Source of the DNA: Escherichia phage SRT8 | Length of the DNA stretch: 49,579 nucleotides | Direction: 5' to 3' (one strand) | Sequence record: MF996376 | Part shown: positions 1 through 49,579 of the stretch, piece after piece | Position numbering within the stretch: the stretch's first letter is position 1 | Layout: each line of letters begins with the position of its first letter | Notes under the pieces: generated by a model | What the model saw: only the letters and a program-made list of their open reading frames with translations | Told to the model about the DNA's origin: nothing | Database searches by the model: none | Made by a program: the position numbers and the translations under genes

Positions 1-377
1 CACGACGCGGGAAAGATATCAAGCCCCGCCAGCGATGCGGATTCTACATCCTGAAGGACGAAGTACGCGCCGGACTACGCGCCCGACTTGACGCGTTAAT
101 CGAATATTACGGTTCGCCGTCCGCAACAGCTAAGGCGCTGAAAGTGACCAATCAGAACGTGAACGAATGGAAAGTTCGCGGCATGATTTCGTGGCAAGGC
201 GCTGAAGCGGCGCATCGCGCATACCGCCGACAAGGTTGTAAAGGATATCGCGCAAGCTGGCTTCGCTTCGATATCAAGTTCGACAGTAACGGCAAGTGCT
301 TAGAAAAGCGTTGCAAGAATCGCAAGTTTATGCGCGTTGTTCGAAAAGATGAAACGACGCAAAGCACAAATAGCTAA
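1..377 (+). CDS. 5'-truncated ORF for a small basic protein with an XRE/Cro-like helix-turn-helix segment (AKALKVTNQNVNEW)
   Basis: Frame open from window edge to stop at 375-377; HTH-like motif; hairpin plus T-run follows at 384-420. Confidence 0.4.
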   Translation, partial: RRGKDIKPRQRCGFYILKDEVRAGLRARLDALIEYYGSPSATAKALKVTNQNVNEWKVRGMISWQGAEAAHRAYRRQGCKGYRASWLRFDIKFDSNGKCLEKRCKNRKFMRVVRKDETTQSTNS

Positions 378-380
378 AAC
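362..380 (+). promoter_or_regulatory. Copy of the repeated palindromic element (aagcacaaatagctaaaa), overlapping the stop codon of the upstream ORF
   Basis: Matches the genome-wide consensus; followed by hairpin 384-420 and the RBS of the 437 gene. Confidence 0.5.
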
Positions 381-383
381 AAT

Positions 384-420
384 GAACGCGTAGCGGGTTA
401 GAATCTCGTTACGCGTTTTT
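384..420 (+). terminator. Hairpin (ACGCGTA...TACGCGT) followed by a T-run; intrinsic terminator-like
   Basis: Inverted repeat with T6 tract read directly. Confidence 0.5.
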
Positions 421-436
421 TATTGGAGCAAAGAAG

Positions 437-1381
437 ATGCACGAAGATAATATGATGTACCAGAAAGAAGACGTTTTGCCATACATGAAAGGAATGTGGC
501 GGGAGGCGTTACAATCGATCTGCAACCTACCGAATGACGTGTTCAACAAAAAACACCAATCTTGCCCGAATTGCGGAGGTAAAGACCGCTTCAGATGGAC
601 GGACAAATTAAAGGAAGCTGGCGACGGCGGCGCGATCTGTAACTCTTGCGGCAACGATACCGGGATCGGCTGGATGATGAAGCTTACCGGGTGCGAATAC
701 AGCGAAGTGATTAACATCTTAGGCCGCTTTTTGGGTAAGGTTCCGCAAGAATACGTTATTAAGGCCAACAAAAAAGCCCGTCGAACTCCGGTTCACAATG
801 TCGGCGTAGCAATGGCGGAGCATGAACAATGTGTCGCAGTAATGGAGCGAACAGAAAAGCGCGACAGGACACCTCTTTCGATGTTTGAAGGGATTTATCT
901 TCCGGGAGATGAATCTTACGATGTGGGCGTAAAAACGCTGGAGAATGGCTGGGAATCGCTTATTCATGCGTTGCCGTGTCGCATGGTGCATGAAGACGGA
1001 TTAGACGATGAATTTTGCAATATCCTGTTTATCGACGAAGAAGGGCGCGAATCGTTTTACGCGAAGAAATATACAGCCGCCTCCGTTGTCGTGAGTGGTT
1101 CAACCGACAAGGCGATTTACCTTTGCCTAAACTGGATCGACTCGCAACATGTACACCTTGCAACAGGTCAAGAAGTCTGGACGTGCTTTACTCCTGAAAA
1201 TCTGGAAATGGTAGCCTATCGCTACAAAGGAGAACGGGAAATGCGCGTCGCATGTACGCCGAGAGATCGTGATACGCTTTACATGGCGGACGACAGGGAA
1301 TTGAAAGTTATCATTCCGAACGAAGGCGGCTTCCGATCTGGAATGCAACGAAAAATATTTAATGCAAGTGATTTACTCTAA
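437..1381 (+). CDS. Putative DNA primase-like protein with an N-terminal zinc ribbon
   Basis: CPNCGG...CNSCG four-cysteine ribbon typical of primase zinc-binding domains; GGAG RBS 10 nt upstream; terminator downstream. Confidence 0.5.
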   Translation: MHEDNMMYQKEDVLPYMKGMWREALQSICNLPNDVFNKKHQSCPNCGGKDRFRWTDKLKEAGDGGAICNSCGNDTGIGWMMKLTGCEYSEVINILGRFLGKVPQEYVIKANKKARRTPVHNVGVAMAEHEQCVAVMERTEKRDRTPLSMFEGIYLPGDESYDVGVKTLENGWESLIHALPCRMVHEDGLDDEFCNILFIDEEGRESFYAKKYTAASVVVSGSTDKAIYLCLNWIDSQHVHLATGQEVWTCFTPENLEMVAYRYKGEREMRVACTPRDRDTLYMADDRELKVIIPNEGGFRSGMQRKIFNASDLL

Positions 1382-1401
1382 CCCGCTTCGGCGGGTTTTT
1401 T
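1381..1401 (+). terminator. Rho-independent terminator (ACCCGC-TTCG-GCGGGT plus T6)
   Basis: Perfect stem with T-run directly after the 437-1381 stop. Confidence 0.7.
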
Positions 1402-1410
1402 ATTTCCCTA

Positions 1411-1439
1411 TTGCCGCACACATAACACAATGCTAAAAT
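1411..1439 (+). promoter_or_regulatory. Sigma70-like promoter candidate (TTGCCG, 17-bp spacer, TGcTAAAAT extended -10) upstream of the tail fiber gene
   Basis: Hexamer spacing counted from the sequence; the palindromic element 1451-1465 lies in the predicted leader. Confidence 0.45.
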
Positions 1440-1481
1440 CATGGTTTACCAAATAGTGCTATTTACTTGGAGGATTTACAA

Positions 1482-3299
1482 ATGGCTTTATACAGACAAG
1501 GCGAAGCGTCAATGACGGCAGAAGGACAAGTAACGGGCGTCGGTACTCAATGGCGCGAACCGTTATCCCTGATCCGCAAAGGCGCAACTATAGTTTTCCT
1601 TACTACCCCATTGAAGCTGGCGGTAATCAACACGATCGATAGCGATACGGAAATGACCGCCATTACGACGGACGGCGAAGCGGTGGCGCAATCCAAATAT
1701 GTGATCCTGTTGAATGACTCGTTAACCGTTGACGGCATGGCGCAAGACGTAGCCGAAACGCTTCGTTACTACCAGAGCAAAGAAACGGAAATAGAGGAAG
1801 CAATTGAATTCTTCAAAAACTTTGACCTTAAAACATTACAGGATCTTGTTGCTCGCGCGGAAGCCGCCGCTCAATCGACAAGTGCGGATCGTGCTGCCAC
1901 TGAGCAATTGAAGAATGAAACCAATCAGTTCAGGGCTGGGGCGTTAAATGCTCGTAATGAAGCGGAGGACGCTCGCGACGCCGCTGATATTGCAAGATCT
2001 GGCGCTGAGACTGCAAAGTCTGGCGCTGATACAGCAAAGGCTGGCGCTGAAACTGCGCGTGATGAAGCTCGCCAATGGGCGCAACAGGTACAGCCTGAAA
2101 ATCTGCTGCATAAAGATCAAAACCTTAATGATCTTGCAAACAAAGACCTTGCAAGGAATAATTTGGGCATTGGTGAAACTGACATTCCTGTTTTTAGAGG
2201 AATAAGCCTAACAGAAAAAAACTCTGCAAACTCTGGAATTCTTTATTTAATAAACAAAAGTCCAGAAGATGTACAGCTTTCATACTCAAGAATTTACAAC
2301 GAAATTCAAGGTGGATTAGCAAAATCAACAATACAAGTTACTAGGGAAGGTGGCGACACAAACTATTATCAGTTTGATGAAAGCGGTAACGCGCTGAATT
2401 ACAACTCAATAACAATCGGTAGGGGTATTGGTAATGCTCTTGGCAGTAATTCTCTTGTTATTGGCGATACTGACACAGGTTTGAAATGGGGCAGTGATGG
2501 TGTTTTGCAAGTTTATTGCAATGGTATGAATGTTGCAGCTTATGAAGCGCAAAATATGCACCTTAACGGACTTTTAAATATATGGCCTGTTGATAATAAC
2601 GCTAGCGGCATTAGAGTTTCAGGATCTAGATTTGGGGGCAGCAATGCGTTAATCGGTGGTCAAGTAGCCCCTGGAAGTTTTGAAGTATGGCGAGAACGCG
2701 CTTGTGGTATGCTTGTTGAATTACCTGTTGATGATGCGGCAGTAAACGTCTTTAAGGTTGTTCGATGGGGTGGAGATTGGGCTGCTGGTCTTGATGTTGC
2801 CAGATATAGCGCTGGAGGTTGCGAAGCTCATTTTAATGTAAGGGGCGCTGTTTATGGGTTTAACGATTCTGGTTATGCGTCTGCTGTGCAATGGGTTAAC
2901 ACTTCCGATATTCGCCTGAAAGCAAACCTAAAAGAGATTGAAAGCGCTAAAGAAAAAGTGAAATCAATAAAAGGTTACACTTATTTTAAGCGCAACAATC
3001 TTGATGAAGATGAATATTCTTTCTATTCGGAGGAGGCTGGTGTAATAGCTCAAGACGTGCAAACTGTTTTACCGGAAGCGGTTTACAAGATTTCAGATTC
3101 AGAATATTTAGGTGTTAGCTATGGCGGTGTTACTGCTCTTTTGGTTAACGCGATCAATGAAATGATTGATGATTCAGATAAGCAGAATAAAACTATTCAG
3201 GCTCAACAGGAGGAAATTAAAGAGTTGAAAAACGAGATCGCAGAAATGAAAGCCGCAATTGCGGAAATGCAAGCGCTTATTGTCCAAACTGCTAAGTAA
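1482..3299 (+). CDS. Tail fiber protein with C-terminal intramolecular chaperone (peptidase S74-like) domain
   Basis: C-terminal SDIRLKANLKEIE...EEIKELKNEI region typical of auto-cleaving chaperone domains; Ala/Asp-rich repeats DARDAADIARSGAETAKSGADTAKAGAETARDEA; ATG at 1482 has a GGAGGA RBS (track start 1467 is TTG). Confidence 0.8.
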   Translation: MALYRQGEASMTAEGQVTGVGTQWREPLSLIRKGATIVFLTTPLKLAVINTIDSDTEMTAITTDGEAVAQSKYVILLNDSLTVDGMAQDVAETLRYYQSKETEIEEAIEFFKNFDLKTLQDLVARAEAAAQSTSADRAATEQLKNETNQFRAGALNARNEAEDARDAADIARSGAETAKSGADTAKAGAETARDEARQWAQQVQPENLLHKDQNLNDLANKDLARNNLGIGETDIPVFRGISLTEKNSANSGILYLINKSPEDVQLSYSRIYNEIQGGLAKSTIQVTREGGDTNYYQFDESGNALNYNSITIGRGIGNALGSNSLVIGDTDTGLKWGSDGVLQVYCNGMNVAAYEAQNMHLNGLLNIWPVDNNASGIRVSGSRFGGSNALIGGQVAPGSFEVWRERACGMLVELPVDDAAVNVFKVVRWGGDWAAGLDVARYSAGGCEAHFNVRGAVYGFNDSGYASAVQWVNTSDIRLKANLKEIESAKEKVKSIKGYTYFKRNNLDEDEYSFYSEEAGVIAQDVQTVLPEAVYKISDSEYLGVSYGGVTALLVNAINEMIDDSDKQNKTIQAQQEEIKELKNEIAEMKAAIAEMQALIVQTAK

Positions 3300-3300
3300 T

Positions 3301-3334
3301 AAAAAAGGAGCCGAAAGGCTCCTTTATTTTTTCT
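3301..3334. terminator. Bidirectional intrinsic terminator between convergent genes (AAAAAA-GGAGCC-GAAA-GGCTCC-TTTATTTTTT)
   Basis: Perfect hairpin flanked by A-run and T-run. Confidence 0.75.
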
Positions 3335-3335
3335 G

Positions 3336-3746
3336 TTAGAACGGGATATCGTCGTCGAATCCCTGTTGAGGTTGGGGCTGTCGCTGCTGTGTCGATTGCC
3401 CGCCGCCTTGCTGTTGTGGTGCTTGACTTTCTCCGCGCTGGCTAAATATCAGTCGCGGGAAGTCTGCCGCCTGAAGCGTGTTGTAAATCGTTCCGTTGTG
3501 CTCGCGTGAAGAAATCTTCAGCGTTTCGCACGATACCGAAATGACCTTCCCGATCTGGAATGCTTCAGCGTACCATTGCGCTAAACCGGGCTTACCGCCG
3601 TCACTAAAGAAGAAAGTGTAGTTCGTATATTCGCGGTTGCCGTCGCGCGGCTTGTAACTTTCTGCCAGTTCGACGATGTAAACAGTAGAGCCATTGCGAT
3701 CTAATGTTTTCGGTTCCTTGCGGATTTCACCTGTAATTACGTGCAT
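3336..3746 (-). CDS. ssb: Single-stranded DNA-binding protein
   Basis: OB-fold-like N-terminus, Gln/Gly/Pro-rich linker and acidic C-terminal tail DDDIPF characteristic of SSB. Confidence 0.85.
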   Translation of the reverse strand: MHVITGEIRKEPKTLDRNGSTVYIVELAESYKPRDGNREYTNYTFFFSDGGKPGLAQWYAEAFQIGKVISVSCETLKISSREHNGTIYNTLQAADFPRLIFSQRGESQAPQQQGGGQSTQQRQPQPQQGFDDDIPF

Positions 3747-3792
3747 TCTTTAATCTCCTGTAAAAATGTGCGACCTTCGCCGCCCGTTGATA

Positions 3793-4446
3793 TTATTCGA
3801 AATCGTTGATTGATTGAGATTGTACCGCTTGACGCTGTTCCGGTTCAACTGGTTTTTTCTGTTCCGGCTTTTCAGCTGGGCGGAATCCGCGCGCTTTACC
3901 AACTTCAAATTTCGCTTTCAATTTGTTGTAGTGATCTTGGACGATTGCTTTGTTTGCCGCGTCACACTGTCTAAACGCTGTCGCCCAAACATCTTTTAAC
4001 TGTTCGAAATCTTCGCATTCGTCAAGATCCTTTTTCCAATCCGCCGCCGACTTGACAGCTAATTGCGCGTCGTCGTCCGCTTGGCTAATGCCCAATGCCG
4101 CTGCCAGTCCGTAACGTCGTGCGTATGTCATTGCAGATCCTACGCCTTGCGGGTCACGCTTCGCGATTGGCATTGACATAAAGAACCGGGCGAATTGACC
4201 GCTTTCCGCATGAATAAGCATCGTTTCAAGATGGAAGGTTGTGTCGGTGCTTGTGTCAAGCATGGATTGCATAATCATGATCCCGTTATCCGTCAATGCT
4301 GGGGTAACGGCCTCCATCATAGAATCAAGCGTCGCATATTTGTTTTTCAGGTGTGTGTTTTGCTTGTCTTTCTTGGCCTTTACGAACTTGCCACGCGCCT
4401 TAAACAGAGCCGGAAGGATTTGATCGGATTGTTGGGAAAGAATCAT
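3793..4446 (-). CDS. ERF-family single-strand annealing (recombination) protein
   Basis: Resemblance to Erf annealases (SAMTYARRYGL region); sits between SSB and an exonuclease as in phage recombination modules. Confidence 0.55.
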   Translation of the reverse strand: MILSQQSDQILPALFKARGKFVKAKKDKQNTHLKNKYATLDSMMEAVTPALTDNGIMIMQSMLDTSTDTTFHLETMLIHAESGQFARFFMSMPIAKRDPQGVGSAMTYARRYGLAAALGISQADDDAQLAVKSAADWKKDLDECEDFEQLKDVWATAFRQCDAANKAIVQDHYNKLKAKFEVGKARGFRPAEKPEQKKPVEPEQRQAVQSQSINDFE

Positions 4447-4507
4447 TCTGTTATCTCCTGATTTGTTTTGTTTACGGGATGAATTATATCACCCCGCATT
4501 TTATATG

Positions 4508-4528
4508 TTTAGCTATTTGTGCTGTTTA
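4508..4528 (-). promoter_or_regulatory. Copy of the repeated palindromic element (variant AACAGCACAAATAGCTAAA), with hairpin and TGaTATAAT box before the erf-like gene
   Basis: Motif, GC hairpin, -10-like box and conserved leader read in order on the minus strand. Confidence 0.5.
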
Positions 4529-5599
4529 TTATAATGCGTGTTTGTACTGATACCTCACCCACTGAGGCGTTTCTAAATCGACTTCAGCCGCGCCGTTAGC
4601 ATATGAAGGCCATACGTCTGATTCTACGCACTCTTTGTATGTGTGAACTACGCTAACGTATTGTGTACGCCCGATTCGAAGCTGTTCCGGCGTCATACGA
4701 TAGCCCATCGGCAAGAATGGTTCCTTCTTCTCTTGAGCAAGGAGGCGGACAACAATCGGGATATTCGGATCTACTCCTTCGAATGCCCCAGCCTGAATTG
4801 CTCGCTTCAGTAAGTCATGCTGTAACGCCATTTTCAAATAGTAGCCGTGGTTAAATGCCAATCGCGGAAACTCCAACGGGTTAGCGCTTGTCGTAGTTTT
4901 GAAGTCGGTAATCACTAGCGCTTCAGGATGAATAACCGTTTCGTAAACCGGATCGCCTTCGTCGGAATAACCAGTCAGCACACGCGCTTCGACGTTCTCG
5001 CGTAAATCTAAGTGATCGAGTCGAACCTTAACCTTCACGCCGGAAATCGTTCCGAAGATTGAAACTTCGTGCATTGCTGTTTCACTGTTGATGCAAGCGT
5101 CATGTTCCGGGATTGATTCAAGAACTTTTCGCATTGTAACGCAAGCGTCGTATGCTTCGGCGTCTACTAACTGCTTGCCTTCTGCCCGCGCTTCGGCTTC
5201 CGCCACCATTTCGATCAGGTATTGAACGTTAAGCATTTCGCCACAATAAACCATCATTTTCAAAAGGTCGGGATACTGCTTCCCTGAAGTACCTTTCAGG
5301 CCGAATGATTTTAACTTAGCGGATAACCCGGCTTGCGACGTGATCAGATCCTTAAACTCGGACGGAGCCGGGCAACGTTTGTAAGTCGCTTCAAACAATT
5401 TTTTGCTTTCGAAGTTCGTGTGCGATTGTGTCCCGAACTCCAGCGCCTTAGTTGTCTGATTCTTCTTAAATCTCCAGTTAGCCGGGCAGGTATTGAAGAT
5501 ATCGGCAAGGCTTGAGCCGCTTACGTACTCCGCCGCCCAACCTTTCGGATCGTGGTATTCGTCGTTGTTAAGCTGTTTGTTGGTGAATACTTTAAACAT
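4529..5599 (-). CDS. PD-(D/E)XK family recombination exonuclease (YqaJ/lambda Exo-like)
   Basis: ITDFKTT motif of the PD-(D/E)XK nuclease core; gene order exonuclease-annealase-SSB; good RBS. Confidence 0.55.
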   Translation of the reverse strand: MFKVFTNKQLNNDEYHDPKGWAAEYVSGSSLADIFNTCPANWRFKKNQTTKALEFGTQSHTNFESKKLFEATYKRCPAPSEFKDLITSQAGLSAKLKSFGLKGTSGKQYPDLLKMMVYCGEMLNVQYLIEMVAEAEARAEGKQLVDAEAYDACVTMRKVLESIPEHDACINSETAMHEVSIFGTISGVKVKVRLDHLDLRENVEARVLTGYSDEGDPVYETVIHPEALVITDFKTTTSANPLEFPRLAFNHGYYLKMALQHDLLKRAIQAGAFEGVDPNIPIVVRLLAQEKKEPFLPMGYRMTPEQLRIGRTQYVSVVHTYKECVESDVWPSYANGAAEVDLETPQWVRYQYKHAL

Positions 5600-6147
5600 T
5601 CGTTTATCTCCTTCGTTGATGATGTGGTCATTATAGCCAGTAGGAACATTTAGTCAACAGTTACGCTGTAATTGTGCGTAATCATTCCTTAGAAAAAATA
5701 CGATTACACAAAATCTCTATGTAATTCAATACTATAAAGCGTGTAAAGTTGCATGTATAAGATGTAAGCTTGTAATCACTCTATAGAGAAATATCAACAT
5801 TCCCCATCGATAACGCATCATTCCATAGAGAATCACTATCAATTTGAACGCATCACAAAAAACACGATTACATCGCTTACATTGATTACATGATAATTAC
5901 ACATATAAAAAACCAATTTAAGATTATTATTATTATCTATATATTATAAGGAGTTAGCGCATATCCGGGCGCTCTATAGCTGCTCAAATTTTGCGCGGAT
6001 TCTGTAATCATTAAAATCGTAGACAAAAATTACACAGATTACACGTAATAGGATTACGGCGTGATTTTTCCGGATCGCACTTTTTGCCAACAATCACGAT
6101 CGCAAACGTGTATAATGCCGATAAGCAAACGAATGGAGGGTTATAGG
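5600..6147. other. AT-rich non-coding hub with short repeats (gattaca-like iterons, TTA x5 tract, tgtataagatgtaagc block)
   Basis: About 550 bp without a credible ORF; shares conserved blocks with the hub at 35990-36700. Confidence 0.6.
6075..6116 (+). promoter_or_regulatory. Palindromic element variant (atcgcactttttgccaa) followed 18 nt later by TATAAT; putative promoter cassette for the lipoprotein gene
   Basis: Same arrangement as the early-gene cassettes. Confidence 0.45.
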
Positions 6148-6375
6148 ATGAAGAAGAAATTTATTGTCGCGGCGATTGCGTTAGCTCTGATTGGTTGTGC
6201 TGATATGCCGAAAAGAACGTGTACCGCTATATACGAATCTAGATCTAACAAATACGAAGTGTATGTGTTCGGAACGAGGCTCAATGGAGGGGAGTTAATG
6301 TTACGCGCCGGATACCCGTTCTCATTTCATTATGTAAACGAAAGGCAATTCACCACTCACGACTGCAAACGATGA
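6148..6375 (+). CDS. Small outer-membrane lipoprotein, Cor-like superinfection-exclusion candidate
   Basis: Signal peptide with lipobox LIGC (MKKKFIVAAIALALIGCAD); 75 aa; own promoter; adjacent to tail genes. Confidence 0.55.
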   Translation: MKKKFIVAAIALALIGCADMPKRTCTAIYESRSNKYEVYVFGTRLNGGELMLRAGYPFSFHYVNERQFTTHDCKR

Positions 6376-6382
6376 AAAATAT

Positions 6383-6408
6383 AAAGCCCGGTTAATTCCG
6401 GGCTTTTT
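6383..6408. terminator. Bidirectional intrinsic terminator (AAAGCCCGG-TTAATT-CCGGGCTTTTT)
   Basis: Perfect hairpin with T-run on plus strand and A-run on the other side. Confidence 0.75.
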
Positions 6409-6409
6409 C

Positions 6410-7081
6410 TTATAGTCCATCAACGTTTATAGCTGTTATTGTCACCCCTGTATTAAGATATCCTACAACGCTACCGCTTGCCGCCTGACTTGATACGGCA
6501 TTAATCCTTGTCCCGCCTCCGCTGTTATATGCTCCAGTAGACGCGGATATGTTAATTATCTGCGGCTGTCCCTGAACAAATATTTGTATAAGCGTCGCAC
6601 CCATAATCATTGGAGACACGGCATAATTCCCCGGAAGAGTCTGATCGATATTTATCCCCCCGCCATTACCTACAGTACCAACAGTAACAAGATCGGTTAA
6701 TACCCTGCTTTCATTAGTCAGTATGCAAGTCCCTGACGCGTCCCATATAGCCATTCCATAGCGCGGGGTTGGTTGCGGGAATCTTGCGAACACATACGCC
6801 GTAACTGTGAAGTGCGGGTTATTCCTTCCCTGAATACTACCGCCGAATAATATTTGACCGCCCGATCTTGTTGCGCTAAGGGTTGCCCTGTTATCAGATC
6901 TCAAGAAAACCATGGCGGGATATGATGGATTAATATCTATTGTTCCGCTAGCGCCCTTATAATCAGCGCCAACATCAACGGATGATACTGAAGCCTTAGT
7001 GTAAAGAACGAACGGAGTTGATACCGGAGTTATAAACGGATGCCCCGAATTACTGTCAATGTAAGCGCCATATCTAGCCAT
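6410..7081 (-). CDS. Hypothetical Gly/Ser/Thr/Asn-rich protein, last gene of the tail operon (possible distal tail or receptor-binding accessory)
   Basis: ORF with RBS, positioned after the J-like gene; composition typical of beta-rich fibre proteins. Confidence 0.45.
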   Translation of the reverse strand: MARYGAYIDSNSGHPFITPVSTPFVLYTKASVSSVDVGADYKGASGTIDINPSYPAMVFLRSDNRATLSATRSGGQILFGGSIQGRNNPHFTVTAYVFARFPQPTPRYGMAIWDASGTCILTNESRVLTDLVTVGTVGNGGGINIDQTLPGNYAVSPMIMGATLIQIFVQGQPQIINISASTGAYNSGGGTRINAVSSQAASGSVVGYLNTGVTITAINVDGL

Positions 7082-7083
7082 AA

Positions 7084-7389
7084 TTAAGCATTCTCCAAGA
7101 ATACAACCAATTCACAATTAGATGCCGGGTAGTTACCGATCCCGATATCAGACGCCGGATAGATTGAAATGTTATTACCGTTTGCAACTATTCGTCGGCC
7201 TATCTTTTGGCCTCCAGTATCAAGCGTTACCGCAAACCCTACTTTCATCCCCTGCGGAACATCGAAATTCCATGAGCCGGAATTCTGACCGCTACTAAGA
7301 TTTATGATTCCAATAACCGAAACTGGCTTAATGCCGTAGTTATTATAGTTTCCGTTACCGTCCCACGTTCCAATGCCGTAAGAAGCCAT
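7084..7389 (-). CDS. Hypothetical small tail-associated protein
   Basis: ORF with AAGGAGG RBS immediately downstream of the J-like gene. Confidence 0.45.
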   Translation of the reverse strand: MASYGIGTWDGNGNYNNYGIKPVSVIGIINLSSGQNSGSWNFDVPQGMKVGFAVTLDTGGQKIGRRIVANGNNISIYPASDIGIGNYPASNCELVVFLENA

Positions 7390-7439
7390 AATTCGAACCT
7401 CCTTAAAAGATATAGGGCGACGCTCGCCGCCCTAAGATT

Positions 7440-10400
7440 TTACCATACGCCAGTAATTCTACCAATCTGGACGCGAAGAACGCCATTCTGATCTCTAACG
7501 CTGATCGTCTGGTTATCCTGCTTCATCGAACCCTCGCCCGGAGTTGAACCGAAGTTAAGGAACGTGCCGTCCTTCCCTAAGTGCCACCCCGACTGATTCC
7601 ATACATAGTTGTTTGATTGAATGTATCCACCAATCATGGCATTAGTGATGAATCCGTCCTTAATCACCGCGCTACTTAGTATTACCTGCCCGCCCTCAAC
7701 GATAAACGGGTATCTAATTTGATTATTAGCACCGTTATAGATCGCGAATCTGTCGGCCTCAAACAGAAGTTGCGATTTAACACCACCCACACCAGAAGCT
7801 ACAAGCGACATTGCGATTCCGGCGCTGTACTGCTGCCCGTTGTACGTCAATCCAAGCTTAACTCCATACATCGCGCCGACTGAATCAACGTTAGCCCACG
7901 AATCAAGTTTCTGATTCAATGCCGCTTCGTTGTTTCCGATCCTTGCGCTTAACGCCGTGTCCGCCGTGGTTCTCGCTTCCGTTTCGTTGGCGATTGCCTG
8001 TTGAACCTGCGTTAACTGCGCCTGAATATCGTCGCCTACAGCCGCGCGTAAATCTTCAATTTCCTGCGATAGCGCTTCCGTTTCCGTGGCGATAACCTGT
8101 CGAAGTTCGGTATTCTGCGCGTTAATCCTTCCGTCGAAATCCGCTTCCATCTGCGAAACTTGCGTTACGCGGGCTTCCGTTTCATTCGCGATAAGCTGTA
8201 ACGACTCTTTAATCTGCGCCGTGAATTTTCCGTTCTTCACTCGCTGAATTCGGACGTCTTTGTCGTTCGCTAACGCGTTTTCGATTGCCGATTCCGCCGT
8301 GTTCTGGATTCTTGCGATCGCGTCGGTTGCGTTCTCCTTCAGCCACTGATAGCCCGGCGAATTCTCAATATCAACCTTAATTTCTCCGATAATGCTTTCC
8401 ACATCAGTAGACGCCATCCCCGGTATTAAGTTAGTCCACGAAGACACGTTGCCGATTTTGTCGATGGCGCGAATTCTATAGAAAATCATCTTCCCGGCCT
8501 CAAGCGGAGTATGGAAATACTCATGTTGCGGATACGGGACTAACGTTAGCAACGATGCATTTTCTACGCTGTTGTTTGGCGATTGCTGCACCTCTATGTA
8601 AGCCGTGTCGCCGGAGTCTTCAGGCATACCCCATTTTAACCGGATGCCGAAAACAACGTCGTCGGATGCCGTAAAGTTAATTGGCGCTCCCGGCTCGCCT
8701 ACCTTGCCAGTTAACCCAACAGTTACAACCTCAGACCACACGGAAGCATTTTCCGAAGAAGAGATAGCGCGAACCCGGACGGAGTATTCACCCGCGTAAA
8801 TACCTTCGACGAATGTTTCGTTAGTTTGTGTGCGAGGAACGTTAATCCAGTTTCCGTTATTCTTGCGCCATTGCACCTCGTAAAATGCCGCGTAATCGAC
8901 CTTATCCCAGCTAATGACCATCGTTTCTACGCTCAAGCCCTGCACTACTCGCGAAAACGATTCGACCGCTACGTTTTTCGGTGATGGCAACTTATCAGGA
9001 TCTACGACACTTGTCGGCCTGTCGTCCACATTCACGCCGTAGTCGATCGCGTCGTATTTGTTCGGGTCATACTCAACAGCCGTGATGCTGAATACGAACT
9101 CTTCGTCGCCGTCGCCCTTCTTGATATCGGTCACAACGTATTGTTGCAATGCAACGTCGGTTCGGTCGATAGCAAAGATAGTGTTTGGCGCGACGTCAAA
9201 GCCGAACCCTACGTTTATTTCTATCGTCTTGCCGTCTGGTGACACTGAAGAAATAGTGCGCTTAACGGGCTTTCCATCCGGCTTATTTACGACAATAAAA
9301 TCACCAGCGCGGGCGTCAACACGAAACGCCGTAAAAATCTGCAACCCTGATACTTCCATGACTCGCCCGGAAAGGTTTAACGTAAGATTGCTTGACCAGA
9401 AATTATCTGCAATCGCCACGACGTCGCCGATTTGCGGGATCATACCTTCCAGCCCGGTAGCAAAGTTAACCGTCGTGCTGCGAAGGTTAGTTCGCAGAAT
9501 CCAGCGTCCGCGCCTGTTAGCCTCGCTGCGTCGCGTACATCCGATCGCTGTAATGCTTGTCGGGTTATTGCCGAAGCGTCGCGCCGCGTCAGTATCGAAT
9601 ACAGGTTCAACGTCCTGTTGATATAAGTTTTCATGATCATCAAACTGCACGTTGCAAGTCGTGTACATGCTCTTTTCGCTCGCGAACGAGTAAGAGAAGT
9701 TACCGCCGACTACGTTTTCGTTGGTGAAAATGTAAGACGGGTCGCGCGGCTTATCGATCACGACAGATAAACTTTCGCCATTCCAAAACGACATACCACG
9801 GAAGATTGAACAGATATCGCGAACCAGTTTAAACGCTTCAATCTGCGACTGAATAACCACATCGCAAAGGTAACGCGGTTCGGTTCCGCCTTTTCCGTCT
9901 GGAACCATCTGATCGCAATATTGCCCGGCTTCGTATAACGCCCACTTATCGACATTAATCCCTAACTCACGCTGATCTAACCCGTAACGTTGGTTCGTGA
10001 TGATATCGTAAAGAACCCATGCCGGGTTATTACTCCACGCCTTTTTGAACGTGCCGTCCCAGCTTCCGTTATAGTCGCGGGTAATCGGGTTATAGTTCGA
10101 CGGGACGTTAATCACCTTCCACTTTTTACGAAGCGAAATATTCGGGATCTGCGTCGGAAACATCTTCGAATCGAATTCCACGAATAACAGACCAGTCAGC
10201 GGATAACGGAATTTAGCGTCGATTACTTCCGCATAGCTTTTCAACTGGATTTCGTCGATCAGGTTAGAATCGTCGGAATCAGGAGTAACGCGCGACACTC
10301 TCACGATTACTTGACTGTTGAACGCCGGAAGATTGATTCGGCGGCTACGGTCATAACCCGACATTGTTTTACCGTCGATCACGTCGGTGAAGTATTCGGT

Positions 10401-10865
10401 AAACGCCGCCCCATCGACAGCCAATTCTACTTTGTATTCGACGCGAACGCCGTTCTTGTCGCCGTTGTTTTCCACCTTCACGCCACGCGGCATATACATT
10501 TTGATACGGATAGCTGAAAGCGACTTGTTCGTAACGTTAATGCTGTATGGCGTATCTCGTTCGATAACGCGATTCATCGTTACTTCGCTTGCGCTGTCGG
10601 TGAATCCCTGTATGTAATCTTGCGTTTGCGTACCGGGGCGAAACTCCGCCGTGATGCCTTCATAGTTGTATGTTCCGTCGTCGTTCATTACCGGAACGTC
10701 GTTAAGCAACAGCATTTTCATATCAAAGTCTGGATCGACTTCGCCGTCTGACACTGCCAGCAAAACGCGAATCTTGTTGATTGAAATCAAATTATCTTCC
10801 ATCTCAACAGGATTGTGAGGCTTGCCGCCACCGCCTTTCGATCCGGTTATCACTTTTTTAATCAT
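7440..10865 (-). CDS. Tail tip / central tail fibre, host specificity protein (lambda gpJ-like) with coiled-coil C-terminal region
   Basis: 1141-aa ORF at the end of the lambda-like tail operon after I/K/L/M; heptad-like repeats TEARVTQV and TEALSQEI in the C-terminal region. Confidence 0.85.
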   Translation of the reverse strand: MIKKVITGSKGGGGKPHNPVEMEDNLISINKIRVLLAVSDGEVDPDFDMKMLLLNDVPVMNDDGTYNYEGITAEFRPGTQTQDYIQGFTDSASEVTMNRVIERDTPYSINVTNKSLSAIRIKMYMPRGVKVENNGDKNGVRVEYKVELAVDGAAFTEYFTDVIDGKTMSGYDRSRRINLPAFNSQVIVRVSRVTPDSDDSNLIDEIQLKSYAEVIDAKFRYPLTGLLFVEFDSKMFPTQIPNISLRKKWKVINVPSNYNPITRDYNGSWDGTFKKAWSNNPAWVLYDIITNQRYGLDQRELGINVDKWALYEAGQYCDQMVPDGKGGTEPRYLCDVVIQSQIEAFKLVRDICSIFRGMSFWNGESLSVVIDKPRDPSYIFTNENVVGGNFSYSFASEKSMYTTCNVQFDDHENLYQQDVEPVFDTDAARRFGNNPTSITAIGCTRRSEANRRGRWILRTNLRSTTVNFATGLEGMIPQIGDVVAIADNFWSSNLTLNLSGRVMEVSGLQIFTAFRVDARAGDFIVVNKPDGKPVKRTISSVSPDGKTIEINVGFGFDVAPNTIFAIDRTDVALQQYVVTDIKKGDGDEEFVFSITAVEYDPNKYDAIDYGVNVDDRPTSVVDPDKLPSPKNVAVESFSRVVQGLSVETMVISWDKVDYAAFYEVQWRKNNGNWINVPRTQTNETFVEGIYAGEYSVRVRAISSSENASVWSEVVTVGLTGKVGEPGAPINFTASDDVVFGIRLKWGMPEDSGDTAYIEVQQSPNNSVENASLLTLVPYPQHEYFHTPLEAGKMIFYRIRAIDKIGNVSSWTNLIPGMASTDVESIIGEIKVDIENSPGYQWLKENATDAIARIQNTAESAIENALANDKDVRIQRVKNGKFTAQIKESLQLIANETEARVTQVSQMEADFDGRINAQNTELRQVIATETEALSQEIEDLRAAVGDDIQAQLTQVQQAIANETEARTTADTALSARIGNNEAALNQKLDSWANVDSVGAMYGVKLGLTYNGQQYSAGIAMSLVASGVGGVKSQLLFEADRFAIYNGANNQIRYPFIVEGGQVILSSAVIKDGFITNAMIGGYIQSNNYVWNQSGWHLGKDGTFLNFGSTPGEGSMKQDNQTISVRDQNGVLRVQIGRITGVW

Positions 10866-10868
10866 GAT

Positions 10869-10890
10869 GTTTAACCTTTTGTGCTATTTA
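10869..10890 (-). promoter_or_regulatory. Palindromic element (AAATAGCACAAAAGGTTAAA) directly upstream of the J start, preceded by a TATAAT box at 10901-10906
   Basis: Late-gene arrangement: terminator, -10 box, element, ATG. Confidence 0.45.
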
Positions 10891-10912
10891 TCGGTGTTTC
10901 CATTATACAGGC

Positions 10913-10936
10913 GAAAAAAAACCCGCGCAAGGCGGG
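10913..10936 (-). terminator. Intrinsic terminator after gene I (hairpin CCCGC-GCAAG-GCGGG plus T8 on the minus strand)
   Basis: Hairpin and T-run; almost the same hairpin recurs at 13052-13075. Confidence 0.6.
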
Positions 10937-10942
10937 CTAATT

Positions 10943-11545
10943 TTATGCCATATCTTCAGCGTAGGAACCTGCGGAGAAGGTCGCCCCGCCGACAGTTCGT
11001 TCGCCATACGGAAGCGGGATCGGATACCCCGCCGCCGTTGTGTTCACCGCCCCGCCGAAAGCATAGGACGGCTTGTTCTTGCTGGATTGCACTTCGAAAT
11101 TTTGCCCCCCAGCTTGCGGGCTAATCATCTGCATTACGCCACCCAAAACCATAGCGCCGCCCATCATAAATGCGGAGGAAGCAAGCGCCCCCATCGCCGC
11201 CAGCGACGCGCCAGCCGTAAAGAATGCCGCAACCATAATCGCCGCACCTAACACGATTTGAAACAGACCGCCCGACTTTGAACCAGTAGGGATCGGGAGG
11301 ATTCGAACTTCGTTAGCGCAAGCGAACTCTTTTTCGTTGTTGTGACTAATGTTCTTCCCGTCAACGAATACGGCGTACTTCATTCTGGAACCGACTTCGC
11401 TTTGCATGTAGTCTTTAAAGCCCTCCACCTGCGACGACAGCGCCCGAATTGCTTCCGGGTATGAATCAACAGCCAGATAGTGAAAGACGCCGAAACGACG
11501 CCCCAGCGAACCAGAAAGCTTTATTTTCTTCAATGATGTATTCAT
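10943..11545 (-). CDS. Tail assembly protein (lambda gpI-like)
   Basis: Position after K; ATG at 11545 overlaps the K stop as ATGA; hydrophobic C-terminal half. Confidence 0.7.
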   Translation of the reverse strand: MNTSLKKIKLSGSLGRRFGVFHYLAVDSYPEAIRALSSQVEGFKDYMQSEVGSRMKYAVFVDGKNISHNNEKEFACANEVRILPIPTGSKSGGLFQIVLGAAIMVAAFFTAGASLAAMGALASSAFMMGGAMVLGGVMQMISPQAGGQNFEVQSSKNKPSYAFGGAVNTTAAGYPIPLPYGERTVGGATFSAGSYAEDMA

Positions 11546-12258
11546 AGTTTCAGATCCTTGTGTCTGCAAATCATAACAGTGTGCTCCTGATACCAACCGG
11601 AATATAAATCTTCACGCGACAACTTGCCGAACGCGTGATGCAAGATCTTGTTATCGCCTACGTAAATCCCGGCGTGGTTCCATACTGGCGATTGTAGTTG
11701 CATGATAATCATATCGCCCGGCCTCGGTTCCTGATTGGTCGGGACGAACCCTTCGGCCTGATAAAGATCCTGATACAGATTTTCCCCGAACTCAGGTTTC
11801 CACCATTCATAAGGTTTTCTGTAATCGCCTAATTCGATTCCGTGTTCTTTGTGGTAAGCCATAACTAAGCCCCAGCAATCAAACGAGCCTAGCGCCCACG
11901 GCCTACCAATCAGCGGAAGCGTTGACGGTTGAACGAATCGCATATCACCTTCAGGCAAGCTAACGATAGTCCACATGACGCCCATTTCGTTACAGACACA
12001 TGTATCGTGCGGCGAAGGTAGTGTAGTTGCCCCGTCGCCAGTATGACTATGAACCACACTAACCAGTTCGCCACATTCCAGCGCGTCGGCGTACTGTTGC
12101 GCGTTCATTTCGAAATGGTTTTCCGGGTCGTCGTGCATGTTGTCGATCCTGTGGTAACGCTGAACCCGGCTTTTTTGGGTGACAACCCCGCAACACTCAG
12201 CGGGGTAAGCGTCCTGCGCGTGGCGCATGATTTCGATCTTAACTTTTGCATTAATCAT
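11542..12258 (-). CDS. Tail assembly protein (lambda gpK-like) with JAB/MPN and NlpC/P60 domains
   Basis: HSHTGDGATTLPSPHD JAMM-like motif followed by a Cys/His peptidase-like region; ATG at 12258 (track start 12291 is TTG). Confidence 0.75.
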   Translation of the reverse strand: MINAKVKIEIMRHAQDAYPAECCGVVTQKSRVQRYHRIDNMHDDPENHFEMNAQQYADALECGELVSVVHSHTGDGATTLPSPHDTCVCNEMGVMWTIVSLPEGDMRFVQPSTLPLIGRPWALGSFDCWGLVMAYHKEHGIELGDYRKPYEWWKPEFGENLYQDLYQAEGFVPTNQEPRPGDMIIMQLQSPVWNHAGIYVGDNKILHHAFGKLSREDLYSGWYQEHTVMICRHKDLKL

Positions 12259-13008
12259 TGCATTTTCCTCTGTAGTGAAGCGACGGCACAACCACCGAAA
12301 TCTAATTCCTGATCCGCGCCGAAGCGAAGTTTACATGCCGTTAATGTGCCGGGGCAAAAATCTTTCGACGGGTCGTCTACCGGATTATTGTCTCTGTCGA
12401 AGTAATTCGTTCCGGCATACGCGCAACCCTTGCCGCTTTTATACCATCCACGTTGCGCCCAATAACAAACGCTTTGCGACGTGCGCGGCGGGATCATAAT
12501 CCCATCCATATCATAAGGTGATGTGAGATCGAATCGTGCTAACGTTGAATCGACGTAATCCGGGCGCTCAATGTAGTAAACCAGCTTTCGGAACGCGCCG
12601 TCTTCGATCGTGCCGTACGTTCATTAAATCTTTCGGCGCAACCCATATCGTAACCTTAGCTTGCATCATGCCATTGTAGGAACGGATTAGCGCGGCAACC
12701 TGCGAATCAATGTTAGAGATCGTAAGCTTAGGTTTTCCGGCCTTTCCGTTACTGGTGAACGAGATCCCGGAAATGCCAAAAGGTCGCGCCCCGTATTGTT
12801 CGCCCTGAAAGGTGATTTCTTTCGGCGGCAATACACCAGTTTCACGCGCTTGCATAAGTTCTTCAGGCGTGTACGCGATATTCTCAGCATGGAATCGGTA
12901 GACCTGCGCACCGAACTTCTCGCCGTCAATCTCTACCAGCGTGATAATCTCGCCGGGGTAAAGGGATTGCAGGCAGTTTTCCCATTTTTCTTTACCAGTT
13001 TCAGCCAT
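12255..13008 (-). CDS. Minor tail / tail tip protein (lambda gpL-like), reading frame interrupted by a 1-nt frameshift near 12620
   Basis: N-terminal part in ORF 12568-13008; Cys-rich C-terminal part in a second frame open from 12620 to 12255; intact frame restored by removing one A at about 12620-12621. Confidence 0.7.
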
Positions 13009-13051
13009 TTTATTTACTCCATTTGTGAATGTGCAACCATTCTACAGCCAT

Positions 13052-13075
13052 AAAAAAGCCCGCGCAAGGCGGGCT
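13052..13075 (-). terminator. Intrinsic terminator after gene M (GCCCGC-GCAAG-GCGGGC plus T6 on the minus strand)
   Basis: Hairpin and T-run; followed by a TAGAAT -10-like box before gene L. Confidence 0.6.
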
Positions 13076-13089
13076 ATTGTTAGATAGTG

Positions 13090-13443
13090 CTATTCCATAG
13101 ATGTAAACTGTTCGGAAAACGTAGCGCGGATTTCGTTCAATCCCGGCGCGATCGGGGTAAGCGCAACCGAACCAGACTTCACAATGAACAAGCCTAATTG
13201 TTCATCTGGCGGAAGCCATAAAAACGGCTTCAGTCGATGCCCGGTACAAAATGCCTTAACCGCCTTCCAATCATTGCCAGCGTATACGATCGTAAACTCC
13301 CGGCGCTCAGTGTTAAATCCAGACGATGCAACTTGCTTGTAGCCGTTACCGAAAACGACTTCCCTGTCGTTGTTCTCGGTAGTCATTGCGCCGCCGCTAT
13401 TCTGAATTTGTGTACACCATGTAAATTCGTCTAGCGTCGCCAT
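13090..13443 (-). CDS. Minor tail protein (lambda gpM-like)
   Basis: 117 aa, between tape measure and L as in lambda. Confidence 0.7.
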   Translation of the reverse strand: MATLDEFTWCTQIQNSGGAMTTENNDREVVFGNGYKQVASSGFNTERREFTIVYAGNDWKAVKAFCTGHRLKPFLWLPPDEQLGLFIVKSGSVALTPIAPGLNEIRATFSEQFTSME

Positions 13444-13446
13444 TGA

Positions 13447-16152
13447 TTAGCCTCCTGTTTTTTCCATAATGTAGGTGTAAGCTTTGCCACCTTGTGAAAA
13501 CGATTCGTTAATCATTTCGTTGCAGATCATACGAATGCCCTGCTCAAGCCCTTTTGGATCGTTGCCGTTATTCACATCGACTCGCATCCCGCTAACGTCG
13601 ATATAGTTCCCAGCGCCAGCGCCACCGCTTGAAAGCGTTAACCCTGCTCCGCGCGAAGCATTGCCAACTGAACCGCCGTTCGCATAACCGCGCATTAGTC
13701 GGTTTAGGTTGCCAACCCCGATCCGGCTTGTCGCCTCCTTCGTGAACACGAATTCACCGCCGTGAACTACGCCTTTCGGTTCGTACTTGCCGCCGTTCCC
13801 GGTATAACCGCCATTAGCAAACCCGCCCGCAAAACTCCACGTAGAGCCGCCCATCATACCAGAAATCGAATTGAAGATTACCATCTTAGTAATCATCTGG
13901 ATAATCTGGCTAATGATGCTCTTAGCGAAATCTGCGAAGTTCGCTTCACCGGTCATGAGGAATTCCGCCATCATATCAGACATTCCCGACAGCGCGTTCG
14001 AAGCAATGTTCCCTACATTATCATACATGTTAGTTGCTTCTTCGCCGTAGGTGGCAAATGCTGATTGCGCCCCAGCCAGCCAATCGCCGCGTTTTTCGTC
14101 TTCGGCTGCGTAGTATTTTTCTTGCGCTTCCTGCATACGCTTGAACGTGTCGTCCTCAAGACTTCCGCCCTTCGCTAACCAATCCGCTTGCATCTTCTGG
14201 CGTTCCGCTTCACGTTGTGCCGCAAGTGCGCCCATGCTTCGCGTATCGTTTAGCGTCTTCGTTGCCTGTTCCATTTGCAACACGAATTTAACGGAATCTT
14301 GATTCAACTGGTTTAGCCGTTCCTGCTGCGCAATCTGATCGCCTAGTTCGGCTTTCTGTTGTGCGCGGGCTAGTACCTGTTTCTGTTCCAGTAATAACGC
14401 TTGCTCCGCATTTGTTAACTTGCGTGTGGATTGCGCTTCCTCCAATACCTGAATCTGTCCTTCGACAGCCCATAGTGCTTTACGCTGTTGCGAAATGCGA
14501 TCGTTAATGCTGGCGTGTTTTTGCAGTGTCACTAACTGCGCCTGAAGCACGTAAAGCTCTTTGTCGAGTTGCTCGGTAGGTGCTCGCGTGATACCGCCAG
14601 AACCTTTCTTGCCGCCCTTCGTGCCTTTCTTCTTCTCCGCCTCCTTCGCCTGTTTCACTTCGTCTTCGCGAATCTTGATTAACTTTTGAGCGTTGGCGAT
14701 TGCTTCTTTATTGCCGGAAGCCGCGATCGCGTTGGCGTTCTTTCTCGCGTCGGCTAATGCCTTCTCAGCCCCGGCGACACGATCCGCCGCTAAATATTCT
14801 TTGTTAATCAAATCGACGGTTTTCGCTACATGCTTGTTACCTTCAATTCGCGCCGTGTTAACTTGCTGATTAAGCGTTTTAGCCTGTTCCAGCACTTTTA
14901 CAATCGGGTCAACTGCGCCGCCCAGCGCGACAGACTGTTTCCCTTCGTTCGCCCCGGTGTAATAGTTTTTCACCTCTTCCGCCGCATCGCTCCACGCGTC
15001 TTTGATTTCCAGAACCTTTAATCGGTGCTGTTCAATGTCAACGTTTAGCGCCGTGAAATCGCCCGATTTCTTGTACTGTTCGACACGCTGTCGCGCTTCG
15101 TCATAGCTGATCCCGACGTCTAACATTTTCTGTAACGACTCTTCCGCGCCGTCTTTCGTCGAAATGAAAGCTTTGATTACTTCGTCTGCTGATTGGTCGG
15201 CGGCTTTCGCGATCCCCATAATGTTCAAGGACAACCGATCAGCGTAATCGCCAGTAATCCCAAGTTGTGTATTGACTGCGGATTGAGTTTCCTTGATCTC
15301 GTTGCGGGTACTGACAACCTTATAAATCAGTGCTCCCAGCGCCCCAACCGTAACGCCCAATCCGACGTTAAGCGGATTCAGGAAAGACAACAGAACTTTG
15401 AACGTATTACCCAGCCCGCCGAAGCTGTCTTTAATCTGTCCGCCCTGCTGGATTGCTACCAACCAAACAGGCATACCGGAAGCAAGCGACGTTACAACGT
15501 CCGTAATCTGCGCCGGAAGCATTCGCATTGCTTGCGCATATTGCCCGGCAGAAACGCCAGCCAGTTTTAAACCCTTCGCCTGATTATTCAACTGCGCGAT
15601 AAATGGCGCGGCCTGTTCGCTTACGCCTAATTGCGCGGCCTTCAGTTCTAAAACTTCTTGCGCCGTCTTGCCAGCGAATAAGGCTTGCTGTTCTAAGCTC
15701 TTGATGAAGTTTTGCCCGGCCTTCGTTGCCACCTCCTTCTGGCGTGATGCTTCCGCCGCCGCTCGACCTTCAGCCGTTAACGCTTGCTGATTCTTGCGCA
15801 ATGCAACCTCTTGCGATTCCAGAACTTCGCCAAGCCGGAAGAATTCGTCGTCCGGTACGACGCCTTTTTTCCAAAGTGCGTCTAACTGCTTCGCCGTTTC
15901 GCGTAAGCGGTTCATGCTCTTGACTGTGGGATCGATAGCCGCTACAACGTTGGAGTATTCCTTCGCCTGTTTCGACAGTTCACGCGCGTGATCCTTTGCC
16001 TTCTGTTTCGCAACTTCCGTTTGATTTAGAAATTCATGGGTCGAGTCCGCCGCGCCGTCGTTCGCCTTCGCAAATTCACGAAGAGACTTTACAGCCCGAT
16101 CGACTTGCGATACGTCAACACCTAGCGACAATCCCGCGTATTGTTCCGCCAT
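13447..16152 (-). CDS. Tail tape measure protein
   Basis: 901 aa, long Ala/Gln/Glu/Lys-rich coiled-coil stretches, Gly-rich C-terminus; directly after the G/GT chaperone genes. Confidence 0.85.
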   Translation of the reverse strand: MAEQYAGLSLGVDVSQVDRAVKSLREFAKANDGAADSTHEFLNQTEVAKQKAKDHARELSKQAKEYSNVVAAIDPTVKSMNRLRETAKQLDALWKKGVVPDDEFFRLGEVLESQEVALRKNQQALTAEGRAAAEASRQKEVATKAGQNFIKSLEQQALFAGKTAQEVLELKAAQLGVSEQAAPFIAQLNNQAKGLKLAGVSAGQYAQAMRMLPAQITDVVTSLASGMPVWLVAIQQGGQIKDSFGGLGNTFKVLLSFLNPLNVGLGVTVGALGALIYKVVSTRNEIKETQSAVNTQLGITGDYADRLSLNIMGIAKAADQSADEVIKAFISTKDGAEESLQKMLDVGISYDEARQRVEQYKKSGDFTALNVDIEQHRLKVLEIKDAWSDAAEEVKNYYTGANEGKQSVALGGAVDPIVKVLEQAKTLNQQVNTARIEGNKHVAKTVDLINKEYLAADRVAGAEKALADARKNANAIAASGNKEAIANAQKLIKIREDEVKQAKEAEKKKGTKGGKKGSGGITRAPTEQLDKELYVLQAQLVTLQKHASINDRISQQRKALWAVEGQIQVLEEAQSTRKLTNAEQALLLEQKQVLARAQQKAELGDQIAQQERLNQLNQDSVKFVLQMEQATKTLNDTRSMGALAAQREAERQKMQADWLAKGGSLEDDTFKRMQEAQEKYYAAEDEKRGDWLAGAQSAFATYGEEATNMYDNVGNIASNALSGMSDMMAEFLMTGEANFADFAKSIISQIIQMITKMVIFNSISGMMGGSTWSFAGGFANGGYTGNGGKYEPKGVVHGGEFVFTKEATSRIGVGNLNRLMRGYANGGSVGNASRGAGLTLSSGGAGAGNYIDVSGMRVDVNNGNDPKGLEQGIRMICNEMINESFSQGGKAYTYIMEKTGG

Positions 16153-16171
16153 ATGTTATTACCTCCAGATA

Positions 16172-16198
16172 AAAGAAAAGCGCCCGAAGGCGCTTATT
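16172..16198 (-). terminator. Hairpin (AAGCGCC-TTCG-GGCGCTT) with T-rich tail after the T-frame ORF
   Basis: Inverted repeat read directly. Confidence 0.45.
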
Positions 16199-16520
16199 TG
16201 CTGTTATGGTGCATCATTTCTAATGCTTTCTGTTCCATAACACGAATATCGTTTAACACCTGCTCTTCATCGTCTATTTTATAGATTTTGAACAACATAG
16301 GCAAAACATTATAATCAAGACCGTAAGCCCCAGCGCCCGCGCTTCTCCACTGCGTACCCATCGCACAAAACACGTCATACGATTGGATCATATCTTCAGG
16401 GAAATAAAGTATTTCCGGTTCCTCGCCTTCGTAGTCAGAACGGGACAGGCCGACAGATCTTAACTCTTCATCTGTGGGCGGTTTCTGGTACATCAGATAA
16501 ACCGCCCGCTTTAGTTTTTT
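16194..16520 (-). CDS. T-frame extension of the tail assembly chaperone, expressed as a G-T fusion by -1 ribosomal frameshift
   Basis: Frame is continuous with G in the -1 frame from the slippery site to the stop at 16194. Confidence 0.7.
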   Translation of the reverse strand, partial: KKLKRAVYLMYQKPPTDEELRSVGLSRSDYEGEEPEILYFPEDMIQSYDVFCAMGTQWRSAGAGAYGLDYNVLPMLFKIYKIDDEEQVLNDIRVMEQKALEMMHHNSK

Positions 16521-16825
16521 ACGCGTTGCCCTGCCAGCGCTCGAAGGTAGGTTGACGTAAGAGCCAGCGCCGCGCCCGGATAGTAGCGGACAAGCATTTC
16601 GGCGTTTTCTTGATTAAACTCTTCTTCCAGATCCCAGCCGGAAGCCAATTCCATAATGAAATCGTGGTCTTTGATATCTTGTCGATCGTAAAGCTCCTGC
16701 ACTTCGTTAGACGGGCGATGCTTCACTTTGAAAGTGATTTTCGCTTCGTCGCCGTTCGGCATGATGAATTTTACGGGTAGTGCGAAGTCAGGCAGTGCTC
16801 CCAAAGTAATTTTGAATTTAGCCAT
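16511..16825 (-). CDS. Tail assembly chaperone (lambda gpG-like)
   Basis: 104 aa between major tail and tape measure genes; ends in slippery site. Confidence 0.75.
   Translation of the reverse strand: MAKFKITLGALPDFALPVKFIMPNGDEAKITFKVKHRPSNEVQELYDRQDIKDHDFIMELASGWDLEEEFNQENAEMLVRYYPGAALALTSTYLRALAGQRVKN
16514..16520 (-). other. -1 programmed frameshift slippery heptamer A-AAA-AAC at the end of the G chaperone gene, with stem-loop at 16476-16507
   Basis: Heptamer in the zero frame spans codons AAA AAC before the TAA stop; 9-bp stem GGGCGGTTT/AAACCGCCC starts a few nt downstream. Confidence 0.75.
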
Positions 16826-16847
16826 TGTTGATTCTCCTGATAGGTAA

Positions 16848-16870
16848 TAGCACGAATTGCTAAAACAGCG
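16848..16870 (-). promoter_or_regulatory. Palindromic element (aatagcacgaattgctaaaaca) just upstream of the G chaperone RBS
   Basis: Consensus match; follows the hairpin at 16906-16930. Confidence 0.45.
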
Positions 16871-16905
16871 TCGAGCCGATTTGATACGATGATTCTACAG
16901 AAAAG

Positions 16906-16930
16906 AAAAAGGGGAAGCAAGCTTCCCCGG
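16906..16930 (-). terminator. Intrinsic terminator after the major tail protein gene (GGGGAAGC-TTGC-TTCCCC plus T-run)
   Basis: Hairpin and T-run on the minus strand. Confidence 0.6.
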
Positions 16931-16937
16931 AGTGATG

Positions 16938-17594
16938 TTATTCGGATGCAAGGTAAGTAAATTTACCTTTCAGGGAAACGGACAAGGAAACAGTTTCCAT
17001 CTCGTTTACCTGCGTTTGTGGGATATCGTTAAACGACAGAACCCCAGCCCAAAGGCGCATTTCTTTAGCCTTCGGAACGAACATTCGAAGCGGCGTTACT
17101 TCGCCGGATTCGTCCAGACCGCGAAGGATCGGGTAAATCGCGTTATCAAATTCGTGCGCGAAGCTGTAAGTAAGCGACACGGCAGATTTGAAGGTCGGTA
17201 ACTGCTGTTCCTGATCGTCAGAAAGGCACTGGTAAGTGTAATACTGCTGCTCGCCGCCGTCCTGCCCGATATCCTGTACGCAAGGGATCTCAGTCCATGC
17301 GGTAACAGGTCGGAACGAAGCCGGGTTAGTACCTGTTGGGAATACGTTCGCGTTGGTAGTGTCGATACCCTCAAGCGTTACGCTTACATCTTCGGATACA
17401 GCCTTAACACGAAGGACGCGATCCAGAAGACGCCCCCACGCGGCGGAAGTAACTAACACATATTGACCGACAGTTACGCCGGAAGTTGACGCAACAGAGA
17501 AGACCGGATCGGCAGCGTTTGAAACGTTGGTTGCCTCGATCTCAGCGCCCAGCGTGGAACCGATAAAAATTTGTGAACCATTAGGAAGGTGCAT
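16938..17594 (-). CDS. Major tail protein
   Basis: 218 aa, strong AAGGAG RBS, followed by a terminator, immediately upstream of the G/GT chaperone pair. Confidence 0.7.
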   Translation of the reverse strand: MHLPNGSQIFIGSTLGAEIEATNVSNAADPVFSVASTSGVTVGQYVLVTSAAWGRLLDRVLRVKAVSEDVSVTLEGIDTTNANVFPTGTNPASFRPVTAWTEIPCVQDIGQDGGEQQYYTYQCLSDDQEQQLPTFKSAVSLTYSFAHEFDNAIYPILRGLDESGEVTPLRMFVPKAKEMRLWAGVLSFNDIPQTQVNEMETVSLSVSLKGKFTYLASE

Positions 17595-17606
17595 AATTGT
17601 AACTCC

Positions 17607-18017
17607 TTATTTTTTGTCTTTACGAACATAGAATCGGACGGGATAAGACCAGCCGCCGACAGATTTTTGTACCGGGTGAACCTTTCCACCGTCTACGATA
17701 TAACAATCGTTAATCAGCATTTTACCATCTTCGAAAAATTCCGCAATATCACGCGCTAACATTCTAACTTTATCCATTCCCAAACCCGGCGCGAAGTGGA
17801 TAGAGATCTGAACCATTCCAACCGCGTATTTGCATTTGCGGGACAACCCGACGAATACCGTGTCCGCTTCTTTGTAGTCGAACTTCAGCCACGTAGAACC
17901 ATCAGCGGGAGGATCGAACGGCACACTTTCGTAAGCAACAGGAAAAACATATTCCGGGGCGCTATTAATGAAGTTGCTTAATTCATTACGCGCCGCAACT
18001 GCTAGATCATAGTGCAT
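17607..18017 (-). CDS. Putative tail terminator / tail completion protein
   Basis: Position between neck genes and the major tail gene; start moved to the internal ATG at 18017 to avoid a 120-nt overlap. Confidence 0.4.
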   Translation of the reverse strand: MHYDLAVAARNELSNFINSAPEYVFPVAYESVPFDPPADGSTWLKFDYKEADTVFVGLSRKCKYAVGMVQISIHFAPGLGMDKVRMLARDIAEFFEDGKMLINDCYIVDGGKVHPVQKSVGGWSYPVRFYVRKDKK

Positions 18018-18450
18018 TTTTAGCCCTCGATTGTCTGATCGCGTCCGCCATGAAAGAGCGAAGGCGAATTGCCACCACGCCAACGACGCCAGCCGGGGCT
18101 TGTTTCGAATGCCCGTACTCAAGCGCATTAGCGTAAATCAGCATGTTAGAAAAATAGATTGACGTTATAGCCGCGCCACGTCGAAGAGTGAACACGCTGG
18201 CTACACGCTTCCCGTATGCGATCGTTTGTCCGCCTGATTTATCATATTGGTTTAGAGCGTACATAGGCGGAGCGTTAAAAGTTATCTGCCAGTTAGCTCT
18301 AAATCGCCCTGTATCGACCGGAGAACCCATTACTAACGCCTTGTGAACCTCTTCAATGAAGATTCGTAACGTGTCCTCCAAGCCGTTCCCAGCCGCTTTA
18401 ATCCACGCGTCGATTGACGCGTGAAATTGCCGAATCTGATAATTAGCCAT
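18007..18450 (-). CDS. HK97 gp10-like tail-component (neck) protein
   Basis: VDTGRFRANW motif resembling the gp10-family signature; position. Confidence 0.5.
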   Translation of the reverse strand: MANYQIRQFHASIDAWIKAAGNGLEDTLRIFIEEVHKALVMGSPVDTGRFRANWQITFNAPPMYALNQYDKSGGQTIAYGKRVASVFTLRRGAAITSIYFSNMLIYANALEYGHSKQAPAGVVGVVAIRLRSFMADAIRQSRAKNAL

Positions 18451-18820
18451 ACAGAGCCACCCTTCGCAAAATCGGGCGGTATGCGACGACAGTCCCGGAC
18501 GGTTTAATCGGACGCGGGTCTACAACTTCATACTTCACGCCGTCAACTACGATCCAGTTGCCTTTATGGATGTACTCTTCAAAGGTGAAGATTCCGCGCT
18601 TATCGTCTGCCCGGATGGTGTCGCCGTTAACGTCACGCGCCTGAATATCCCGGATAACTCCCTGAATGGTTAACACCTCTTCAGGCTGGACAACCTCGAC
18701 GCCGTTTACCATCGTTACGCCGCCACCACGAATTAGCGTACATTCGCCACCGCCCAGCATAGGATCAGCAAAAAAGCCGATCCCGTCTTTCGCCAGTTTT
18801 TGCAATGCTGCATAGTTCAT
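18443..18820 (-). CDS. Putative head-tail adaptor / head closure protein
   Basis: Synteny; ATG at 18820 overlaps the upstream stop as ATGA. Confidence 0.4.
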   Translation of the reverse strand: MNYAALQKLAKDGIGFFADPMLGGGECTLIRGGGVTMVNGVEVVQPEEVLTIQGVIRDIQARDVNGDTIRADDKRGIFTFEEYIHKGNWIVVDGVKYEVVDPRPIKPSGTVVAYRPILRRVALYG

Positions 18821-19230
18821 CGTCCGCACCCCCTACGAAGCCCTGTCATTAAACCCATACCGCCGCCACTCTTGCGAAGTAAAGCTCGGTACATTTTGCC
18901 CCACGGCGTTTGTTCAAGAACATCATTCGAAGTCGTCTTCGATACGTCGCCGAATGTTTGTGAAAATTCACCACTCAGGGAAAATGACGTTACACGGCGC
19001 GTCATTGATTCTACGCTTTCGGTTCCCTGTTTCATTGCCCCATCCAATACCATCAAATGAAGCGCATACAATGCAACGGCTTTATGATAGCGCGACTTGA
19101 ATTTCGATTTGCAAACGTAGTCGCTTGCAAGGTCAATCCATACTTTGATTTGTGCCGGGTTAATGTTTTGCATTGGCGGAGCCAGCGCGACAAGGATCAC
19201 ATAGACTTCTTGCAATTCTTCTTCTGACAT
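18817..19230 (-). CDS. Putative head-tail connector (head completion) protein
   Basis: Synteny; GGAGG RBS. Confidence 0.4.
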   Translation of the reverse strand: MSEEELQEVYVILVALAPPMQNINPAQIKVWIDLASDYVCKSKFKSRYHKAVALYALHLMVLDGAMKQGTESVESMTRRVTSFSLSGEFSQTFGDVSKTTSNDVLEQTPWGKMYRALLRKSGGGMGLMTGLRRGCGR

Positions 19231-19249
19231 TTCATTACCTCCAGATATG

Positions 19250-19271
19250 AAAAAGGGCGCATATAGCGCCC
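19250..19271 (-). terminator. Hairpin (GGGCGC-TATAT-GCGCCC) plus T-run on the minus strand
   Basis: Read directly. Confidence 0.55.
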
Positions 19272-19280
19272 GGACTCGGT

Positions 19281-19586
19281 TTAGAATTCGCCGCCGTCTT
19301 CAAGTTCTTTTTGTGACTTGCCAGCGGTAGGATCTGGCTTACGTCGCGCTTCCATTCGTTCGCGGATTTCGTCGGTCGCGTCGCGGTCGTCTTTTATTTC
19401 TAACGCGCCTTGTCCGAAAAGGTATTCAATGCCGGAAGTCTTCAGAAGTTCGGCGGATACTTCCATTTCATCGCCCGGCATAAGCTTTTCGCCGTCAATG
19501 AAAATCAGCGCTACACCAGCATTAATGATTGCCACTTTGCCGGATTCGGTTACTTCGGATTTTGCTTTTTTGGTTTCTTTAGCCAT
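19281..19586 (-). CDS. Hypothetical acidic protein encoded directly after the major capsid gene
   Basis: ORF with RBS between two terminator hairpins. Confidence 0.4.
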   Translation of the reverse strand: MAKETKKAKSEVTESGKVAIINAGVALIFIDGEKLMPGDEMEVSAELLKTSGIEYLFGQGALEIKDDRDATDEIRERMEARRKPDPTAGKSQKELEDGGEF

Positions 19587-19605
19587 GTTGGTTTACTCCT
19601 GATAA

Positions 19606-19636
19606 TAAAAAAGGGACTCAAATTAATGAGTCCCTA
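19606..19636 (-). terminator. Intrinsic terminator after the major capsid gene (AGGGACTCA-TTAATT-TGAGTCCCT plus T-run)
   Basis: Strong hairpin and T5 on the minus strand. Confidence 0.65.
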
Positions 19637-19647
19637 TATTAAGGCAA

Positions 19648-20625
19648 TTACTCGGTGACTGCAAGCCCGGTAATCAGGACAATCGTCAACGGACGGTAGA
19701 TTGTCAGGCCAGTACATTTAGAAGTGCAAGGCACTTTGAAATGCAGGTCTTTCGGCTGTGCTGGCAGCATGTTAAACGCTTCCGGGATCTCGATAGACAT
19801 ATTCATCGGATCGTATTCGTAAACCAATGCGCCTTTTGTGCCGGAGCCGTCGATATCTTCCAACTCTGCGATCGCTTCGATGGTGATATTACCGTTTTGC
19901 TTCTGGAAATATTCAAGATAGCTTTCAGTAGTATCAGTCATGCGAACGGTCAGAACTTTACGCATAGACGGCGGAATCAGAATGTGGGTCGCGCGGTGTG
20001 CGCCCATAGTCAGCGTTTCGATGGTTTCGATTGCTGCGGTCAATTCTTCTTCTGCGTTTTCCGGCAGTTTAGTAGTAACGCCGCCAGTGGTAGAAGTCCA
20101 GCCCTTAGACGTAATCTTCGTAATGTTCGGATGATTGAACACGCTTACGATTTTGTGCGGAGCGGAGCCTTTGAAGACCAGACGGTTTACAAGCTGATCA
20201 TGCGCAAGCTGTGCCGCGTTCGCTTTGCGATTCGACAGAGATTTGCCAGTCGCTTGACCTGCTTTGATTTCGTCAATAGAAATCAGATACGCATTACCCA
20301 GGCGGAACACTTTACCGAATTCGCTTGATGCCATTGCATCTACCAGCGGCAAATCATCGGTATAATCGGCGATAATTTGCGCGATACCGACTTTATCAAA
20401 AGTCTGATATTCGAAGGTTTTATCAACTGGGGAAAGGTCAGACGTAACCGGGAAAACGCGAAGTGCGGAGCCAGCCGGGTAATCTTTTTCGTAAGACTGC
20501 GACTTCAGCTTATTAAGTTCCTGCGCCGTCCAAATGCCTAGCGTGTCGGCGTCCGCTTTAGTGCCGCGCATTTGCAGGTGATTAGCAACGACGGAAGCTT
20601 CGAATTCATCATATTTTTTAGCCAT
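19648..20625 (-). CDS. Major capsid protein
   Basis: 325 aa, very strong RBS AAGAGGAAA, flanked by terminators, position after scaffold/decoration genes. Confidence 0.65.
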   Translation of the reverse strand: MAKKYDEFEASVVANHLQMRGTKADADTLGIWTAQELNKLKSQSYEKDYPAGSALRVFPVTSDLSPVDKTFEYQTFDKVGIAQIIADYTDDLPLVDAMASSEFGKVFRLGNAYLISIDEIKAGQATGKSLSNRKANAAQLAHDQLVNRLVFKGSAPHKIVSVFNHPNITKITSKGWTSTTGGVTTKLPENAEEELTAAIETIETLTMGAHRATHILIPPSMRKVLTVRMTDTTESYLEYFQKQNGNITIEAIAELEDIDGSGTKGALVYEYDPMNMSIEIPEAFNMLPAQPKDLHFKVPCTSKCTGLTIYRPLTIVLITGLAVTE

Positions 20626-20676
20626 GTTTTCATTTCCTCTTATTGGTGAAAAGCCGTTAATTGATAACGGCTTTAT

Positions 20677-20696
20677 GATAGCACTTTTTGTTAAAG
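20677..20696 (-). promoter_or_regulatory. Palindromic element (atagcactttttgttaaag) with hairpin 20651-20675 upstream of the capsid gene
   Basis: Consensus match in inverted orientation relative to the gene. Confidence 0.45.
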
Positions 20697-20714
20697 CGTC
20701 AAACTGTTTTTATG

Positions 20715-21497
20715 TTATGGTTCGGGCGGCGCTTCCGTGACGGTAATCGGGCGCGTGATCGTGTACTTGCCGGAGTCGTTCGCCGTCCATACGATGTTAG
20801 TAGTGCCAGCCGCTACGCCAGTGATTAAACCCGTATCCTGATCTACCGTCGCGACGCCTTCGTCTTCCGAAGAGAATTTACCAGTTCGATCCGGCGCGGC
20901 TGGAGTGATAGCGATTAACCTTGCCTGAACGGTTGCCCCCACTTCGATCGAATTCGGGTTAATGTTCATTCCGCCACTTTGCACAACCAAAAACGCGTTA
21001 ATACCCTGAACTAATTGCACCTCAAAGATTGCAACGTTAGGCTTGATAATCACTTTACCGCCAGTGAATCGCCAGTTAACCAGCGCCCCGCCAGAAGTGC
21101 CGACAGTGCCGTTTGACTGAATTCGAACGCGCTGTCCGAAAGTTGGCGTAATATCCGTGTTGTTACCGTAAACCCACACGCGACCATGCGTTACGACGTT
21201 AATCACATCGCCTACGTTATACATCGCGTAACCGTCCGCCGATTCATGCGGCGCATAGTGATGCGTCATTGCGATCCCGTATGGCACATTTTGAGTAGAA
21301 ATCAGGCTTTGACGAACGATTTTATGCCCGCCCGGATCTACTGACTCAACCCACACGGCGCAACCTGAAAAGACGTGTTCGCCGCCGATGCCTTCACCCT
21401 GCCCGCCCACAACACAAGCGCCGTCGATGTTATAGTCCGACGTGTCGGAAAGACAGCCGGGAAAAGCTTTTAGAATGACGTTTCCATAATCTGACAT
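20715..21497 (-). CDS. Capsid decoration-like protein with C-terminal bacterial Ig-like (Big_2-type) domain
   Basis: C-terminal ATVQARLIAITPAAP...VTEAPPEP region resembles Ig-like domains; N-terminal half is paralogous to ORF 21560-22036. Confidence 0.5.
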   Translation of the reverse strand: MSDYGNVILKAFPGCLSDTSDYNIDGACVVGGQGEGIGGEHVFSGCAVWVESVDPGGHKIVRQSLISTQNVPYGIAMTHHYAPHESADGYAMYNVGDVINVVTHGRVWVYGNNTDITPTFGQRVRIQSNGTVGTSGGALVNWRFTGGKVIIKPNVAIFEVQLVQGINAFLVVQSGGMNINPNSIEVGATVQARLIAITPAAPDRTGKFSSEDEGVATVDQDTGLITGVAAGTTNIVWTANDSGKYTITRPITVTEAPPEP

Positions 21498-21514
21498 ATT
21501 TTATTACCTCCAAT

Positions 21515-21546
21515 AAAAAAGGGACTATCCAAAAGGATAGCCCCCA
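21515..21546 (-). terminator. Hairpin (GGGGCTATCC-TTTT-GGATAGTCCC) plus T6 on the minus strand
   Basis: Read directly. Confidence 0.6.
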
Positions 21547-21559
21547 TATTAACGGTTAA

Positions 21560-22036
21560 TTACAGTTGCATCAACTGAATTTCTACCAGCTTCAGATCTT
21601 GATAAGTGGTGAAGCCGCCCGCGTAAGTCCACGTAGTTTCAATCGCGCCGTCTGCTTTCTGCTGTCCGTCAACGTCGAATTTAACAGGAGTGCCGAACGC
21701 CGGGGCGGTGGAGTCTTTAGAGATAACCCAAACGCGACCGGAAGTCATAACGTTTAGACCGCCGCCAGCTTCGTAATACATCTGGCCGTTTTTGCCTTTA
21801 GTCTGGAAGTGTGAACGAATCGCGATACCGTAAGGAACGCCCGCCGCCGACATTGGCTTCATAACTTTGTGACCATCAACCGCTTGAACGCTGTCAATCT
21901 GTACCGCGACGCCAACGAGGATATCAACGTCACCATTCAGGACACACGCGCCGTCAATGTTATATCGGGAGGTGTCCGCAACCATACCCGGAAGCGCGAT
22001 CGCCATATCTTTCTGATAGCTTGCTGCAATTGCCAT
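21560..22036 (-). CDS. Capsid-associated protein, paralog of the N-terminal domain of ORF 20715-21497
   Basis: Shared motifs YNIDGACV, VPYGIA, GRVWV between the two proteins. Confidence 0.5.
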   Translation of the reverse strand: MAIAASYQKDMAIALPGMVADTSRYNIDGACVLNGDVDILVGVAVQIDSVQAVDGHKVMKPMSAAGVPYGIAIRSHFQTKGKNGQMYYEAGGGLNVMTSGRVWVISKDSTAPAFGTPVKFDVDGQQKADGAIETTWTYAGGFTTYQDLKLVEIQLMQL

Positions 22037-22049
22037 AATTTAAATCTCC

Positions 22050-23156
22050 TTACTTGTTAAGTTTATTCAGGCGGGAATTCGGAGTCACTTCGGCTTCGTC
22101 TTCTTTCTTGCCCGGTTCGCTTGCTGCGTCGCCTTTGATGCTTTGACGCTGTGACGCCATATTATCACAATCTTTCGCGAAGTCGAAGGCGTTGTCGATG
22201 TATGCGTCAGATTTCGCGGAAACATCCTTCCCGGTAACAGCTTTCAGGAAGGCAACTTTGATCGCTTTAGCGTCCATACCGTCACACTTCACACCAGCTT
22301 CGGAAGCGGTAGCAATCAGCGCGGTAAGTTCGGCGGCGTCGGCTTTGTGCTTTTCGACTGCTTCAGTAATCAGCGCCGGAATGCCGTCTACTTTAGTTTT
22401 CAGTAAATCGCGTTCCGCTTCCAGACCGTCGGCCTTGCCCTGAATAGTTGCCACTTCACCGTTAAGCTTTTCGATGTGCGCCGCTACACTTTCCGGCACT
22501 TCCACTTCTACGGAGTCGATTTTAATTTTCTTCATTACGTGATCCTCTTTGTTTGAATTAACGTCGTAATCATACGGGAATTCTTGTTCGCTATCAAGGT
22601 TTAATTTAGCGATTCCCGCACGGCCTTTGAATACCATAGCAACATGATTCACGCGGATTTTTGTCTGTACGGCGTCGAACTTAACCCAGCCTTTCGGGAT
22701 TACTTCGTCTTCTTTCATATCCTCTTCGAAGATATATTCGCCCGTTTCGTTGGAACCCCAACCCGGTTTTTCGATATCTTCGGACGTGTACCCGACAGAC
22801 AGTTCCGCCGCCATTTTGCGCTTGGCCTTCTCGATCGCGCGTTGGCTGTAAATCGACATAGGCACTTCGACGCCGACGCCGTTCGGGATACCGTCGCCAG
22901 CGCATGAACCTACGACAACCTTTTCCGCGTTCTCAGGCGTTACGGTTACGTGACCGACCGTTACAGGCTTGCCCGCATACGTCGCCAGCGATTCAGGATC
23001 GAACACTTCTGACGCCGGGCGGAATTCTACGCGATCGCCGAATGGCGTTTTATAAGTCTGTGCGCCGATACGGGCGACAACCGGGCGATCGACTAAAAAG
23101 CCGTGTTCGTCAAAGTGAGCTTTGATCTTGACGCTATCGAATCTTTGCTTTGCCAT
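22050..23156 (-). CDS. Putative capsid scaffolding / prohead core protein
   Basis: 368 aa with a coiled-coil, Ala/Lys/Glu-rich C-terminal half; lies between the minor head protein and decoration genes. Confidence 0.45.
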   Translation of the reverse strand: MAKQRFDSVKIKAHFDEHGFLVDRPVVARIGAQTYKTPFGDRVEFRPASEVFDPESLATYAGKPVTVGHVTVTPENAEKVVVGSCAGDGIPNGVGVEVPMSIYSQRAIEKAKRKMAAELSVGYTSEDIEKPGWGSNETGEYIFEEDMKEDEVIPKGWVKFDAVQTKIRVNHVAMVFKGRAGIAKLNLDSEQEFPYDYDVNSNKEDHVMKKIKIDSVEVEVPESVAAHIEKLNGEVATIQGKADGLEAERDLLKTKVDGIPALITEAVEKHKADAAELTALIATASEAGVKCDGMDAKAIKVAFLKAVTGKDVSAKSDAYIDNAFDFAKDCDNMASQRQSIKGDAASEPGKKEDEAEVTPNSRLNKLNK

Positions 23157-23159
23157 TAA

Positions 23160-23924
23160 TTAATCTCCTATCTGATTGAAATCTGGAACAACCCAGCAAC
23201 GGCAACCGTATTCTTCGCCGGGGAATATGTGATTACTGTTTACCGGGATGCGCTTACCCTCCCATTTTACGTGTTTTTCACGTTCGCGTAAATCCATCAT
23301 TCCGCGCCAGAAGTAGTGGGTAACTTGTGCGTCCTTCAGGCGTTGACGCATCATTCGGCTGTTCCATGTAGTCACGATCCCGGATGCCCGATTACGCGCC
23401 CACGAAGAGTAAACCTTATAACGCTGATTGGTTTCTTCATAAACCCTTTCGGCTTCGTAGCCGTTCGCCGCCGCGTCGCGTAGCTTCCCGGTAAAGTCGG
23501 TAATAATGTTCGCCGCGAATTTGCGTAATGATGTTTTCGTCTGCGCTTCCCATAGATCGTACTGCGGCGCGTACCAGCTTTCTCCCATATTAGCACCAAT
23601 CAGGACAAGCAACATGACGGCCTGATTTTTTGAACCTCCAGCACTCTTTGCGATCTTAATCCACTGTTTCGCGTTGAACTTATAGATCGTGAACGCCAGC
23701 GCCGGAAGTGCCGCGAACATTGATTGCAACAGGTCTTCGGCGTAGTCAAGCAAGCTTCGCTCTACCTGCTCGATCTGGCCTTCGTCCGCATCCCATTTCA
23801 TAGGATTTAAACTCTCCTGCATACGGGCGACAATCGCGCCCGTAAATTGCTCCATAGAGCGACTTAATTGTCGCTCGCTGGATTCAGGAAAGCGCCATGT
23901 TTTAGCGATTCCGTTAATCTTCAT
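23160..23924 (-). CDS. Minor head protein (head morphogenesis, SPP1 gp7-like)
   Basis: Immediately downstream of the portal gene, overlapping its end. Confidence 0.5.
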   Translation of the reverse strand: MKINGIAKTWRFPESSERQLSRSMEQFTGAIVARMQESLNPMKWDADEGQIEQVERSLLDYAEDLLQSMFAALPALAFTIYKFNAKQWIKIAKSAGGSKNQAVMLLVLIGANMGESWYAPQYDLWEAQTKTSLRKFAANIITDFTGKLRDAAANGYEAERVYEETNQRYKVYSSWARNRASGIVTTWNSRMMRQRLKDAQVTHYFWRGMMDLREREKHVKWEGKRIPVNSNHIFPGEEYGCRCWVVPDFNQIGD

Positions 23925-25230
23925 TGTCTCCGCCTTCTTCGTTTTCGTGAATTACTTCACCGACTCCCGGTTCCTTTTCGGCCTTCTGTTGCTCTTCGGT
24001 GCGCTTCTTCAGTTCCGTGTGATTCAGGTCTTTAAGCTTAAACATCGGCGCGATAGATTGCAACGTGTCGCGGGCTTCTTCTAAATCAATCATCTGATCT
24101 TCCAGTGCGCCCCGGATAGACTCAACGTGATTTTTCGTAGTCTCGGACGCTTCCTTCTCTGAAGGCATGGAAAGCGGTTCGAACTCGACAGACCATTCCT
24201 GTTCGTGAATTACGAACGGCAAAAGGAATTCTAAGATCGGGCGGTAATGCTCTTCGCGCTGTCGGTCAATCAGCTTGTAAAACGTTTCTAGCGCCGTGTT
24301 CTGGCTTGCGCTAACGCCGCCGACGTTCTTGTTTTTCAAGATGATTTCATGAATGCCGGACAGTGACACAACACGATCGAACTTATTTTGCAGGAATTCA
24401 GAAACGCCGTTAACGTCAGAATTCAATACTTCGTATTCTTCGTCGTTCGCGTCAATACCGATCGCCTTACCTACGCCGGAATTATCATCCACCTGCGCCA
24501 GCCGCAAACGCGCCGCGTAAGCTGCTTCGTCGTCGTCGCACATTTCCGCAAGCCCTTTCACCTTCCATACTGCTTGTTGTTTACGGCGTAGAAGTTGCGT
24601 TGCCAGTTCTTCGCAATATTCGTAATCGTAAATCGCTTCAATCAGTGACTTGTTAAGGAATGGTGCGCCCCATCCGTTGTTACGCTTGCGCTGTTGTGGC
24701 GGAAGTCGTTCACCGTCTAGGATCTTGATTCGCGTATAGTGAACCTGATACTGCGTAAGACCATCGCCCGGACTAATTTCATAAAGGACAGGTTCGCCGT
24801 AACGGACGTTCCGCGCGTTGGTTTCTTTCTTCGCGATAGCAATTTGATCGCGATCGTAAACCCTGATTCCTTCCAGTACGCCGCCTTCTTTCGCTGGCGA
24901 AGTAAGCTTGCGCCCGTCGTTGATAATAGCCACGATCCCGGAACCGCCATAAAGACGACGCCACGCTAACGCATCAACGATTAGACCTTCGATTTCCAGA
25001 TCGTCCCACACTGACCGGAACGCCGCTTCATCCTTAACGCCGGAAACTTTAAAGCCGGGCGATACCATTTCTTCTGGAACAACGTCGATAATACGTCGCG
25101 CTAATCCGTTGTTTTCGTACATCCACCCCAGCCCGTAAGACTGCGCCCCGGTAACGTAAAACGGCTTCGGCGCGTTGTCGCCTCCGTTGTTGAAAATCTC
25201 GTTATACCCATCGTGCTTTACAATTTTCAT
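23914..25230 (-). CDS. Portal protein
   Basis: 438 aa directly after the large terminase gene; acidic C-terminus. Confidence 0.75.
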   Translation of the reverse strand: MKIVKHDGYNEIFNNGGDNAPKPFYVTGAQSYGLGWMYENNGLARRIIDVVPEEMVSPGFKVSGVKDEAAFRSVWDDLEIEGLIVDALAWRRLYGGSGIVAIINDGRKLTSPAKEGGVLEGIRVYDRDQIAIAKKETNARNVRYGEPVLYEISPGDGLTQYQVHYTRIKILDGERLPPQQRKRNNGWGAPFLNKSLIEAIYDYEYCEELATQLLRRKQQAVWKVKGLAEMCDDDEAAYAARLRLAQVDDNSGVGKAIGIDANDEEYEVLNSDVNGVSEFLQNKFDRVVSLSGIHEIILKNKNVGGVSASQNTALETFYKLIDRQREEHYRPILEFLLPFVIHEQEWSVEFEPLSMPSEKEASETTKNHVESIRGALEDQMIDLEEARDTLQSIAPMFKLKDLNHTELKKRTEEQQKAEKEPGVGEVIHENEEGGDNED

Positions 25231-25247
25231 TCTGTCTTTCCTCCAAT

Positions 25248-25274
25248 AAAAAAAGGCTGGAAAATTCCAGCCTT
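25248..25274 (-). terminator. Hairpin (AAGGCTGGAA-TTTT-CCAGCCTT) plus T7 between terminase and portal genes
   Basis: Read directly. Confidence 0.55.
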
Positions 25275-25287
25275 AATTATACCCGCT

Positions 25288-26859
25288 TTATTTACGCTTT
25301 ACCATTCCGGCTAAACGCTTCATTCGCTCGACAGGATCGTCGATTGTCAGAAGTTCGATGTTCGCCGCATCCATGAAGTTATCGACAATATCGTCGTGCG
25401 GGTGCGTATCGTCGTATGTGAACGCGCTATGCTCGGCGATGATTTCGGACAGCATAGGGTGTTCTTCCGGTAGCACCACACGCCCGGCTTTGATTACTGG
25501 CTGCGCATCCATCGCGCGAGTAACTTTATCTTTGTTACGCTGCAACGGCGTGATAGCAACAGGAGTTTTCTTCTCTAAGTTCTGGATCAAGCCCGTACCG
25601 CTGGCCTTATCTTCGACGTAAATCTTTCTCAGTACCCCCATTGATTTATTATGCCTCCACGCCGCGTTAACGAACGCTTTAAACTGCGTTTCCATTTCCG
25701 GCGCTTTCCATTTGCCGCGAACGCCGTCGATAAAGTACACCTTATCGTTTTTCTTACCCCATAAACAGAAGACAGTGTAGTCGTTTAGCTCGCCTGTTTT
25801 CTGCGCGGTATCGGCGGTAATGAAGCGGTAATCGAACTTGCCCGGTTCTGGTTCGTCGGCTTCTAAGCTGTTGCCGTAGTACGTCCACCACTCGGAATTA
25901 AACACCGCGCCGCCCAGCGCGATCGGACGCTGTTGATACTGCGAATCAAAGGTGTATTGGTCGGCCTCACGTAGCGCCATTAAGTCGTGAACGGTTTCCT
26001 TTTCAGGCCAAAAGCTATAATGCTTAACGCCGTCGATTAGCACGTATTCAGACGAAAGCACATCCTTTTCGAAGTGCGGTTGTAACCATTCAGGAAGTGA
26101 TTTCCCGTATTCCTCAGTTACTAGCGCCGGAATTGAAATCTGATCGAATTCTATCCCCATCCCGCCGTTCATCATGAACCATGTAGAATCCTGTGCGTGT
26201 AAGCGCTGCTGTATGGCGATAATCGGCGTTTCGTTGTGCATTCGTCGGCTTCGGATTGTGTTCTTTAAAAGCGTATGTGTGCGCTCTCGTTTTACCTTAG
26301 AAAACATATCGTCCGGCTTGTCGATATCGTCAAGCATTACCATACCGGAAAAGCCAGGAACCATATAACCGCCACGCGAACCAGTAATGCGACCGCCCGC
26401 CGCCGCTGAAATAAGCTCAAACCAGACCTTTCCCGCATTGTTTAGCACCTGCATTTCTTCATCTTTCGACGTGCCGAACGCGCAAGGCCATAGCTCTTGG
26501 AATTCCGGCGAAGAAATGATTTCGCGGACTCGCTTACTGTTACGCTTTACAAGGCTGTCGGCGAATGACACATTCAAGTTTCTGACCTTCTTCAGCTTCA
26601 GCATTGCATAAACTGGCAAGTGGATCGAAAAGACTTCCGTTTTCCCCGAACCCGGAGTCACGTTAAAGATCGTGTTACCGCGTCGCCCGGCGATAATCTC
26701 TTCGACTTCGTGGCACAAGTAAAGGTGATGCCAGTTAGGTAAAAATTGCTGTGCCTGTATCAACTGGAACCAGATCCGAATCATCTTTTCGAAGCTGGCT
26801 TCCGACATTTTCTTGATCGCAAGCTTTTGTGTTGCGTCCAGTTCTTCCCAAATTAACAT
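25288..26859 (-). CDS. Terminase large subunit
   Basis: 523 aa; N-terminal ATPase with GSGKTE P-loop-like motif and C-terminal nuclease-like half; position before portal. Confidence 0.8.
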   Translation of the reverse strand: MLIWEELDATQKLAIKKMSEASFEKMIRIWFQLIQAQQFLPNWHHLYLCHEVEEIIAGRRGNTIFNVTPGSGKTEVFSIHLPVYAMLKLKKVRNLNVSFADSLVKRNSKRVREIISSPEFQELWPCAFGTSKDEEMQVLNNAGKVWFELISAAAGGRITGSRGGYMVPGFSGMVMLDDIDKPDDMFSKVKRERTHTLLKNTIRSRRMHNETPIIAIQQRLHAQDSTWFMMNGGMGIEFDQISIPALVTEEYGKSLPEWLQPHFEKDVLSSEYVLIDGVKHYSFWPEKETVHDLMALREADQYTFDSQYQQRPIALGGAVFNSEWWTYYGNSLEADEPEPGKFDYRFITADTAQKTGELNDYTVFCLWGKKNDKVYFIDGVRGKWKAPEMETQFKAFVNAAWRHNKSMGVLRKIYVEDKASGTGLIQNLEKKTPVAITPLQRNKDKVTRAMDAQPVIKAGRVVLPEEHPMLSEIIAEHSAFTYDDTHPHDDIVDNFMDAANIELLTIDDPVERMKRLAGMVKRK

Positions 26860-26900
26860 TATCGTGATCCTATAGGGCGGACTAGCCGCCCGGTTAACTG

Positions 26901-27416
26901 TTAGAGCATATCAAGAACGCTGTTTACCGCGTCCTTCATCGCGTCTTCTGTGGTGGCAACAGCCGCCGCGCTCGACGTGTTGTCGATGTTAATCGACGCT
27001 GGCTTGTCGATGCCTAAGTCCTTGCCGATAAACGAAGCGTTAATGATGCCGTTTGCCGCAAGCTGGAATTTCTGTTCGTTGATAACGGAATCGACGAATT
27101 CCATAACTTCGGCATAGTCCGGTTCGGATCTGTACCGCGCGATCGTTCCGTCGCTCAGGTTGCAGAAAAGCTTAAACCCGGTAACGGTAAATACTCGCGG
27201 CTTATGCACTAACGACTCTTCTACATCGCCCTGAAAACTGGCAGTCTCAGCCGCTTTGATTGCGTTGTCTTCCGCCCATTCGAAATACTTAACCGCCAGA
27301 TCGAACAACTGTTTCGGCGTAGTCTGTCGTGTCTTGCCTAACACTGTTCCGAACTCTTTCCGGTATAGCTCTTTGAAGTTACCACCCTGAACGACGGGCG
27401 CTTTTTCCTGTTTCAT
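26901..27416 (-). CDS. Putative terminase small subunit
   Basis: Position directly upstream of TerL; start reassigned to ATG at 27416 with GAGGA RBS. Confidence 0.5.
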   Translation of the reverse strand: MKQEKAPVVQGGNFKELYRKEFGTVLGKTRQTTPKQLFDLAVKYFEWAEDNAIKAAETASFQGDVEESLVHKPRVFTVTGFKLFCNLSDGTIARYRSEPDYAEVMEFVDSVINEQKFQLAANGIINASFIGKDLGIDKPASINIDNTSSAAAVATTEDAMKDAVNSVLDML

Positions 27417-27432
27417 AGATTCGTCCTCACTG

Positions 27433-27450
27433 TTTAACATTTCGTGCTAT
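27433..27450 (-). promoter_or_regulatory. Palindromic element (ATAGCACGAAATGTTAAA) upstream of the TerS RBS, preceded by a TAATAT box and terminator
   Basis: Late-gene arrangement as for J and L. Confidence 0.45.
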
Positions 27451-27469
27451 TTTAGCATATTACAGGCAC

Positions 27470-27493
27470 AAAAAAACCCGCCGAAGCGGGTTA
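27470..27493 (-). terminator. Intrinsic terminator closing the leftward early operon (AACCCGC-TTCG-GCGGGTT plus T7)
   Basis: Hairpin nearly identical to the terminator at 1381-1401. Confidence 0.65.
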
Positions 27494-27510
27494 GTTTTCA
27501 ACCTGATTTT

Positions 27511-27741
27511 CTATTTGATGACTTTAAAGTTAATCGGCTTGTGGTGGCTGTAAGCTTTTGCGTATACCGCCGACAGGTCGCCGAAACAGTCCCATTCGTC
27601 ACGCTTGCGATCGTATGTCAACCATACGCCCGTTTTATGTTCCGCGTCGTGGTGAAGCGCGAAGGCTACAACAACGAACGCACAAAATGCACCAAAACCG
27701 AAAATCGCGATTGCCGCCAGAATGTAAAGAACGATAGCCAT
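27511..27741 (-). CDS. Small membrane protein
   Basis: Hydrophobic N-terminal segment ILAAIAIFGFGAFCAFVVVAFAL; AAGGAG RBS. Confidence 0.45.
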   Translation of the reverse strand: MAIVLYILAAIAIFGFGAFCAFVVVAFALHHDAEHKTGVWLTYDRKRDEWDCFGDLSAVYAKAYSHHKPINFKVIK

Positions 27742-27743
27742 TG

Positions 27744-27929
27744 TTAAATCTCCTTAACTAATAAAATGTTGAATTTGTGAGTTGCTGGATTCGCGCCTGA
27801 TTGGCCTTTCGCAATTGCGACAGCCTCTTCAGTGGAACCCGCTTCGATTTCTGCTTCGTAATGTTGACGACAGGTTTTGCACTGTCGCCCCATCTGCTTA
27901 ATTAGTAGCTTTACTGTGAATCGCTTCAT
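27744..27929 (-). CDS. Hypothetical small protein with a CxxC pair
   Basis: ORF only; start uncertain. Confidence 0.3.
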   Translation of the reverse strand: MKRFTVKLLIKQMGRQCKTCRQHYEAEIEAGSTEEAVAIAKGQSGANPATHKFNILLVKEI

Positions 27930-28059
27930 CTTCTTGCGCCTTCAGCATAACGCCACCGATTCGACCGATAACCGCTTCGCCCGGTTTTAATGATTTTTTG
28001 TAGCGGGTTACTTCGCCGTTACGGGTGACTTTGATTTCGATTTTGATATCTTGTTTCAT
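27898..28059 (-). CDS. Hypothetical small protein (53 aa), below the ORF-track length cutoff
   Basis: ATG with AAAGGAACC RBS-like sequence; read manually. Confidence 0.3.
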   Translation of the reverse strand: MKQDIKIEIKVTRNGEVTRYKKSLKPGEAVIGRIGGVMLKAQEDEAIHSKATN

Positions 28060-28222
28060 TTAGGTAGGTTCCTTTTAGAATTGATGCCGTGTACGGGTCT
28101 ACGGCGTTGGTTCCACAATCCAACCGAACTTACTACGAAAGTGCATCTATCGCGATGCGCGTTGCGCTCTATGCGCCTCTTTTGTCTACGGAAATAATGT
28201 TATCACCACTCAGGGACGAAGG

Positions 28223-28426
28223 TCAATCGTTAATTTCAAAATGTCCTTTCGTCATATCCTGCGGGAAGTCGATTTCGTGCAAGTTTCCATCGTCGCCGTA
28301 CACATAGACCAGGCGTTTAGCTTTGCTTACCTTCTCCACGTCGTACAAACAGCCATGCGAAAAGGCGTCGCCATTGCGTGACGTGATACAACGTACTTGA
28401 TCGTTTTTCTTCGGGAAGTGTGACAT
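28223..28426 (-). CDS. Hypothetical protein
   Basis: ORF in the early operon. Confidence 0.4.
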   Translation of the reverse strand: MSHFPKKNDQVRCITSRNGDAFSHGCLYDVEKVSKAKRLVYVYGDDGNLHEIDFPQDMTKGHFEIND

Positions 28427-28437
28427 TGTTAGATCTC

Positions 28438-28671
28438 CTATTCGTAGTCAAATTTGTTTCCAAAACGCCCGTTAAAATACCCGGCTAACCATATGAATTG
28501 TTGTCGCGTTACAAGGGTGTGAACTCCGTCCTTCTTGTGGTGCTCGTCGATTATGCGCTTTGCGACGTGATCGTATTTCGCGCCGCCTTCGATAGCCGCT
28601 TTCAACTCGGAAGACATTTCCCGGCAACGACGCTTAACAATATTCAAGTGCGCTTCAGTTAGTCCGAACAT
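28438..28671 (-). CDS. Hypothetical protein
   Basis: Start set to the ATG preceded by the conserved leader ACGGAGTAAGTAGA. Confidence 0.4.
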   Translation of the reverse strand: MFGLTEAHLNIVKRRCREMSSELKAAIEGGAKYDHVAKRIIDEHHKKDGVHTLVTRQQFIWLAGYFNGRFGNKFDYE

Positions 28672-28726
28672 TCTACTTACTCCGTTTGTTTTGATGGGGT
28701 TACTATATCGCAACCACGCGTTAATG

Positions 28727-28747
28727 GTTTAGCAATTCGTGCTAAAA
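28727..28747 (-). promoter_or_regulatory. Palindromic element cassette (TTTAGCA-ATTCG-TGCTAAA, a perfect 7-bp palindrome)
   Basis: Contains the stop codon of the upstream gene; followed by TATAGTAACCCCATCAAAACAAACGGAG leader. Confidence 0.55.
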
Positions 28748-29116
28748 GCGACCGGAACGACCGTTAACCGATACAACCTTTCCGCGCTTGCCGACGATCT
28801 CGTTATAAAGTGCGCCGCCAGCATTAACCGAATACTTCAGCGCCTCGGCTGGCGTGATATCGCGGAACATTTCAGCTTGACCGAATGACTTTTCCGCCGT
28901 TTCATTCTTGCGTCGCCACGCTTCGATCAGGTTCGGTAAAACACGTTCCGAACGCCACACGGCTAAAGCGGCCTGTTCGCTTGAATGCGGTAGCAATTGA
29001 CGCTCTACGATCTTGAACACTTCGCGGGCGATAGGAGTATCAAGTACGCCAGTTACCGAAAAACAGAAGTCGCAGAATTCGCGGGCTTGCTTCTCTGAAA
29101 GGTTAATCTGAATCAT
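28742..29116 (-). CDS. Hypothetical protein
   Basis: ORF in the early operon. Confidence 0.45.
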   Translation of the reverse strand: MIQINLSEKQAREFCDFCFSVTGVLDTPIAREVFKIVERQLLPHSSEQAALAVWRSERVLPNLIEAWRRKNETAEKSFGQAEMFRDITPAEALKYSVNAGGALYNEIVGKRGKVVSVNGRSGRF

Positions 29117-29304
29117 TCCGGTTTCTCCTTGGTAAAGAATCGACGCACATCTTTGCGATCATAATATGCGCCTTCGCTGTAATCTGATTCGCGTACTTCG
29201 ATAAACTGATCGCAACCGTCATACATGAAATCGCCGTCGTCGGTGAAAATCAATTCGTATTCGTTGCCGTGTTTGTCAAAGTAAACTTTTCCGGTGCAAA
29301 TCAT
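29113..29304 (-). CDS. Hypothetical small protein
   Basis: Start set to the ATG behind the conserved cassette leader. Confidence 0.4.
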   Translation of the reverse strand: MICTGKVYFDKHGNEYELIFTDDGDFMYDGCDQFIEVRESDYSEGAYYDRKDVRRFFTKEKPE

Positions 29305-29361
29305 TTTCGTTTCCTCGCTTTGTTTCAATAAGGACATTCTAACAAATGCCCTTGCGGAAAG

Positions 29362-29384
29362 TTTAGCAATTAGTGCTATTCGAC
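29362..29384 (-). promoter_or_regulatory. Palindromic element cassette, variant B (-10-like box inside a short inverted repeat)
   Basis: Motif followed by ctttccgcaagggcatttgttagaatgtccttattgaaa. Confidence 0.5.
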
Positions 29385-29582
29385 AATCTCCCAATCTTGC
29401 CCGGCAAGATGCACGCTATGTTTTAGCCGCGTGTAACATGGTGCGCCCAATTCGCCTTTGAAGCTGTAACAACCTTTAAACGAACCTTCTTCGCATAACT
29501 CCGCGTCGTAAATCTTAGTTGCCTTAATCCACGGCGAACCGTTATAAGTGGTGCGTATTCGGATCTTTTTCTTCTCTGTCAT
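29376..29582 (-). CDS. Hypothetical Cys-containing small protein
   Basis: ORF; GGGGAG RBS. Confidence 0.4.
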   Translation of the reverse strand: MTEKKKIRIRTTYNGSPWIKATKIYDAELCEEGSFKGCYSFKGELGAPCYTRLKHSVHLAGQDWEIVE

Positions 29583-29776
29583 AGTAATTTACTCCCCTTG
29601 CGGAATTCGTTTCGAAGCATATCGGCGGCGTCTAATCGACCATTTCGCCAGCCCAGCAAGTGACCGCCTAAGAACGCAAGAAACATCTCGGCGGCAACAA
29701 CGAAGCCGGAAGGCTGAAGCGCGATCGATAATGCGATGCAAGCCCAGCCGAAGATAAATAAAACCTTCATTTTCAT
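29579..29776 (-). CDS. Small membrane protein
   Basis: Two hydrophobic segments; cassette leader upstream. Confidence 0.45.
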   Translation of the reverse strand: MKMKVLFIFGWACIALSIALQPSGFVVAAEMFLAFLGGHLLGWRNGRLDAADMLRNEFRKGSKLL

Positions 29777-29834
29777 AGCGTAATTCCCTGATTGGTTGTT
29801 GATGGGGTAACTATAACAGCTTACCCCGATCCGG

Positions 29835-29853
29835 TTTTAGCAATTCGCGCTAT
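29835..29853 (-). promoter_or_regulatory. Palindromic element cassette (AAATAGCGCGAATTGCTAAAA, then hairpin, TGtTATAGT and leader)
   Basis: Read directly. Confidence 0.5.
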
Positions 29854-30428
29854 TTCAAATAGCGGCCTGTGATGACGCTTGCGGTGTAATCCGGGTCGCC
29901 GTCGCGCAACGTGAAGTCTTCTTCGGTGTACCCGTTAACGCCATGCCAGCCGACAGGTAAATGAAGATAGCTTCTGGAATCACCTTCGAACGTGAATCCG
30001 TCCCGGTGAAGTCGGCAAACATGAACCTGAATACCAGCTTCGATTAGTGCGATTGTCTCTTCAGTGAATCCGCCGTCAGTAATAACGGCTGGCGTGTCGC
30101 TTGCCTTAATCGCCTCCACCATGCGCCGCCCGAAATAATCATTTCCGAACTCAGGTTTAATGATTGTTTCGCTAATCCAGATCATGAACTCGCGCGGGCT
30201 TTTACCATTCAGGATAGAATCTGGCTTCTCTTTATGAAGTCGATCGTTATACAAGAATAAGAAATAATCGTAATTCGCGTCGCCCAAAATGGCGCGGGAA
30301 ATTTCAAACATCGGCGCTTTGAAGCTCAGCATGCGGACGCCTTTCCACTGGTTCATATCAGCGATAACACAACCGATCGTATCTTTGCCAATTCCCGGAC
30401 AGCCGTTAAGAATAATAACCTTGTTCAT
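29850..30428 (-). CDS. P-loop nucleotide kinase (deoxynucleoside-monophosphate kinase-like)
   Basis: N-terminal Walker A GCPGIGKDT and a late RDGD motif reminiscent of phage dNMP kinases; assignment from recalled family patterns. Confidence 0.5.
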   Translation of the reverse strand: MNKVIILNGCPGIGKDTIGCVIADMNQWKGVRMLSFKAPMFEISRAILGDANYDYFLFLYNDRLHKEKPDSILNGKSPREFMIWISETIIKPEFGNDYFGRRMVEAIKASDTPAVITDGGFTEETIALIEAGIQVHVCRLHRDGFTFEGDSRSYLHLPVGWHGVNGYTEEDFTLRDGDPDYTASVITGRYLK

Positions 30429-30535
30429 TATTTAACCCCTTTAATTACTTTCGCCACATCTACGATAACGCTATACATAATGTAAGCAAGAAAAAACGTT
30501 AATACCGGGTGCGCTTGCGAATGCGTAAAATTCTG

Positions 30536-31069
30536 TCATAACTTATCTACTCCGTGTGATTTCAGGTGTGAATGTACGTTGTCGCCGTAGTCGGTTACGG
30601 CATAGGTTGTTATTCCAATATTCCTAAAGTGTGGAATAACTGAAGGGCTATCATCCCACGCCGCTAAAATGCGATGCAACCCGATTTCGCGCAAAATCTC
30701 TTCTTTGATTACCGTATCCTTCCGGTTGTCGTCGTGGCGGCGCATGATCAGGAAATCATATTTCGCGTTGTGGTTCGCCAGCCATTCGCGCGACTCCTTT
30801 TCGACTTCATCGCTTCGCCCGGTTAGGATGATTACACAATGCCCGGCTGCATACATCGCATTCATTACCGCGATCGTGTTGGTAATCGGCGTGTCGAAGA
30901 TTGCCGCCCGGTTAAACTCGCTCCAACTTTCAGTTAAGTGAAGATCGGTTTTCGGTAGCAGGTGCAAGCGGTGCGTTCCGTCTGACAAAGTACCGTCGTA
31001 ATCAAAAATACAAATCATCCCGGACGGCGCGTTAGTGCGAAATTCTCTTCCGTATGCGTTAATCTTCAT
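30536..31069 (-). CDS. HAD-superfamily phosphatase
   Basis: DYDGT motif (FDYDGTLSD) near the N-terminus and a downstream acidic motif; start chosen at the ATG overlapping the upstream stop. Confidence 0.55.
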   Translation of the reverse strand: MKINAYGREFRTNAPSGMICIFDYDGTLSDGTHRLHLLPKTDLHLTESWSEFNRAAIFDTPITNTIAVMNAMYAAGHCVIILTGRSDEVEKESREWLANHNAKYDFLIMRRHDDNRKDTVIKEEILREIGLHRILAAWDDSPSVIPHFRNIGITTYAVTDYGDNVHSHLKSHGVDKL

Positions 31070-31191
31070 TATCGTAACCCTTCCCATTTTTCAGCCTGAT
31101 TTTTGCCGCGTTTCTGCGTCTTCTTAACTCGCTTGTAACCTTCGTCGAACTTCTTCGGCTTGCCGACAATCTTTTCGAAGTTTTGGCGCAT
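31069..31191 (-). CDS. Hypothetical small basic protein (about 40 aa)
   Basis: ATG behind the cassette leader CAAACAACAAAGGAG. Confidence 0.3.
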   Translation of the reverse strand: MRQNFEKIVGKPKKFDEGYKRVKKTQKRGKNQAEKWEGLR

Positions 31192-31243
31192 CGGTATTAC
31201 TCCTTTGTTGTTTGCTTTCAATGAGGACACTATAGCAATGCCC

Positions 31244-31266
31244 TCGCGGAAAGTCTTTAGCAAGTC
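31244..31266 (-). promoter_or_regulatory. Palindromic element cassette, variant B (TGcTATAGT in a hairpin loop)
   Basis: Read directly. Confidence 0.5.
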
Positions 31267-31273
31267 GTGCTAT

Positions 31274-31720
31274 TTACCAGTAGCTAATTTCTTCAATAAC
31301 GTAGCTGTCGAAGCTGGCTTGCGAAAAGTCGCTTTCGTAGTCGATGCGGAACGTTTCGATTAATTCGCTGATCGGGTAGCCAGATCTGAAGAAGTAGCCG
31401 TCTGCCATAGCCCGCGACCATTTCTTCGCGTCACGCTTGCACATACCGTAAGTGTTCACGGCCTCTTTGAAGAATGCGCGGTTCATCTTGCGGCGAATTG
31501 CGGTAACGTCCAGATAAGTAGCTGTACCGCCGTACACTTGATAATGATACCTGGACAGGCGCTTCATAATCAGATCCAGATCGCCCGGCTTGCAAATAAT
31601 CGCATCGGTGTGAAGGTAGGTTCGATACGGCTTGATTTCGGTTTCGTGACCGTAAAGACCGGTTTCCGCCATTTTGAGGCCGTCCGCTTCACCCTGAATG
31701 CACACGATCAGTTTGTTCAT
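31274..31720 (-). CDS. Hypothetical protein
   Basis: 148-aa ORF in the early operon. Confidence 0.45.
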   Translation of the reverse strand: MNKLIVCIQGEADGLKMAETGLYGHETEIKPYRTYLHTDAIICKPGDLDLIMKRLSRYHYQVYGGTATYLDVTAIRRKMNRAFFKEAVNTYGMCKRDAKKWSRAMADGYFFRSGYPISELIETFRIDYESDFSQASFDSYVIEEISYW

Positions 31721-31777
31721 TGTTGAATCTCCGTTTGTTGGTGTAGGGGGGAATCATAGCGCATTCCCCGTGATAGG

Positions 31778-31800
31778 TTTTAGCTTTTAGTGCTATTCAC
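31778..31800 (-). promoter_or_regulatory. Palindromic element cassette (motif overlaps the 3' end of the upstream ORF)
   Basis: AATAGCACTAAAAGCTAAAA followed by hairpin GGGGAAT...ATTCCCC and leader. Confidence 0.5.
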
Positions 31801-31998
31801 TTCGATAGTCACGCAAAAATTATCAAAACGATGCCCGCTTAAACGCGCTGTAATCACTTCTGGACGACGCAAAATCGCGTCAAGCAATCGCAAGGGTGAA
31901 TACTTAAAACCGTGATAGTGGGCGCTACGCTTCGAATTTGGGTTCATACCTGCTACCGCGTCCGCCGCTAAATCGTCGTAGTTCACATCACCAGCCAT
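31780..31998 (-). CDS. Hypothetical protein
   Basis: ORF in the early operon. Confidence 0.4.
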   Translation of the reverse strand: MAGDVNYDDLAADAVAGMNPNSKRSAHYHGFKYSPLRLLDAILRRPEVITARLSGHRFDNFCVTIEVNSTKS

Positions 31999-32105
31999 AA
32001 AGCCCCCTTCAAAACGTTAAGTACAATCAGCAATCCCAAAATCCCGGAAAGGAACCATAAAGGCGTATAGTCGGGCGGTTCATTCCAGTGTCCGGCGTCA
32101 ATCAT
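31986..32105 (-). CDS. Possible small membrane peptide (39 aa), below the ORF-track cutoff
   Basis: ATG with GAGG RBS; hydrophobic stretch LWFLSGILGLLIVLNVL. Confidence 0.3.
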
Positions 32106-32157
32106 CGTAAAACCTCAAGTTATGGGGAATCAATCAGCGACAGATTCCCCGTTAAAA

Positions 32158-32472
32158 TTACGCCACGCAAGCTACAGTGGCGACCAACAGGATCACGGCG
32201 GTGAAGATTGCCGGGACAATGTTTTCTTTGCGACGATACCACGGCTTTTTCGCTTCGTCGATTTCGCTTTGCGGTTTCAGCACTTGGAAGACAGCGCCCC
32301 GATCGGCGGCGAATGTTACGCGGTAGAACGTGCCGCCGTGAATCGGCATGCATGGACGCGCCCGGCCTTTGTCGTCGGCTGCGATGAAGTCTTTTTCGCC
32401 GACGCGCACAACGTCGTAAAATCCGCCGATGGTAAATTTATTGGTGTTGTTCGAAACGCATTTAGTTTTCAT
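32158..32472 (-). CDS. Hypothetical protein with C-terminal transmembrane anchor
   Basis: Start at the ATG behind the cassette leader; C-terminal IVPAIFTAVILLVATVACVA. Confidence 0.4.
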   Translation of the reverse strand: MKTKCVSNNTNKFTIGGFYDVVRVGEKDFIAADDKGRARPCMPIHGGTFYRVTFAADRGAVFQVLKPQSEIDEAKKPWYRRKENIVPAIFTAVILLVATVACVA

Positions 32473-32528
32473 TGATGTATCTCCTTTCGTTTGGTGTAGG
32501 GCTATTATGACATAGCCCCGATTCAGTG

Positions 32529-32550
32529 TTTTAGCAAAAAGTGCTATACG
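32529..32550 (-). promoter_or_regulatory. Palindromic element cassette
   Basis: ATAGCACTTTTTGCTAAAA then hairpin and AAAGGAG leader. Confidence 0.5.
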
Positions 32551-32846
32551 TAAACTTTGTTGCACAACGTGCCGGGCAGGATGTTAAACGACAGCATAAC
32601 GAAGTTGTTTCCGTTGTGCGTATCAGCGTTCGCCCGGTTAATGTACTTCGTTACGTCCGTCACATCGGTAATCAGTACACTAACTTCGCGCCCGGTGTAG
32701 TCGCCGTAATGCCACTCGCGCAAGCGCAACACGTCGCCCTCCTGAAAGTCGCGATCGTTCAATCTGAATTCGGCCTTCTTGCCGCCCATCTGGACGCCGA
32801 AAAAGTGAACAGGTTCGATCTTTAAATCGTGTTGCTTGCGTTTCAT
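32544..32846 (-). CDS. Hypothetical protein, possibly ASCH/PUA-like
   Basis: Weak pattern resemblance only (EFRLNDRDFQEGDVLRLREW). Confidence 0.4.
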   Translation of the reverse strand: MKRKQHDLKIEPVHFFGVQMGGKKAEFRLNDRDFQEGDVLRLREWHYGDYTGREVSVLITDVTDVTKYINRANADTHNGNNFVMLSFNILPGTLCNKVYV

Positions 32847-33055
32847 CGCCTACCAACCTCCCGGTAATCCATAGTCAAATCCAATTCCTTACAGCCGCAA
32901 GTGTGCATTTCTGTAGTGTTGACGTCGTGGTATTTGTTCATGCTGTACATTTCCTTCGCGATAATCTCGATCCTGTCGCTTGGGTGAATGTGCGATAACA
33001 GCCCTTCTAGCGTTACCGCCTTGCTGTCGATCTCAAATTGGCGTAGTCGTTTCAT
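32843..33055 (-). CDS. Hypothetical protein
   Basis: ORF, translationally coupled to neighbours. Confidence 0.4.
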   Translation of the reverse strand: MKRLRQFEIDSKAVTLEGLLSHIHPSDRIEIIAKEMYSMNKYHDVNTTEMHTCGCKELDLTMDYREVGRR

Positions 33056-33303
33056 TTAGCCACCCATTTACAACCGCTGTATTTTGCTTGACCGCCATCA
33101 TAGCCGCTATCCATTACGTGAAACTCGATCATGTCATTGGATAACATTTCCGTGATCGCGGAGTGATGCCAGCCAGTTTGATCAACATCCGGGAAATACC
33201 AGAACCTTTCCCCGGATGAATTCACATCCATTACTATGCTTTTGCACTTGCTCTTTTTCAGGCACGATTTAAATCGCTCCTGATCGCGTGTTAATTTTTT
33301 CAT
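33052..33303 (-). CDS. Hypothetical protein
   Basis: ORF, translationally coupled. Confidence 0.4.
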   Translation of the reverse strand: MKKLTRDQERFKSCLKKSKCKSIVMDVNSSGERFWYFPDVDQTGWHHSAITEMLSNDMIEFHVMDSGYDGGQAKYSGCKWVAK

Positions 33304-33593
33304 TTGAACAGTTTCCCCGATTTAAGCTTATTCCAGAACGAGAACGGATTAGCCTTCCGATACTCACCCTCTAAGAACGGATAGTCCGACATTTCGCGAC
33401 CTTCGAAAAGCAGATCGGCAAGGTGGCGATGTTTAGGCTTCGCGAATCGGGCTAACTCTTTCGCGCTTACCAGAACGAGCGAACCGATCGTTTTGTTGAC
33501 TTTTAGTTCAGTTTCGGTCGTCATGCCTTCGGTGATAATGTACTGATTGAGATTGCTCTTGCTGAAATATTGTTCGGTTAAGGTGATTTTCAT
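33300..33593 (-). CDS. Hypothetical protein
   Basis: Start at the ATG behind the cassette leader. Confidence 0.4.
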   Translation of the reverse strand: MKITLTEQYFSKSNLNQYIITEGMTTETELKVNKTIGSLVLVSAKELARFAKPKHRHLADLLFEGREMSDYPFLEGEYRKANPFSFWNKLKSGKLFK

Positions 33594-33659
33594 CGGGTTA
33601 TCTCCTGATTGGTTGCCCTGCTTCAATAAGCCCACTATAACAAATGGGCTTGCGGAAGG

Positions 33660-33677
33660 TTTAGCTATTCGTGCTAT
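33660..33677 (-). promoter_or_regulatory. Palindromic element cassette, variant B
   Basis: Element contains the TAG stop of the upstream gene; followed by GCCCA-tttgttatag-TGGGC. Confidence 0.5.
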
Positions 33678-34189
33678 TCAGCCCACTTGATCGTAGTGCC
33701 GCGCTTCATGCTAACTTCCCCGGCGAACACTTTGTTTTTGAAGCTGTGGTGCAACAGGAAAGTAATCGTTTCGCCGTCAACTTCGATTCGGACGGGATTA
33801 ACGAGAATATCAACCCATCCGCCCGACTCCATGCGGACGCCTGTCAGCTTCGCGCCTAGCGGCATTTGTTCGATTTTGCAGATCCCGCCAGATGTAGCGG
33901 CGGCGCTGGCATTATCGGCTGCGTTATGGATAATCATTCCGGCTGCGTACATTTGACCATTCAGCGAACGCGCATCCGAACGCATCGAATCTTTGTTGTA
34001 GTAGAAATAATCCTTCGCCGGGTTATTGTGCGGATTGCGTAGGTTATGCTGTTCGACGAAGTGCATAACGCTACCGTTATATTTTCCCTCACCTTCCTTC
34101 ACGCCACAATAGCGGCTAGTGAATGTGAAGCGGCCTACGCCGTTGCTGATAAATGTAATTGGATAGATGATATCTTGTTCTTTTAACAT
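33674..34189 (-). CDS. Hypothetical protein
   Basis: 171-aa ORF. Confidence 0.45.
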   Translation of the reverse strand: MLKEQDIIYPITFISNGVGRFTFTSRYCGVKEGEGKYNGSVMHFVEQHNLRNPHNNPAKDYFYYNKDSMRSDARSLNGQMYAAGMIIHNAADNASAAATSGGICKIEQMPLGAKLTGVRMESGGWVDILVNPVRIEVDGETITFLLHHSFKNKVFAGEVSMKRGTTIKWAE

Positions 34190-34241
34190 TGTTGTAACTC
34201 CTTTGTGTGGGCTTCACCACCATAGCGAAGCCCGAATCAAT

Positions 34242-34409
34242 TTACATGAACCAGCCCAACAGGGAACCCAGCGGCGCGATAAACACGCCGATTGCGCGAA
34301 TGATAAGGTTGTTGGTTGTGATATCGCCGAACATTGCGACGATGTTCATAATCCAGCCAGCAACAGCCGCGATCCATAAAGCAATAACCATAAGTGAGAA
34401 TAATTTCAT
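34242..34409 (-). CDS. Small membrane protein
   Basis: Start at the ATG behind the cassette leader; two hydrophobic segments. Confidence 0.4.
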   Translation of the reverse strand: MKLFSLMVIALWIAAVAGWIMNIVAMFGDITTNNLIIRAIGVFIAPLGSLLGWFM

Positions 34410-34465
34410 TTGTGTAACTCCTGTTTCGTTGTTGATGGGCTTACTATATCGCAAGCCCGGATGTG

Positions 34466-34488
34466 CGTTTTAACAAAAAGTGCTATCG
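34466..34488 (-). promoter_or_regulatory. Palindromic element cassette
   Basis: ATAGCACTTTTTGTTAAAA, hairpin, TATAGT, leader. Confidence 0.5.
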
Positions 34489-34965
34489 GATGATTTCTGC
34501 TTCAGCGCCGAAATACTCGTGTCCCTCAATGCAGAAAGTAGGATCGAACCCGCGAACATACATCCCGATTGCCAGTGCGTCGGCCTCGCAGATTGAAACA
34601 GTGTTCAACTGGTCTTCGTCGCGATATCCGTTAACGATAACCGGGAATGTGCGATTGTTGTTAGGCTTGAACGGGTAGTCGCCACTTTCAAGAATGCGCA
34701 CCTTCACTTTGCCGAACTTCGCGATCTCTACTTCGTGGTGCATGAAGAATAAGACGCCTTTTTTCGGGTTGTAGTCAATGCCGCCGCCGTTTTCTTCGGT
34801 AGGCTGTTGCCCGATTGCGCTGTCGTACACGCCTAGCGCTTCCAGATCAGAAACTTTGACGTGATAGCCGCCGTTACGCTCCGTTTCCACCGCATCGACC
34901 ACAATCGGGAAATGGTTAGTCGTGAAGCCCTTGTATCCGCCATTGCAAAAGATTTCGATTTTCAT
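34483..34965 (-). CDS. Hypothetical protein
   Basis: 160-aa ORF. Confidence 0.45.
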   Translation of the reverse strand: MKIEIFCNGGYKGFTTNHFPIVVDAVETERNGGYHVKVSDLEALGVYDSAIGQQPTEENGGGIDYNPKKGVLFFMHHEVEIAKFGKVKVRILESGDYPFKPNNNRTFPVIVNGYRDEDQLNTVSICEADALAIGMYVRGFDPTFCIEGHEYFGAEAEIIR

Positions 34966-35018
34966 GTGTGTATCTCCGTTCGTTGTTGATGTGGTTATAG
35001 TACCCGATCCGCTTGACC

Positions 35019-35039
35019 GGGTTTTAGCAATTCGTGCTA
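35019..35039 (-). promoter_or_regulatory. Palindromic element cassette
   Basis: AAATAGCACGAATTGCTAAAA with the TAG stop of the upstream gene inside it. Confidence 0.55.
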
Positions 35040-35318
35040 TTTAATCCATTCGCCTTTAATAATAAAGTCAGTGAACGCGTCAACCTTAGCGCCGCCACCA
35101 CAATTAAGCGGGTAGCTCCCTGTCGCGTCGTAAAAGTCCGCCAGGCGTTCGGCTATCCAGTTCATGAAACGCGCGTTACGTGACGCTACAGTGCCTTCGT
35201 ATGCTTGCTTAAATCCAAGTGCGGTTACGAATGCGATAAAGCGTTTTTGATAACCGGGCATCGCTTGCACGTTGGCGGCGAAGGCGTGTTGAAATTCAGT
35301 GCGGGTAAAGTTGTTCAT
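35037..35318 (-). CDS. Hypothetical protein
   Basis: Start at the ATG behind the cassette leader. Confidence 0.4.
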   Translation of the reverse strand: MNNFTRTEFQHAFAANVQAMPGYQKRFIAFVTALGFKQAYEGTVASRNARFMNWIAERLADFYDATGSYPLNCGGGAKVDAFTDFIIKGEWIK

Positions 35319-35376
35319 CCTGATAGGTTCCGTTGTCGTTGTCGATGTGTGCATTATGCCCGACTCCGTGCCGGGC

Positions 35377-35396
35377 TTTTTAGCAATTCGTGCTAT
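35377..35396 (-). promoter_or_regulatory. Palindromic element cassette
   Basis: ATAGCACGAATTGCTAAAA plus hairpin GCCCGGCAC/GGAGTCGGGC. Confidence 0.55.
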
Positions 35397-35986
35397 TCTG
35401 CGACTTCTTCGTTTTTACCTCTCAGGGCTTCGACGTGATTTCGAAATTCTTCTAGCAATTGCCTTGCCGTCGATAACTCTTCGTCGTCGTACTTCGTGAA
35501 GTCGGGAACCCACAACGCCAGCGCATTAAATCGAACCGTGTCGATATGCTCACCAGATTGAACAGAATCAGCCTGGACAACCGGAACCGCTTTCGCCTTA
35601 CGTGTGCGGGCGGGCTTCTCGATCGGTTCGTCAGACAGCGTGACCGACACTAAGATTTCGTCGTCTTCATCCCGGCTAAGTGAGATCGCACAATCAAAGC
35701 CAGCTTTCGCAACGTGGCGCTTGATAGTCGGCGCGATGTACGGCGATTTCATCTTCAGGCGCAACAGGCCGTTGTACTGATCCCGGAAGACTCGCGCGTC
35801 GTCGTCCAATTCGTCTTCAGTGCGGGTGACGCCGTGTTCCTCATACTGCAACCGGGCGGCTTCAATCAGCATTTGCAATTCGGTGAAGCTGAATTCCCGT
35901 TCGCCAGCCTGAATCTTCAGCGTGACGATGTGGCGAAGCATTGCGGCGATGTTCGGTTCATTTGCGGAAGGTAGTTTAGTTGACAT
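35393..35986 (-). CDS. First gene of the leftward early operon; acidic hypothetical protein
   Basis: 197 aa, Asp/Glu-rich; strong RBS directly next to the AT-rich hub. Confidence 0.5.
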   Translation of the reverse strand: MSTKLPSANEPNIAAMLRHIVTLKIQAGEREFSFTELQMLIEAARLQYEEHGVTRTEDELDDDARVFRDQYNGLLRLKMKSPYIAPTIKRHVAKAGFDCAISLSRDEDDEILVSVTLSDEPIEKPARTRKAKAVPVVQADSVQSGEHIDTVRFNALALWVPDFTKYDDEELSTARQLLEEFRNHVEALRGKNEEVAE

Positions 35987-36429
35987 GGTTGTTTCTCCTG
36001 ATTGGTTTATGCAGACTTAGACAAAGATTGCACGTTGTATAAGCGCGTAATAATATCTTATTTTTTTGCTTTAGACAACACAATCCAGTAGCGACGCGCG
36101 TCACAAGGCTGTAAACATGCTTGTATAAGATGTATAAGATGTAAGCCCCCATAGAGATATTTAAGCATATGCGCATAAAACACTGTATATATACACAGAA
36201 AATCGCAATATATCAAATTTCACCCTTACATATAATACAAGTTTGACACGCTCTATATACAACAGCGTTTCTACTATATAAAAGCTAATTTAAAACTTAT
36301 TATTATTATATATATCATATAGTTAGCGCTAAACAGGCAGCTCCATGGGGTTGCTCACTTTTGCACCAATTTGTCTAAGTGACAAATCTAGCAAATTTTA
36401 GACAAGGATTACAAGCGTAATTTAGACAC

Positions 36430-36449
36430 GTAGCACGAATTGCTAAAAG
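36430..36449 (+). promoter_or_regulatory. Orphan palindromic element cassette (motif plus hairpin with TATAAC) not followed by a gene
   Basis: gTAGCACGAATTGCTAAAAg then GGGGA...TCCCC hairpin; no ATG with RBS downstream. Confidence 0.45.
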
Positions 36450-36623
36450 TTGGAGGGGAAGACCGTTTCACTCTATAACCTCTCCCCATTTTAATGCTTC
36501 ACAAGCAACAATCATCGCGATTGCGAACAATCACGCAATAATCATAACTTGTCATTTGCAATCATGAGTAATCACTCATTATTCCAGTTATTCCAATCTG
36601 AAGGAATAATCGTATCGGATCAG

Positions 36624-36642
36624 GAATAGCACTTTTTGCAAC
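36624..36642 (+). promoter_or_regulatory. Palindromic element cassette for the first rightward early gene
   Basis: AATAGCACTTTTTGCAACA, then TGgTATAGT, then leader ATCGAAACGAAGGAGA. Confidence 0.55.
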
Positions 36643-36698
36643 ACATCTGGCGGGTAGAGTTGGTATAGTTACTTCATCGAAACGAAGGAGATACAGAA

Positions 36699-36989
36699 AT
36701 GACCACTATCAGCAAAACGACAATCAACTTTGCACGCAAGCGCGGTTTAGACGTTACGATCGAGAACGTTGGCGAAGGTGACTTTATGGCGGTGTGGGAT
36801 CTGAATAATGATTGCGAATGGATGTTCACATATCAGGTCAATGATAACGGTTCATTCACTTATAACGGTAATGTGTGGTTGCCGGAAGATTTGAAAGAAG
36901 AGTTGCCCGGCACACTGAAAGATGAAAAGCACGTTCGCGAAATGCTGGCTTACATCGGCGCTAACCGTCACTTGTGGAAAGACTTATGA
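36699..36989 (+). CDS. Hypothetical protein (first rightward early gene)
   Basis: ORF with AAGGAG RBS. Confidence 0.5.
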   Translation: MTTISKTTINFARKRGLDVTIENVGEGDFMAVWDLNNDCEWMFTYQVNDNGSFTYNGNVWLPEDLKEELPGTLKDEKHVREMLAYIGANRHLWKDL

Positions 36990-37129
36990 TTCGCAGACTA
37001 AGGAATGCAATCGGCATTCACCTTAACGCGATCGAAGCGATGGGGTACGAAGTAGACGTCCGGGAGTTTAATCACCACTACAACCGGATCGAGGCGATAG
37101 AAAAACTTTTAGAACAGATGGAGAAATGA
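36986..37129 (+). CDS. Hypothetical small protein (47 aa), below the ORF-track cutoff
   Basis: ATGA overlap with both flanking genes. Confidence 0.35.
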   Translation: MIRRLRNAIGIHLNAIEAMGYEVDVREFNHHYNRIEAIEKLLEQMEK

Positions 37130-37314
37130 CAGTGAAGATCTTAAAGCGATTCACCAATAAAGGGCAGTGCAAGACACTTGCCGATACCGTAGAACGCAAG
37201 GTCGATTTCTATACTGACAACCTGTTTCGCTTTTGGGGCGATCCGTTTAGCAATCGCGATTTCCTTATTTGGGAAAAGCTGAAGCAATGGCGTAAAACGT
37301 TTTGCGGGTACTAA
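37126..37314 (+). CDS. Hypothetical protein
   Basis: ORF; translational coupling. Confidence 0.45.
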   Translation: MTVKILKRFTNKGQCKTLADTVERKVDFYTDNLFRFWGDPFSNRDFLIWEKLKQWRKTFCGY

Positions 37315-37335
37315 ATAGCACTTTTTGTTAAAACA
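37313..37335 (+). promoter_or_regulatory. Palindromic element cassette
   Basis: AAATAGCACTTTTTGTTAAAA then hairpin GGGGT...ACCCC. Confidence 0.5.
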
Positions 37336-37393
37336 CAATAGGGGTGGTGTGGCATCATTACCCCATCGCAAACGAGACAAGAGGATCACAAGC

Positions 37394-37666
37394 ATGGGAC
37401 AGAATAAGACCGTTACCGAATCAGTGGAATACATCGCCGTTATGACTCTTCGCCCGGACACTATCGCGGTGCAATGCCTTAGCAACAAACAACCCGTTTA
37501 CGTGCCGCGCGACGAAGACGTCGTAGAGTTCTTGACCGATCCGAACTTCCTGTCGTTAATGGAGAAAGTGACCGATCATTACCGCTACGACGACAGAAGT
37601 TTAACGATGGTTCGTCTTGTGGTGAAAGAACGCAAAATCCGCACAACCACGGAGATAATCGAATGA
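37394..37666 (+). CDS. Hypothetical protein
   Basis: ATG behind the cassette leader. Confidence 0.45.
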   Translation: MGQNKTVTESVEYIAVMTLRPDTIAVQCLSNKQPVYVPRDEDVVEFLTDPNFLSLMEKVTDHYRYDDRSLTMVRLVVKERKIRTTTEIIE

Positions 37667-37851
37667 AGAAACAATACCGCGTCGTTGCAAAGAGTCGCGC
37701 AACCGGGAAGGAGTCAGTTTGCTATGCAGGTGATAGCGCCAGCCTTGCGACCGACACTTACGACGACCTGTTGAAGCGCAAAATGTTTATGGAAGATTTC
37801 AAGATCCGGCTTGAAATTATGGAACCCGTAATCGTCATGGAATCCGACTAA
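37663..37851 (+). CDS. Hypothetical protein
   Basis: ORF; coupled. Confidence 0.45.
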   Translation: MKKQYRVVAKSRATGKESVCYAGDSASLATDTYDDLLKRKMFMEDFKIRLEIMEPVIVMESD

Positions 37852-38076
37852 ATGAGAAAGCAAGTAACTTGCCGTTGTCGCGCGTATGACTTCCCGCATA
37901 GATTCGGCGGCGGACGTTGTAACGGGATCGCTATTGTCGAACAGCATTTTCCCGGTTCACTTTGCGGCAGTTGCTTGCTGTTTAACGATGGGTGCGAAGT
38001 CCTCAAAGGACAGGAAAGCCCGTGCGAATGTATGTACGTTCAAGACTTCATCGAATATCAGGAGATTAAATTATGA
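37852..38076 (+). CDS. Hypothetical Cys-rich (possible zinc-binding) protein
   Basis: Ten Cys in 74 aa. Confidence 0.45.
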   Translation: MRKQVTCRCRAYDFPHRFGGGRCNGIAIVEQHFPGSLCGSCLLFNDGCEVLKGQESPCECMYVQDFIEYQEIKL

Positions 38077-38399
38077 TCGGCAAATTGTACGAAATCAACG
38101 TCAAGCGCCTGATTGGTTGGGGCGGAAGCATTTCCGACGCTGTATTGAAAGCTGGCGAAGATTTACAGCCGCACGTATTGGAGCGAGCGAGGGCGGCGGC
38201 ATTACGAAAAGTTGGTGCTGATTTCGAAGATCGTGTGAAATACGTCTACACCGACAGCGCACGAATCCTTATCGACGAACCGACAGGCGAAGAGATTATC
38301 CGCTTCAGTCCTTTGCAGCATAACAGCTACGAAGATATGAAGAAGACCGGGAGAGTGATTTTATCAGTTCAATACGCGACGTGGGACAATAAGCAATGA
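38073..38399 (+). CDS. Hypothetical protein
   Basis: ORF; coupled. Confidence 0.45.
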   Translation: MIGKLYEINVKRLIGWGGSISDAVLKAGEDLQPHVLERARAAALRKVGADFEDRVKYVYTDSARILIDEPTGEEIIRFSPLQHNSYEDMKKTGRVILSVQYATWDNKQ

Positions 38400-38551
38400 T
38401 TCGATATTACAACCACGAAACGAAATCATGGTATGTAATCGTAGGTCAACATGTACGCCGCTTAATGAAAGATGGTAGTTGGATTATCTCAGATCGCTAT
38501 AGTGTCGCCGACGTTGCGCATTATCCATTTACCTGGCATCGCGTCAAATAG
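38396..38551 (+). CDS. Hypothetical small protein (51 aa)
   Basis: ATGA overlap; its TAG stop lies in the next palindromic element. Confidence 0.35.
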   Translation: MIRYYNHETKSWYVIVGQHVRRLMKDGSWIISDRYSVADVAHYPFTWHRVK

Positions 38552-38566
38552 CACAAATTGCTAAAA
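38546..38566 (+). promoter_or_regulatory. Palindromic element cassette
   Basis: AAATAGCACAAATTGCTAAAA, hairpin GGGGTA...TACCCC, TGtTATAGT, leader. Confidence 0.55.
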
Positions 38567-38620
38567 CAACGACGGGGTATCTTGTTATAGTTACCCCATC
38601 GAAACGAAGGAGAAATAACA

Positions 38621-38845
38621 ATGAGTATCAAGATTGAAAATATTCTTAAGCACTACGCAGCAAAAGGGAAAGTAATTGTAAAACTGGATCGCGCGGCTGG
38701 ATATCATCAAATCACCATTAACAAAAGCCGTAGCGGTAATAACGTAGTCGGCACTATTCCGGGCGCTCGTTTAGTAAACGCAACAATGGCGGACGTTCGC
38801 GCCATGCTTGAAACTAACTCAATCTACATTAATTCGTGGGGTTAA
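38621..38845 (+). CDS. Hypothetical protein
   Basis: ORF with AAGGAGA RBS. Confidence 0.45.
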   Translation: MSIKIENILKHYAAKGKVIVKLDRAAGYHQITINKSRSGNNVVGTIPGARLVNATMADVRAMLETNSIYINSWG

Positions 38846-38848
38846 TCG

Positions 38849-39058
38849 ATGGAACAAGATAACTTTTGGACTCGTTATTTTACCGCGCTTTACGCTGGAT
38901 TGAATCGCGAATTTTGCTTGAAGGTGGCATATAAAGAAATGTCGCTAGATGAAGCGTTAGGCGATATGAACATGGACGACGAAAGCGAATTCGATCCGAA
39001 TTTCGTCATGACGGCGGAAGACAATTCCATCCCCGGCAAAGATTATATTCCGTGGTAA
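38849..39058 (+). CDS. Hypothetical acidic protein
   Basis: ORF. Confidence 0.4.
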   Translation: MEQDNFWTRYFTALYAGLNREFCLKVAYKEMSLDEALGDMNMDDESEFDPNFVMTAEDNSIPGKDYIPW

Positions 39059-39080
39059 ATAGCACGATTTGTTAATATTG
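39059..39080 (+). promoter_or_regulatory. Palindromic element cassette, variant B
   Basis: AATAGCACGATTTGTTAATA, then TGaTAAAGT within an inverted repeat. Confidence 0.45.
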
Positions 39081-39140
39081 CCGCAAGGTCATTTGATAAA
39101 GTGGCCTTATTCAAGATAACCAATCAGAAGGAATTACCCG

Positions 39141-39554
39141 ATGAAAACTATTAAACTGAAATGTACCCATTCCATTACAAAAACCTTCCAGACCAACAAC
39201 CTGATCACGGCAAAGGTTGACGACGAAGGAAATATTTATACCGGAAAAGGCAAGGCTAAAATATGGTTATCAGTCGGCGTTTCTGGTGAAATATTTTGCG
39301 ACGTAGCCGGGATTATCGCCGCGACTTTCATTGAACTGAAAACTAAAACGCTGAAGTGTACCGGGCTTGACCACAAAAACCCGGTTAAGAAATCGTTCAC
39401 TGTCGGCAAGCGATATCAAGTGGAAAGCGGACGCGCGTTAGGTGGCGTCGCGGGATACATATTCGATAAGGACGGCTGTCGATGGACACTCTTTCGTGAA
39501 GACGTCGGCTTCAGCATTGCGGACGGAACCACTTTCGAAGCGAAGTACCTGTAA
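39141..39554 (+). CDS. Hypothetical protein
   Basis: 137-aa ORF. Confidence 0.45.
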   Translation: MKTIKLKCTHSITKTFQTNNLITAKVDDEGNIYTGKGKAKIWLSVGVSGEIFCDVAGIIAATFIELKTKTLKCTGLDHKNPVKKSFTVGKRYQVESGRALGGVAGYIFDKDGCRWTLFREDVGFSIADGTTFEAKYL

Positions 39555-39556
39555 CA

Positions 39557-39578
39557 AATAGCACTTATTGCTAAAAGC
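39557..39578 (+). promoter_or_regulatory. Palindromic element cassette
   Basis: AAATAGCACTTATTGCTAAAAG, hairpin GGGGTA-taatc-TACCCC, leader AAGGAGA. Confidence 0.55.
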
Positions 39579-39629
39579 GTGTAGTATGGGCGGGGTATAA
39601 TCTACCCCGTTCAATAAGGAGATCTAGAA

Positions 39630-41195
39630 ATGCTTTTCGGTAAACCTAAACTTTCAGTTAGTCAAATCATTGAAATCGCAAATACGAACGGGATTAACCC
39701 GGTCGCGTTAGCCATTCGTGAGAACGGCTATCCTGATTCTCGATCGTTCTGGAGTCAGCCGGAACAGATTAACAGCGGAAACGATCAATTCCCGCTTATC
39801 TCTATTGCTGGCGACAACATCGTTTACGAATACGCGAAAGCAAAGGCTGAATCCGTCCAATTCCCTGTTTCGTCTGCCTACGCGCATTTTATCGGCTGTA
39901 TGTCCGCCGCCATGCTGGGGCGCTTTTGGGTGGAGTATCACGGCGAAGAACAACCTACCGCGCTTTACATGGTAATTAGCCAGCCGCCGTCTACTGGTAA
40001 ATCTGCGATTAACTCCGCCGCGATTAACCCAATGCGATCCGAAATTGACCGCATTAACGAAGCACGAAAGGCCGAACGTTCGCGCCTGATGGGGCAACTT
40101 CGCAACGTCGAACGCGAGATCAAGAACGACGTAAAAGGCAATTCAGCCGTAGCGCTTTACGAAGAAAAAGAGAAGTTAGAAGAGAAGATCAAGAAAATGG
40201 CTAACGTCGTGTTTGCTGTATCCGATCCAACTCCTGAAGGCTTGGCGAAGGTTGCAGCCGCGCAAGGTAACTTCTCCGTAATCTCGGACGAAGCAACGGC
40301 GATAAATACGCTTCTTGGCTTGACGTATGGCGGAACCGACAAGAAGGCGAACAGTGAACTAATCCTTAAAGCGTGGGATATGAACCACATGGAAGTAGCG
40401 CGTTCCAATCAGGATAACAACCTGTCGATTCGTCCCGTTGGCGCGATCTGCGTTATTGCTCAGGATGAAACTATACGCGGGATTATGGACGCCGGGCAAC
40501 GTGGGATCGGGGTATCGGAACGTTTCTTGCTAGTTCGTGAAGAGCCGTTGTTAGGTACGCGCACACTTTGCGACGAAAACGGCGACGCGGTATATAAGCC
40601 AGTAGAGCAATCGTTAGTTAGCAAATATTATCGCTTGATTCACAATATCATGAAGGAAGAGAAAGTCGTATTCACGCTAAACCGGAACGCGAACCGGGCG
40701 CTTAACTTGGCGCGTCAGGAAATGGAATCCAGCTTCGCGGCGGGCGGGCGTTATTCGCACTCTATGTTACGCGGTCATTTAGGCAAGTTCGATAAACACG
40801 TTATCCGTATCGCTTCAGTGCTTCACGCGATCCGTAACTGGACAGGTGAAAACCCGAACCGGGCAAACCGTGAGATCGATTTAGACACAATGCAGGAAGC
40901 GATCATGATATTCAACGAACTGTCGAAAACGTATCTGTCGTCGGCGAACGCGGCGGGCTTTGCAGGTGACGAAGCCGAATCCCGCAAGCTGTCGGAAGTG
41001 ATTACGGAAATGGCGCGTCGTTCAAAAGGTCGTGTACAGATCCACAGCCTGATTTCGAAGTGTCGCAACATTACCCCGTTCAACGGACAACAGAAGGTCG
41101 GCGAACGTATCGAAACGCTGTTGATTGAGTTAGAGCGAATGAACCATGTTTGCGTAGTTGACGACGTTGTTTATGTGAATCCATGTTTCCTATAA
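39630..41195 (+). CDS. P-loop ATPase, putative primase/helicase-type replication protein
   Basis: Walker A-like SQPPSTGKS; 521 aa; largest early gene. Confidence 0.5.
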   Translation: MLFGKPKLSVSQIIEIANTNGINPVALAIRENGYPDSRSFWSQPEQINSGNDQFPLISIAGDNIVYEYAKAKAESVQFPVSSAYAHFIGCMSAAMLGRFWVEYHGEEQPTALYMVISQPPSTGKSAINSAAINPMRSEIDRINEARKAERSRLMGQLRNVEREIKNDVKGNSAVALYEEKEKLEEKIKKMANVVFAVSDPTPEGLAKVAAAQGNFSVISDEATAINTLLGLTYGGTDKKANSELILKAWDMNHMEVARSNQDNNLSIRPVGAICVIAQDETIRGIMDAGQRGIGVSERFLLVREEPLLGTRTLCDENGDAVYKPVEQSLVSKYYRLIHNIMKEEKVVFTLNRNANRALNLARQEMESSFAAGGRYSHSMLRGHLGKFDKHVIRIASVLHAIRNWTGENPNRANREIDLDTMQEAIMIFNELSKTYLSSANAAGFAGDEAESRKLSEVITEMARRSKGRVQIHSLISKCRNITPFNGQQKVGERIETLLIELERMNHVCVVDDVVYVNPCFL

Positions 41196-41201
41196 GGTGA
41201 A

Positions 41202-41606
41202 ATGATGATGCTGTTACTTGAACTGTTTAAATTCTGCGAAGGTTACGATCGGTACACGCGACAGCACATCGCGAAATTCATATTCCAGCATAAGGAATCC
41301 GAAAGAATGGCGGCGGCGGCTGGGTTGCCGCATCGCGAATTCGTTAGCCTAATGTCGAAAGAGTTTTGCGCCCGGTGCATGACTGAAGGTTATTTAGATT
41401 GCATCAAAGGAGAGTATTTTTGCAAAGGGCGTTTAAAGCGCCCGCTAATGATGAAGCTCGTTTGCGTGGAAGGTTACGCGAACAGATACAATTATGAAAT
41501 GATGCACATTGAGGAATTGAGTGATGAAGATTTGTTCGGGAAAGGTCGAAATGTTGATAGATCGGAGCGTCGAATTTTGCGCAACGCACCAGCTTTCAGA
41601 AGATGA
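41202..41606 (+). CDS. Hypothetical Cys-rich protein
   Basis: ORF with AAGGTG RBS. Confidence 0.4.
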   Translation: MMMLLLELFKFCEGYDRYTRQHIAKFIFQHKESERMAAAAGLPHREFVSLMSKEFCARCMTEGYLDCIKGEYFCKGRLKRPLMMKLVCVEGYANRYNYEMMHIEELSDEDLFGKGRNVDRSERRILRNAPAFRR

Positions 41607-41724
41607 ATTCAACACGGCGCTAATGTCTCTTCTGTTGTCTTCGATGCGGGCGTCCGGTGAAACGTGTCACAATCTGGCGGACGGCGACGGCGTTTGCATA
41701 TTGAGCGTGACGCGATACCAATAG
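41551..41724 (+). CDS. Hypothetical small protein overlapping the previous gene
   Basis: ATG with AAAGG RBS; overlap of about 55 nt. Confidence 0.3.
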   Translation: MLIDRSVEFCATHQLSEDEFNTALMSLLLSSMRASGETCHNLADGDGVCILSVTRYQ

Positions 41725-41740
41725 CACTTTTTGTTAAAAC
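41720..41740 (+). promoter_or_regulatory. Palindromic element cassette
   Basis: ATAGCACTTTTTGTTAAAA then hairpin TACCC...GGGTA. Confidence 0.5.
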
Positions 41741-41794
41741 TACCCGGTTAATTCAGGGTATTATCATTTCATAGAAACAAAAGTAGAAAGAAAA

Positions 41795-42043
41795 ATGGCT
41801 ACTTACCGCGTTAACTTCAAATCAAATGCCCGCACCGACGAACGCAAAGTCGAAACTGTTACAATCCCGGATTGCGTACCGTTTGCAGCACGTAACCGCG
41901 CGATTTGCGCAACGTTAAACGTAATGGGATACGACTTCGCAGCCGATCCGATTATCGTTACTAAGGCGGTAACAATCCACGCCGTAGAATGCGGAATCCC
42001 TGATGAAGTGAAGGTCGCGGAAAGTATCGACATTCTCGCATAA
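41795..42043 (+). CDS. Hypothetical protein (last rightward early gene)
   Basis: ORF; followed by a bidirectional terminator. Confidence 0.45.
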   Translation: MATYRVNFKSNARTDERKVETVTIPDCVPFAARNRAICATLNVMGYDFAADPIIVTKAVTIHAVECGIPDEVKVAESIDILA

Positions 42044-42071
42044 AAAAGGAGGCTTTAAGCCTCCTTATTTT
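42042..42071. terminator. Bidirectional intrinsic terminator (AAAAAA-GGAGGCTT-TAAG-CCTCC-TTATTTT)
   Basis: Hairpin flanked by A- and T-runs between convergent genes. Confidence 0.7.
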
Positions 42072-42459
42072 GTTTCCTGTAACTGATTGACCACAACAGC
42101 CCCGCACAAATCAACCACGCCGCAATCATGCCGCCACCGAACCAGAATACAGCGCCTTCGCTACCGTTGTTTACTTCGATGCGTTCCGCCTGAATGGTTC
42201 CGGCCTTAATGCTTTCCGTCTTCTTAGTGGAGGAATCCACCTTGCCGACGTTGGAATCTTTGACCGACGTTTCGTTCTTCTGATCCTGTTTAGCTGTCAG
42301 GCCGACAGTCTGTTTTACGTTCTCCGCGCCGACTTGCGCCGTCACATCTGGCTTATTACCAATCAGGGAATCCAGCGGATTCATTGAACAGCCCGACAGC
42401 ACGATCGCGGGTAATGTAATGCACAATGCGCAAAATGTTGCTAATGCAAAATCTTTCAT
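42055..42459 (-). CDS. Unimolecular spanin (outer-membrane lipoprotein with C-terminal transmembrane domain)
   Basis: Lipobox LSGC after signal peptide, C-terminal [18 protein letters not shown] helix; last gene of lysis cassette. Confidence 0.65.
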
Positions 42460-42953
42460 TTCGTTAACTCCTTCATGCAGAATTTATATTCAATGTCGCG
42501 ACGGTTTTTAAGGCCGCGTGACTTTTCCATTTTTCCGGTTTTCGGATTGTAGAAGTAAACCCAATCATAAAGACGCGAACAAGCCTTCGTGAATCGCCCG
42601 GCGTTGACGTCTTTTAGTAAGGTTGATTTACGGAATGCCCCGCCTCCAACGTTGAACGTGAAGCTATACAGAGCCGCCCGCATGGTATCAGGAATCGGCA
42701 CTTTTACAGCGCTATCAACGTGCCGCTTCGCTACTTCGATGTGTTTGTAAAGTAGCGCGTCGCACTCTTTCTTCGTGTACGTCTTGCCTAAAATAACATC
42801 CTTCCCGGTAATGCCAGAACAGACCGTCCAGATCCCGGCGATATCCTTGTACGGCTTGTACCGGATGCCTTCGATTTCCTCAAGCAAGCCCGGCACAAGA
42901 ACAAGGGCGGCGGAAATTACTGTCGCCGCTACAGTGTTCTTGATTGCGCTCAT
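42456..42953 (-). CDS. Endolysin (T4-lysozyme-like muramidase), probably signal-anchor-release type
   Basis: Catalytic region [22 protein letters not shown] (Glu, 8 aa, Asp, 5 aa, Thr pattern) after a weakly hydrophobic N-terminal segment. Confidence 0.75.
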
Positions 42954-42955
42954 AG

Positions 42956-43171
42956 TTATTTATTCCGAATGTTGATTGCCGTTTTCAGATCTCCGGCGTC
43001 GATAGCCGCGCGGATAGCCTTGCTGTCGCGGTACTTCCAGTAAGCGCCCCAAACGCCGAAGCCTAAGAAACAAACGAAGGTTAGCCCGGCGATAACAAGC
43101 TGTCCTGTTGCCGCGCTAGTGATTGCAGCGCCGCCAGTGCCGGACGTTGCAGCGTGAATAAAGTCTTTCAT
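42956..43171 (-). CDS. Holin (small membrane protein, possible pinholin)
   Basis: 71 aa with hydrophobic helices, directly upstream of the endolysin; start taken at ATG 43171 (track start is GTG). Confidence 0.55.
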
Positions 43172-43293
43172 GAAATACCCCACAATAAAGTTTTAAGTTA
43201 GTGGGGATATAATAACGGAAGGTGGGCAGGAAAGGAACAGCACAAAAAGGAGGCATAAAGCCCCCTTTAGGATAGTGATTTGATTTGTATCAG

Positions 43294-43470
43294 TTATTTG
43301 ACAACAACGAATTCAAGATAATGTCCGCTTAACGGCGCTTGAATTGCCGATCCTTTGCCGTCGTAGATCTCATAAATCCCGCCGCCGTGGTGATAGCCGA
43401 TCGAATAGATTTCGTTAACGTGGAACGGTAAAGATTTAGAGTCGTTGCGAATACACTTAACGCGAGTCAT
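43294..43470 (-). CDS. Hypothetical small protein (58 aa), below the ORF-track cutoff
   Basis: ATG-initiated ORF between the peptide gene and holin. Confidence 0.3.
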   Translation of the reverse strand: MTRVKCIRNDSKSLPFHVNEIYSIGYHHGGGIYEIYDGKGSAIQAPLSGHYLEFVVVK

Positions 43471-43480
43471 GTTGTTTTCC

Positions 43481-43588
43481 TTAAAATCCGTTGAAGTTGC
43501 CAGCTAAAGACAGAACCCACAAGAAGAACCCGGTAACAGCTACGCCAGCAACGAAAGGTACTACGGTTTTGATGATGAAGTCTTTCAT
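43481..43588 (-). CDS. Small hydrophobic peptide (35 aa), possible membrane-active or lysis-timing peptide
   Basis: MKDFIIKTVVPFVAGVAVTGFFLWVLSLAGNFNGF behind a full cassette. Confidence 0.35.
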   Translation of the reverse strand: MKDFIIKTVVPFVAGVAVTGFFLWVLSLAGNFNGF

Positions 43589-43644
43589 TTGTCTATCTCC
43601 TTTGTTTTGATGGGGTAACTATAACTCGTTACCCCGCGTTTGTC

Positions 43645-43666
43645 TTTAGCTATTCGTGCTATTTAT
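43645..43666 (-). promoter_or_regulatory. Palindromic element cassette
   Basis: AAATAGCACGAATAGCTAAAG, hairpin GGGGTAAC/GTTACCCC, TATAGT, leader. Confidence 0.55.
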
Positions 43667-44796
43667 TCGGTCATTTCCGGGCGGTAGATGAAGCGCCCAA
43701 CTTCGCCGAATTTTTTGTCGTACACGATAACCGCCGCTTGTCGGTATGCTCTCCAGCCGCCCCGCGCCGCGTAAGCGTCTTTAGCGCCTAGCTGTCCGTG
43801 TACTTCGTCAATCCCTAGCGTGTGCTCGGTGATTGTTTGATGATGCCAATGTCCGCTATGCGTGTATACGTATTTGCTGTCGCCGAACTCTTCGCGGAAG
43901 TCCGCCGCCATAGCCGCTAAACGCGTGTCGGCTTTCTTCATCGTGTGACCGTGAGTGTAACCCAAAAGCGTTTTACCCCACTTCGTTTTATGTAGAATCA
44001 TCGGGCTAACATCGACATAGACGCGCGGTTCGTCGTCGTAATATGCCGCCATTGCAGCGCGTAGCCAAATCATTCCGGCTTGATCGTGATTGCCTTCAAT
44101 GATTTGCACTTCGACTTCTTCGTGTTTCTCAAGCATTCTTGAGATCGCGCGGCGCGTTGCCCGGATTGCCACGTAAACCAGTTTTGCATAGCGTGAATCT
44201 TGATCCAGAACGTGACCGCTTGCCGGGGTAACTGCGTCCAGACCGTCACTATGCAGGAAGTCACCACCGATTAACAGTACGGCTTTTTTGGCTTCAGGCG
44301 CTACGGTTACGGCGTAGTCGAAATACTTGTTCAACACTTCTTCGGCGATATCAGTAGAATAGTTTTCGCCGGATTCGTGTTTATGGGCTAACGCGCCGAT
44401 ATGAAGATCGAATACCGGGTAAAGCGCAAGCAAGCTTTCTTCAGTGTTCGGCGTTGCGTCGCTTGGCGTCGCTCGCGGAAGGTCTTCACAAAATGCGATT
44501 TGTGCCGCCTTCATTAGTTCGTAAATCTTTTCCTTGTCCTGATCGGTCTTAACCCAACGAACGACTTCGGAACCGTCCGCGCGAATCATTGTCGAAGTAC
44601 CTTTGACCGCGAAGCCTGTCGGGACGTTAGCCGATACGTGCGCGTTTCCGTGGAAGTGACCTTCTTTCGCTAACTTAGCGTGACGCGCTTCGACGGTTCG
44701 AATGTGCATACCGTATTTTTCTGCGATCTCGCGAAGGGTTAGGCCGTTGCTACGCTCTTCGATAAGCTGTTCGGTTGTGATTTTTGCAGTTGACAT
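43663..44796 (-). CDS. Calcineurin-like metallophosphoesterase with N-terminal helix-turn-helix domain
   Basis: Phosphoesterase motifs GDFLH, GNHD, GHTH, GHWH; N-terminal LTLREIAEKYGMHIRTV resembles an HTH. Confidence 0.6.
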   Translation of the reverse strand: MSTAKITTEQLIEERSNGLTLREIAEKYGMHIRTVEARHAKLAKEGHFHGNAHVSANVPTGFAVKGTSTMIRADGSEVVRWVKTDQDKEKIYELMKAAQIAFCEDLPRATPSDATPNTEESLLALYPVFDLHIGALAHKHESGENYSTDIAEEVLNKYFDYAVTVAPEAKKAVLLIGGDFLHSDGLDAVTPASGHVLDQDSRYAKLVYVAIRATRRAISRMLEKHEEVEVQIIEGNHDQAGMIWLRAAMAAYYDDEPRVYVDVSPMILHKTKWGKTLLGYTHGHTMKKADTRLAAMAADFREEFGDSKYVYTHSGHWHHQTITEHTLGIDEVHGQLGAKDAYAARGGWRAYRQAAVIVYDKKFGEVGRFIYRPEMTE

Positions 44797-44881
44797 ATTT
44801 TTACATCCTTACATTACAATTAGATAAATGATAGTGAAAGCTATTACGGGGGTGAATACTACACCAAAAAAGCCGAACATG

Positions 44882-45127
44882 CTACTTCTTCCTAAGCCAG
44901 TTTACAAGGTCTGAAGGCTTCATACCTTCGCCGCCATTGTCGAAAATCATCATGTTTTTAGCCGGGCTATACCACATCTTTATATAACCGCCGCCGCGAC
45001 TGCATAGAACCGTTTCGAAGTCGGAAGGCAACCAATCAGCGAAAGGGATTATTTTAAACACTTCGCCTTCGAACTCTGTTTCCGGGTAACTGTCAAAGTT
45101 ACCGTTTAAGCCGGGTAGCCTTTCCAT
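44882..45127 (-). CDS. Hypothetical protein
   Basis: ORF. Confidence 0.4.
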   Translation of the reverse strand: MERLPGLNGNFDSYPETEFEGEVFKIIPFADWLPSDFETVLCSRGGGYIKMWYSPAKNMMIFDNGGEGMKPSDLVNWLRKK

Positions 45128-45371
45128 TCTTCTGACTCTCCTTAAATTCCTTCATTATGCGCTTACCTTCTTCCCGGTAATATTCTAGACCGGGAACAGC
45201 CGGGACGCGGTGACATTTGCGTGGAAGCTCTTCAATGTAGGTTATCTTCCCGTTACCAATTATGCTAACGTCTTTTATATCTAAATACTTAGCAATTAGT
45301 GCGATCCCGTCCGCAAGCCCTGTTTCTTTTGCGTGTTCCCACACTGCCCGCTTGCCTGATTCTTTAATCAT
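45099..45371 (-). CDS. Hypothetical protein
   Basis: ORF, overlaps neighbours. Confidence 0.4.
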   Translation of the reverse strand: MIKESGKRAVWEHAKETGLADGIALIAKYLDIKDVSIIGNGKITYIEELPRKCHRVPAVPGLEYYREEGKRIMKEFKESQKNGKATRLKR

Positions 45372-45559
45372 GAATCACCTTCTTAACGTCTTCGATAAAG
45401 CTTTCGATCTCTTCGACGCTTGCGCGGTAATATGCCATTTTAAGAAACTTCATAGCGATATCCCAATCGAAGTTACCCGCGTGATATGTGGTTAACTCTA
45501 CGCCTTCACGCGCTGAAGATTGAGCCATTTCGAAAAAGTGTTTATTGATGCGAGTCATT
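45364..45559 (-). CDS. Hypothetical small protein
   Basis: Start at the ATG behind the cassette leader. Confidence 0.35.
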
Positions 45560-45614
45560 TGCTTATCTCCGTTTCGTTTTGATGAAATAATAATACCCGA
45601 CTTTCGCCGGGTAC

Positions 45615-45634
45615 GTTTAGCAATTAGTGCGATC
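45615..45634 (-). promoter_or_regulatory. Palindromic element cassette (variant GATCGCACTAATTGCTAAAC)
   Basis: Contains the stop of the upstream gene; hairpin and TATTAT box follow. Confidence 0.5.
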
Positions 45635-45851
45635 TGACGCCTAAGAATTCGCGCAAGTCGTTTTGTATGATTGAATCCCACAATTCGAACGGCTGATTCT
45701 TTATCTCTTCGAATGACATATCAAGGCAATCCGTAAAACTCCACAAGTCGCCGTCTACCATTTCTTCGACCATCGCGCTTTCAATCGCCGCGCACACCAT
45801 TGCACGATACAGGAGGAATAATTTATTCTCGCCGATAAGTAAAAGTTTCAT
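45624..45851 (-). CDS. Hypothetical protein
   Basis: ORF. Confidence 0.4.
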   Translation of the reverse strand: MKLLLIGENKLFLLYRAMVCAAIESAMVEEMVDGDLWSFTDCLDMSFEEIKNQPFELWDSIIQNDLREFLGVRSH

Positions 45852-46564
45852 TAAATATTCCTCGCTTTTGCACGTTTATTTTTCACTGAAGGGCAAATGT
45901 CCGCAATGCTCACATAATGCGTTTGTTGTGTCTCGCCTTCTTTAAGTTGGCGAATGACGAACAGAACAGAGCCTTTGTTATTTCCGTCTACTGGCTTCCC
46001 GGTAGCGCCCGAAATGAAGGCCAACCGTCCAGATCTGGCGAATTCCGTTCCGTCGATATCTTCCCACAAATCACCCTCGATCCAGATGATTTCCGCCGCG
46101 TTACGTCGCGCTTCTGTAAACCATGCCGTAGAGTTATCGGCAGGTAACAGCATATCAATCTGGTTTCCGTGTTCCATTTGCTCGATCGCTTTCTTAACGA
46201 ACACGTCCGGGCGACTATATGGCGGATTTAGCCAAACGTGTTTATTTTTACCCCACCAGCGTTTTAAGCAGTTTGTTTCCTGCGAATAAAACTTGTCGCA
46301 CACTTTATTTTCTTCGCTGGCGGCGGCGTCAAGATCATATTTACCGAAGCGGCCTTCCATATATGCCACGACTTCGCGCGGAGTAGACCATAAGTCGCGA
46401 ACCGCGTCCGGCGTATTGGTTCCCTTATATCGGCGACCGGATACGATATCTTCAGGGCGCGGCCTTACATATTGATAATGACCGCCAGTTACTAACCCGG
46501 CGCGGGCAAACTCGCAACCTGTGCCGAATGTGTCGATTGTCACTTTATCGTTTTCGTCTTTCAT
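45851..46564 (-). CDS. DNA N6-adenine methyltransferase (Dam-like)
   Basis: NPPY catalytic motif (WLNPPYSRP) in a 237-aa protein. Confidence 0.75.
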   Translation of the reverse strand: MKDENDKVTIDTFGTGCEFARAGLVTGGHYQYVRPRPEDIVSGRRYKGTNTPDAVRDLWSTPREVVAYMEGRFGKYDLDAAASEENKVCDKFYSQETNCLKRWWGKNKHVWLNPPYSRPDVFVKKAIEQMEHGNQIDMLLPADNSTAWFTEARRNAAEIIWIEGDLWEDIDGTEFARSGRLAFISGATGKPVDGNNKGSVLFVIRQLKEGETQQTHYVSIADICPSVKNKRAKARNI

Positions 46565-46567
46565 CGC

Positions 46568-46879
46568 TTATGCTCCGTAAATTTCGCACTGAAGGTTAGT
46601 AATTTCGTGGCTATTGGAAAGCATCTTCCCGGTGAATCTGTCGCGAATCAATGCCGTGTTTTTGAAGAACTGATAGCGCGACTTGTAATTCAGGACAGAA
46701 CGAAAATCTTGTCCGTGAACTTTACCGCCAATCGTTAACGCTTCGGTTACGGCGTTATATTCGATCTGCTCGGTGTATTCGTGACCGTCGAACGTGTAGT
46801 CGCAATCATAATTAATATTGAAATCCTTCGCGCTAACTGAAGCGGCGAATAACATTGCGAGAAGTGCTAATTTTTTCAT
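46568..46879 (-). CDS. Secreted / periplasmic small protein
   Basis: N-terminal signal peptide MKKLALLAMLFAASVSA; cassette leader upstream. Confidence 0.45.
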   Translation of the reverse strand: MKKLALLAMLFAASVSAKDFNINYDCDYTFDGHEYTEQIEYNAVTEALTIGGKVHGQDFRSVLNYKSRYQFFKNTALIRDRFTGKMLSNSHEITNLQCEIYGA

Positions 46880-46933
46880 TTCTTTGTCTCCGTTGTTTCG
46901 ATGAAGCTATTATGCCGAATTCCCTTTCGGCTG

Positions 46934-46955
46934 TTTTAGCTATTCGTGCTCTTTT
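46934..46955 (-). promoter_or_regulatory. Palindromic element cassette (motif forms the 3' end of the VRR-NUC coding sequence)
   Basis: AAAGAGCACGAATAGCTAAAA followed by hairpin and leader. Confidence 0.5.
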
Positions 46956-47365
46956 AGCATTTCTTCGACAGCTAATTTAAATTGCTCTACGCCATAGGCG
47001 ACGGCGGCGAATCCTCCACGTTCGCGAACCTTACGCAAGAAAGATTTCTGTTCGTCGCTGACTAGTGACGCCTTTCCTTTGCCCGACTTATTGACGCGCT
47101 TCAATTCGATAGCGCCGAACGGGTAGCGGTGATTAAAACCAATCAGGAACACGAAGTCGCTAACGCCTTTCAATAATCCCGATTGCTGATCTATCATCGC
47201 CGTAACCTTGCTTTTCTCGTTCTCGTTCACGCTATGCCAGAACAGTAATTCAGGATGCCGAACCTTAACGAACGATGTACTTTCAATCTGGTGATTAACC
47301 TCCTTCCGTGTGTCGCTTGGATCGCGTTCGTAGAATTCTAAGTAGTCGCCTTTGTCGGTTATCAT
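46940..47365 (-). CDS. VRR-NUC domain nuclease (PD-(D/E)XK fold)
   Basis: GVSDFVFL...GAIELKR pattern typical of VRR-NUC; ATGA coupling with the helicase gene. Confidence 0.55.
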   Translation of the reverse strand: MITDKGDYLEFYERDPSDTRKEVNHQIESTSFVKVRHPELLFWHSVNENEKSKVTAMIDQQSGLLKGVSDFVFLIGFNHRYPFGAIELKRVNKSGKGKASLVSDEQKSFLRKVRERGGFAAVAYGVEQFKLAVEEMLKEHE

Positions 47366-49413
47366 TGCGGTATTTCCTCCATGCCGAAATCTTTACGGCT
47401 GATTAAGTCTTCTTTCTTCGCGTTCTTGCGGTGCGTCACGCGAACCGGGGCGGCGATGTGGTGCGCGTACTGCATGATCTTGATTGCGTTCTTCATGCCG
47501 ATGAAGTATTTGCGCATCTTCGGATCTGATACGTGCGGCAACACACCTTTAGTTTTCCACAACGTACCGCACACTTTCGCTTCGGATTCCGGGAAGAATC
47601 GTTCGTATGCGTTGAACTCACCTTCGCCGTTATCTAACACGTAATGGAATATTATTCCCTTTCTGTTTTTGGTCAACTGTACTTCGAACTTTTTAACGTC
47701 GTACCAATCGTTTTTCGTGTACGCCTTCCCGGATAGCTTCAGGTTAGGATCGACTAACGACACATCGCAACAACGACAGACACGCGCCACGACGTCATTT
47801 TTCGCCCCGCAACCTTTTACAAGGATCTTACCCGTTTTTTCGTCCTTCTGGTCTTCGCACGTTTGATACGTCCAGAAGTGTTCACATCGCTTTCCGTCGA
47901 TTACGTTAACACAACGGCGGGCGTAAAAGCTGTTTTCGTGTCCGCATAGTTCGCATTTCTTCGGATCTTTACCTGTTTCAAATCGACGTTGGTATTGCGC
48001 TTGCTCAAGTATCGGATCGAAATAAAGTTGCCCTAATTCGTCCATTGTCCCGGCGAAGTCCCAAACAAGATGATCTGTCTTCACCATTCCCGCTTCAATC
48101 TGCCATTTCTTCAGAAGTCGCATTCCGCGCCCTAAAAGCTGAATCAGCAAGGTAAGCGAACCAATCTTGCGGAGGATTACAGAGAAATCCCAATTCGGCA
48201 CGTTCACGCCAGTAGTTAACGCCATAACCTGAAACGTGTACTTAATCTTCCCGGCGCGAACGTCGTCTAAGATTGCCTGTCGTTGCTTCGCGTTGGTCTT
48301 GTCGGTAATGATCGCGTAAGTGCTTCCGGGCGGTAGTGCGGCGGCGGCTTCTTTGCAATGCCTTTGCCCGGCGCAAGTGATTAGAACCGCGTTCCGCTTC
48401 TCCGCCTCCTTTGCGACCATGTGCATAATCTGTTCGGTTAAAGACTTGTTCGCCAGCGCTTCGGCTTCCATCTTTTTCAAGTCTTTGTCGCTGAAGTCCG
48501 CTACGCCGTCTTCGCTGGATGCCGTGAAGCTGTCGTAGTTGTAGTGAACGCCTGAAGTAGATCCGAATACTGTCGGCACAACGGAACCGAATTCGATCAG
48601 GTAGTTGGTATCAATGTTCGTTACCTGCTCACGCCAGAATCCGACCATCTTCGGATTTTCGACAAGAATCGGCACAACTCCGCGATATTCCGATCCGGTC
48701 ATTCCGAACACTCGCAATTCGTGACCGTGAACCTCACGACAACGACGCATCATTTCAACAATGATTACGGTGTACTGTGAACGCTTTGTCCCGGTGACAG
48801 GTAAACCGTCTTTACCGATCAGCGGAATATCGCCATTCATTACGATTTGACCTTTATCCGCCGTCATTTGTTCGTAAGATTCGTCGCCCTCAATCGCTTT
48901 CGCTACGTCTTCCCAATCGACTTGGTGACATTCATCGATCCCGATTACGTGCGGCACGAAGTCGGATAGTTCGTTAAACAGGCCGTTACCGACAGTACCT
49001 TCGGAACCGACTACGATCGGGAAGTAGCAAGACTTGATACCCAGCGACGCGGAAAAGATAGAGTTAGGAACTCCGAAATTGTCGATCTCTTCACTATCCT
49101 GATCGACAATCTCACCCTGTCGGGCAAGAACCATCATTTTCAAGCCCATAGCTTGACACTGTTTCGCAACCATCGCGAAGATGATTGTTTTACCTGCCGA
49201 TACCGACGCCTTCACATAGAACGGGTGTTCGTAGTCCTTACCTAAGCGCTTCGCGATCTCGAAGTACGCCGCGACCTGATATTCGTAAGGCTTAATGTCG
49301 CCGACAGTGAAGCGCTCTTGTGTGCGCATGATATACTCTTCGCCCAGCATTTCGATCTGCTTTTTGATGTTTTGCGTTTTGAAATACTGTCGCGTTTCGT
49401 TGCTAATTTTCAC
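47362..49413 (-). CDS. Superfamily 2 DNA helicase (DEAH/DECH box) with C-terminal zinc ribbon
   Basis: GKT Walker A region, DECH motif (GIDECHQVD), Cys-rich C-terminal segment; GTG start with AAGGA RBS. Confidence 0.75.
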   Translation of the reverse strand: MKISNETRQYFKTQNIKKQIEMLGEEYIMRTQERFTVGDIKPYEYQVAAYFEIAKRLGKDYEHPFYVKASVSAGKTIIFAMVAKQCQAMGLKMMVLARQGEIVDQDSEEIDNFGVPNSIFSASLGIKSCYFPIVVGSEGTVGNGLFNELSDFVPHVIGIDECHQVDWEDVAKAIEGDESYEQMTADKGQIVMNGDIPLIGKDGLPVTGTKRSQYTVIIVEMMRRCREVHGHELRVFGMTGSEYRGVVPILVENPKMVGFWREQVTNIDTNYLIEFGSVVPTVFGSTSGVHYNYDSFTASSEDGVADFSDKDLKKMEAEALANKSLTEQIMHMVAKEAEKRNAVLITCAGQRHCKEAAAALPPGSTYAIITDKTNAKQRQAILDDVRAGKIKYTFQVMALTTGVNVPNWDFSVILRKIGSLTLLIQLLGRGMRLLKKWQIEAGMVKTDHLVWDFAGTMDELGQLYFDPILEQAQYQRRFETGKDPKKCELCGHENSFYARRCVNVIDGKRCEHFWTYQTCEDQKDEKTGKILVKGCGAKNDVVARVCRCCDVSLVDPNLKLSGKAYTKNDWYDVKKFEVQLTKNRKGIIFHYVLDNGEGEFNAYERFFPESEAKVCGTLWKTKGVLPHVSDPKMRKYFIGMKNAIKIMQYAHHIAAPVRVTHRKNAKKEDLISRKDFGMEEIPQ

Positions 49414-49426
49414 GAATTTTAATCCT

Positions 49427-49455
49427 TTGCGTAGATGCTTCGTTGATTGTATAAT
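49427..49455 (+). promoter_or_regulatory. Sigma70-like promoter (TTGCGT, 17-bp spacer, TATAAT) for the rightward gene at 49508
   Basis: Hexamers and spacing counted directly; palindromic element 49475-49493 sits in the leader. Confidence 0.55.
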
Positions 49456-49507
49456 ACACGCATTGACGAAACAGTTTTAACAAAAAATGCTATTGAGGAA
49501 TTTACTA

Positions 49508-49579
49508 TGACGATGAAACGTATTGCAGAATCAACTGGTGAAATCGACCGTCGCCACATCAACGGGAATAATGGTACAC
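49508..49579 (+). CDS. 3'-truncated ORF starting MTMKRIAESTGEI, runs off the window edge
   Basis: ATG with GAGGAA RBS after promoter; only 24 codons visible. Confidence 0.3.

Follow-up and report, generated by a model that had tools for sequence, protein, structure and literature searches.

Escherichia phage SRT8 (Drexlerviridae) encodes a 377-residue protein, annotated as 'hypothetical protein', in which a helix-turn-helix (HTH) domain is followed by a calcineurin-like metallophosphoesterase (MPE) domain. We consider it likely that this protein is a DNA nuclease. On balance, we also lean towards reading the protein as a whole as an MPE nuclease that is tethered to DNA and independent of Rad50. 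Host-DNA degradation and salvage is the main role that we tentatively put forward; processing of recombination or replication intermediates as its main role is possible, if doubtful. The window analysed here is the complete genome of 49,579 nt (sequence record MF996376), and the features discussed below are located in Table 1.

Table 1. Features of the HTH-MPE gene of phage SRT8 and of the sequence beyond its stop codon (positions in the window).
Feature	Position	Strand	Basis or remark
Complete ORF, ATG start, 377 aa + stop	43663..44796	-	Ortholog of T1 gp16 (ST16), PHROG 704
Shine-Dalgarno-like AAGGA, 8 nt 5' of ATG	44806..44810	-	Direct sequence reading
N-terminal three-helix HTH, residues ~5-45, of sigma-70 region 4 / LuxR-GerE / HTH_23 type	44662..44784	-	
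HTH recognition helix of the 377-aa protein, HIRTVEARHAKLAK			
β-hairpin + helix 'neck', residues 61-105 (KG-S...G...WVKT), conserved	44482..44616	-	
Calcineurin-like MPE catalytic domain, residues 119-377	43666..44442	-	
MPE motif I, D130-L-H132	44401..44409	-	Sequence + alignment
MPE motif II, G178-D-F-L-H182 (GDxxH)	44251..44265	-	Sequence + alignment
Family-specific conserved insert after motif II, VTPASGHVLDQDSR	44191..44232	-	Sequence + alignment
MPE motif III, G235-N-H-D238	44083..44094	-	Sequence + alignment
MPE motif IV, H282-G-H284	43945..43953	-	Sequence + alignment
MPE motif V, G315-H-W-H318	43843..43854	-	Sequence + alignment
T1-type repeat TAGCACGAATAGCTA, 2 nt after the stop codon, outside the gene	43647-43661	-	
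Hairpin GGGGTAAC/GTTACCCC after the T1-type repeat	43611-43636	-	
TATAGT, -10-like hexamer enclosed by the hairpin	43618-43623	-	
Element-bearing stretch containing TAGCACGAATTGCTA	e.g. 43600-43670		

Domain architecture of the SRT8 protein

A sequence-only reading of this gene had described an HTH-like segment within the first 110 residues and a phosphoesterase over the C-terminal two-thirds of the protein. Both observations are confirmed: a three-helix HTH lies within that segment, and the MPE domain makes up ~69% of the protein. The accompanying list of phosphoesterase motifs, which had been called full, needs two corrections. GDFLH, GNHD and GHWH occur exactly, at residues 178, 235 and 315, but the listed GHTH is not literal, the string at residues 281-285 being T-H-G-H-T, and motif I had been overlooked. 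With it, all five motifs of the superfamily (DxH, GD, GNH[DE], H and GHxH) are present.

In an alignment of 51 family sequences with 32-67% identity to the SRT8 protein, residues D130, G178, D179, N236, H237, H282, G315 and H318 are invariant, while H132, H182, D238 and H316 are found in at least 90% of the sequences. The same holds for each of T190, L197, D198 and R202 in the insert after motif II, which probably contacts the substrate. Across the family, conservation is lowest in the HTH helices.

The profile-HMM check proposed alongside the sequence-only reading recovered both domains at the family level but neither above its Pfam threshold for the single SRT8 sequence, which scored 16.8 bits for Metallophos_2 (cutoff 27), 16.2 for HTH_23 (cutoff 24.6) and 13.7 for Sigma70_r4_2 (cutoff 25.7). 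Among the 51 family members, Metallophos matched 13 (E-value ≤0.01), and one member (P0157) exceeded the Metallophos cutoff with 25.1 versus 21.5 bits. Sigma70_r4_2 matched ten members (best E-value 1.5e-9) and GerE five, with HTH_23 and others matching as well. Querying the PDB with the family profile identified the GerE/LuxR HTH structure 1fse (E-value of 0.003). A phmmer search of the PDB with the single SRT8 sequence gave no match, and no NCBIfam family came near its cutoff. A suspected ParB-like N-terminus in one member (P0221) was not confirmed at an E-value ≤0.001. At the family level, the presence of both the HTH and the MPE domain is confirmed.

The AlphaFold2 model of the SRT8 protein (pLDDT 92.7, pTM 0.81) has the MPE β-sandwich fold, and its HTH helices span residues 8-16, 21-27 and 32-44 (pLDDT 92-95). 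Between the two domains the model has only a β-hairpin and a helix, and no Pfam family was detected in this region. Because HTH-less homologs keep this neck, we assign it to the catalytic core. The same core occurs without an HTH in a 317-residue protein of Campylobacter phage F375 and with two HTHs in a member of 482 residues. The HTH is a real module accreted onto the MPE core.

A large family of phage proteins

Proteins of this kind have already been catalogued as a large phage family, of which the SRT8 gene is a further member. Residues 4-376 align with positions 2-389 of the 390 in the PHROG 704 profile, a full-length match (E-value of 5.7e-155) to a family labelled 'DNA repair exonuclease'. 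The family is matched by 4637 clusters at 50% identity (E-value ≤1e-3) and is present in 2040 of 50,697 phage records, well outside the Drexlerviridae. It is a core gene of the Drexlerviridae, retained in 508 of 522 (PMC13164509). The T1 protein gp16 shares 71% identity with the SRT8 protein over the full length and an identical HTH sequence, and its gene has the same location, as the final gene before the lysis cassette. There is no substantive difference between the two, and the family name is a prediction.

Annotations of the family vary. Some GenBank records label homologs 'transcriptional regulator' and several label them 'DNA polymerase II small subunit', while the TLS paper names TLS gp66 'proof-reading exonuclease'. 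Our literature search, which covered the fusion, the function of T1 gp16 and the repeated element described below, found no biochemical or genetic work on any family member. Publications on daunorubicin abortive infection, Avs7, bacterial NACHT proteins and Metis had no relevance to the SRT8 protein.

Comparison with known metallophosphoesterases

Foldseek with the AlphaFold2 model had Mre11 at the top of its matches, and the model was nearest to DNA nucleases, namely PolD DP1, then Mre11 and SbcD. The SRT8 protein shares with Mre11 and SbcD the motif pattern DxH / GDxxH / GNHD / H / GHxH, and genes of its family likewise lie in DNA repair and recombination neighbourhoods. The Mre11 and SbcD chains align to the model over only 180-191 residues, and the match of the family profile to Thermotoga Mre11 in the PDB was insignificant (E-value of 0.43). 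Unlike Mre11 and SbcD, the SRT8 protein has no capping domain, because it ends at residue 377, directly after the last MPE strands; instead, it has the N-terminal HTH and the hairpin neck. The Pseudomonas 'Nuclease MPE' or PdeM, a ligase-associated ssDNA endonuclease, offers another parallel, as a small MPE nuclease for DNA that stands alone and is found in a cluster of repair genes, but it has no HTH. Its model TIGR04123 matched the SRT8 protein weakly (16.3 bits versus a cutoff of 150).

PolD DP1, the archaeal 3'-5' proofreading exonuclease, shares 11% identity with the SRT8 protein, which has an HTH where DP1 has its N-terminal and OB domains. The name given to TLS gp66, like the 'DNA polymerase II small subunit' label of several GenBank records, would agree with a DP1-like proofreading subunit that serves a DNA polymerase, yet we regard this as very unlikely. 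DP1 combines an OB-fold with a PDE domain and is complexed with DP2, whereas the model of the SRT8 protein shows only the hairpin and helix described above between HTH and MPE, and both a DP2 partner and a phage polymerase are absent. T1-like phages encode no DNA polymerase, and we know of no DP2 in bacteria or phages. Other family members occur with polymerase genes, such as Pol A in Jerseyvirus and L013 and an unclassified 'DNA polymerase' in Jedunavirus. Since the family is found both with and without such genes, it is not linked to any particular polymerase.

Host DNA degradation both requires T5 A1 and can be brought about by it alone (bioRxiv 10.64898/2026.04.02.716235); the protein is predicted to be an Mre11/DP1-like metallophosphatase. 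Its annotation further lists a requirement for shutting off the expression of host and pre-early genes. Many A1-family members resemble the SRT8 protein in having an N-terminal HTH (residues ~8-44), above Pfam thresholds in members, and then C-terminal MPE motifs, in their case GDIH, HDVxDF, SNHD, GxHGH and GHTH. Both are encoded by virulent coliphages in which host nucleotides are recycled. However, A1 is 556 residues long, with ~250 additional residues separating the HTH from the MPE domain. It is encoded by a pre-early gene that second-step DNA transfer also requires, and it maps to PHROG 1745 rather than PHROG 704. Aligning the 51-sequence family profile to a 27-sequence A1 profile with hhalign yielded only a 26-column HTH match (38% probability) and no similarity at the level of the MPE domain. 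A fold search of BFVD returned many viral relatives, and none of the best 50 targets had the A1 length of 556 residues. On the single-sequence and 27-sequence-profile comparisons we reject a close relationship, and we regard A1 as an architectural analogue only.

Gene neighbourhoods

The operon of SRT8 contains, in order, a helicase, a VRR-NUC protein, a Dam methylase, small ORFs and the HTH-MPE gene, and the genome also carries a set of RecE-like exonuclease VIII, Erf and SSB. In Drexlerviridae and Jedunavirus, the HTH-MPE gene lies downstream of a helicase and a Dam methylase. A polynucleotide kinase and a dNMP kinase are located directly 3' of it in Webervirus (see also PMC13164509). At L013, Endonuclease VII, the homolog, a HAD-PNKP and a dGTP diphosphohydrolase follow one another, with DNA polymerase A upstream. 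MazG is immediately 5' of the homolog at L015, while the homolog at L014 comes after a primase-helicase and FEN. In a 125-kb phage, the homolog is found amid topoisomerase II, ribonucleotide reductase and ligase. The HTH-less homolog of Campylobacter phage F375 adjoins a DNA ligase and shares its cluster with a Holliday-junction resolvase, and one homolog is on a contig that also carries lambdoid genes of the NinH/NinX type. Among distant homologs, the gene comes last in modules for replication and nucleotide metabolism.

Several of these neighbours would suit a dedicated recombination and repair nuclease, that is, a Rad50-independent Mre11 analogue that opens or resects ends, hairpins and branches and does not degrade host DNA. 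Its partners in concatemer formation and packaging would be the RecE-like exonuclease VIII, Erf, SSB and the VRR-NUC resolvase. The VRR-NUC gene in the same SRT8 operon, the RecE/Erf/SSB set of the phage, the resolvase and ligase in F375, the Endonuclease VII beside the homolog at L013 and the contig with lambdoid-type genes all point in this direction, as do Mre11 and SbcD among the top structural neighbours. Conversely, no partner ATPase was found among the ten SRT8 ORFs scanned out of the 13 others of at least 250 residues: all ten could be assigned to other functions, and none is a Rad50/SbcC-like or other SMC-like ATPase. The other three, of 325, 260 and 254 residues, are located among the head genes; the T1 annotation contains no Rad50/SbcC gene either. 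There is also no room for a capping domain, and the recurrent nucleotide-pool neighbours (dNMP kinase, MazG and dGTP diphosphohydrolase) point to salvage. We therefore hold a dedicated recombination nuclease to be possible but rather unlikely. Recombination and salvage are compatible roles, as T4 gp46/47 performs both (10.64898/2026.07.21.739742).

The neighbourhoods and the fold also bear on whether the substrate is a DNA backbone at all. An end-healing 3'-phosphatase or 2',3'-cyclic phosphodiesterase working with a kinase-only polynucleotide kinase, a phosphodiesterase of cyclic nucleotides in immune signalling and a protein phosphatase would all be compatible with the MPE fold, and Rv0805 (a cNMP phosphodiesterase), GpdQ and LpxH had Foldseek scores nearly equal to those of the nucleases. 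A polynucleotide kinase or HAD-PNKP is encoded directly downstream in Webervirus and at L013, and the T1 polynucleotide kinase gene is only 531 nt long (~176 residues). Judging from this length, its product is too short to contain both domains of the ~300-residue T4 Pnkp. Still, a HAD phosphatase already adjoins the homolog at L013, and the HTH and the conserved DNA-module context are hard to square with a small-molecule phosphodiesterase. No PADLOC anti-phage defence family matched the SRT8 protein at an E-value ≤1. Motif II reads GDFLH and not the PPP-type GDxxDR; the PPP signatures GDxxDRG and GNHE are absent, and the closest folds are not PPP enzymes. Altogether, a phosphoesterase with a substrate other than the DNA backbone seems unlikely to us.

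The palindromic element and its candidate binders

Beyond the stop codon of the HTH-MPE gene lies a copy of a palindromic element, TAGCA-N5-TGCTA, which is the published T1/TLS repeat. A k-mer count detected this element, whereas a generic inverted-repeat scan missed it. In SRT8, it resembles the 5' portion of an extended -10 promoter, and together the repeat and hairpin at 43611..43661 resemble a promoter that would serve the small ORFs and lysis cassette located downstream. Hairpins in this region were rejected as intrinsic terminators: a scan of 43200-45400 revealed nothing terminator-like in the sense orientation. The single hairpin that scored did so on the antisense strand only, and on the sense side it is followed by CATCAAAAC, without a U-tract.

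The sequence-only reading had named the HTH-MPE protein as a candidate binder of the element, and as a possible regulator. If so, the HTH would recognise TAGCA-N5-TGCTA and the protein would regulate transcription from T1-type promoters, possibly alongside a second function. This would be consistent with the sigma-r4/LuxR type of the HTH, with the resemblance of the right arm of the element (TTGCTA) to a -35 hexamer and with the 10-bp spacing of its arms, as expected for a dimeric HTH protein; Mre11-type MPE domains dimerise. The element copy that begins 2 nt past the stop codon, the 'transcriptional regulator' label of some homologs and the shutoff annotation of T5 A1 fit as well.

The distribution of the element argues against this. 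Five Drexlerviridae genera have it at 3.9-5.8 copies per 10 kb, but the genomes of a Jerseyvirus and a Jedunavirus, which encode full-length HTH-MPE homologs, each contain zero copies. In the Jerseyvirus homolog, the one that was aligned, the recognition helix SRRNVQLRSARLAK resembles the Braunvirinae helix NIRNVELRRSKLAK, and a de novo search of the Jerseyvirus genome, the one genome searched in this way, found no other repeated motif. The family's 2040 phage records extend far beyond the Drexlerviridae, the 400 nt upstream of the HTH-MPE gene contain no element copy, and the HTH helices are poorly conserved relative to the rest of the protein. By comparison, a second HTH protein, a Cro/YdaS-like regulator of 149 residues in SRT8, occurs in 823 records, nearly all of them enterobacterial phages of Drexlerviridae-like size, and one copy of the element falls within the 5' leader of its gene, which autoregulation would predict. 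This Cro-like regulator fits the distribution of the element better than the HTH-MPE protein does. Covariation cannot choose between the two HTH proteins, because their recognition helices vary similarly across the five genera while the element is constant.

The proposed binding of the element by the HTH-MPE protein was thus not supported, and the conservation of the catalytic residues makes a purely regulatory role unlikely. We consider a transcription regulator of T1-type promoters very unlikely. We are equally sceptical of a bifunctional protein, in which two HTHs paired by an MPE dimer would sit on the element centred near -42 of ~20-28 T1-type extended -10 promoters while the enzyme also degrades host DNA. 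If true, such a protein would couple the destruction of host templates to the activation or switching of phage transcription, which would make it the T1 equivalent of T5 A1 with its pleiotropic effects.

Proposed function and significance

The other suggestion of the sequence-only reading, a nuclease targeted to DNA, fared better. Invariant catalytic residues, homologs in replication, repair and nucleotide-metabolism clusters and the accreted HTH all favour it. We infer that the SRT8 protein would be a two-metal, probably Mn2+-dependent, phosphodiesterase for DNA that groups with the Mre11/SbcD/DP1 branch within the metallophosphoesterase superfamily and acts without a Rad50/SbcC ATPase. Its parts would follow in the order of a sigma-r4/LuxR-type HTH, a flexible linker, the β-hairpin neck and the catalytic domain. 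The HTH may anchor the enzyme on duplex DNA, where the MPE domain would cut phosphodiester bonds as an exonuclease from ends or nicks, as an endonuclease on single strands or hairpins, or as both. Expressed as the final gene of the replication operon, the enzyme might break down the host chromosome so that its nucleotides are recycled, with a possible overlap with end processing for recombination-dependent replication. This would parallel T4 gp46/47 and T5 A1.

Roberts and Drexler (1981) are said to have described T1 mutants defective in host degradation, in which host DNA persists and transduction rises. T1 and TLS degrade host DNA and recycle the nucleotides; the 2024 TLS re-annotation considered the responsible gene unidentified (PMC11447400). 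Certain observations count against the reading of the HTH-MPE gene proposed here. Sequence links to Mre11 or PdeM are insignificant, and kinship to T5 A1 is not detectable beyond the superfamily. A1 is pre-early, whereas the SRT8 gene comes last in its operon, before the lysis cassette. A homolog on a contig with NinH/NinX-type lambdoid genes sits uneasily with large-scale destruction of host DNA, and the proposed role gives no account of how the phage's own DNA escapes.

Drexlerviridae are notorious laboratory and fermentation contaminants and common phage-therapy isolates, and the family described here is among the larger uncharacterised phage enzyme families. As T5 A1 is sufficient for host DNA degradation and many A1 members have an HTH, the SRT8 gene is a directly testable and good candidate for the host-DNA-degrading enzyme of T1-like phages. 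If the host-degradation hypothesis fails, the gene would remain a predicted core nuclease of the replication module. If it is true, the combination of an HTH with a Rad50-independent Mre11-like nuclease would be a recurrent way in which phages dismantle host DNA.

Identity, conservation and domain architecture of HTH-MPE

The HTH-MPE gene of SRT8, which encodes an N-terminal helix-turn-helix (HTH) and a C-terminal metallophosphoesterase (MPE), has an AAGGA ribosome-binding site 8 nt upstream of its start. Its product matches, at 100% identity, a protein labelled "hypothetical protein" in the SRT8 record; the 49,579-nt window is the entire genome of this phage. The region shares 97.5% identity with phage BrunoManser and ~80% with vB_EcoS_IME347 (Drexlerviridae). 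Full-length similarity to PHROG 704, "DNA repair exonuclease" (E = 5.7e-155), and 71% identity to T1 gp16/ST16, with an identical HTH, were also found. HTH-MPE is the ortholog of T1 gp16 (sequenced in 2004) in a catalogued family of a well-known enzyme superfamily. Of the four phosphoesterase strings quoted in the sequence-only reading, GDFLH (residue 178), GNHD (235) and GHWH (315) are exact, while "GHTH" slightly misreads T-H-G-H-T (281-285). Motif I (D130-L-H132) had been missed. The observation is correct, and the motif set is fuller than first stated.

An exhaustive HMMER search of 50%-identity clusters identified 4637 clusters of relatives (E ≤ 1e-3), 998 of them passing E ≤ 1e-30. Most relatives were 370-420 aa long and aligned over their full length. 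By tblastn, the family was present in 2040 of 50,697 phage records, including Drexlerviridae, Jerseyvirus, Kagunavirus and Jedunavirus, as well as Vibrio, Ruegeria and Flavobacterium phages and 130-kb Campylobacter myoviruses. Homologs carry conflicting labels: DNA repair exonuclease, phosphoesterase, DNA polymerase II small subunit, winged-HTH protein and transcriptional regulator. In an alignment of 51 family members (32-67% identity to the query), D130, G178, D179, N236, H237, G274, H282, G315 and H318 were conserved in all sequences, and H132, H182, D238 and H316 in at least 90%. Family-specific conservation was seen in a WVK motif (W81, K83), a VTPxSGHxLDxDxR insert behind motif II, and D340. 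That the metal ligands are kept so strictly speaks for HTH-MPE being an active enzyme.

Pfam matches to the SRT8 sequence alone were below threshold. Across the 51 members, Metallophos matched 13 (one passing the cutoff), Sigma70_r4_2 ten, HTH_23 seven and GerE five, and the family profile matched GerE/LuxR-type HTH structures; the two proposed domains are thus visible at the family level. An AlphaFold2 model built from the 51-sequence alignment (pLDDT 92.7, pTM 0.81) resolved the segments listed in the table. The HTH is an accreted module, since Campylobacter phage F375 encodes a 317-aa homolog that lacks it and begins at the hairpin, and a 482-aa member carries two HTH modules. At least 60 residues precede the WxK[ST] motif in 92 of the 94 sequences in which this motif was located among the 150 best representatives, so an N-terminal module is the rule. 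In predicted fold, DNA nucleases are the nearest characterised relatives, modestly ahead of generic phosphodiesterases; given this modest margin, the substrate cannot be read from the fold by itself.

Coordinates of the features discussed (SRT8 window unless another phage is named; residues refer to HTH-MPE)
Feature	Position	Strand	Remarks
Element copies (examples)	16848-16862, 36431-36445, 38549-38563	+	
Element copies (examples)	28730-28744, 35025-35039, 43647-43661, 49478-49492	-	
HTH-MPE	43663-44796	-	Single ORF, ATG start, 377 aa
HTH	residues 8-44		Three helices; AlphaFold2 model
Linker	residues 41-60		Less confident (pLDDT 69-76); AlphaFold2 model
Beta-hairpin and helix	residues 62-86 and 88-104		AlphaFold2 model
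MPE sandwich	residues 119-377		AlphaFold2 model
Helicase	47362-49413		Leftward operon, first listed
VRR-NUC	46940-47365		Leftward operon; followed by a 103-aa ORF
Dam methylase	45851-46564		Leftward operon, after the 103-aa ORF; followed by four small ORFs, then HTH-MPE
35-aa ORF (MKDFIIKTVVPFVAGVAVTGFFLWVLSLAGNFNGF)	43481-43588	-	Unlisted; good GGAG ribosome-binding site, one predicted hydrophobic helix
DUF7244 protein	43294-43470	-	58 aa; E = 1.8e-29
Cro/YdaS-like regulator	49443-49579 joined to 1-377	+	149 aa, T1 gp23 homolog; split by window ends; ATG 49507, end 377
HTH-less homolog (Campylobacter phage F375)	4998-5951		Same catalytic core; labelled "putative recombination endonuclease"

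Gene neighbourhood

HTH-MPE is the final gene of a leftward operon in SRT8. Downstream follow a promoter-like unit, the 35-aa membrane ORF, the DUF7244/SH3 ORF and a holin-endolysin-spanin cassette. The 35-aa ORF heads the lysis cassette, flanked by the HTH-MPE gene and the SH3-like ORF; the DUF7244 protein is the stand-alone SH3 domain lately described as accessory to the Drexlerviridae lysis module (PMC13164509). Two unrelated metagenomic phages (L004, 8520-11245; L014, 7001-9284) likewise have the homolog beside lysis genes (lysozyme, GTA-type holin, M48 peptidase), and this recurrent adjacency may merely mark module borders.

Distant homologs, too, stand at the end of replication or nucleotide-metabolism modules. 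In Jedunavirus, the order is helicase, Dam methylase, primase-helicase, two small ORFs and the homolog. In locus L013, DNA polymerase A lies upstream, followed by Endonuclease VII, the homolog, HAD-PNKP and dGTP diphosphohydrolase, while primase-helicase and FEN precede the homolog in L014 and MazG does so in L015. A ligase directly precedes the HTH-less homolog of F375, whose cluster also includes a Holliday-junction resolvase, and in a 125-kb phage the neighbours include topoisomerase II, ribonucleotide reductase and ligase. The exonuclease gene is reported to be frequently followed, without a gap, by polynucleotide kinase and dNMP kinase (PMC13164509), as was the homolog in the Webervirus we examined. 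In Jerseyvirus (Salmonella phage T102, 16778-19311), the homolog sits in a reverse-orientation block of four genes (DNA-binding protein, small ORF, HTH-MPE, small ORF) between tail protein and tail assembly chaperone genes, apart from the replication module.

The palindromic element and its candidate binder

The repeated element reads TAGCAC-N3-TTGCTA(AAAC), with arms TAGCA and TGCTA. The window contains 43 matches at up to two mismatches, versus 3.4 expected, and 28 copies at up to one. It corresponds to the 21-nt repeat aaATAGCACnnnTTGnTAAAA of TLS, noted also in T1, Rtp and Rogue1, for which a stoperator, enhancer site or UP element was suggested (PMC11447400). Five Drexlerviridae genera share the same consensus, with 3.9-5.8 copies per 10 kb. 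Copies in the divergently transcribed region are oriented with local transcription, and most directly follow a stop codon. A TATAAT-like hexamer (at least 5/6 positions) lies 21-23 nt downstream of 20 of the 28 copies, and the consensus includes a TG extended -10. By this spacing the element spans about -49 to -35, with its centre near -42; the fixed distance suggests activator-dependent promoters. At 20 of the 28 copies, a stable hairpin (z < -2) whose stem is specific to that copy either overlaps the -10 or abuts it. In the T1 record, a rho-independent terminator is marked a few nucleotides past the element behind gene 16; in the one SRT8 region scanned, no U-tract followed the hairpin in the sense direction.

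In a mechanically called 105-aa GTG ORF (45364-45681, minus strand), a repeat-hairpin-(-10)-SD unit, with the element at 45618-45632, points to an internal ATG (MTRINKHF...) that matches a 198-nt gene annotated in IME347, and the longer ORF is probably over-extended. A second in-ORF copy is at 45290-45304.

HTH-MPE had been proposed to bind this element; the evidence tilts against this, and we consider it very improbable. Homologs 46% and 43% identical, respectively, occur in Jerseyvirus T102 (recognition helix SRRNVQLRSARLAK) and Jedunavirus PCCM_KpP_22, whose genomes contain zero copies; a de novo search of T102, the one genome so searched, found no other repeated motif. The 400 nt upstream of the HTH-MPE gene contain no copy. 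The phage has a second HTH protein, the Cro/YdaS-like regulator; a comparison of recognition helices across genera, which vary similarly in both proteins, did not discriminate between it and HTH-MPE. The layout at the regulator's 5' leader makes the regulator the better candidate. There, the copy at 49478-49492 lies between the regulator's TGTATAAT box (49448-49455) and start codon (49507), and also at -49 to -35 of the divergent helicase-operon promoter, whose -10 overlaps the box. Such geometry is typical of an autoregulated activator and suggests autoregulation. Matches to the regulator occur in 823 phage records, almost all from enterobacterial phages whose size resembles that of Drexlerviridae; 20 matching records are labelled as Campylobacter phages, which is unexpected for the host.

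Proposed role of HTH-MPE

Between the nuclease, phosphatase and regulator initially envisaged, we favour a DNA nuclease. HTH-MPE would be a Rad50-independent enzyme of the Mre11/DP1 type, with the HTH presumably tethering it to DNA; its architecture, an HTH fusion without Rad50, differs from that of canonical Mre11. SRT8 has 13 other ORFs of at least 250 aa; none of the ten scanned is a Rad50/SbcC-like ATPase, and the remaining three, of 325, 260 and 254 aa, lie in the head-gene region.

For the degradation of host DNA, the T5 pre-early protein A1 is both necessary and sufficient; it is predicted to be a metallophosphatase similar to nucleases of double-strand-break repair and proofreading (bioRxiv 10.64898/2026.04.02.716235). 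A1 itself (1706-3376 of locus L006) had no Pfam match. Five A1-family proteins (P0376, P0378, P0379, P0406, P0418; ~530 aa, 46-48% identical to A1) score above Pfam thresholds (HTH_23, CENP-B_N, HTH_7) for an N-terminal HTH at residues ~8-44, and the family retains an MPE motif set. The HTH plus MPE design is therefore common to both families; homology between A1 and HTH-MPE was not detectable beyond the superfamily.

According to the TLS re-annotation, T1 and TLS break down the host genome and recycle its nucleotides, encode no DNA polymerase, and have no gene yet assigned to this degradation (PMC11447400). Given these observations and the A1 precedent, the favoured role of HTH-MPE would be host DNA breakdown and nucleotide salvage. 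Almost as likely is a part in recombination-dependent replication, where it would process ends or branches; the two roles may coexist, by analogy with T4 gp46/47. As a putative host-degrading nuclease, HTH-MPE would offer a concrete candidate for a question that T1/TLS researchers call open; this, the very large family, which is a core gene of Drexlerviridae, and the Rad50-less HTH fusion take the finding beyond routine annotation.

Follow-up and report, generated by a model that had tools for sequence, protein, structure and literature searches.

A swappable gene for a predicted exported protein lies between the VRR-NUC nuclease and dam genes of the T1-like Escherichia phage SRT8

The DNA analysed here is a stretch of 49,579 nucleotides from Escherichia phage SRT8 (record MF996376), which is called the window below; the IMG/VR contig UViG_2974594196 is this same window. 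Its minus strand carries every gene from a helicase down to the lysis cassette, in the order helicase, VRR-NUC nuclease, a gene encoding a protein of 103 amino acids, dam, five small genes and an exonuclease, followed by two more small genes, a holin, a SAR endolysin and a spanin. Over the region 45600-47400, the Citrobacter phage IME-JL8 (MT023084; Drexlerviridae, Tunavirinae, Sertoctavirus) is 99.7% identical to the window, and the Escherichia phage BrunoManser (Bas12) is 94.6% identical in two separate pieces. Neither dam nor the 103-aa gene is mentioned in the paper describing IME-JL8. The VRR-NUC gene (46940..47365, minus strand; PF08774, E = 6.7e-09) forms the conserved upstream flank of the slot occupied by the 103-aa gene, and was found upstream of dam in all but one of the related loci surveyed. 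One T1 record annotates this nuclease as a Holliday-junction resolvase.

The dam gene (45851..46564, minus strand) encodes an orphan N6-adenine DNA methyltransferase of the T1 type with 237 amino acids, and the codons of its catalytic NPPY motif (residues 113-116) are located at 46217..46228 on the minus strand. The original prediction of an N6-adenine methyltransferase with this motif was borne out by matches to Pfam PF05869 (E = 1.1e-65; 220.9 bits against a cut-off of 28.1), to the equivalog TIGR01712, phage_N6A_met (221.5 bits against a cut-off of 97.05), and to the "orphan methyltransferase" (oMTase) model of PADLOC (454 bits); the protein also matches phrog_111. It shares 80% identity with T1 Dam, the locus taken for this comparison (L011) being that of T1 at 100% identity, and relatives exist in 1185 phage records. 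VRR-NUC, the helicase and small proteins of unknown function are its neighbours, and no restriction partner is found among them. The NPPY motif, the position downstream of the helicase and VRR-NUC and the orphan status are all shared with the Dam of T1, whose family also includes the Dam proteins of HP1/HP2 and the Stx phages; the sole difference from T1 dam is the extra gene that separates the window dam from its upstream expression element. Judged from its sequence, then, this methyltransferase is already known and ordinary for the T1-like family.

The Dam proteins of T1, HP1 and VT-2 have GATC as their methylation target, and the sequence of the present enzyme makes the adenine in GATC on phage DNA its most likely target as well, independently of the host Dam. 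The window contains 271 GATC sites (observed/expected = 0.96) and shows no depletion of them, and this lack of avoidance was counted in favour of the assignment as Dam. CCWGG, however, is strongly depleted (eight sites), as is GGCC (observed/expected = 0.33); the ratio for CTAG is 0.45, and GGATCC, CTGCAG and GTCGAC are each absent from the window. From the depletion of CCWGG, GGCC and several 6-mers, the phage seems to meet other restriction enzymes by avoiding their sites. The proposal that the methyltransferase protects phage DNA from restriction thus survives in a restricted form: methylation could shield the DNA, but the enzymes concerned would be limited to GATC-specific ones of the MboI/DpnII kind, whereas non-GATC sites are depleted instead and the Drexlerviridae are described by the BASEL authors as "mostly" considerably sensitive to restriction-modification systems (PMC11990801). 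Because of this sensitivity and of the depletion of other sites, any anti-restriction role of Dam is likely to be narrow. Alternative roles, such as keeping GATC fully methylated during fast replication, are equally possible.

The 103-aa gene (46568..46879, minus strand) is preceded by the ribosome-binding site GGAG, 12 nt before its ATG (46888..46891, minus strand), and is separated from dam by a spacer of only 3 nt (TAA GCG ATG). The ribosome-binding site of dam, again GGAG at 12 nt before the ATG (46573..46576, minus strand), falls within the codons for Tyr-Gly-Ala with which the 103-aa gene ends. The GC content of the gene is 42.9%, compared with 48% for the window, and IME-JL8 annotates it as QIG62064. 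Its first 17 codons (46829..46879, minus strand) specify a predicted Sec signal peptide of the SPase-I type, MKKLALLAMLFAASVSA, which is followed by KD and can be divided into the regions MKK, LALLAMLFAA and SVSA/KD (the slash marks the predicted cleavage site). The n-region is basic, the hydrophobic core is uncharged (best 10-residue Kyte-Doolittle mean, 2.71), and Val and Ala occupy positions -3 and -1. No lipobox ([LVI][ASTVI][GAS]C) was found in the protein, the first cysteine of which is residue 26, nine residues past the predicted cleavage site. The call of export is a rule-based prediction from these features, and it would leave a mature product of 86 amino acids (about 10 kDa, pI 5.5) containing Cys26 and Cys98. 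When all ORFs of the window were scanned by the same kind of rules, the 103-aa gene was unique in combining a plausible SPase-I site, the lack of a lipobox, an unannotated function and a Shine-Dalgarno sequence of the GGAG class; the remaining candidates were mostly short ORFs in alternative frames, and otherwise small membrane proteins and the SAR endolysin.

Relatives of the 103-aa protein are extremely scarce. Word-seeded searching of 5.8 billion clusters yielded two that contain homologues, and when 1.84 billion representative proteins were searched exhaustively with HMMER, only P0002 and P0003 were convincing. These are 49-54% identical to the 103-aa protein; 41 positions are conserved without change, Cys26 and Cys98 among them, and every homologue retains the C-terminal Gly-Ala. 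Their signal peptides are likewise of the SPase-I type while the sequences have diverged (AKA/E and ANA/V at the cleavage sites), and in P0003 the signal peptide is followed by an Ala-rich linker of 32 residues. The predicted signal peptide without a lipobox, as originally described, is therefore upheld by the rule-based features, which are kept across the homologues. All copies of the gene occupy the interval between VRR-NUC and dam, immediately upstream of the latter, and the surrounding gene order is T1-like. A search of Pfam (even at E <= 10), PHROGs, NCBIfam, PADLOC and the PDB sequences gave no match to the 103-aa protein. Three long, repetitive proteins (P0004-P0006) were rejected as homologues: they are 32% identical over 57 residues, starting inside the signal peptide, and since their score is inflated by 12 tandem repeats the similarity was treated as a chance one between beta-strands.

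Comparison of the two distant homologues with each other by the Nei-Gojobori method gave dN = 0.25 and dS = 1.13 (dN/dS of about 0.22); between the window gene and these homologues dS is saturated, and pN/pS is 0.37-0.42. Judged by these substitution patterns, the gene is under purifying selection. The ribosome-binding site, the annotation in IME-JL8, the conserved signal peptide and cysteines and the dN/dS value together show that the ORF is more than a chance one. On the other side, a family so rare, with three lineages only, is clearly dispensable. Its sequence makes the 103-aa protein a new and rare member of a broad class of phage-encoded accessory proteins predicted to be targeted to the envelope.

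A genome-wide blastn comparison showed that the window and BrunoManser are mostly 95-96% identical, and 81-92% identical in a small-gene region (32840-38401). The stretches that do not align are the distal part of the lateral tail fibre (1829-3289), four short stretches among small genes within 30429-34412, and 46565-46864. The last of these is the body of the replaced cassette (46565..46864, minus strand), across which there is no match to BrunoManser and on either side of which the identity is 95-96%. BrunoManser has at this position an unrelated protein of 77 amino acids without a signal peptide. T1, and a relative with a 93% identical VRR-NUC, carry no gene in the slot, which spans about 60 nt there. 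The 103-aa gene is thus a swappable accessory cassette. Coupling of the gene to the type of lateral tail fibre was considered and is ruled out by one related locus (L004), in which the 103-aa gene is nearly identical, yet the lateral tail fibre is only 54% identical.

The upstream boundary of the cassette is formed by a conserved intergenic element (46873..46950, minus strand), which consists of the box AGCACGAATAGCTAAAAC, a hairpin (46914-46931), CATAAT, CATCGAAAC, the Shine-Dalgarno sequence and ATGAAA, and is one of 21 copies dispersed in the window. Alignment of the junctions gave the consensus AGCAC(G/T)nnT(A/T)G(C/T)TAAAAC, hairpin, (C/T)AT(A/T)AT, CATCGAAAC, GGAG, ATGAAA. The RefSeq record of T1 labels the equivalent hairpin a rho-independent terminator. 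In loci with an empty slot the element is found immediately 5' of dam, in those with a filled slot it is found 5' of the inserted gene, and where two genes are inserted (loci L003 and L076) the element is duplicated. In T4-type phages, promoter-stem-loop (PeSL) elements serve as boundaries for gene shuffling. The present element resembles them as a repeated intergenic combination of a hairpin and expression signals that flanks small accessory genes and is duplicated at sites of extra gene insertion, but differs in sequence and in the phage family concerned; moreover, the hairpin is a terminator according to the T1 annotators, and a promoter role of the element is putative. This arrangement suggests that the cassette was inserted between dam and an element that, in phages without the cassette, would itself drive dam. 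The incoming gene would have taken over the ribosome-binding site and start codon of the element, and would have given dam a new GGAG within its own last codons. In this T1-like virulent phage the two genes are probably co-transcribed.

The slot was surveyed in 74 related loci that carry both flanking genes. It is empty in 16 of these loci, and in three others the gap holds no intact ORF, one of them containing an apparently disrupted lipoprotein gene. The surveyed loci have 62 slot genes in total, and by prediction 41 encode lipoproteins, 12 encode proteins with a signal peptide or an anchor, four encode small transmembrane proteins and five encode apparently cytoplasmic proteins. Automatic clustering lumped the families together through their signal peptides, and the families were therefore counted without it; sorted by eye, about nine of 13 unrelated families are envelope-targeted and four are cytoplasmic. 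Since the 74 loci are related to one another, these occupancies represent a correlation and not a set of independent events. In the rest of the window, in contrast, only about eight of some 80 genes are envelope-directed. The exported product had been regarded as unusual for an early product of a phage; this view is not supported, because 57 of the 62 slot genes encode proteins with a predicted envelope location, and by this measure an exported protein at this position is the rule in the Drexlerviridae rather than an oddity. The commonest occupant of the slot is the lipoprotein family phrog_7420, which is annotated as of unknown function.

Structure prediction was applied to both the 103-aa protein and this commonest family. 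The AF2 model of the 103-aa protein, built from a four-sequence alignment, is all-beta and of low confidence (pLDDT 49); a Foldseek search with this model returned only noise, as did a sequence-profile search of the PDB. The phrog_7420 model is an eight-stranded beta-barrel (pLDDT 90.9), for which avidins and lipocalins scored equally well in a fold search. The 103-aa protein, the phrog_7420 lipoproteins and the MliC/PliC proteins have in common an N-terminal Y-x-C-[DG] and a cysteine close to the C-terminal end. A homologous relationship between the 103-aa protein and phrog_7420, which was suggested by the pattern Y-x-C-[DG] ... C-[EK]-[IV], was rejected as unsupported after hhalign gave 0.3-0.6% with at most seven residues aligned. 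Membership of the MliC/PliC family was rejected as well: PF09864 gave no match at E <= 10, and hhalign gave 1.2% against an alignment of 119 MliC/PliC sequences. Neither the 103-aa protein nor its homologues contain SxSGAxY or YxxxTKG, the inhibitory-loop motifs that the proteins of E. coli, P. aeruginosa and Brucella do have. The E. coli MliC sequence used as the reference matches PF09864 and is 100% identical to PDB 2f09 over 83 residues.

These comparisons bear on a possible role of the 103-aa protein in inhibiting a peptidoglycan hydrolase in the periplasm, as the soluble, PliC-like equivalent of the MliC/PliC-like lipoproteins that occupy the slot in other Drexlerviridae. Such an inhibitor would hold back the SAR endolysin of the phage itself until the holin triggers, or would neutralise muralytic enzymes coming from outside. 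MliC, a lipoprotein, and PliC, a soluble protein, are known to differ from each other in anchoring alone, and thereby provide a precedent for lipoprotein and soluble versions of one inhibitor. The members of this family (PF09864), as well as PhiA of Brucella, resemble the predicted 103-aa product in being exported proteins of about 85-100 amino acids with Y-x-C-[DG] and a C-terminal cysteine, and phrog_7420 is modelled as a similar eight-stranded barrel; the confident barrel of the commonest occupant, the shared cysteine motif and the all-beta, if poorly determined, model of the 103-aa protein are all in line with an inhibitor. However, the barrel concerns another family than that of the 103-aa protein, the profile-profile similarity to the slot lipoproteins and to MliC is about 1% with only the Y-x-C motif of seven to eight residues aligning, and both the Pfam match and the inhibitory motifs are missing. 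Furthermore, MliC and PliC act on C-type lysozyme, whereas the endolysin of the phage belongs to PF00959. An inhibitor of this kind is therefore unlikely, in our estimation.

The 103-aa protein might alternatively counter an anti-phage mechanism acting in the periplasm or envelope of certain Citrobacter or other enterobacterial hosts. The cassette differs between a Citrobacter phage and a nearly identical phage of E. coli K-12, the slot shows a rapid turnover, and host defences acting in the periplasm exist, such as HXS, which is described as blocking DNA entry (PMC13128918). On the other hand, the protein has no similarity to known anti-defence proteins and no PADLOC-related partner, and the other carriers of the gene are metagenomic and come without a host assignment, so that a counter-defence role appears distinctly unlikely. 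It is very improbable that the gene is a dispensable passenger which supplies the ribosome-binding site of dam and has been kept, without any envelope function of its own, because it is placed between dam and the expression signals of dam: its absence from T1 and many relatives, the unrelated cytoplasmic protein of BrunoManser, the position of the dam Shine-Dalgarno sequence in its last codons and the invariance of the C-terminal Gly-Ala would fit a passenger, but purifying selection acts along the whole protein (dN/dS of about 0.22), 41 positions including both cysteines are invariant at 49-54% identity, the signal-peptide features are kept while the sequence changes, and the slot is strongly biased towards exported proteins.

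We tentatively prefer, although at less than even probability, the reading of the 103-aa product as an accessory factor of periplasmic protection or exclusion. Exported by Sec and cut after VSA17, the product would reach the periplasm as a soluble, beta-rich protein of about 10 kDa, probably held together by a Cys26-Cys98 disulfide. It would act in the periplasm of the infected cell on a component of the envelope or of an incoming phage. Precedents for periplasmic phage products are Spackle of T4 and Sim of P1, which are superinfection-exclusion proteins of the periplasm bearing signal peptides. Both resemble the predicted product in being small, soluble, accessory and non-essential periplasmic proteins with a cleavable Sec signal peptide, and both come from virulent or lytically growing phages. 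The 103-aa protein has no sequence similarity to either of them (it matched no PHROG or Pfam family), and is predicted by its model to be beta-rich, whereas Spackle is helical.

Modulation of the envelope or of a receptor, as originally suggested, is a plausible role for the 103-aa product. Simple masking of the receptor is less likely, since a lipoprotein of the Cor exclusion family (phrog_1119, E = 1.8e-25) is already encoded at 6148-6375, in the region of the tail tip and the receptor-binding protein (RBP). Llp and Rtp45 are small exclusion lipoproteins (about 6 kDa) that act from the periplasmic side. Together with Cor they form a group of small exported proteins of T1-, T5- and Rtp-like phages, and they share with the 103-aa protein an intramolecular pair of cysteines and an action that would be on the periplasmic side; they are, however, lipoproteins of about 6 kDa encoded beside the RBP gene, whereas the 103-aa protein is of about 10 kDa, has no lipobox and is encoded beside dam. 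As Llp and Rtp45 are encoded at the RBP region, as is the Cor of the window, the 103-aa gene is probably not the primary receptor mask, and with a Cor homologue at the RBP locus it was rejected as an unlikely candidate for the receptor-masking exclusion factor of the phage. The protection or exclusion factor that we favour would instead provide a second layer, in the manner of Spackle or Sim, in addition to the receptor-masking Cor.

It is a bolder and rather unlikely proposition that the VRR-NUC/dam junction is a dedicated exchange site for accessory proteins of the periplasm and outer membrane, which would be shuffled by means of the box-hairpin element, and that the 103-aa protein is a soluble factor with a new fold that blocks a step in the infection by competing phages or a muralytic enzyme, which would make it a further exclusion layer like Spackle or Sim in a T1-like phage equipped with Cor.

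In short, the methyltransferase adds nothing new, and what is most useful here is the account of the slot and of its boundary element. The 103-aa protein is among the very few predicted soluble periplasmic products of T1-like phages, although it and its slot should at present be considered a lead rather than a discovery. The slot is a compact and easily engineered site for interchangeable genes that are predicted to act on the envelope. If the genes in the slot determine exclusion, lysis behaviour or host-specific fitness, they would bear on the choice and combination of therapeutic Drexlerviridae, among them phages of Citrobacter, Klebsiella and E. coli, and new small proteins that bind envelope targets would be obtainable from them as well.

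Based on the comparison of related phage loci carrying both flanks (L007-L078), the junction between the VRR-NUC gene and dam is a variable slot across the Drexlerviridae. T1-like phages carry no gene in it, whereas in other phages it is mostly occupied by small lipoproteins (phrog_7420, phrog_4281 and one of 151 aa), signal-peptide proteins or tiny transmembrane (TM) proteins, and 57 of the 62 slot genes are envelope-targeted according to a rule-based prediction. In the slot of L076, a 151-aa lipoprotein precedes P0003 (L076:6001-6408), a distant homologue of the 103-aa protein of the SRT8 slot, in which the signal peptide is joined to the conserved domain by a 32-residue alanine-rich, low-complexity linker.

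The phrog_7420 lipoproteins (for example L040:2714-2992, L023:2708-2974 and L028:2708-2992) have no assigned function, and their occurrence is restricted to T1-like phages. Their predicted structure is a confident eight-stranded beta-barrel (pLDDT 90.9), and among the best PDB matches of this model are MliC/PliC, which are lysozyme inhibitors, and PhiA of Brucella. This modelled likeness has no support from sequence-profile similarity, and avidins and lipocalins reach equal scores.

Another predicted envelope protein of SRT8 is a Cor-family superinfection-exclusion lipoprotein of 75 aa (6148-6375, + strand; phrog_1119, E = 1.8e-25), whose N-terminus reads MKKKFIVAAIALALIGC followed by AD. Its gene and the tail genes are on opposite strands, and it lies in a region aligned to the tail-tip/RBP locus of phage BrunoManser (Bas12), where its counterpart is bas12_0025. 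The two phages are 95-96% identical where aligned; however, the distal part (1829-3289) of the lateral tail fibre gene (1467-3299, + strand; 610 aa) has no nucleotide match in BrunoManser, and the fibre proteins share 47% identity overall. This divergence is consistent with the differing isolation hosts, Citrobacter freundii versus E. coli K-12. Four other short stretches without a BrunoManser counterpart (30429-30545, 32548-32839, 33065-33296 and 34238-34412) all lie among small genes of no known function, and are probably other cassette-type replacements.

Some restriction/modification sites are strongly avoided in the window as a whole: CCWGG occurs eight times in 49.6 kb, the observed/expected (O/E) ratios of GGCC and CTAG are 0.33 and 0.45, and GGATCC, CTGCAG and GTCGAC have no site each. 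No avoidance was seen over the same length for GATC (271 sites, O/E 0.96) or GAATTC (38 sites).

The limits of inserted genes are marked by an intergenic element about 75 nt long, which is dispersed through the window in 21 copies (nhmmer, E<0.01). It consists of a box, AGCAC(G/T)nnTTGCTAAAAC, a variable hairpin and a TATAGT/CATAAT-like hexamer, followed by a Shine-Dalgarno site and ATG; in at least 19 of the 21 copies, the Shine-Dalgarno site and start codon of the downstream gene are within 90 nt of the element. One copy (46873-46950, - strand) lies upstream of the 103-aa gene. Further copies start at 38550, 41723, 36628, 37317, 16849, 39560 and 39061 on the + strand, and at 45630, 35038, 34484, 35394, 29377, 32545, 28743, 29851, 33675, 31271, 31794, 49491 and 43660 on the - strand, the last preceding a gene for a 35-aa single-TM protein (43481-43588, - strand). 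In this copy the conserved box starts within the final codons of VRR-NUC (...GAG CAC GAA TAG; 46940-46950, - strand of the copy at 46873-46950), so that the nuclease C-terminus and the element overlap. The hairpin is labelled as a rho-independent terminator in the T1 RefSeq record, and possible roles of the element are those of promoter, terminator or regulator site.

The C-terminal 21 residues of the 35-aa protein are 62% identical to a 34-aa TM protein that fills the slot between the VRR-NUC gene and dam in four related loci (L044, L050, L051 and L058). Judging from this sequence similarity, one and the same small TM gene appears to have relocated from one cassette site to another.
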